In this document: piece by piece, positions 1 through 30,326 of the stretch | Position numbering within the stretch: the first letter of the stretch is position 1 | Layout: each line of letters begins with the position of its first letter | Assembly: GCA_029855935.1 (NCBI GenBank) | Contig: JAGSHN010000013.1 | Span: 1-30,326 of the forward strand | Length of the DNA stretch: 30,326 nt | Direction of reading: 5' to 3' | Source of the DNA: Candidatus Thorarchaeota archaeon | Lineage (GTDB): Archaea > Asgardarchaeota > Thorarchaeia > Thorarchaeales > Thorarchaeaceae | The notes under the pieces: model-generated | What the model was told of the DNA's origin: nothing | Seen by the model: only the letters and a program-made list of their open reading frames with translations | Databases searched by the model: none | Position numbers and translations under genes: made by a program

Positions 1-8728: not shown

Positions 8729-10357
8729 TTAGCCGAACCACATTTCATCATCTCGGCCCCGTCTTCTCGCCTCCATCCCCTCTCTGAGGACCGTCCCCAG
8801 CAGAAGGCCCGCACTGAGAACTCTTGTTATTCGCACATCAAGCAGTGTGCCGGGCGTGTATCCCCCTGCAACCGTCATAATTGGCCCCTCTCCGAGCGGA
8901 TAGACCATCGTGTATCCCCTATGGGTCAGCGAGGCCTCTGCAGCGATACCCCGCACGATTCTTCCGACATAGCGCCTCTTTCGTCGCCTATTGATTCTCT
9001 CAACCGCCTCTCTCAGAAGTCGTCCCCTGCGGTCTCTTGGCGAGGCTCTCGGAAAGTCGGCAAAGGCAGAACCTGGCAACGGCTCGAAGGCGTAGAGTAT
9101 GATCCTCTCGGCACCCGCTCTGTCAATCTCCTCAAGCAGGTTGATAGTCTCCCTGACGGTCGCATCATCCTCTCCCGGAAGGCCGTAGATGAGGTAGACA
9201 AACGGTCTCATACCCACCTCTCGCGCCGTTCTCACAGCACGTACTACGTCCGCGGGGTCGCCACACTTTCCTACTCTTCGACGATGCTCTCTCGAACCTG
9301 ACTCCAGCCCGATGTTCGGGGACGTGTCCTTCACGTACCGTGCGATGATCTGCGCCACCTCTGGTGTGAAGAGGCACGCCTTGATGTTCTCAATCGAGAG
9401 ATGCGCTCTGCCCTCTCGGAAGGCAGGCAGGGATGCAATACTGCTCAGCAGCGACTCTATGGCGCGCAGGTTGGGTGCTGGTGCACAAGGGTCTGTCGCA
9501 GGATACCTGCCGCGGCGGAAATCGAGGAAGTCCGGCGCCTCCAGCACAATCCTGTGGACTCCGAGTGTCAAGAGCTCCTCAACCTCTGTCACAATGCTCT
9601 CTATGTTCCTCGATCTTGGAGCCCCCCAAGTGGCAGGTACACTGCAGAACCCACATCCCGGGGGGATATCGTGGGGACATCTCACTCGCAAGACCGGGTC
9701 CGGTGAGGTGCATCGGCCGCAGTCATCACACTGACGGCCGTCAGGCAGTCTCAATGTGGTCCTGAGGAAGTTCGAACAGCCTCTCAGCACCTCGACATAG
9801 ACCTTGCTCGCCTGGTACGCGGGATAGTCCACAATGCGCGTGACGGAGGGAACATAGCGTCTCATCGTGTTCTCGTCCATCAGGTCGCGCTGCTCTGTGA
9901 GTACAGGTTGTCCCTGATGCAGAAACCCTATCCCCTTGATGGTGTGCAGGTCGCAGCCACCTTCAAGGAAGCCCCCCTTGATGAGGTCCTCAACGGTGCG
10001 TTCGCCCTCTCCAATCACCATTGCATCTGGACGAAGTCTGGACAGGACGCGCTCGCCCCCGGATGCTATCGGACCACCCAGAAGGACATTTCCGCGGCGC
10101 CTGCGTCGCCACCGCCTGATCACACGAGATACTGCAGTCTGGTCGGTTGTCATTGCACTGACCGCGATGTGCGCGAAGTTCCGAAGTCTGACACGTCCAT
10201 CGAGGACATCCTCAGCGCGTGCTATTCTGCACTCGACATCCAGCATCTCAAGAACGCCGGCGATTGTGCGAGGGCCGCAACCTATTGCGTCACGTGAGGT
10301 GACTCTTCTCCCAGAGCCTGCGCTGAGGGCGTCGACTATCAGTACGCGGTCTGACAT
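8729..10357 (-). CDS. Radical SAM protein with N-terminal B12-binding-like domain and C-terminal TRAM-like domain
   Basis: LLGGP, VIGEGE, EVLRGC..GCGFC, RSRNIESIVTEV, IGLESGS, IYGLPGE, FEPLPGS and a TRAM-like tail (PGTLLDVRITRV). ATG 10357, after AGAGGA, is the preferred start. Confidence 0.85.
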   Translation of the reverse strand: MSDRVLIVDALSAGSGRRVTSRDAIGCGPRTIAGVLEMLDVECRIARAEDVLDGRVRLRNFAHIAVSAMTTDQTAVSRVIRRWRRRRRGNVLLGGPIASGGERVLSRLRPDAMVIGEGERTVEDLIKGGFLEGGCDLHTIKGIGFLHQGQPVLTEQRDLMDENTMRRYVPSVTRIVDYPAYQASKVYVEVLRGCSNFLRTTLRLPDGRQCDDCGRCTSPDPVLRVRCPHDIPPGCGFCSVPATWGAPRSRNIESIVTEVEELLTLGVHRIVLEAPDFLDFRRGRYPATDPCAPAPNLRAIESLLSSIASLPAFREGRAHLSIENIKACLFTPEVAQIIARYVKDTSPNIGLESGSREHRRRVGKCGDPADVVRAVRTAREVGMRPFVYLIYGLPGEDDATVRETINLLEEIDRAGAERIILYAFEPLPGSAFADFPRASPRDRRGRLLREAVERINRRRKRRYVGRIVRGIAAEASLTHRGYTMVYPLGEGPIMTVAGGYTPGTLLDVRITRVLSAGLLLGTVLREGMEARRRGRDDEMWFG

Positions 10358-10484
10358 TCCTCTCTGGCCCCATCGGGCTGATCCATCTCTCAGACGGTAG
10401 GATGCCTCGCCGTTCAGTTGCACTTATATGTCACCCTGATACCTCTCTATTTTAGACAAAAAGACGTACAGGAGAAAGCGAGAC

Positions 10485-10826
10485 CTGTCGGACGAAGGAG
10501 GTATTTGCCCAAACTGCGGTCTTCCAACAGACCTCTGTGTCTGCGAGACCATTGCACAAGAGGAAGCACGAATTACGGTCACTGTGGAACGCCGGAAATG
10601 GGGCCGGCTGACGACCGTGATCTCGGGTTTTGACAAGAACATTGACCTTGGGGAGATGGCCACCAAGCTCAAGAGCAAACTGGCCTGTGGTGGTGCTGCA
10701 AAACATGGTCACATCGAGCTACAGGGCGACCATCGCGGTGTCATCAAGGAGGTCCTCAGCCAGCTTGGTTTCCCCGAGGAGACCATTCACATTGACTGGT
10801 CGTTCATGCCATCCGGACGCAGATGA
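10485..10826 (+). CDS. sui1: Translation initiation factor aIF1/SUI1 (probable CTG start)
   Basis: In-frame ICPNCGLPTDLCVCETIAQE lies upstream of the tracked GTG at 10584; LKSKLACGG and IELQGDH follow. The frame is closed by TGA at 10437-10439, with no ATG, GTG or TTG before the Cys knuckle. CTG 10485 is 10 nt after AGGAG. Confidence 0.85.
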   Translation: MSDEGGICPNCGLPTDLCVCETIAQEEARITVTVERRKWGRLTTVISGFDKNIDLGEMATKLKSKLACGGAAKHGHIELQGDHRGVIKEVLSQLGFPEETIHIDWSFMPSGRR

Positions 10827-11016
10827 CCCCCCGTGGTCTGTATATCGGCTCACTGCCGCATGACCATCGCACGAAAAGAAGTATTGTGACTGTAGCCGCC
10901 ACCGGTGACCTGTGACCGCAGGGCCACGTGAATCCTCAGTCCGTGCGGTAACGTCATACGTCCCTGACAAGAGAGGGATGCCCAGCTGATATCGTGCCCC
11001 CATCCTTCTTCTCGAC

Positions 11017-12006
11017 CTACTGATGACCCTGACCAAAACCACCCTGTGAGTCTATATTGAGGACTCTGACAATCTCCTTGTAGCGATTCCTCACTGTGAC
11101 CTCAGTCACCCGGGCCACCTCTGCTATCTCGCGCTGAGTCCTCCTCTCATCGAGCAGAATTGATGCCACGTATATCGCTGCTGCTGCCAGCCCGAGCGGG
11201 TCGCGTCCGATTGTCAACCCCATCTCCCTACTTCTCTTCAATATCTCAATCGTCCTCAGCTGTACAGGGCTTGAGAGTGACAGTTCGGATGCAAATCTCG
11301 GGATGTAGTCTATCGGATTCGAGAGCGGAATCTTGATTCGCAGGCTTCGGAGAAGCAGCCTGTAGCACTGACCCAGCTTCTTCTTATCGACCCTTGAGGC
11401 ATCTGCTATCTCGTCGAGTGGGCGTGGTTTCTGTCGTATCCTGCAAGCAGCATACAGAGTGGCCGCCACCATGGCCTCTATGGATCTGCCTCTCACGAGC
11501 TTCTTGATGATGGACTTTCGATACAGAAGCGCAGCCAGTTCGCGTATTGATGAGGGAATGGAGAGCTGTGATGCCAGTCTCTCAAGCTCTGACATGGCCT
11601 GTGCGAGGTTGCGGTCAATCGATCCGTGGACACGAGACCGTATCTGCCACTTTCTAAGACGATAGATCTCTGAGCGGCGTGTGGGAGTGAGCTTTCTGCC
11701 AGATGTGTCCCTGTCGCGCCAGTCTATGACGGTCGAGAGACCCTTGTCGTGAATAGTGTATCTCATTGGTGCGCCAACTCGACTGCGCGCCTCTGCCTCC
11801 TCGTGACTGAACACACGCCATTCTGCACCTGTGTCTATGCGATGGTCGGATAGTACAAGGCCGCATCCTGCACATATCCGCTCCCCGCGTGCTGCGTCCT
11901 CAATGACCTGCGTAGACCCGCACTCAGGACAGCAGACAGTGTCGCTACTGGTGCCCCCACTGGTATGCTTCTCCTCATCCTTCCCCTGCAAACCTTCCAA
12001 AGACAT
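11017..12006 (-). CDS. tfb: Transcription initiation factor IIB (TFB)
   Basis: Zn ribbon CPECG..CAGCG, EWRVF, SRVGAP, HDKGLST, LRKWQ, two cyclin repeats, VTEVTVRNRYKE. ATG 12006 follows GGGGAGGT. Confidence 0.96.
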   Translation of the reverse strand: MSLEGLQGKDEEKHTSGGTSSDTVCCPECGSTQVIEDAARGERICAGCGLVLSDHRIDTGAEWRVFSHEEAEARSRVGAPMRYTIHDKGLSTVIDWRDRDTSGRKLTPTRRSEIYRLRKWQIRSRVHGSIDRNLAQAMSELERLASQLSIPSSIRELAALLYRKSIIKKLVRGRSIEAMVAATLYAACRIRQKPRPLDEIADASRVDKKKLGQCYRLLLRSLRIKIPLSNPIDYIPRFASELSLSSPVQLRTIEILKRSREMGLTIGRDPLGLAAAAIYVASILLDERRTQREIAEVARVTEVTVRNRYKEIVRVLNIDSQGGFGQGHQ

Positions 12007-12287
12007 ACCTCCCCTGACCAAGAGGTTGCAAGCGAGCGGGCGCAACGATGCCAGAAATCGCTGTCAGTTTCCAAGGTGCTCTGCCGAGGCTCCGAGGACC
12101 CACCCTCATCTCTCATTTGAAAACAAGCATTTAATGATTGTGGGAGACGTGCCCGATAGTGTTTGTCGCACCTATTGGCTCATACAGATCCATGCTCGTT
12201 GGTGGTGCCCTCCCTCTTTCACCTCGTGAGGCTCCCTCCGGACCGCATCCGTTCTCGGGTCAGCTGACGTTTCGCTTCACGGCTCAC

Positions 12288-13223
12288 TCATGTCGTCTGC
12301 TCGTGACCATCGTCGGTGATCAACACAGTGTGTTCGTGCTGCGACACGAACACCCCCTTCTCCTCAGCAAGAATGGGATGGGCTATCAACGCGCCATTCT
12401 GTCGAAGCTCGCGAATTGCCATCTTGAGGGCCGCGTGCCTCATCCGCTGAGCAAGCCATCGCTCTGCAAACGGGAACTCCCTGTACTCTCGCCGTGCGAT
12501 ACTCAGGAATTGGCGGCTCCCTCTGAAGCGTACTGGGACCCTGATTGGCAGAAGCTGGTAGATCAGCGGGTTGGGCTGTTCTGTGACATTCCCCGAGCCC
12601 GTGCTGGCAAAGACCTCTATGGCATATGCCTCTCCTGCCTCGACTACCACCTCTGGCTTTCCCGACACACAGGGCACCTGCTTCTCTCCATGCAGTGTCC
12701 ACTCCTCCAGCTGATGGCCTGTGAGTTGCTTGACTGGTTCGAAGCCAGCACTGTGAATAGTGTCCTCAATCAGCTCACCTATTGTGTTCAGCTTCGCCCC
12801 TGGTCGGATCACATCGACTGCGGCCCTCACTGCCTCCTCTGCAGCCTTGACAAGGCTCTCGTGTTCAGGATTGAGCGCCACAGTGAATGCCGAGTCCGAG
12901 ATGCATCCCTCGACATGCGCCCCACAGTCGACTGTGACGAGATCGCCATCCTGTATCACCGTCTCATCGTTGAGCGGGGAGGTATAGTGCGCTGCGATAT
13001 GGTTGATTGCAACGTTGCACGGAAAGGACAGGCCAGTGGCGTGTTCTCTGATGTAGCTCTCCACCGCCTCCACAATGTCTATGACCTTGGTGCCGGGCTT
13101 GATCATTGGTCTTGCTATATCGAGGGCCTCACGCGCAATCACACCAGCGCGACGCCACCGATCCCACTCGTCCTCAGGCTCCTCGGCCTCGGTCTGGTCC
13201 TCTGTTTCTGACTTCTCGGACAA
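12288..13223 (-). CDS. map: Methionine aminopeptidase, type II
   Basis: FPCNVAINHIAAHYT, VDCGAHVEGCISDSAFT, LTGHQL, AIEVFAS, SQHEHT, plus the type II helical insert. Confidence 0.95.
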   Translation of the reverse strand: MSEKSETEDQTEAEEPEDEWDRWRRAGVIAREALDIARPMIKPGTKVIDIVEAVESYIREHATGLSFPCNVAINHIAAHYTSPLNDETVIQDGDLVTVDCGAHVEGCISDSAFTVALNPEHESLVKAAEEAVRAAVDVIRPGAKLNTIGELIEDTIHSAGFEPVKQLTGHQLEEWTLHGEKQVPCVSGKPEVVVEAGEAYAIEVFASTGSGNVTEQPNPLIYQLLPIRVPVRFRGSRQFLSIARREYREFPFAERWLAQRMRHAALKMAIRELRQNGALIAHPILAEEKGVFVSQHEHTVLITDDGHEQTT

Positions 13224-13294
13224 TTAGCATCACCTAGTGATTGGACTGCACGTGGCCTTGTGTCTACTCATAAGACTGACGGAATGACCGCCCA

Positions 13295-13684
13295 CTACAG
13301 GGTGGCTGCAATTCGCTTGGCAATACTCGTCATCATAAAGAAGAGATATCCAAGATTGACCTTCCTGTTCGTCAGCACACAAAGGAGGGCGTCCTCTCCT
13401 GCGTTGCATATGACGAGATATCCGTTCTCTCCCTCCACCAGCATACGGACGAGTTCACCGCGTTTCAGCTGCGGGAAGACCTTCCTTGTCGCCATATCAA
13501 TCTGTGTTGACCTCCCAGCGATGACATCCTCATCGGGCAAATTGCCAGATGCGTCATCAGGAAAATACGAGCAGATTGTCAGTCCTTGCGACTTGGAGAC
13601 TATCAGAGTGGCCTCTATGTTTCCCTGGGAGGCTCGACTCAGGTCCTTGAGAAGTTCGGTGAGCTTTTCCGACTTACTAGACAA
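13295..13684 (-). CDS. Roadblock/LC7 (MglB-like) domain protein
   Basis: IEATLIVSKSQGLTICS, LKRGELVRMLVEGENGYLVI, LCVLTNRKVNLGYLF. TTG 13684, after GGGAGG, is preferred over 13726. Confidence 0.87.
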   Translation of the reverse strand: MSSKSEKLTELLKDLSRASQGNIEATLIVSKSQGLTICSYFPDDASGNLPDEDVIAGRSTQIDMATRKVFPQLKRGELVRMLVEGENGYLVICNAGEDALLCVLTNRKVNLGYLFFMMTSIAKRIAATL

Positions 13685-13737
13685 AGATGGTTCCTCCCTA
13701 CGTGGGCATGCGACAAAAATGGTCATATACTCTCTAT

Positions 13738-14511
13738 TTAAACTCTCTTGGCCCCAGCCTTCTTCAGGGCTCTGACTATCCGGCTCAGTGCCTCTCCACC
13801 GTCCTCTGGCAGGCTCCGTTCCACAAAGGTCCCCTGGACGACGATGGATGCGCCAGCGTCGACAGCGCGCACCACCGACTTCTCATCATTGAACCCTCCA
13901 CCCGTGATTATCGGAATCTCTGCGTACTTCGCCACAGTAGAAATGATCTCGGGCGGGACACCGCCACCCTCCGCGCCGCTGCCTGCCTCGAGATAGACCA
14001 ACCGAAAGCCCATCAGCTCTGCAGCAAGGGCATACATAAGAACGAGCCTTGGCTTGTCCCGCGGGAACGGTTTCGCGTCTCCGACCCATGCTGCAGTCTT
14101 GCCGGGGGCTATCATCAGGTAGGCCATCGGAATCGTTTCAATGCCTGCCATCTTCACTCTCGCCGCGGCAAGAGACTGTGCTCCCACAATCCAGTACGGG
14201 TTCGTGCTGTTCAGCAGACTCATAAAGAACATGGCATCCGCATACTCCGACACCCCGGTGATGTTCCCAGGAAAGAGGATAGTGGGGATATCCACAGCGT
14301 CGTTAATGGCCTTGACGGACTCGTCAATCAGACCGAATATCGTGCTGCCCCCAATCATAATAGCATCTGTGCCGGCCTTCTCTGCTAGAGCGGCAAGCCT
14401 GGCGGCCTCCTCTGTCGTCATCTGCAGGGGGTCTGGGTCCAGCAGCGAGAAGTGCAGTGCACCCTCACTCTCTCGCTTCTCAAGGATATATCTCCAGACT
14501 CTTCCGTCCAT
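13738..14511 (-). CDS. Geranylgeranylglyceryl phosphate synthase
   Basis: HFSLLDPD, DAIMIGGS, ILFPG, FMSLLNSTNPYWI, YLEAGSGA, GGG. ATG 14511 follows GGGAG; TTG 14529 is an alternative. Confidence 0.95.
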   Translation of the reverse strand: MDGRVWRYILEKRESEGALHFSLLDPDPLQMTTEEAARLAALAEKAGTDAIMIGGSTIFGLIDESVKAINDAVDIPTILFPGNITGVSEYADAMFFMSLLNSTNPYWIVGAQSLAAARVKMAGIETIPMAYLMIAPGKTAAWVGDAKPFPRDKPRLVLMYALAAELMGFRLVYLEAGSGAEGGGVPPEIISTVAKYAEIPIITGGGFNDEKSVVRAVDAGASIVVQGTFVERSLPEDGGEALSRIVRALKKAGAKRV

Positions 14512-14760
14512 AGCGTCCGTCTCCCGCAATGAATGTCACCGCATGGATGGGTCTTTTTACAGTTTTGGTGGTTCTCATCGGCACTTGGCAACGCCCCTCA
14601 ACATCACAGGCCGCATCACGGTTGTGCGCATATCCGACTGATTCCGCAATGCTTTATTAGGCGTGACCTGTCGCCTCACGTAGACGGAGCGCGAGACCGT
14701 CTATCTGCGTTGTTTCATCTCCGATGCAGACGGTCTCCAGCCGTTGTCGAGGAGTGCATC

Positions 14761-16734
14761 ATGCCAGAGCGACGAATTGGGATATTCCTGTGCCACTGTG
14801 GAAGCAACATCGCCGGAGTCGTCGACATCGCGAGGGTGATAGACGCCGTCAAAGACCTCCCGAATGTCGTTCACGTCGAGGACTACAAGTACCTGTGTTC
14901 CAAGCCGGGCCAACAGATCATCAAGGACCGGATTGCAGAGCATCGTCTCGATGGCGTCGTCATAGGGTCCTGCTCCCCGCGCATGCACGAGCTTACCTTC
15001 CGTCAGGTAATGCGCGAGGGGGGCCTCAACCCGTTCCTGCTTGAGATTGCCAATCTCCGCGAGCAGGATAGCTGGATTCATCAGGACGACCCTGAGGCTG
15101 CGACCGAGAAGGCGATTGACCTGATCAGGATGGCCGTGGCGCGGGCACGACTTCTTGAACCTCTGGAAGAGCCGACCGTAGAGATAGAGCAGTCGTCACT
15201 GGTCATTGGTGGCGGTATCGCAGGCATCTCTGCAGCCATTGATCTGGCCAATGCTGGATTCAAGGTCTACCTCGTTGAGAAGGAGCCCACCATCGGTGGG
15301 AAGATGGCTAGATGGGACAAGACATTTCCGACACTGGACTGTGCCTCCTGCATTCTCACTCCTCGGATGGCCGAGGCCGGGTCGCATCCGAACATCGAAC
15401 TGATCACAATGGCCGAGGTAGAGCGCGTTGACGGTTTCGTGGGCAACTTCGAGGTCACGGTCAGGCAGCGTCCTCGGTACGTCGATATCGACAGGTGCAC
15501 ATCGTGTGGGGACTGTGCCAATGTCTGTCCGGTGGATGTCCCCTCGGAGTTCGATGCGAACCTCGCGTATCGAAAGGCCATCTACATCCCGTTCGCTCAG
15601 GCAGTCCCATCCGCCTACGTGCTCGACATGGAGAACTGTCTTGGTGTGGACGCCGTACGTTGCGGCAAGTGCAAGGAGGCCTGCGGGGCCGACGCCATCA
15701 ACTACGACGACCACGAGAAGACGATCAAGTTCAAGGTGGGAACGATAATCGTTGCCACTGGCTTCGAGCTCTTTGATGCCACCAAGAAGGAGGAGTACGG
15801 TTACGGCGACTTTCCGAATGTTGTGAATCTCGGGGAGGTGGAGCGGATGCTGAGCTCCGCGGGGCCCACTGGGGGCCACGTCGTCAGGCCGAGCGACCTC
15901 AAGGAGCCCAAGCGGATTGTCTACATCCAGTGTGTCGGCAGCCGTGACGAGCGCACTAACCGATACTGCTCCCGAGTGTGCTGCATGACCGCCGTTAAGC
16001 AGGCACGGATGCTTCGTGACAAGCTCGGCGCCGAGATCTATGTCTTCTATATCGACCTGCGCACGTTTGGTAAGGGATACGAGGAGTTCTACGAGTCCAC
16101 TGCGGCCGCAGGTGTCACCTTTGTCCGGGGACGCGTTGGTGAGATTCTTGAGGACCCTGAAACACACAGCCTGACAGTCCGGGGTGAGGACACACTCCTC
16201 GGGAAGCCTGTACAGCTTGACAATGTCGACCTTGTGGTACTGTCGACGGGTGTCGTGCCTCCTCGCTCAGCCAAGAAGATAGCACAGCTCCTCAATCTCA
16301 GCCAGTCCCCCGACGGCTTCTTCCTAGAGGCCCATCCGAAGCTTCGACCAGTTGACAGCTTCAACGACGGCATATTTGTCGCCGGGATGGCTCAGGGACC
16401 CAAGGACATTCCTGACACTGTGGCACAGGCCAAGGCTGCAGCCGCGGGTGCGATGTCGTTGATGGGCAAGGGCAAGATCACAATCGAGCCGTACTTCTCT
16501 GTTGTCGACGAGGACCGCTGTTCGGGTTGTGCTGTCTGTGTCTCGGTCTGCCCGTACAATGCGATATCTCTGAACGAACGTGGTAAGGCTGAGGTCAATC
16601 CGGCGCTTTGTAAGGGCTGTGGTACCTGTACGGCTGCCTGTGCCAGTGGCGCCATAACCTCACAACACTACACGGACAGTCAGATTGAAGCGATGATCAG
16701 CGAGTACTTATCGGGGCTCACGCCTCAATCCTAA
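14761..16734 (+). CDS. hdrA: Heterodisulfide reductase subunit A-like FAD/Fe-S protein
   Basis: CHCGSNI, CSPRMHE, ANLREQDSW, VIGGGIAG, KTFPTLDCASC, IQCVGSRD, YCSRVCC, HPKLRP, QGPKDI and ferredoxin motifs. ATG 14761 follows GAGGAG. Confidence 0.95.
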   Translation: MPERRIGIFLCHCGSNIAGVVDIARVIDAVKDLPNVVHVEDYKYLCSKPGQQIIKDRIAEHRLDGVVIGSCSPRMHELTFRQVMREGGLNPFLLEIANLREQDSWIHQDDPEAATEKAIDLIRMAVARARLLEPLEEPTVEIEQSSLVIGGGIAGISAAIDLANAGFKVYLVEKEPTIGGKMARWDKTFPTLDCASCILTPRMAEAGSHPNIELITMAEVERVDGFVGNFEVTVRQRPRYVDIDRCTSCGDCANVCPVDVPSEFDANLAYRKAIYIPFAQAVPSAYVLDMENCLGVDAVRCGKCKEACGADAINYDDHEKTIKFKVGTIIVATGFELFDATKKEEYGYGDFPNVVNLGEVERMLSSAGPTGGHVVRPSDLKEPKRIVYIQCVGSRDERTNRYCSRVCCMTAVKQARMLRDKLGAEIYVFYIDLRTFGKGYEEFYESTAAAGVTFVRGRVGEILEDPETHSLTVRGEDTLLGKPVQLDNVDLVVLSTGVVPPRSAKKIAQLLNLSQSPDGFFLEAHPKLRPVDSFNDGIFVAGMAQGPKDIPDTVAQAKAAAAGAMSLMGKGKITIEPYFSVVDEDRCSGCAVCVSVCPYNAISLNERGKAEVNPALCKGCGTCTAACASGAITSQHYTDSQIEAMISEYLSGLTPQS

Positions 16735-16781
16735 CGAGGGTCCTGAGGGGCCCGACATTCCGCGGGCAGGACGTCTGAACT

Positions 16782-17414
16782 ATGAGTGAGCAGTCCATCT
16801 CCGTGGCAGTTCTGGCTGGCGGGGGTTCGCGTAGGTTCGGTTCGGAGAAGGCCCTTGCCAAGTTCAAGGGCGAACCGCTAGTCCAAAGGATGCTGGCGAT
16901 TGCCCGGCGTATCGCACCTGCGCCATTCGTGGTGACGTCTTCTGAGGCGCAGGCAGAAATACTGCGTCCTGTTGTGGGGAAGAGGACAGCCATCTATACT
17001 GATCCCGAGGATGCAGAACGCTGTGCCCTTACGGGTGCCATCACTGCATTTGAGTTCTCCAAGACACGTTACACTATGCTCCTGCCTGTGGACACTCCCT
17101 TGGCCAGTGTTCCTCTCCTCCGTGCCATCGCTGGCATGGCTGCAGGACACGGAGCCGTGGTCCCCTCTTGGCCATCCGGCTATGTCGAGCCTCTCCACGC
17201 CGTCTATCTCACAGAACATGCGTATGTCTCTGGCTTGAGGGTCTATGAGAAGGGCGCACGTCGGATGACAGACCTGCTATCTGTACTCGACCACGTCCTC
17301 TATGTCTCTACCTTGGTCCTGAAGACGTTCGACAAGAACCTGTCCACGTTCTCAAACGTCAACACGGATGCCGACCTGCGAGAATTGGAACGCAAGTCAC
17401 ACCGCGGGGGCTAG
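16782..17414 (+). CDS. mobA: Molybdenum cofactor guanylyltransferase
   Basis: LAGGGSRRFGSEKA, LPVDTP, EPLHAVY, FSNVNT. Confidence 0.88.
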   Translation: MSEQSISVAVLAGGGSRRFGSEKALAKFKGEPLVQRMLAIARRIAPAPFVVTSSEAQAEILRPVVGKRTAIYTDPEDAERCALTGAITAFEFSKTRYTMLLPVDTPLASVPLLRAIAGMAAGHGAVVPSWPSGYVEPLHAVYLTEHAYVSGLRVYEKGARRMTDLLSVLDHVLYVSTLVLKTFDKNLSTFSNVNTDADLRELERKSHRGG

Positions 17415-18490
17415 ACGTACATGTTCAGATGCCTTATCCTGCAGGTGCCCTCGTGTCCGACCATGCACGGTCCGTAGGGATTCTCTGGAGTACAGCGTCT
17501 CCCGAAGAGCGGGCACTCTGTCGGGTCAATCATCCCAAGTATCACTTTGTGGCACTGGCATCCTGGCAGAATGTCGACCGACTTCATCTCAGGGAAGTCG
17601 AACCTCTTGCGCGCATCATACTCTTCGAACTCTTTGCGCAGATAGTATCCCGACTTCTTGATCACTCCAAGACCGCGCCACGGTGCATCATCGATACGAA
17701 AGACCTCTCTCAGAACCCTCTGGGCTGCAGGGTTCCCCTCGGGTCTGACCACACGGGAGTACTCATTTTCAGACTCCGCGCGTCCCTCGGCAATCTGGAG
17801 CAGTATCATCCTGACAGCCTCCAGCACGTCGAGTGGCTCGAATCCTGCTGCAACGCACGGCACACCGTAGCCATGTGCAATGGGCTCGTACGCCCGTGTG
17901 CCAATGATGGTACTCACGTGTCCTGGCGTGATGAATCCGTCTACTGCAAAGCCCTCAATGTTGACTAGCAGCTCCATAGCGGGCGGGATGATCTTGAGCG
18001 ACGTGAGAATCGAGAAGTTCTCAGGGGGCTTCCGGAGTATCTCCACTGCGAACGTGGGTGCCGTGGTCTCAAAGCCTGCGCCCATGAATACCACCTCCCG
18101 GTCAGGATTGTTGCAGGCAATCTCAACAGCATCATTTATCCCGTAGACGACGCGCACATCAGCACCTCTTGTCCTCTCTGCTGCAAGCGAGGAGTCCGTC
18201 GACGGCACCCTCACCATGTCCCCGAAGGACGTGATGATCTTGCCCTCTCTGGCGAGATGTACTATCATGTCAACATCCTGTGCAGCGCACACGCATACTG
18301 GGCATCCAGGCCCAGCCACTAGGTTGATGTTCTCTGGCAGGATGCTCCTCAGGCCGTTGCTGCTTATTGTATCCTCATGTGTCCCGCAGACATGAACGAT
18401 TCGATACTGCCTGTCCCCAGCAAGCTCCTCTATTCTTCTGACTAGCGCATGAGCATACTCGGGGTTCCTGAATCTTGAGAGGTCAATCAT
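17411..18490 (-). CDS. hypD: [NiFe]-hydrogenase maturation protein HypD
   Basis: VCGTH, GPGCPVCV, GFETT, PGHVS, GFEP, PYGPCMVGHEGTC. Confidence 0.96.
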   Translation of the reverse strand: MIDLSRFRNPEYAHALVRRIEELAGDRQYRIVHVCGTHEDTISSNGLRSILPENINLVAGPGCPVCVCAAQDVDMIVHLAREGKIITSFGDMVRVPSTDSSLAAERTRGADVRVVYGINDAVEIACNNPDREVVFMGAGFETTAPTFAVEILRKPPENFSILTSLKIIPPAMELLVNIEGFAVDGFITPGHVSTIIGTRAYEPIAHGYGVPCVAAGFEPLDVLEAVRMILLQIAEGRAESENEYSRVVRPEGNPAAQRVLREVFRIDDAPWRGLGVIKKSGYYLRKEFEEYDARKRFDFPEMKSVDILPGCQCHKVILGMIDPTECPLFGRRCTPENPYGPCMVGHEGTCRIRHLNMYV

Positions 18491-18584
18491 ATCGATGAGG
18501 CCTCGCGCTGCAGTGACACCATCCTACGCAAAAGAGCCTTGTCGTCTGACACAAGAGTGGGGCGAACTCATCGCATCTCGCAAA

Positions 18585-18935
18585 TCAGCGCTGACGCAGC
18601 CTGTCGAGAATGACGAGTGCCTCTCCAAGTGAGATGGACAGCCTACTGGCGAGCTCTCGGGGCGTTATGTTCGGCATTGACGGCAGGATGTTGTTCAGTG
18701 CATAGCTGACCACGCCGGGGAAGAGCGGATTTCTCTGAGCCGTCTCCACGAGGATTGGCCAGAGCGGATGCTTTTTCAACTCGTCAAGCTTGACATCAAG
18801 AAGGCGGGTGGAGGTAGTCTCTTCCTGCGTTCCCACATCACTCTCGATGGGGATGTTATTCTCGGAACTTGCACTAGTCTGGTCTGTCAATCTCATCTGC
18901 TTCATCTGCGTCCCATCCTCGTGACTGAATGTCAT
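18585..18935 (-). CDS. Hypothetical protein with C-terminal HTH-like segment
   Basis: ITPRELASRLSISLGEALVILDRL resembles an HTH. The ORF fills the intergenic space; start uncertain. Confidence 0.6.
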   Translation of the reverse strand: MTFSHEDGTQMKQMRLTDQTSASSENNIPIESDVGTQEETTSTRLLDVKLDELKKHPLWPILVETAQRNPLFPGVVSYALNNILPSMPNITPRELASRLSISLGEALVILDRLRQR

Positions 18936-19190
18936 CTCCCGGCGGACTGGAGTAGCCCACCTCTGTCTGGTGCCACGTGCGATTTAAACGTTGAGTCGTC
19001 ATGGTGGTCACGTTGGTTCGCCCGCGCCACATTGCCTGTCTGACCTCCTGCCATCAGAACCGATTCCTGCCTCTCAACCTCTCATTGGAGTGACAAGGCT
19101 CGCGCAGTAAGCTTTAACAAGCTAACTGCAAGACAGCCATCTGCCAAAACGCCACTACAAAGTGGATACGAGCTGGGGTATGGAAAACAG

Positions 19191-19487
19191 TTGCCGCACG
19201 GCATTAGAAGAATTGTGCTGGACGTGTTGAAGCCTCACACTCCGAGGATAACGGATCTTGCGCTGATGTTGTCCCGTGACGAGCGCATCAACGGCATCAA
19301 CCTCTCTCTCAAGGAGGTCGACCAGAACACAGAGTCAATCTCTGTGACAATTGAGGGCGACGATCTAGATTTTGAGTCAATCAAGGAAGTCTTGGAGCAG
19401 GCTGGTGCTGTCATACACTCGATTGATCAGGTCGTCGCGGGGAAGCGGTTCGTAGAGGAAGTGACCCTCCAGCCGGAGAACAGCTGA
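19191..19487 (+). CDS. DUF211 family conserved archaeal protein
   Basis: [28 protein letters not shown] signature. Confidence 0.88.
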
Positions 19488-19503
19488 TGAGGAGATCGGG
19501 CTG

Positions 19504-20115
19504 TCAACGCCTGCGCAGCTGGCCCAAGAGCCTATCGCTCTCAGCCTCTATCTTCCTCTGCACTATAGTATAGAGTTCCTGTTCGAAGGCTGGGGGTATT
19601 ATCTTGACCACATTACACAGTCGGTCTACTATTCTCTCCGCCAGAGCAGATGGTGCGACGACGCCCCCACGCACCACACTCAATACAACCTCCTCGCCGA
19701 CGCTGCCCCTCACTACAGAATCAATCACACTGGCTATCGTCCCCTCGGGGTCGATATAGAATGGCATCTGTGTTCGGTCCCTCAGGACGATGAATCCCAG
19801 TGAGTCGACGATGCTGTCAGTGTACCACTCGAGGCTCGACTCCTTCAGTCGCAGTCTTGTTGCGAACTCGGTCTTCGTCAGCGGATTGGGATGGCTCCAC
19901 GGATGCCGCGAAACGACGTACAGTGCCGCACCAAACAGCGAGTCACTCTCACGCGGCACACCGACCTGTGAGACATACCTCCTGACGAGATCCAGGGCCA
20001 CCGCTGAGTAGCGCTCGTCAATCTTGTGTTCTGTGTAGAAGCCATATGCGTCCTGAATCATATTTACGACAATCTGTGGACTGACAGCGGGGTGGGCCTC
20101 TTCACTGTGATACAC
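19504..20115 (-). CDS. Hypothetical protein with a single TFIIB/cyclin-like repeat
   Basis: RESDSLFGAALYVVSR..PLTKTEFATRLRLKESSL resembles the repeats of the TFB in this window. GTG 20115 follows AGGAG; TTTATA lies at about 20183-20188 on the minus strand. Confidence 0.6.
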   Translation of the reverse strand: MYHSEEAHPAVSPQIVVNMIQDAYGFYTEHKIDERYSAVALDLVRRYVSQVGVPRESDSLFGAALYVVSRHPWSHPNPLTKTEFATRLRLKESSLEWYTDSIVDSLGFIVLRDRTQMPFYIDPEGTIASVIDSVVRGSVGEEVVLSVVRGGVVAPSALAERIVDRLCNVVKIIPPAFEQELYTIVQRKIEAESDRLLGQLRRR

Positions 20116-20264
20116 AATACGCAGTCTCCTTTCAGTCAGCACACTCTGTCGTGACCTGACCTCTTGACAGCCCCTCTTACAATATAAACAATGTTGCACA
20201 AGAAGCAGAGGTCCGGCCATTTCGCGCTCTTTAGAGTCGCCCCTTGCTGATTGGGAACAGCATC

Positions 20265-20861
20265 TTATCTGGGCGTGTATATTTTTTCAAGCGCCCACCT
20301 CAGAGCACGCTGAATCTCCTGCAGCCGTGCCTCGGAGCCGTAGTTCCTGATTACTATCTCCTTCAGCAGGCCATCCTCTCCCTTGACCTCAAAGTCGAAG
20401 GCGTTGTCCCACTCAAGCTCGCCTCTCTCCACTCTCTCTCTGTCCTCCTTCTGGAACTTGCCGAGTATGCGTTCCACGAAGAATCTGGCGAAGGCTCCTC
20501 TCTTGATGTCATAGGTCGCGTGTTCGGCGGGTGTTATGGTGATGTTGCCTCCCTCGATATGCATCTCGGCGAGAAGCGTCTTTCTGTCCTTGGTGAAGAC
20601 CTTGATATCTCTAGGCTCCTGTGTGACGGCCGAGGGCATTGGAGGGGCAGTGGCGGGCGATGATGTGGTGGCTCCTGAGGCTGTTGTCACAAGGGCAGTG
20701 TCTGCAGTGGCGAAGCTCTTCACTCCAATCATGCTGTCGATGGCCTGTCTGTACTCACGCAGCTTCTCCAGACGCCTTGACAGGCGCGAATACTCCTCAT
20801 CAATCTCCTTTCTGAGTTCCAGCAGGACACGTATGCGCGGGTCTTCCAGACTGAGCACCAC
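20265..20861 (-). CDS. Hypothetical protein (N-terminal coiled coil, Thr/Ala/Pro linker, alpha/beta C-terminal domain)
   Basis: 198-aa ORF with heptad-like N-terminus, low-complexity linker and globular C-terminus. Confidence 0.7.
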   Translation of the reverse strand: MVLSLEDPRIRVLLELRKEIDEEYSRLSRRLEKLREYRQAIDSMIGVKSFATADTALVTTASGATTSSPATAPPMPSAVTQEPRDIKVFTKDRKTLLAEMHIEGGNITITPAEHATYDIKRGAFARFFVERILGKFQKEDRERVERGELEWDNAFDFEVKGEDGLLKEIVIRNYGSEARLQEIQRALRWALEKIYTPR

Positions 20862-20930
20862 CTTGGCCCGTTCTCAGGTCACTTTGGATGGTCTGTCCTT
20901 CTATATGTTCGCTTGTGTTATTGACTCCTA

Positions 20931-21176
20931 CTAAGAATGGCCGTCCTCCGCCTCAATCACCTTGATGGCAAAGTCCGGACACTCCATCTCGCACAGGTGA
21001 CATACCTTGCAGGCCTCCAGATCCTCCACCACAGGTAGGTAGAAGCCTCTATTGTCGACCTTGTCCGCCTTTACGAAGACCTTGTGTGGACAGACCGCAA
21101 TGCAGATGTGACAGCCCTTGCACAGATGCTGATCGATGACTATCTCACTTGCCGTCCGGGCCAATCTCTCAGTCAC
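20931..21176 (-). CDS. 2x[4Fe-4S] ferredoxin (oxoacid oxidoreductase delta-like)
   Basis: CKGCHICIAVCP and CKVCHLCEMECPDFAI. Confidence 0.92.
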   Translation of the reverse strand: MTERLARTASEIVIDQHLCKGCHICIAVCPHKVFVKADKVDNRGFYLPVVEDLEACKVCHLCEMECPDFAIKVIEAEDGHS

Positions 21177-21262
21177 CGACCTCGCGGGACAGAATGTAGG
21201 TTATAACGGTTGGGATTTGACAGCCCCTGACCCTGCCCCCACCGGATTGGACGGGTTGAGTC

Positions 21263-21652
21263 TCACGGGTTGTCGCCAAACTCAGCGGTGACCCGGCGCA
21301 GTGACGGGGTGTCGATATTCTCCTTCACCAGCTTCAGCCCCCTCTCAGTCAATGCACCCTTGACGAACAGGTGACCTGCAGAACGGATGTAGACGAGCCC
21401 TCTCTCCTTCAGCCTCTCTAGGCTGGCGAGAACTATCTGTGTGAGCTCGTGGTCCGTCACGGAGAGCCCCGCCCCCGGTGTCTGCAACGTCTCGGTCATG
21501 CGTAGAACGTTTTTCATACTGGACAATTGCCGTCGTTTGCTCTCGTACGGGTTGGAGTATAGCCAGAGCAGCACGATGAGATCAACGACATTCAGTTCGA
21601 GTCCTGGATTGTTCTCCAAGATCTTCTTTGCGACCAGCTCGACTATGGGCAT
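21263..21652 (-). CDS. Hypothetical winged-helix protein
   Basis: SLERLKERGLV..ALTERGLKL wHTH-type ending. SD AGGAG upstream. Confidence 0.7.
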   Translation of the reverse strand: MPIVELVAKKILENNPGLELNVVDLIVLLWLYSNPYESKRRQLSSMKNVLRMTETLQTPGAGLSVTDHELTQIVLASLERLKERGLVYIRSAGHLFVKGALTERGLKLVKENIDTPSLRRVTAEFGDNP

Positions 21653-21701
21653 CCTGTTCTTCTCCTGGGGCCTCTCGCTGCCGGGACGGGGCTCACCCTC
21701 A

Positions 21702-22430
21702 TCACTGTACCAGCCTGACGGTCCCCTTCACGGGCTCGTATACCACGCCATCGTTCATTAGTCTGTCTAGTGACCTCACTGTCGCGTCCTCCGTCACACC
21801 CTTGGCGGTCATAATGGCTACAATCTCACTTGTGAGCATCTCACCCCCTTGCTCCCTGATCAGCTGGAGAATGTCATCGCTGACATCCCTGTTGGTCCGA
21901 GCATGTTTCTGCGGTGCCTCTCCGATGTATCTTATTGTCCACGGCCGCGGGGCGAAGAGTTCTCCACGAGAGAACATCTTCTCAATCTGCTTCTCCACCC
22001 AGGTCCACTCGAGGCCGTAGCGGGGACATGCCTGCTCTATCTCACTGAGTGGGCAGGGTCTCTTGGTCGCGAGGTCTCTGAACATCAACAGGAGGCGCTG
22101 CATCTTTCCAGAGGGCAGACCTCTCCCGTCTGACATCCGTGCCACCCTCGCTGCATCAATCTCGTCCTTGGGCAGCAGGTGTTCAATCCTCTCGCGCGAA
22201 CGGCGCACGGCCTCTTCGAAGTCGCCACTCTTACCGGCATTGAACCGACGAACAGCCTCTGCTGCCGCCTCAGCGGAGTCAAAGAGGGCGGTGGCCTCCC
22301 TTGAGATGTCTATGATCTTGCCACAGTAGCTGCACATACGTCTCTTCTGACCCACAGGTGCGGTCAGGAACCTTCTACATCGCGGACACATAAAGACCAG
22401 ATGGGAACGCACGGAAGGGCCTCCTGTCAT
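21702..22430 (-). CDS. Zn-ribbon (DUF1922-like) protein with two tandem winged-helix domains
   Basis: CPRC..CSYCG; KMFSRGELFAPRPWTI and RLMNDGVVYEPVKGTVRLV. TTAAATA about 25 nt upstream. Confidence 0.75.
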   Translation of the reverse strand: MTGGPSVRSHLVFMCPRCRRFLTAPVGQKRRMCSYCGKIIDISREATALFDSAEAAAEAVRRFNAGKSGDFEEAVRRSRERIEHLLPKDEIDAARVARMSDGRGLPSGKMQRLLLMFRDLATKRPCPLSEIEQACPRYGLEWTWVEKQIEKMFSRGELFAPRPWTIRYIGEAPQKHARTNRDVSDDILQLIREQGGEMLTSEIVAIMTAKGVTEDATVRSLDRLMNDGVVYEPVKGTVRLVQ

Positions 22431-22571
22431 CTCTATCTGTGACGGGCTGTCTATTTAACAGGTCCTCTCGGCAGATCCAACGGATTCGTGTCACCGCGCT
22501 CATAATGGCCTCTCCGCTTAGTCTGGGCACTGCGTACTGGCGGTCTGCTCGCAGAATGTTGGCCGAGTGGC

Positions 22572-22582
22572 AAGCTTTAAAT
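22572..22582 (+). promoter_or_regulatory. BRE/TATA-like promoter for the r-protein operon
   Basis: AAGCTTTAAAT. The same AAGCTTTAA occurs at 19109-19117, upstream of DUF211. Confidence 0.55.
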
Positions 22583-22588
22583 CATGAA

Positions 22589-22787
22589 CCGATGCGGTGA
22601 GCGGCGTAACCCTCAGAGGATGACTGTTTCAGAACCGATGGAGCAGTGCAGGCAAAGACTTCTGCTCGCGGAATCGCCTGCATACGTGTGCCGGTAGGTT
22701 CTGGGGTGGTCGTCAGGGGTCATGAACTCGCTATTCGGGCTCACTCAACGGTGAGGCATTCCAATACGAAGTCTCACTCAGCATCGG
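22589..22787 (+). ncRNA. Structured RNA or 5' leader of unknown family upstream of rpl22
   Basis: Nested helices include an 18-bp stem 22619-22636/22697-22714 with 6 G-U pairs, GTGCAGGC/GCCTGCAT, GGTGAGC/GCTCACT, GTGAGGC/GTCTCAC and CCGATGC/GCATCGG. Confidence 0.55.
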
Positions 22788-22800
22788 AAGTGTCGTAACC

Positions 22801-23265
22801 ATGCCGACGTATCGGTATAGCATAATAGGCCTAGACCCGGACAGGACCGCAATAGCCAGCGGTAGAAACTTGAGGTGTTCGCCGAAGCACAGTCGCGAGG
22901 TATGTAACGCCATCCGCGGGATGATGCTAGACAAGGCCATAGAGCTGCTGGAGAGTGTCATCGAGGAGAAGGCATGGATTCCCTACAAGCGCCACAAGAA
23001 GAAGCGCGGCCATCACCCTGGCATGCGCAAGTGGGCGGCTGGTGGCCACCCCGTCAAGGCATCGAAGTTGATACTCAAGGTCCTGAAGAATGTGGAGGCG
23101 AACGCTGATGACAAGGGCCTGGACATAGACCGCCTCAAGATTATCCACGCAGCAGCCCATCGTGGTCGTACCTACAAGAAGTACATCGAGCGAGCCTTTG
23201 GTAGGAGTACGCCCTATTTTGAGTACACGACCCATGTCGAGATAGTCGTGGAAGAGGTGGCATAG
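22801..23265 (+). CDS. rpl22: 50S ribosomal protein uL22
   Basis: SPKHSREVCNAIRGM, NVEANADDKGLD, RAFGRSTP. Confidence 0.96.
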   Translation: MPTYRYSIIGLDPDRTAIASGRNLRCSPKHSREVCNAIRGMMLDKAIELLESVIEEKAWIPYKRHKKKRGHHPGMRKWAAGGHPVKASKLILKVLKNVEANADDKGLDIDRLKIIHAAAHRGRTYKKYIERAFGRSTPYFEYTTHVEIVVEEVA

Positions 23266-24183
23266 GTGTCAGCGGTCAAGTATTTCATCGAGCAGAACAC
23301 CCGGAAGCTGAAGGTGGACGAGTTCCTGGCTCGTGAACTCAACTCTGCAGGCTATGGCGGAGTCGAGATTCGCAAGATGCCCACTCGCACAGAGGTCATC
23401 ATTCACGCCTCTCGCCCCGGCGTGGTCATTGGTCGTAGAGGGTCCAAGATCCGTGAGTTGACCGACATCCTTGAGCACGACTATGGCATTCCCAACGCGC
23501 AGGTCGAGGTCGCAGAGATTGAGAACCCGTGGCTGAATGCTCAGGTGATGGCGTCAAGGCTCGCGCGTCAGCTGGAGCGGGGTGTGAGATTCAGACGGAT
23601 GGCCTACTGGATACTCAGGAGGGTCATGAGGGCTGGGGCCTATGGCTGCGAGATCATTGTGAAGGGCAAGCTATCAAGTCGGAGAGCCCGATATCAGAAG
23701 TTCAGACAGGCAACCATTGCCAAGACTGGTGAGCCCGCAGAGCTCTTCGTTGACGAGGCTGATGACATAGCGGTCCTGAAACCGGGCGTTATCGGCGTGA
23801 AGGTCAGAATCATGAAGCCTGACGTGAAGCTGCCGGGTGTGGTCCACGTCAAGAAGCCGAAACCCAAGAAGCCAGAGGAGCTCGAGCTTGTGAAGGCTCC
23901 CGAGGAGGTCGAGGAGGCGCCTCCGGAGGCAGAGGCAATCGAGGCGGAGCTTGAGGGCATCACTGACATTGAGGATCTGAAGGAGCTTGAGGAGCTCGAC
24001 GCACTGGATCTTGTTGAGGAGGCACCACCAGCCGCAGAGCCCGCATCCGATGAGGAGGTCAAGCCCTCCGAGGAGCCGTCACAGGCTGATGAGGCGGCCC
24101 AGGAAGAAGAGAAGGACTCGCCTGTGGCTGACAAAGAGTCGCTCGAGGAACTGGACGGGCTTGGCACTGAAGGAGGCGAATGA
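23266..24183 (+). CDS. rps3: 30S ribosomal protein uS3 with long acidic C-terminal tail
   Basis: AGYGG, RPGVVIGRRG KH motif, KPGVIGVKVRIM. Confidence 0.96.
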   Translation: MSAVKYFIEQNTRKLKVDEFLARELNSAGYGGVEIRKMPTRTEVIIHASRPGVVIGRRGSKIRELTDILEHDYGIPNAQVEVAEIENPWLNAQVMASRLARQLERGVRFRRMAYWILRRVMRAGAYGCEIIVKGKLSSRRARYQKFRQATIAKTGEPAELFVDEADDIAVLKPGVIGVKVRIMKPDVKLPGVVHVKKPKPKKPEELELVKAPEEVEEAPPEAEAIEAELEGITDIEDLKELEELDALDLVEEAPPAAEPASDEEVKPSEEPSQADEAAQEEEKDSPVADKESLEELDGLGTEGGE

Positions 24184-24401
24184 GTGTGGCACGACTTACT
24201 GCCAAGGACATACGAAAGATGACTCCAGCAGAGCGTCAAAAGAAGCTCGAGAGTCTGTACGATGAGCTCACCTCTGTGAGAATTCAGCAGGTGACAGGCG
24301 GGACAACCGAGAACCCGTTCAAGATACGTTCCATCAAGAGAGCGATTGCGCGTATCCTCACAATTCAGCATGAAGAGCAGCTGGAGGCCGACAGACAGTG
24401 A
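24180..24401 (+). CDS. rpl29: 50S ribosomal protein uL29
   Basis: DIRKMT..ENPFKIRSIKRAIARILT; gene order. Confidence 0.95.
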   Translation: MSVARLTAKDIRKMTPAERQKKLESLYDELTSVRIQQVTGGTTENPFKIRSIKRAIARILTIQHEEQLEADRQ

Positions 24402-24679
24402 TCACTGCTCAGAATATCATCAGGCATGAGATACTCGGGCTCCCTGCTCACGTGGTCCAGTCCCGTGACCCGACGCTGGTGTGTCGACGGGGGACGATTG
24501 TCGACGAGTCGAAGGAGATGATAGAGCTCGATACCACAGAGGGGACTATCAGGATTCCGAAGACGGTGTCTGTACTCGACATCATGCTACCGGATGGAAC
24601 TGTGGTACGCGTTGATGGGAGTCTTCTTAGAGGTCGTCCCGAGGACCGACTGAAGAGGCCTGTGAAGAGGAGATGGTGA
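24398..24679 (+). CDS. rnp1: Ribonuclease P protein component 1 (Rpp29/Pop4)
   Basis: NIIRHEILGL, GTIVDE, VDGSLLRGRPEDRLK; canonical position. Confidence 0.92.
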   Translation: MITAQNIIRHEILGLPAHVVQSRDPTLVCRRGTIVDESKEMIELDTTEGTIRIPKTVSVLDIMLPDGTVVRVDGSLLRGRPEDRLKRPVKRRW

Positions 24680-25047
24680 ACTTGGCAAAGAAGAAGCAGA
24701 AGGTCCGAAACATTGGCATCCCCAACGTGACGCCTCCTGAGAGGGTCTGCGATGACCCTAACTGTCCATTCCACGGCAACCTGCCGGTGCGTGGCAGAAT
24801 AATGGAGGGTGTGGTGACAAGTACCAAGATGCACAAGGCAATCACATTCCAGATGGACTATCTGGCGTTGATCAAGAAGTACGCACGGTACGAACGAAGG
24901 CGGTCAAAGAAGCATGCGCATCTCCCCGACTGCATCGATGTCCAAGTCGGCGACATCGTGAAGGTCGTGGAGTGTAGACCCCTCAGCAAGACGATCTCGT
25001 GCGTTGTAGTCGAGGCGCGACGGCCCGCCACTCATCAGGAGGTGTAG
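24673..25047 (+). CDS. rps17: 30S ribosomal protein uS17
   Basis: CDDPNCPFHG, KYARYERR, ECRPLSKT. Confidence 0.96.
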   Translation: MVNLAKKKQKVRNIGIPNVTPPERVCDDPNCPFHGNLPVRGRIMEGVVTSTKMHKAITFQMDYLALIKKYARYERRRSKKHAHLPDCIDVQVGDIVKVVECRPLSKTISCVVVEARRPATHQEV

Positions 25048-25050
25048 CAC

Positions 25051-25473
25051 GTGTCCAGGAAGATCAGTCGTGGTATTAGGAAGTTCATCCCGAGAATGTC
25101 TCGTGGCCTGCCCATTGGTGCCACACTTGTCTGTGCCGACAACTCAGGTGCTAAGGAGCTCAAGCTGATAACAGTCTTCGGCTACAAGGGCCGGCTCCGT
25201 AAGCTTGGCAAGGCAGGTATCGGTGACAGGGTCAACGTCACAGTCACGAAGGGCAAGCAGGAGCTCCGCAAGCAGGTGCTTCAGGCTGTGATAGTCCGTC
25301 AAAAGAAGCCCTACCGAAGGCCAGACGGCACATGGATGCAGTTTGAGGACAATGCTGCAGTCCTGATCAAGCCTGGCGGCGAGCCTCAGGGCTCCGAGAT
25401 GCGTGGTCCAATGGCCCGTGAGGTCACACTGCGATGGCCCCGTGTCGCAGCCATTGCATCGAAGATAGTATGA
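25051..25473 (+). CDS. rpl14: 50S ribosomal protein uL14
   Basis: CADNSGAK, RQKKPYRR, FEDNAAV. Confidence 0.96.
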   Translation: MSRKISRGIRKFIPRMSRGLPIGATLVCADNSGAKELKLITVFGYKGRLRKLGKAGIGDRVNVTVTKGKQELRKQVLQAVIVRQKKPYRRPDGTWMQFEDNAAVLIKPGGEPQGSEMRGPMAREVTLRWPRVAAIASKIV

Positions 25474-25489
25474 GCGAGGTTGATGACGA

Positions 25490-25876
25490 ATGACGAAGAT
25501 ACCGAAGACGAGGTCTCCGCGCAAGCAGAGGCAGCGGCTCTACAAGTCGCCCCTACACGCACACAAGAAGATGTTGAGATGCAGGCTGGCAGACGACCTG
25601 CGCGAGGAGTATGGTGTGCGTTCGATGGTGGTCCGCAAGGGTGACCTTGTCCGTATAATGCGGGGACAGTTTCGCGACACAGAGGCCAAGGTGACGAGAG
25701 TGGAGTACTCAAAGATCCGCGTCTATGTCGATGCTGCAACCACGACGAAGGCAGACGGCAAGGAGGTACCAATTCCGCTTCATCCATCAAATCTGATGAT
25801 AACCAAGCTCGAACTTGATGACGAACGGCGTCGTATCCTTGAGCGGAGGGCGGCCCAGGCAGCGGAGGTCGAGTAG
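25490..25876 (+). CDS. rpl24: 50S ribosomal protein uL24
   Basis: PRKQRQ, VRKGDLVRIMRG, LHPSN. Confidence 0.96.
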   Translation: MTKIPKTRSPRKQRQRLYKSPLHAHKKMLRCRLADDLREEYGVRSMVVRKGDLVRIMRGQFRDTEAKVTRVEYSKIRVYVDAATTTKADGKEVPIPLHPSNLMITKLELDDERRRILERRAAQAAEVE

Positions 25877-25878
25877 AT

Positions 25879-26637
25879 ATGGCAAGACGAGGTCAGAAGA
25901 AGCATCTGAAACGGCTCCCAGCGCCGAGGCACTGGCCTATCAAGAGAAAGGAGGGCAAGTTCACCACACGCGTGATACCCGGACCTCATTCAAAGGAGGA
26001 GTGCGTGACTCTCGCGATTCTCCTGCGTGAGATGCTTGGGTACGCTGAGACAATGCGAGAGGTCAAGGCAATACTCAACTCTCGTCAGGTCCTCGTTGAT
26101 GGGCGTGTCCGCCGAGAGCCTCGATTCCCCGTTGGTGTGATGGATGTCATCGAGATAAAGTCCTCAGGCGACATCTTCAGGATTCTCCCGAAGATGCGCG
26201 GAGGCCTCAGACTAGTCCCCATAAGTCCTGAGGAGGCCAAGTTCAAGTTATGCCGTATCGAGCGAAAGATGATGGTCCCTGGCGGAAGGGTCCAGATGAC
26301 CACGCATGATGGTCGCAACCTGCTGTTGCCTGATGGTCACAAACCCTCGGAGTTTCACACTCTCGACACGGTCAAGATAAGCATACCTGACCAGGAGTTC
26401 ATCGAGTCGTATCCTCTGCGTGAGGGCGCGTATGCCATAGTCACTCAGGGTAAGAACGTCGGTATTGAGGGCCGTGTGATCGCTGTCGAGCGCAGATTCG
26501 GGACTCACGCCAGTACGGTCACTCTTGAGGATCCGTCGGGCAACCAGTTCCAGACGGCTCTTGAGTATGTCTTCGTTGTTGGCGCTGAGCGACCAGAGGT
26601 ACAGCTCCAGCCTGCAGCAGGAGGTGTAACTGCATGA
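25879..26637 (+). CDS. rps4e: 30S ribosomal protein eS4
   Basis: HLKRLPAP, PGPH, VDGRVR, PVGVMDV, HDGRN. Confidence 0.96.
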   Translation: MARRGQKKHLKRLPAPRHWPIKRKEGKFTTRVIPGPHSKEECVTLAILLREMLGYAETMREVKAILNSRQVLVDGRVRREPRFPVGVMDVIEIKSSGDIFRILPKMRGGLRLVPISPEEAKFKLCRIERKMMVPGGRVQMTTHDGRNLLLPDGHKPSEFHTLDTVKISIPDQEFIESYPLREGAYAIVTQGKNVGIEGRVIAVERRFGTHASTVTLEDPSGNQFQTALEYVFVVGAERPEVQLQPAAGGVTA

Positions 26638-27227
26638 CTGCTGTCCAAGAGAACATCACTCCTCACGAGGACATAATCCTGAAGGAGTGGGAGGCCTGTC
26701 CGATGAGGCGTCCCTATATCGCCAAGGTGGTCGTGGACATATGCACTGGTGGTGGGGAGCCTCTGAAGCGTGCTGCGACAATCCTTGAGAATCTGACGGG
26801 CCAGAAGCCTGTTCAGTCGAGGGCCAAGCAGACGATACGCGACTTTGGGATACGGAAGAAAGAGCCCATTGCGGTCAGAGTCACACTCCGGCATCAGCGG
26901 GCTATCGACTTTCTGAAGCGCGCCCTGCAGGCCAAGGACAACATACTGCTGATCAAGAACTGGGATGAGGATGGCAACTTCGCCTTTGGGATCAAGGAAC
27001 ACATTGACATCCCTGGTGTCAAGTATGACCCTGAGCTTGGAATTCAGGGGATGAACATCACAGTCGTGATTGAGCGTCCCGGGTTCAGAGTCAAGCGCAG
27101 GCGGAGACGTAGGGCGAAGGTGCCGTGGCGACACAGGATGACTCCCGAGGAGAGCATGGTATTCATGAAGCGGGAGTTTGGCGTTGAGATACTTGAGAAG
27201 GAGCGTGAACGCACGTACCTGTTCTGA
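26634..27227 (+). CDS. rpl5: 50S ribosomal protein uL5
   Basis: LTGQKP, FGIRK, GNFAFGIKEHIDIPGVKYDP. Confidence 0.96.
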   Translation: MTAVQENITPHEDIILKEWEACPMRRPYIAKVVVDICTGGGEPLKRAATILENLTGQKPVQSRAKQTIRDFGIRKKEPIAVRVTLRHQRAIDFLKRALQAKDNILLIKNWDEDGNFAFGIKEHIDIPGVKYDPELGIQGMNITVVIERPGFRVKRRRRRRAKVPWRHRMTPEESMVFMKREFGVEILEKERERTYLF

Positions 27228-27243
27228 GCGAGGTGAGATGTAG

Positions 27244-27414
27244 ATGAGTACCAAGAGAGAACAGAGCAAGAAGACAAAGAAAATCGGCAAGGGAAGCCGC
27301 ACCTGCATCAGATGCGGTACACATCGTGCGATCATTCGCTCCTACGGCCTGAACATGTGCCGTCGGTGTTTCAGGGAAACGGCGGAGAAGTTGGGATTCC
27401 GTAAGTACAGGTAG
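27244..27414 (+). CDS. rps14: 30S ribosomal protein uS14 (Zn type; 56 aa, below the ORF track cut-off)
   Basis: [48 protein letters not shown] upstream. Confidence 0.95.
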
Positions 27415-27430
27415 GGAGGTTGATGATGAG

Positions 27431-27823
27431 ATGACACTACTAGACCCACTTGCTGACGCGCTGTCGAGCATCTACAACAGCGAGATCATCGGCAAGTCCG
27501 AGGTTGTCGTTGCTCCCGCCTCCAGCCTGATTGAGCGCGTTCTGCGTGTCATGCAGGCGAAGGGCTACATTGGTGAGTTTGAGCGGATAGATGACGGAAA
27601 GGCAGGTCGCTTCAGGATACAGCTGATGGGCCGTACAAACAAGTGTGGCGTAATCAAGCCGCGGTACCCCGTCAAACGCGATGGATTCGAGAAGTTCGAG
27701 AAGCGATACCTTCCTGCCTACAACTACGGTATCCTGATTGTCACAACACCAGAGGGTGTGATGACGCACGAGGAGGCAAAGAAGCGAGGTATTGGCGGCA
27801 GACTGCTGGCCTATGTGTATTGA
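27431..27823 (+). CDS. rps8: 30S ribosomal protein uS8
   Basis: [32 protein letters not shown]. Confidence 0.96.
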
Positions 27824-27837
27824 GGAGGTCCTGATAG

Positions 27838-28401
27838 ATGCCCAGCGAAGTATTGTACGAGAAGCGCATCGAGATTCCCGAGGACTGCCAGGTGGAGATT
27901 GACGGTAAGACGGTCCGCGTGACTGGCCCCAGGGGCACCCTCGAACGGACCTTTCCCGAGCCTCAGACGCGGATTAGAATCGAGGGTAACGAGCTGGTTG
28001 CCTCCACCAATATCTCTAGAAAACGCACCCGGGCGTTGGTGGGGACAATCATTGCTCACGTCCGCAACATGTTCATCGGTGTTCGACATGGGTACACATA
28101 CGAGATGAAGGTGGTCTATTCGCACTTTCCGATAACCGTCGAGGTTCAGGGCAGAGAGGTGATCATCAAGAACTTCATCGGAGAGCGTGGTGTCCGAAGA
28201 GCGCGTATAATTGGCGATGTGGACATCAAGATTCACGAGGATGAGGTCATTATCAGTGGCATCGATATCGAGCATGTTTCGCAGACAGCCGCGAACATTC
28301 AGCTGGCTTGCAAGATTCGTGACAAGGATCGCCGGGTCTTCTTGGATGGTATCTATGTCATCAGGAAGCGCAAGGGTGAGCACGTGAAGTCTGTGGTGTA
28401 A
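27838..28401 (+). CDS. rpl6: 50S ribosomal protein uL6
   Basis: GPRGTL, VYSHFPI, NFIGER, DRRVFLDGIY. Confidence 0.96.
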   Translation: MPSEVLYEKRIEIPEDCQVEIDGKTVRVTGPRGTLERTFPEPQTRIRIEGNELVASTNISRKRTRALVGTIIAHVRNMFIGVRHGYTYEMKVVYSHFPITVEVQGREVIIKNFIGERGVRRARIIGDVDIKIHEDEVIISGIDIEHVSQTAANIQLACKIRDKDRRVFLDGIYVIRKRKGEHVKSVV

Positions 28402-28414
28402 GGAGGATCATCTG

Positions 28415-29347
28415 ATGTCGGAGAAGCCCAAGACACGGAAGAAGAAGGCGGAGCCGAAGGAAGAGAAGCCGAAGGCTGCAAAGAAGACGACCACAAGGAA
28501 GAAGGCGGAGCCGAAGGAAGAGAAGCCGAAGGCTGCAAAGAAGACGACCACAAGGAAGAAGGCCGAGCCCAAGGAAGAGAAGCCGAAGGCTACAAAGAAG
28601 ACGACCACCAAGAAGAAGGCGGAGCCGAAGGAAGAGAAGCCGAAGGCTACAAAGAAGACGACCACCAAGAAGAAGGCCGAGCCCAAGGAAGAGAAGCCGA
28701 AGACTGCAAAGAAGACGACCACAAGGAAGAAGGCCGAGCCCAAGGAAGAGAAGCCGAAGGCTGCAAAGAAGACGACCACAAGGAAGAAGGCCGAGCCCAA
28801 GGAAGAGAAGCCCAAAACAGCCCCTCGCAGGAAGCGCAAGACTACGAAGAAGATAGTGCCGACAAAGCCCAAAGAGGAGCGGCCTGCCACGCGTGATCTC
28901 ATGGTCCGGTCGCGTCTATTTAGGCTCAGACAGATGATGCGAAGACGTCAGCCCGCCTTCAGGCATGAGCAGGCACATCGCTGGGTCAGAGTGAAGGACT
29001 CGTGGCGGAAGGTTCGAGGCATTGATAGCGCCACGCGTGAGAAGCGTAAGGGTCGTCCGAGAATGGTGGAGATAGGGTATCGCAAACCACGCCTGGTTCG
29101 GGGGGTCCATCCGTCCGGGTATGTCGAGGTGCTTGTGTATCGCCCTGCGGATCTCGATTCATTGGACCCCGAGGTCCATGCAGCGCGGATTGCGTCTACA
29201 GTCGGCGCTCTGAAGCGACAGGAGATCATCAAAAAGGCCGAGTCTATGATGATCAGAGTACTCAATGCCGGAGCCCCAGAGGCCCTTGAGGAGGAAGACC
29301 TCTTCACGGAGCTTGAGGGCATTGGAATGGAGGCTGGAGGCAGATGA
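28415..29347 (+). CDS. rpl32e: 50S ribosomal protein eL32 with N-terminal Lys-rich tandem repeats
   Basis: C-terminal eL32 core (PAFRHE, WRKVRGIDS, GYRKP, RGVHPSGY, IRVLN); lies between uL6 and eL19. Confidence 0.93.
   Translation: MSEKPKTRKKKAEPKEEKPKAAKKTTTRKKAEPKEEKPKAAKKTTTRKKAEPKEEKPKATKKTTTKKKAEPKEEKPKATKKTTTKKKAEPKEEKPKTAKKTTTRKKAEPKEEKPKAAKKTTTRKKAEPKEEKPKTAPRRKRKTTKKIVPTKPKEERPATRDLMVRSRLFRLRQMMRRRQPAFRHEQAHRWVRVKDSWRKVRGIDSATREKRKGRPRMVEIGYRKPRLVRGVHPSGYVEVLVYRPADLDSLDPEVHAARIASTVGALKRQEIIKKAESMMIRVLNAGAPEALEEEDLFTELEGIGMEAGGR
28442..28816 (+). repeat. 57-bp coding tandem repeat, 6 full copies plus a partial seventh
   Basis: Unit KKAEPKEEKPK(A/T)(A/T)KKTTT(R/K), 19 aa. GCGGAGCCGAAGG recurs at 28448 and 28505. 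Confidence 0.95.
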
Positions 29348-29796
29348 AACTCAATATGCAAAAACGCCTAGCATCCGAAGTGATGAAGGTCGGCAGAAGC
29401 CGAGTGTGGATTGACCCTGAGTTCATCGATGAGGTCTCCCTCGCAATAACGAAGGAGGATATTCGCCGACTCGTGGACGAGGGTGCCATCCAGAGAAAGC
29501 AGAAGAAGGGAGTGAGCAGAGGTCGGGCCCGCTACGTCATGCGTCAGAAGCGCAAGGGACAGAGGAAGGGTCCGGGCCGAAGAAAGGGCAAGACCACGGC
29601 CCGCCTGTCGGGCAAGGAGCGTTGGATGCGGCGTATTCGTCCGATGAGAAAGGAGCTGAAGCGACTACGCGACGAGGGCCGAATCACACGTGCCACATAC
29701 AGAATGCTCTACCTGAAGGCGAAGGGCAACGCCTTCCGCAATACTGCTCACCTGAGGACGTACATCGCCGAACACCGGCTGGAGGTGTCCAAGTAG
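29344..29796 (+). CDS. rpl19e: 50S ribosomal protein eL19
   Basis: QKRLA, RVWIDP, SRGRAR, GPGRRKG, LYLKAKG. Confidence 0.96.
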   Translation: MKLNMQKRLASEVMKVGRSRVWIDPEFIDEVSLAITKEDIRRLVDEGAIQRKQKKGVSRGRARYVMRQKRKGQRKGPGRRKGKTTARLSGKERWMRRIRPMRKELKRLRDEGRITRATYRMLYLKAKGNAFRNTAHLRTYIAEHRLEVSK

Positions 29797-30326
29797 ATGG
29801 CATACGGACCAACATACCGGGTCAAGTTTCGAAGGCGCCGCGAGGGACGTACTGACTACTACCGTCGTCGGCGTCTGCTGCTCTCTCGTCAGCCTCGTCT
29901 GGTGGTCAGGAAGACGAACACACGGATAATCGTCCAGGTCGTGACGGCTCACGTGATTGGCGACATGACAGTGGCCTCCGCAGTGTCATCAGAACTTGCC
30001 AACTACGGCTGGGAGGCTGGCACAGCCAACCTACCAGCGGCCTACCTGACTGGTCTTCTTGCAGGCCTCAGAGCGAAGGCACGTGGCATAGACCGTGCCA
30101 TCCTAGACATTGGTCTGAACCCTCCCATCAGAGGCTCCAAGATATACGCGGCTCTGAAGGGCGCTCTTGACGCGCAACTGGAGGTACCTCACAGTCCGGA
30201 GGTTCTCCCACCTGACGAGCGGATTCGTGGGGAGCACATAGTCGAGGCCTTCAAGTACGTCAGCGACAATCCTGGTCACGGCTTCCAGTTTTCCCTCTTG
30301 GGCAAGAGGAAGACAAGACTCACGTC
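29797..30326 (+). CDS. rpl18: 50S ribosomal protein uL18 (partial, runs off the window)
   Basis: [46 protein letters not shown]. No stop before the window end. Confidence 0.95.

What the first reader, a model, noticed from the sequence alone, without database searches (positions are those of the whole stretch)
10424..10826. aIF1/SUI1 appears to start at a near-cognate CTG codon: candidate autoregulation
Seen: the conserved N-terminal CPxCGLPxxLCVC knuckle (10506 onward) is in frame, but between the upstream stop (10437-10439) and this motif there is no ATG, GTG or TTG. CTG at 10485 gives MSDEGGICPNC, lies 10 nt after an AGGAG SD (10470-10474), and follows a TATA-like TTATAT (10424-10429). ATT at 10503 is a weaker alternative. 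Known: start-codon fidelity factors autoregulate through poor starts (bacterial infC AUU; eukaryotic eIF1 poor-context AUG). Inference: an archaeal version of the same feedback loop.
Basis: partly seen in the sequence, partly recalled or inferred. Interest (0 to 1): 0.72.

Follow-up and report, generated by a model that had tools for sequence, protein, structure and literature searches.

The report
aIF1 gene starting at CUG
In this uncultivated Thorarchaeota (Asgard) archaeon the only gene for aIF1, the factor that proofreads start codons, has no normal start codon and almost certainly begins at a weak CUG; this could let the factor limit its own synthesis, but that is untested and a few other genes here also start at CUG.

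Summary
The single SUI1/aIF1 gene (10485-10826, +) has no ATG, GTG or TTG between the in-frame TGA (10437-10439) and its zinc knuckle.

- **Start site:** CTG 10485 sits 10 nt after AGGAG, in this genome's most common Shine-Dalgarno register.
- **Thorarchaeota relatives:** among 46 distinct sequences the aligned codon is CTG (12), GTG (33) or ATT (1), never ATG. In six CTG genomes a stop lies one codon upstream. All 24 family loci examined keep the SD and a TATA-like box.
- **Asgard phylum:** 41 of 135 aIF1 genes have no canonical start (CTG, ATA, ATT or ATC) in at least six families. An unbiased control, aIF1A, had none in 30.

The CUG start is therefore well supported (about 0.9). Autoregulation like bacterial infC (AUU) or eukaryotic eIF1 is plausible but untested (about 0.45). 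It is weakened because this genome has about 13 SD-led CTG starts. These include KsgA, whose CTG is also conserved, plus a Ras-like GTPase, a Csa3-like protein and MTHFR. Rpo7 starts at ATT.

I found no paper describing this. The scan had already noted the same pattern on other DNA (Thor CUG, Loki AUU, Hadarchaeota CUG, AUA cases).

The parts
10421..10430 (+). TATA-like promoter box (cACTTATATg; TTATAT at 10424-10429), about 61 nt upstream of the start. The inferred transcription start lies near 10450-10456, giving a leader of about 30 nt.
   Evidence: Sequence. A CTTATAT-type box lies at -58 to -77 from the start in all 24 family loci. Promoter function and transcription start are inferred, not measured.
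10437..10439 (+). In-frame TGA that closes the aIF1 frame upstream
10470..10474 (+). Shine-Dalgarno AGGAG, 10-nt spacer to the CTG
   Evidence: Its A is at -15 and GGAG at -14 from the CTG. This matches the modal register of SD 5-mers before unambiguous starts in this genome. GGAG lies at -12 to -16 in all 24 family loci.
10485..10487 (+). CTG, the inferred initiation codon (read as Met by initiator tRNA; this is inferred)
   Evidence: No canonical start is available. It aligns with GTG or CTG in 45 other Thorarchaeota sequences. In six CTG genomes a stop lies one codon upstream.
10485..10826 (+). aIF1/SUI1 coding sequence, 113 codons plus TGA stop (10824-10826)
   Evidence: Pfam PF01253 at residues 27-97, 66.2 bits. 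Single copy in the genome.
10506..10544 (+). N-terminal zinc knuckle CPNCGLPTDLCVC
   Evidence: C2, C5, C12 and C14 are invariant in alignment A1. Only synonymous codon changes are seen across relatives.
10584..10586 (+). First canonical in-frame start (GTG). Using it would give an 80-aa product lacking the knuckle, and standard ATG/GTG/TTG ORF rules would pick it.
   Evidence: the ORF listing.

Best explanation
The aIF1 mRNA is a monocistronic, SD-led transcript from the conserved TATA-like box at 10424-10429. The 30S subunit is placed by AGGAG (10470-10474), and initiator Met-tRNA starts at CUG 10485, giving M-S-D-E-G-G-I-C-P-N-C. That part is well supported (about 0.9). aIF1 is the factor that destabilises initiation complexes on non-AUG codons. 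A near-cognate start on its own mRNA should therefore make its synthesis fall when aIF1 is abundant and rise when it is scarce. This would be a negative feedback of the kind known for bacterial infC (AUU start) and eukaryotic eIF1 (poor-context AUG). The feedback step is inference (about 0.45). Only the anatomy and its conservation are shown.
For: - **Anatomy:** there is no ATG, GTG or TTG between the TGA and the knuckle, and CTG lies 10 nt after AGGAG.
- **SD register:** it equals the genome optimum.
- **Relatives:** the aligned codon is CTG in 12, GTG in 33 and ATT in 1 of 46 distinct Thorarchaeota sequences, with no ATG or TTG and at least 5 state changes on the gene tree.
- **Forced start:** a stop lies one codon before the CTG in six genomes.
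- **Conserved signals:** the SD and TATA-like box are present in 24 of 24 family loci.
- **Coding constraint:** the S-D-E-G-G and knuckle codons vary only synonymously, including TCN/AGC Ser switches.
- **Gene-specific recurrence:** 41 of 135 Asgard aIF1 genes lack any canonical start. The codons are CTG, ATA, ATT or ATC in at least six families. CTG also occurs in a Hadarchaeota MAG and ATA in an Aenigmatarchaeota MAG. aIF1A shows 0 of 30.
- **Rarity:** SD-led CTG starts are about 13 of 2452 ORFs in this genome.
- **Known biochemistry:** aIF1 makes S. solfataricus 30S complexes reject AUU (PMC4705826) and proofreads erroneous complexes in P. abyssi (PMC6237735).
Against: - No expression or binding data exist for any archaeon.
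- CTG is not unique to aIF1 here. The Pfam domain starts upstream of the first canonical codon in a Ras-like GTPase, a Csa3-like protein, MTHFR and KsgA (CTG), and in Rpo7 (ATT).
- CTG is the most SD-enriched non-canonical codon genome-wide (29 against 15.6 expected, p=0.0013).
- KsgA keeps CTG at its start in about 12 of 17 family genomes and is also never ATG. 'Conserved and never ATG' is therefore not special to aIF1 within this family.
- aIF1A is TTG throughout.
- Most sister genera use GUG, an ordinary archaeal start.
- No conserved RNA structure accompanies the site (z -0.01, no Rfam hit).
- Related genomes are not independent samples.
Confidence: 0.45

Rival explanations
1. The CUG start is real but carries no feedback. 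Thorarchaeota tolerate near-cognate starts behind a strong SD. CUG (like GUG in sister genera) simply sets a fixed, low translation rate, or drifted in neutrally and persists by phylogenetic inertia.
For: Other genes in the same genome need CTG or ATT starts. There is a genome-wide excess of SD-preceded CTG. KsgA keeps a CTG start and aIF1A a TTG start, and neither is ever ATG in this family. The CTG set in aIF1 is largely one clade of 8 plus three smaller origins.
Against: Non-canonical starts arose repeatedly, with different codons, in aIF1 across at least six Asgard families and two other phyla. They are absent from aIF1A (0 of 30) and nearly absent from KsgA and Rpo7 outside the Thor family. 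That gene-specific recurrence is hard to explain by drift. By the factor's known activity, any non-AUG start on aIF1 mRNA would be sensitive to aIF1 level.
Confidence: 0.42
2. Translation starts elsewhere in the open frame: at ATT 10503 just before the knuckle, at ATT 10449, or at the internal GTG 10584 giving a knuckle-less 80-aa protein.
For: ATT 10503 follows GGAGG (10497-10501). GTG 10584 is the first canonical codon.
Against: The GGAGG-ATT spacing is 1 nt, and that GGAGG is GGTGG or GGCGG in relatives. The Ile codon is ATC or GTT in several relatives, and it is an internal residue in archaea that start M-S/A-E-I-C-P. ATT 10449 is excluded by stops one codon before the CTG in six relatives. 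The knuckle upstream of GTG 10584 is invariant, with synonymous-only changes, so it is translated.
Confidence: 0.05
3. Artefact or decay: an assembly or sequencing error at 10485, or a pseudogene.
For: This is a single metagenome-assembled genome and reads are not available.
Against: The same CTG is present in independent assemblies of other species: 12 of 46 distinct Thorarchaeota sequences and 14 species genomes without any canonical start. The ORF is intact, under purifying selection, and is the only aIF1 in a 97%-complete genome.
Confidence: 0.02

Closest known systems
Bacterial infC (IF3): AUU start codon with translational autorepression
   Same: The gene for the factor that rejects non-canonical start codons itself begins at a conserved non-canonical codon behind a normal SD. 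The predicted logic is identical: more factor means less initiation on its own mRNA.
   Different: IF3 and aIF1 are unrelated proteins. The codon here is CUG (GUG, AUU or AUA in relatives), not AUU. Feedback is demonstrated for infC and not tested here. In this genome near-cognate starts also occur on about a dozen unrelated genes.
Eukaryotic eIF1 (SUI1): autoregulation through a poor-context AUG (Ivanov et al. 2010, cited in PMC6237735)
   Same: It is the homologous protein (SUI1 domain) with the same role in start-site stringency. Its weak initiation site is conserved on its own mRNA.
   Different: Eukaryotes use scanning and Kozak context with an AUG. Here the mRNA is SD-led, and the weakness lies in the codon itself.
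Other archaeal aIF1 genes with non-canonical starts, seen here and in earlier notes of this scan
   Same: The architecture is the same (SD, 6-11 nt spacer, near-cognate codon, then the zinc knuckle 3-8 codons later). Examples are an Odinarchaeota-labelled MAG (ATA), Baldrarchaeum (ATA), family f9 (ATT or ATC), family f4 (CTG) and a Hadarchaeota MAG (CTG).
   Different: The codons differ and the origins are independent. I found none described in the literature I could search.

Membership tests
aIF1 / SUI1 translation initiation factor (Pfam PF01253) | SUI1 domain above Pfam's gathering score | tested here: met
   66.2 bits against 25.5, E 3.5e-18, residues 27-97 covering profile positions 2-77 of 77.
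aIF1 / SUI1 translation initiation factor (Pfam PF01253) | Archaeal-type N-terminal zinc knuckle CxxC...CxC | tested here: met
   CPNCGLPTDLCVC at 10506-10544. The four Cys are invariant in 19 aligned Asgard sequences.
aIF1 / SUI1 translation initiation factor (Pfam PF01253) | Sole orthologue in the genome (not a spare paralogue or pseudogene) | tested here: met
   One match in G000, which is 97.3% complete.
Fidelity factor autoregulated through a weak start site (infC / eIF1 type) | Its own initiation site is sub-optimal and evolutionarily kept so | tested here: met
   CTG, GTG or ATT and never ATG in 46 Thorarchaeota sequences. No canonical start in 41 of 135 Asgard genes.
Fidelity factor autoregulated through a weak start site (infC / eIF1 type) | The weak start is specific to this gene rather than a general habit of the genome | tested here: inconclusive
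   CTG starts are rare (excess of about 13 in 2452 ORFs). However, KsgA, a Ras-like GTPase, a Csa3-like protein and MTHFR also need CTG, and Rpo7 needs ATT. aIF1A has none in 30.
Fidelity factor autoregulated through a weak start site (infC / eIF1 type) | The encoded factor discriminates against the codon used | not testable with these tools
   Known for S. solfataricus aIF1 against AUU (PMC4705826) and for eukaryotic eIF1. Not known for CUG in any archaeon.
Fidelity factor autoregulated through a weak start site (infC / eIF1 type) | Output falls as factor level rises, and the effect is lost when the start is changed to AUG | not testable with these tools
   Needs reporter or toeprint experiments.
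SD-led archaeal mRNA | SD complementary to the 16S 3' end at the genome's usual distance from the start | tested here: met
   AGGAG begins at -15, which is the modal register (161 of the SD 5-mer hits before unambiguous starts). The 16S 3' end itself was not found in the MAG.

The most novel reading that the evidence does not exclude
Start-codon stringency is a regulated variable in Asgard archaea. aIF1 would sense and set it through its own near-cognate start (CUG, AUA or AUU, evolved repeatedly). The dozen or so other CUG/AUU-start genes of this genome (KsgA, Rpo7, a Ras-like GTPase, Csa3-like, MTHFR and others), and perhaps the invariably UUG-started aIF1A, would form a small regulon whose output tracks aIF1 level. 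This would be an archaeal counterpart, possibly a forerunner, of the eukaryotic eIF1/eIF5 stringency circuit.
Probability: 0.15. Interest if true: 0.85.

Novelty: new variant of a known kind. Interest (0 to 1): 0.64.

Why it matters
Bacteria (infC, AUU) and eukaryotes (eIF1, poor context) each make their start-codon fidelity factor from a deliberately poor start site, which gives homeostatic control of initiation accuracy. If archaea do the same with aIF1, all three domains share this logic. In the closest relatives of eukaryotes it would involve the eIF1 homologue itself.

There is also a practical consequence. ORF rules limited to ATG, GTG and TTG give an 80-aa product here that lacks the zinc knuckle. 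About 30% of the Asgard aIF1 genes sampled have the same problem. The data also show that CUG is a real, conserved, low-frequency start codon in Thorarchaeota.

Tried and rejected
- **Start at ATT 10503, ATT 10449 or GTG 10584:** rejected on conservation.
- **Assembly error or pseudogene:** rejected. The same CTG occurs in independent assemblies, and the ORF is the single intact copy.
- **Coupling or frameshift from an upstream ORF:** rejected. The upstream gene is divergent (radical SAM on the minus strand). The out-of-frame TTG 10418 is absent in relatives such as L004 and L005.
- **Conserved leader RNA structure or known RNA family:** none found. Folding gave z -0.01 and Rfam gave 0 hits.
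- **Special initiator-like tRNA with a CAG anticodon:** the only tRNA(CAG) is an ordinary long-arm tRNA-Leu. The initiator tRNA itself was not identified in the MAG.
- **16S 3' end:** not found in the assembly, so the anti-SD was inferred from SD statistics.
- **Raw count of triplets after AGGAG, GGAGG or GGAGT genome-wide:** uninformative because of coding-sequence background. It was replaced by an ORF-anchored census.
- **Literature:** five searches and four papers read. None reports a non-canonical start or autoregulation of archaeal aIF1. This covers open-access full text only.

Full report
**Observation.**
- The frame that encodes CPNCGLPTDLCVC (Cys codon at 10506) opens after TGA 10437-10439.
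- Its 22 codons before the knuckle include no ATG, GTG or TTG.
- CTG is at 10485, AGGAG at 10470-10474 (10-nt spacer), and TTATAT at 10424-10429.
- The first canonical in-frame codon is GTG 10584. It would give an 80-aa product without the knuckle.
- The product from CTG (113 aa) matches Pfam SUI1 PF01253 at 66.2 bits against a cut-off of 25.5.
- It is the only aIF1 in the 2.97-Mb, 97%-complete genome.
- The nearest named relatives are 'Candidatus Thorarchaeota archaeon' MAGs at 92-93% identity.

**Is CTG the start?** I fetched the orthologous locus from 24 genomes of the same family and 6 more distant Asgard genomes. I then read the upstream frames.
- At the position aligned with CTG 10485, 12 family genomes have CTG and 11 have GTG. 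One (L021) has neither and has ATT 11 nt after GGAG.
- In six CTG genomes (L004, L005, L008, L010, L011, L014) an in-frame stop lies one codon before the CTG. Only the CTG or the Ile codon next to the knuckle could then start the protein.
- That Ile is ATC or GTT in some relatives. In other archaea it is an internal residue of M-S/A-E-I-C-P N-termini, so it is not the start.
- The codons between the start and the knuckle (S-D-E-G-G) and in the knuckle change only synonymously, including TCN/AGC Ser switches. They are therefore translated.
- All 24 loci carry GGAG at -12 to -16 and a CTTATAT-type box at -58 to -77 from the inferred start.
- Adding 32 Thorarchaeota loci from GTDB species genomes gives 46 distinct sequences: 33 GTG, 12 CTG, 1 ATT, and no ATG or TTG. 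The (weakly resolved) gene tree needs at least 5 state changes.
- An assembly error is excluded by recurrence in independent assemblies.

**Genome context of SD and start codons.** I made a crude ORF set for the genome: 2452 non-overlapping stop-to-stop frames of at least 120 codons, covering 90% of the sequence.
- Before 1198 unambiguous starts, GGAG peaks at -14/-13 and GGTG at -11.
- The A of AGGAGGTGA is most often at -15. That is exactly the register of the aIF1 AGGAG.
- I counted in-frame codons that lie upstream of the first canonical codon and are preceded by a 5-mer SD in that register. CTG ranks first of all non-canonical codons, with 29 of 557 against 15.6 expected (p=0.0013). ATT gives 12 of 299 against 8.4 expected, which is not significant.
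- For comparison, 445 first-canonical codons carry such an SD.
- CTG starts are therefore real but rare here, with an excess of about 13 genes (about 0.5% of ORFs).

**Other genes with near-cognate starts.** Pfam shows that in several genes the domain begins before the first canonical codon.
- CTG: a Ras-family GTPase (L115), a Csa3-like protein (L114), MTHFR (L119) and KsgA (L120).
- ATT: Rpo7 (L118).
- Possibly ATA: RadA (L117).
- First readers of other windows of this genome had flagged some of the same genes.

**Controls across relatives.**
- **KsgA** keeps CTG at its aligned start in about 12 of 17 family genomes, and TTG or GTG in the rest, never ATG. The CTG is forced by a nearby stop in three genomes. 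In the others an in-frame GTG lies inside the GGTGA SD motif, so CTG is inferred by alignment.
- **Rpo7** is ATT in 6 and ATG in 8 of 16 family genomes.
- **aIF1A** was chosen without regard to its start. It has a conserved GGAGG-attat-TTG in nearly all Thorarchaeota and many other Asgard genomes, and no non-canonical start in 30 loci.
- 'Conserved and never ATG' is therefore not peculiar to aIF1 inside this family.

**Phylum-wide census.** A profile search of 161 Asgard genomes found aIF1 in 145. I fetched the 5' ends of 106 more loci and tallied 135 with a knuckle.
- Overall, 50 have ATG, 41 GTG and 3 TTG. The other 41 have no canonical codon within 14 codons of the knuckle.
- The 41 fall in six families:

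| Family | Loci without a canonical start | Codon |
|---|---|---|
| f1 (Thorarchaeota) | 14 of 35 | CTG, one ATT |
| f4 | 2 of 2 | CTG |
| f8 (Baldrarchaeum by name) | 1 of 1 | ATA |
| f9 | 20 of 26 | ATT or ATC |
| f14 | 1 of 3 | ATA |
| f15 (matches an Odinarchaeota-labelled MAG) | 3 of 3 | ATA |

- In each case an SD-like motif lies 6-11 nt upstream. In the other six f9 loci the only GTG sits inside the SD-like motif.
- One family f19 genome (L203) has ATA where its relatives have ATG, although in-frame ATG and GTG codons lie a few codons upstream inside the SD-like motif.
- Outside the phylum, a Hadarchaeota MAG has CTG and an Aenigmatarchaeota MAG has ATA. Methanomethylicia use TTG.
- Repeated, independent acquisition of different near-cognate codons by this one gene is the strongest argument for gene-specific selection. 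The controls show almost none outside the Thor family.

**Mechanism.**
- *Shown:* the anatomy (promoter-like box, SD, CUG, ORF) and its conservation.
- *Established elsewhere:* aIF1 sits by the P site and destabilises complexes on non-AUG codons. It rejects AUU in S. solfataricus (cited in PMC4705826) and has a proofreading role in P. abyssi (PMC6237735). infC and eIF1 are autoregulated through weak start sites.
- *Inferred:* CUG is decoded by initiator Met-tRNA, and initiation on aIF1 mRNA falls as aIF1 rises.
- No extra cis-element is needed or seen. The leader folds no better than shuffles (z -0.01) and has no Rfam match.
- The main rival is a static weak start in a lineage that tolerates near-cognate codons. 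The two cannot be separated without experiments.

**Novelty.** Five full-text searches and four papers, including two recent reviews of archaeal initiation, gave no report of a non-canonical start or autoregulation of archaeal aIF1. The scan itself had already noted the same pattern on other genomes: Thor CUG, Loki-type AUU, Hadarchaeota CUG and AUA cases. My census agrees with those notes where I could check them. I class the finding as a new variant of a known kind of circuit, with the start codon call solid and the feedback unproven.

Noticed in passing
L295 (G000:C14, match 41203-41394 minus strand) and L279-L308: The aIF1A gene has a conserved GGAGG-attat-TTG start in nearly all Thorarchaeota and many other Asgard genomes, and ATG in only a few. 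The partner factor of aIF1 is thus also kept on a weaker (but canonical) start codon.
   Followed up: partly
L120 (G000:C21:9893-10759, minus) and L121-L137: KsgA/Dim1 rRNA dimethyladenosine transferase appears to start at CTG behind a GGTGA SD. A stop lies one codon upstream in G000, and the Pfam domain begins 9 codons before the first canonical codon. CTG is kept in about 12 of 17 family genomes and the rest have TTG or GTG. From my own knowledge, KsgA methylation affects initiation fidelity in bacteria; I did not check this here.
   Followed up: partly
L118 (G000:C17:90940-91536, plus) and L147-L162: RNA polymerase subunit Rpo7 starts at ATT after AAGGAGGT in G000-G003, G009 and G016. Eight other genera of the family have ATG at the same position.
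   Followed up: partly
L114 (G000:C29:110581-111264), L115 (G000:C12:52675-53205, minus), L119 (G000:C21:288598-289530): A Csa3-like regulator, a Ras-family small GTPase and an MTHFR-family protein each have their Pfam domain beginning well upstream of the first ATG, GTG or TTG, with an SD-preceded CTG as the only plausible start. Standard ORF rules would truncate them by 97, 28 and 37 codons.
   Followed up: partly
L203 (G050:C482:10507-10686): In family f19 all aIF1 genes start ATG-gca-caa-caa, except this genome, which has ATA at that position (an in-frame ATG and GTG lie a few codons upstream inside the SD-like motif). It looks like a sporadic, recent ATG-to-ATA change.
   Followed up: no
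G000:C17:179648-179788: ARAGORN finds only one tRNA-Met(CAT) in the assembly. It contains an intron and looks like an elongator type. No initiator tRNA and no 16S 3' end (GGATCACCTCC) were found, so the anti-SD and initiator identity could not be read directly.
   Followed up: no
window 8729-13223: aIF1 is flanked by a divergent B12-binding radical SAM gene (8729-10423, minus) whose longest ORF start abuts the aIF1 TATA box. Downstream lie a convergent TFB gene (11017-12045, minus) and a methionine aminopeptidase gene (12288-13223, minus).
   Followed up: no

What the first reader, a model, noticed from the sequence alone, without database searches (positions are those of the whole stretch)
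22589..22787. ~200-nt highly structured RNA preceding the uL22-uS3 ribosomal operon
Seen: a long rod hairpin made of GGTGAGC/GCTCACT, GGCG/CGCT, ACCCT/GGGGT, an uninterrupted 18-bp helix (22619-22636/22697-22714) with six G-U pairs, GTGCAGGC/GCCTGCAT, an AAA bulge and an apical TTCTG-ctcg-CGGAA. A second hairpin (22751-22777) follows, and a possible closing stem CCGATGC/GCATCGG ends 13 nt before the rpl22 ATG. GAGCAG/CTGCTC offers an alternative pairing. The many G-U pairs point to + strand RNA rather than a DNA palindrome. If the TATA at 22576 is used, transcription starts near 22603 and the outer stems would not form. No 5S, SRP, RNase P or tRNA hallmarks were seen. Inference: a new r-protein autoregulatory leader or an independent ncRNA.
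Basis: partly seen in the sequence, partly recalled or inferred. Interest (0 to 1): 0.7.

Follow-up and report, generated by a model that had tools for sequence, protein, structure and literature searches.

The report
Thorarchaeal rpl22 operon leader RNA
The ~195 untranslated bases in front of this Asgard (Thorarchaeota) archaeon's large ribosomal-protein operon fold into a conserved rod-shaped RNA that matches no described RNA family and is most likely a feedback switch bound by one of the operon's own proteins, although the binding partner is not known.

Summary
The structure is real. The + strand of 22605-22725 folds at z = -4.2. A covariance model built from it finds exactly one copy in 81 of 86 genomes of the window's family (23 of 23 high-quality genomes, 16 of 16 genera). 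It finds none in 124 genomes of 26 other families of the phylum. A motif scan of about 185,000 species hit 68 assemblies; most are labelled Thor- or Promethearchaeota, the rest only 'archaeon', and none bacterial.

Across 73 distinct sequences, 92% of the cells are paired and 26 of 39 pairs show compensatory changes. The RNA always lies 55-75 nt before the rpl22 start and 26-31 nt after a conserved TTTAAA(T) box, so transcription should begin near 22605. A second hairpin of variable sequence and an invariant, weakened Shine-Dalgarno box (GGAAGUGA) complete the leader.

There is no Rfam match, conserved reading frame, terminator or second genomic copy. 5S, SRP and RNase P RNA lie elsewhere.

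Best reading: a new ribosomal-protein leader. One invariant bulge copies the core of the uS8 site of 16S helix 21, and uS8 is encoded in the operon, but model searches did not support this, so it is only a lead. This scan found the same RNA family earlier in another genome.

The parts
22569..22582 (+). Promoter: BRE-like GGCAAGC followed by the TATA box TTTAAAT (22576-22582)
   Evidence: A TTTAAA(T/A)-type box begins 26-31 nt before model position 1 in nearly all 77 relatives; a few carry variants such as CTTATAT (alignment). By the usual archaeal geometry (TATA centred near -26/-27; established knowledge) the start falls at about 22603-22607. TTTAAA-type boxes are rare upstream of genes in this genome.
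22589..22603 (+).
   Evidence: They lie between the TATA box and the predicted start. They are strongly complementary to 22773-22787 in this genome (-20.6 kcal/mol, z = -3.2). This is absent in the other genomes of the genus and not supported family-wide (p = 0.07).
22605..22725 (+). Conserved rod-shaped core RNA (covariance model R1, 123 positions, 39 base pairs)
   Evidence: z = -4.21. One copy in 81 of 86 family genomes and 0 of 124 outside the family. 92.3% of cells paired, 26 of 39 pairs with compensatory change, slid controls 34-48%.
22609..22613 (+). P1, 5' arm (ACCCU), pairs with 22716-22720 (GGGGU)
   Evidence: All 7 pairs of the P1 consensus show changes on both sides across the family.
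22619..22636 (+). P2, 5' arm of the 18-bp helix; pairs with 22697-22714
   Evidence: 13 of 17 modelled pairs show compensatory change. Four pairs are G-U in 56-69 of 73 sequences; the fifth pair of 5'-CUGUUUC/5'-GGAGUGG is U-A in most and U-G in nine, this genome among them.
22640..22653 (+). P3 (GG), invariant internal loop and P4 5' arm (GUGCAGGC); partner strand is 22676-22692
   Evidence: 23 positions of the core are invariant in 73 of 73 distinct sequences; 19 of them lie in this block, including GGA..CAGU.CA and UG.A.ACG..UGCC. G22646-C22685 and U22647-A22682, with U22683 and A22684 bulged, have the same arrangement as 16S G597-C643, U598-A640, U641, A642.
22657..22675 (+). P5 apical hairpin (UUCUG-CUCG-CGGAA, with GA/UC below it)
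   Evidence: The 5' arm and loop (UUCUGC.CGC) are invariant or nearly so, while the 3' arm varies and keeps the pairing. The same UUCU..GCUCGCG is retained in the shorter hairpin of the sister family.
22676..22692 (+). P4 3' arm with a 2-nt bulge, invariant internal loop (GUGUG) and P3 3' arm (CC)
22697..22720 (+). 3' arms of P2 (22697-22714) and P1 (22716-22720)
22750..22778 (+).
   Evidence: A stable hairpin is predicted at this place in 84% of 73 distinct linkers. Sequences differ between genera and the stem base is often GACU/AGUC (mean z = -2.5).
22786..22792 (+). Shine-Dalgarno box GGAAGUG, 8 nt before the AUG
   Evidence: GGAAGUGA lies 6 nt before the AUG in nearly all relatives. It carries an A where the other genes of the operon have GGAGGU. 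The 16S RNA ends in ..AUCACCUC.
22801..23265 (+). rpl22 (uL22), first gene of the operon uL22-uS3-uL29-Rpp29-uS17-uL14-uL24, followed by closely spaced reading frames to the window's end (uS8 at 27431-27823)
   Evidence: Pfam matches for the first seven genes. ORF layout. The later genes, including uS8, are named from gene order and ORF size, not from a family search.

Best explanation
This is the structured 5' leader of the mRNA of the large ribosomal-protein operon that begins with rpl22. Transcription starts about 25 nt after a conserved BRE/TATA promoter, near 22605.

The first ~120 nt fold into a rod of five helices (P1-P5). Its helices covary. One internal loop, one 2-nt bulge and the apical loop are invariant in sequence. 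A second hairpin of variable sequence (P6) follows, then a conserved, deliberately imperfect Shine-Dalgarno box and the rpl22 AUG.

Inferred mechanism: when one of the operon's ribosomal proteins is made in excess over rRNA, it binds the invariant loop-and-bulge region and lowers expression of the operon, through translation initiation at rpl22 or through mRNA stability. This is how bacterial and the few known archaeal ribosomal-protein leaders work.

Shown here: the RNA structure, its strand, its conservation, its fixed position and its restriction to the family. Inferred: the start site, protein binding and the regulatory outcome.

The candidate ligand I rank first, weakly, is uS8, because the invariant bulge reproduces the core of its 16S helix-21 site. 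uL22, the first gene product, is the obvious alternative.
For: Structure and strand:
- Fold z = -4.2 on the + strand against -2.0 on the - strand.
- 18.8% of paired cells are G-U.

Conservation and covariation:
- blastn finds the core in 20 of 24 family genomes. Model R1 finds exactly one copy in 81 of 86.
- Across 73 distinct sequences, 92.3% of cells are paired and 26 of 39 pairs show compensatory change, against 34-48% paired in slid controls. In 0 of 500 shuffles was any measure reached.

Position:
- The rpl22 start lies 55-75 nt downstream wherever it could be placed (74 of 77 loci; the others are a contig end, a broken rpl22 and an ATT start).
- The TATA box lies 26-31 nt upstream in nearly all.
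- No conserved terminator-like T-run and no conserved reading frame.

The promoter, leader and rpl22 behave as one unit: in this genome the two upstream genes are inverted with a breakpoint just before the BRE/TATA.

The operon head is lineage-specific. rps19 is on another contig here, whereas it directly precedes rpl22 in three other Asgard families.

Invariant unpaired nucleotides are clustered, as expected of a protein-binding site.

The SD GGAAGUGA is invariant yet weaker than the GGAGGU of the other operon genes, which fits a regulated start.

uS8 lead:
- 5'-GU-3' opposite 5'-A-N-A-C-3' with a 2-nt bulge, all but N invariant, equals G597 U598 / A640 U641 A642 C643 of 16S helix 21.
- The roles of these rRNA nucleotides in S8 binding are described in PMC4176348.
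- uS8 is encoded in the operon, and S8 is the known repressor of the bacterial spc operon (PMC4176348).
Against: - No binding or expression data exist.
- The SD and AUG have no conserved sequestering partner, and the invariant site lies about 150 nt upstream of the AUG, so the link between binding and control is not visible in the sequence.
- No sequence-level mimicry of 23S, 16S, 5S, RNase P or SRP RNA was found.

Against uS8 specifically:
- The equivalent of the 596-644 pair is A opposite G.
- The U641 equivalent varies (U 35, G 31, A 7 of 73).
- A helix-21 covariance model built from 23 Asgard 16S sequences does not score the leader (no hit at E <= 10 in the window).
- The sister family's shorter hairpin lacks the motif.
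Confidence: 0.55

Rival explanations
1. A constitutive 5'-end element without feedback. The stable rod at the very 5' end, and perhaps a general protein bound to it, protects the long polycistronic mRNA from 5'-to-3' decay, or organises its processing or translation. No ribosomal-protein levels are sensed.
For: - P1 begins 3-4 nt after the predicted start, so the 5' end would be buried in a helix.
- The SD is not sequestered in any conserved way.
- No rRNA mimicry was detected.
Against: - A mere stabiliser needs no invariant loop and bulge nucleotides, yet 23 positions are invariant across 16 genera.
- The invariant weakened SD suggests tuned rather than maximal expression.
- The element sits in front of exactly the kind of operon that is feedback-controlled elsewhere.
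Confidence: 0.15
2. An independent or processed small RNA. The ~120-nt rod is released from the 5' UTR, or terminated before rpl22, and acts in trans or as part of an RNP.
For: - It has its own strong promoter directly upstream.
- The core is a compact, self-contained fold.
- The core is far more conserved than the linker behind it.
Against: - No terminator-like T-run lies between the core and rpl22 in most genera.
- The distance to rpl22 is fixed at 55-75 nt.
- It is never found anywhere else in any genome; there is one copy per genome, always at this spot.
- No second promoter for rpl22 is visible in the linker.
- It has no box C/D, H/ACA or tRNA features.
Confidence: 0.12
3. A riboswitch or other sensor of a small molecule, ion or temperature that controls the operon.
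For: Invariant internal-loop and apical-loop nucleotides lie in a covarying scaffold. No protein ligand has been identified.
Against: - It is an unbranched rod with no junction or detectable pseudoknot (a mutual-information scan found nothing beyond the helices).
- No conserved alternative fold exists: the GUUCUG/CAGAAC repeats that could swap partners do not covary together (read from the alignment).
- No conserved expression platform.
- Riboswitches in front of core r-protein operons are not established.
Confidence: 0.07
4. A DNA-level feature (operator palindrome, mobile-element remnant) rather than an RNA.
For: In this genome a 13-15-bp inverted repeat (22589-22603 and 22773-22787) flanks the element.
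Against: - It is single-copy in the genome.
- The helices are kept through G-U pairs and compensatory changes that only make sense in + strand RNA.
- The flanking repeat is not conserved.
Confidence: 0.02

Closest known systems
Archaeal ribosomal-protein leader candidates of Eckert and Weinberg 2020 (S15 in Halobacteria and Methanomicrobia, eL15, archaeal L4; PMC7247131), which that paper reports as the only new archaeal ones
   Same: A covarying structured RNA in the 5' UTR directly upstream of an r-protein gene or operon, restricted to one lineage, inferred from comparative genomics to bind a protein of the operon.
   Different: The structure and sequence are unrelated, with no Rfam match at gathering score or at E <= 10. 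The operon head is a different gene: that paper does not mention L22/uL22 or uS3 at all. The host lineage is different (Asgard, Thorarchaeota). No convincing rRNA mimicry was found here.
Escherichia coli S10 operon leader (L4-mediated control)
   Same: It controls, from the 5' leader, an operon that includes L22, S3, L29 and S17 (established knowledge). The regulator need not be the first gene product.
   Different: It is a bacterial element of unrelated structure. L4 is not encoded in the Thorarchaeal operon, which starts at rpl22. L4 acts through transcription attenuation as well as translation, and neither has been shown here.
Escherichia coli spc operon S8 operator, a mimic of 16S rRNA helix 21 (PMC4176348)
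   Same: uS8 is encoded in the operon. The leader has an invariant G-C pair, U-A pair and bulged N-A arranged like G597-C643, U598-A640, U641-A642. The invariant A corresponds to A642, the only nucleotide with a conserved base-specific contact to S8.
   Different: The E. coli operator lies at the L5 start inside the operon, not in the 5' leader. Here the 596-644 equivalent cannot form a Watson-Crick pair, the U641 equivalent varies, and a helix-21 covariance model does not recognise the leader. The resemblance is confined to about 7 nucleotides.
Methanococcus vannielii L1 operon mRNA site (L1 autoregulation; from established knowledge, not tested here)
   Same: It is an experimentally supported archaeal case of an r-protein repressing its own operon by binding an mRNA structure near the 5' end.
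   Different: That site is a small, clear mimic of the 23S L1 site next to the regulated start codon. Here the element is a ~120-nt rod with no recognised rRNA counterpart.

Membership tests
Ribosomal-protein leader (autogenous control element) | Lies in the 5' UTR directly upstream of an r-protein gene or operon, on the coding strand | tested here: met
   55-75 nt before the rpl22 start in 74 of the 77 loci; the other three could not be placed this way. Conserved promoter directly upstream. The + strand is required by the G-U pairs.
Ribosomal-protein leader (autogenous control element) | Conserved secondary structure supported by covariation | tested here: met
   26 of 39 pairs with compensatory change, 92.3% of cells paired against 34-48% in slid controls, 0 of 500 shuffles as high.
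Ribosomal-protein leader (autogenous control element) | Binds an r-protein encoded in the regulated operon | not testable with these tools
   No RNA-protein prediction or binding data available. The clustering of invariant unpaired nucleotides is only suggestive.
Ribosomal-protein leader (autogenous control element) | Binding changes expression of the operon | not testable with these tools
No conserved SD-sequestering helix.
Ribosomal-protein leader (autogenous control element) | Resembles the ligand's rRNA site (frequent, not obligatory) | tested here: inconclusive
   No sequence-level similarity to 23S, 16S or 5S RNA. There is a 7-nt core match to the uS8 site of helix 21, but no hit with the helix-21 model.
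uS8 operator / 16S helix-21 mimic | G597-C643 pair with U641 in a base triple, and the U598-A640 pair | tested here: inconclusive
   G22646-C22685 and U22647-A22682 are invariant. The U641 equivalent is U 35, G 31, A 7 of 73.
uS8 operator / 16S helix-21 mimic | Invariant bulged A642 | tested here: met
   A22684 (alignment A3, column 90) is A in 73 of 73 sequences.
uS8 operator / 16S helix-21 mimic | Base triple 595-(596-644) with a Watson-Crick 596-644 pair | tested here: not met
   The equivalents are A (column 46) opposite G (column 92), both invariant. In 23 Asgard 16S sequences the pair is A-U or G-C.
Any Rfam 15 family | Score at or above the family's gathering threshold | tested here: not met
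   No match in the window at gathering score. Only a chance-level lncRNA match at E = 9.5 in 22350-22900.
5S rRNA / SRP RNA / RNase P RNA (divergent copy) | Would be the genome's copy of that universal RNA | tested here: not met
   All three are found elsewhere in the genome above their cut-offs.
Kink-turn (L7Ae/eL30-type) leader | 3-nt bulge followed by tandem sheared G-A pairs, conserved | tested here: not met
   Reading the alignment: no loop has the C-stem / 3-nt bulge / GA-AG arrangement. The GA of P1's 3' arm is Watson-Crick paired.
MITE or DNA palindrome | Multiple genomic copies; symmetry equal on both strands | tested here: not met
   Single-copy. 18.8% of pairs are G-U.

The most novel reading that the evidence does not exclude
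The invariant bulge and loop of the leader are a working uS8 binding site. In Thorarchaeota, uS8 would then repress the whole operon (uL22 through at least uL18, and beyond the window's end) from its 5' leader. That would be an independently evolved archaeal counterpart of bacterial spc-operon feedback, built on a minimal copy of the 16S helix-21 core.
Probability: 0.2. Interest if true: 0.7.

Novelty: new member of a known kind. Interest (0 to 1): 0.55.

Why it matters
Very few RNA elements that regulate ribosomal-protein synthesis are known in archaea, and I found none reported for Asgard archaea, the closest prokaryotic relatives of eukaryotes. This element has unusually clean comparative support: one copy per genome, a fixed position and many compensatory changes. 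It sits at the head of the operon that encodes a large share of the ribosomal proteins.

If it is a feedback site, it shows how this lineage re-established control after the ancestral S10-spc gene cluster was split between rps19 and rpl22. It also gives a compact ~120-nt RNA with a defined invariant patch for RNA-protein recognition studies. The uS8 lead makes the ligand question directly testable with recombinant proteins.

Tried and rejected
- **Rfam:** nothing at gathering score or at E <= 10. No tRNA or tmRNA.
- **Second copy in the genome:** none.
- **Sequence mimicry of own rRNAs and other RNAs:** 23S, 16S, 5S, RNase P and SRP RNA were tested with shared k-mers, blastn-short, local alignment with shuffles, fuzzy motif search and a two-strand motif search. 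Nothing exceeded chance. A 23S stretch sharing CGCCTGCA..CCGGTAG sits in a different pairing context.
- **Helix-21 covariance model R2** (23 Asgard 16S sequences) against the window: the leader is not among the hits at E <= 10.
- **Leader model R1 against the rRNA, RNase P and SRP loci:** only chance-level hits. The best-looking one (TGCATACGTGT) lies inside a 345-aa reading frame, which I judged from its GHSGTLDP motif to be a Cbf5/TruB-type gene, and is coincidence. The weak hit on helix 21 aligns generic stems, not the S8 core.
- **Conserved reading frame in the leader:** none.
- **Conserved pairing that hides the SD or AUG:** none.
- **Mutual-information scan for tertiary or pseudoknot pairs,** including the flanks: nothing convincing beyond the helices.
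- **Alternative fold using the repeated GUUCUG/CAGAAC segments:** when P2 covaries, the apical copy does not follow (alignment).
- **Outer closing stem as a conserved feature:** rejected family-wide.
- **Kink-turn, H/ACA and C/D boxes:** absent from the alignment.
- **Calibrating the TATA-to-start distance on leaderless genes of this genome:** no usable peak.

Full report
**Setting.** Region 22431-22800 is intergenic. To the left lies a - strand gene (21702-22430; weak matches, below Pfam's cut-offs, to the zinc-ribbon-type DUF1922 family). To the right lies rpl22 at 22801, followed without gaps by uS3, uL29, RNase P protein Rpp29, uS17, uL14 and uL24. Closely spaced reading frames continue to the window's end, and from gene order I take them as eS4, uL5, uS14, uS8, uL6, eL32, eL19 and uL18. 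The window is the start of contig 1 of a 2.97-Mb, 97%-complete assembly. Record titles of relatives name the group Thorarchaeota.

The fold of 22589-22787 is far more stable than shuffles (-84.8 kcal/mol, z = -4.16, 0 of 200), while the opposite strand is unremarkable (z = -2.04). The core alone (22605-22725) gives z = -4.21. Rfam 15 has no match at gathering score, and only a chance-level one at E = 9.5. There is no tRNA and no second copy in the genome. The genome's 23S, 16S, 5S, RNase P and SRP RNAs are all elsewhere.

**Conservation.**
- blastn with 22560-22800 finds the central ~95 nt (22619-22713) at 74-85% identity in 20 of 24 genomes of the same family. All 20 fetched matches lie upstream of rpl22.
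- An alignment from the promoter to the AUG (A1) shows three conserved blocks: a TTTAAA(T) box, the core, and GGAAGUGA just before the AUG.
- I built a covariance model of the core (R1: 123 positions, 39 pairs in five helices).
- R1 finds exactly one copy in 81 of 86 genomes of the family (23 of 23 high-quality genomes, 16 of 16 genera).
- It finds none in 124 genomes of 26 other families of the phylum (stricter filters were in force).
- An exact-pattern scan for the invariant core across one genome each of 185,579 species returned 68 hits. All are in metagenome assemblies labelled Thorarchaeota, Promethearchaeota (the Asgard phylum), 'archaeon', or in one case Hermodarchaeota (a contig of the same length as one that the tools place in this family).
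- The one available genome of the sister family in the same order has a shorter (~90-nt) hairpin at the same place before rpl22. It scores weakly with R1 (E = 0.21) and keeps the apical UUCU..GCUCGCG. Homology is possible but unproven.

**Structure.** On the 77-sequence structure-guided alignment (A3, 73 distinct rows):
- 92.3% of cells form standard pairs, against 34-48% when partners are slid by 1-3 columns.
- 26 of 39 pairs carry compensatory double changes.
- No shuffle of 500 reaches any of the five measures. The alignment was fitted to the model, which favours it somewhat. A plain MAFFT alignment of 21 sequences gave the same picture (92.1% paired, 15 pairs with double changes).

In window coordinates the helices are:

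| Helix | 5' arm | 3' arm |
|---|---|---|
| P1 | 22609-22613 | 22716-22720 |
| P2 | 22619-22636 | 22697-22714 |
| P3 | 22640-22641 | 22691-22692 |
| P4 | 22646-22653 | 22676-22685 (includes a 2-nt bulge) |
| P5 | 22657-22664 | 22669-22675 |

G-U pairs make up 18.8% of paired cells, so only 73.5% would pair on the other strand. The RNA is therefore read from the + strand. In the stretch 5'-CUGUUUC/5'-GGAGUGG of P2, four pairs are G-U in 56-69 of 73 sequences. The fifth is U-A in most and U-G in nine, including this genome.

23 positions are invariant in all 73 sequences. They cluster in P3, the 5x5 internal loop, the base of P4 with its bulge, and the apical loop. Written out: GGA..CAGU.CA opposite UG.A.ACG..UGCC, and scattered positions of the apical UUCUGC.CGC.

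**Extent and promoter.**
- The TTTAAA(T) box starts 26-31 nt before model position 1 in nearly all 77 loci; a few carry variants such as CTTATAT.
- With the usual archaeal spacing (TATA centred near -26/-27; established knowledge, not measured here) transcription starts at about 22603-22607, 3-4 nt before P1.
- In this genome they are indeed strongly complementary to the pre-SD region (-20.6 kcal/mol, z = -3.2). The other genomes of the same genus lack this. Some genera (g4, many g5) show a different complementarity. A swapped-partner test over 24 representatives gives p = 0.07.
- I therefore treat the outer stems as not part of the conserved element and leave the residual complementarity unexplained.

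In all relatives examined, the two upstream genes point towards rpl22. In this genome that two-gene block is inverted in place, with the breakpoint just upstream of the BRE/TATA. The promoter, leader and rpl22 thus stayed together as a unit.

**Downstream part.**
- Wherever the rpl22 start could be placed (74 of 77 loci), it lies 55-75 nt after the model's end. The exceptions are one contig end, one locus without a readable rpl22 N-terminus, and one apparent ATT start that the search for ATG, GTG or TTG starts could not place.
- The linker differs in sequence between genera, but 84% of 73 distinct linkers fold significantly better than shuffles into a hairpin (mean z = -2.5), often closed by GACU/AGUC.
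- No conserved T-run separates the core from rpl22.
- The SD is GGAAGUGA at a fixed 6 nt from the AUG. The other genes of the operon use GGAGGU, and the 16S RNA ends in AUCACCUC. The invariant A therefore makes a conserved, weakened SD.
- No frame is open across the leader in more than a few genomes.

**What it is.** A lineage-specific, structured 5' leader of about 195 nt heads the main r-protein operon. In three other Asgard families rps19 directly precedes rpl22. In this family rps19 is elsewhere, and in the sister family the upstream neighbours are likewise not ribosomal genes. The leader thus appears where the ancestral cluster was split and rpl22 became an operon head.

The combination of covarying helices with invariant unpaired nucleotides is what protein-binding leaders look like. 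The known kind that fits is the autogenous ribosomal-protein leader. Eckert and Weinberg (PMC7247131) report four archaeal candidates (two S15, eL15, L4) and none for L22 or S3.

**How it might work, and the ligand.**
- I could not find a conserved helix that hides the SD or AUG, a conserved alternative fold, or a pseudoknot. The coupling between binding and expression is therefore inferred only by analogy.
- Sequence-level searches for rRNA mimicry were negative.
- One structural resemblance stands out. At the base of P4 there are an invariant G-C pair and an invariant U-A pair, separated on the 3' strand by a bulged N-A whose A is invariant. This is the arrangement of G597-C643, U598-A640, U641 and A642 in 16S helix 21.
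[quoted passage not shown] This genome's own helix 21 reads GGUAGGUCCC/GGGAUACCGCC (23 Asgard sequences).
- uS8 is encoded in the operon, and S8 is the repressor of the bacterial spc operon.
- Against this: the 596-644 equivalent is A opposite G, the U641 equivalent varies (U 35, G 31, A 7), the sister family's hairpin lacks the motif, and a helix-21 covariance model does not score the leader.
- I keep uS8 as a testable lead at about 0.2 probability. uL22 is the default alternative, and the ligand remains unknown.

**Rivals.**
- A constitutive 5'-end stabiliser is possible, but it does not explain the invariant loops or the weakened SD.
- An independent or processed sRNA is disfavoured by the missing terminator and the fixed linkage to rpl22.
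- A riboswitch is disfavoured by the unbranched rod and the lack of an expression platform.
- A DNA-level element is excluded by single copy number and G-U-dependent pairing.

**Earlier work in this scan.** The same RNA family was found before in another Thorarchaeal genome (finding e1-5422062). It was judged a real, family-restricted, new candidate leader with an unknown partner and no conserved kink-turn. My independent tests agree. Another note (e1-2791005) pointed out that the operon starts at rpl22 without the L3-L4-L23-L2-S19 block, which I confirmed for this genome.

**Verdict.** The element is a new ribosomal-protein-operon leader family specific to Thorarchaeota. Its regulatory function and ligand are inferred, not shown.

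Noticed in passing
window 21263-22430 (- strand) and loci L003-L022: The gene pair made of a DUF1922-like 242-aa protein and a conserved 129-aa protein without a Pfam match is inverted in place in this genome. In every relative examined both genes point towards rpl22, in the order DUF1922, 129-aa gene, promoter, leader, rpl22. The breakpoint lies between 22431 and about 22565.
   Followed up: partly
L074 (genome G013), rpl22 start: rpl22 appears to begin with ATT (..GGCAAG ATT CCA ACA TAC GG.., reading I-P-T-Y-G-Y) behind a normal GGAAGUGA box. This is either a non-canonical start codon or an assembly error.
   Followed up: no
G000 contig 23, about 1245-1300 (3' end of 16S rRNA; locus L186): Between the end of helix 45 (GCGGATGGA) and the anti-SD (ATCACCTC) there is an insert of about 29 nt that can form a hairpin (AGCCCACAAGGGCACCTTGCGGGCCATCA). 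The canonical archaeal 16S 3' end, as I recall it, has no such insert.
   Followed up: no
window 23266-24183: uS3 is 305 aa long and carries a strongly acidic (Glu/Asp-rich) C-terminal tail of about 110 aa after the S3_C domain.
   Followed up: no
window 22786-22792 and the upstream regions of 14 other operon genes: rpl22 alone uses GGAAGUG(A), while most other genes of the operon use GGAGGU-type SD boxes. The A is nearly invariant across 16 genera.
   Followed up: partly
L113:2045-2134 (- strand), genome G025, sister family: A ~90-nt hairpin sits about 85 nt before rpl22, after an A/T-rich promoter-like stretch. It has the same outer architecture (P1, P2) and an apical UUCUAAGCUCGCG, but lacks the P3/P4 block. 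It may be a reduced or ancestral form of the leader.
   Followed up: partly
window 22589-22603 with 22773-22787; the same place in genus g4 loci (e.g. L011): The stretch between the TATA box and the predicted start is strongly complementary to the pre-SD/SD region in this genome and in genus g4, but not family-wide. This could be chance, a lineage-specific feature, or use of a further-upstream start.
   Followed up: partly
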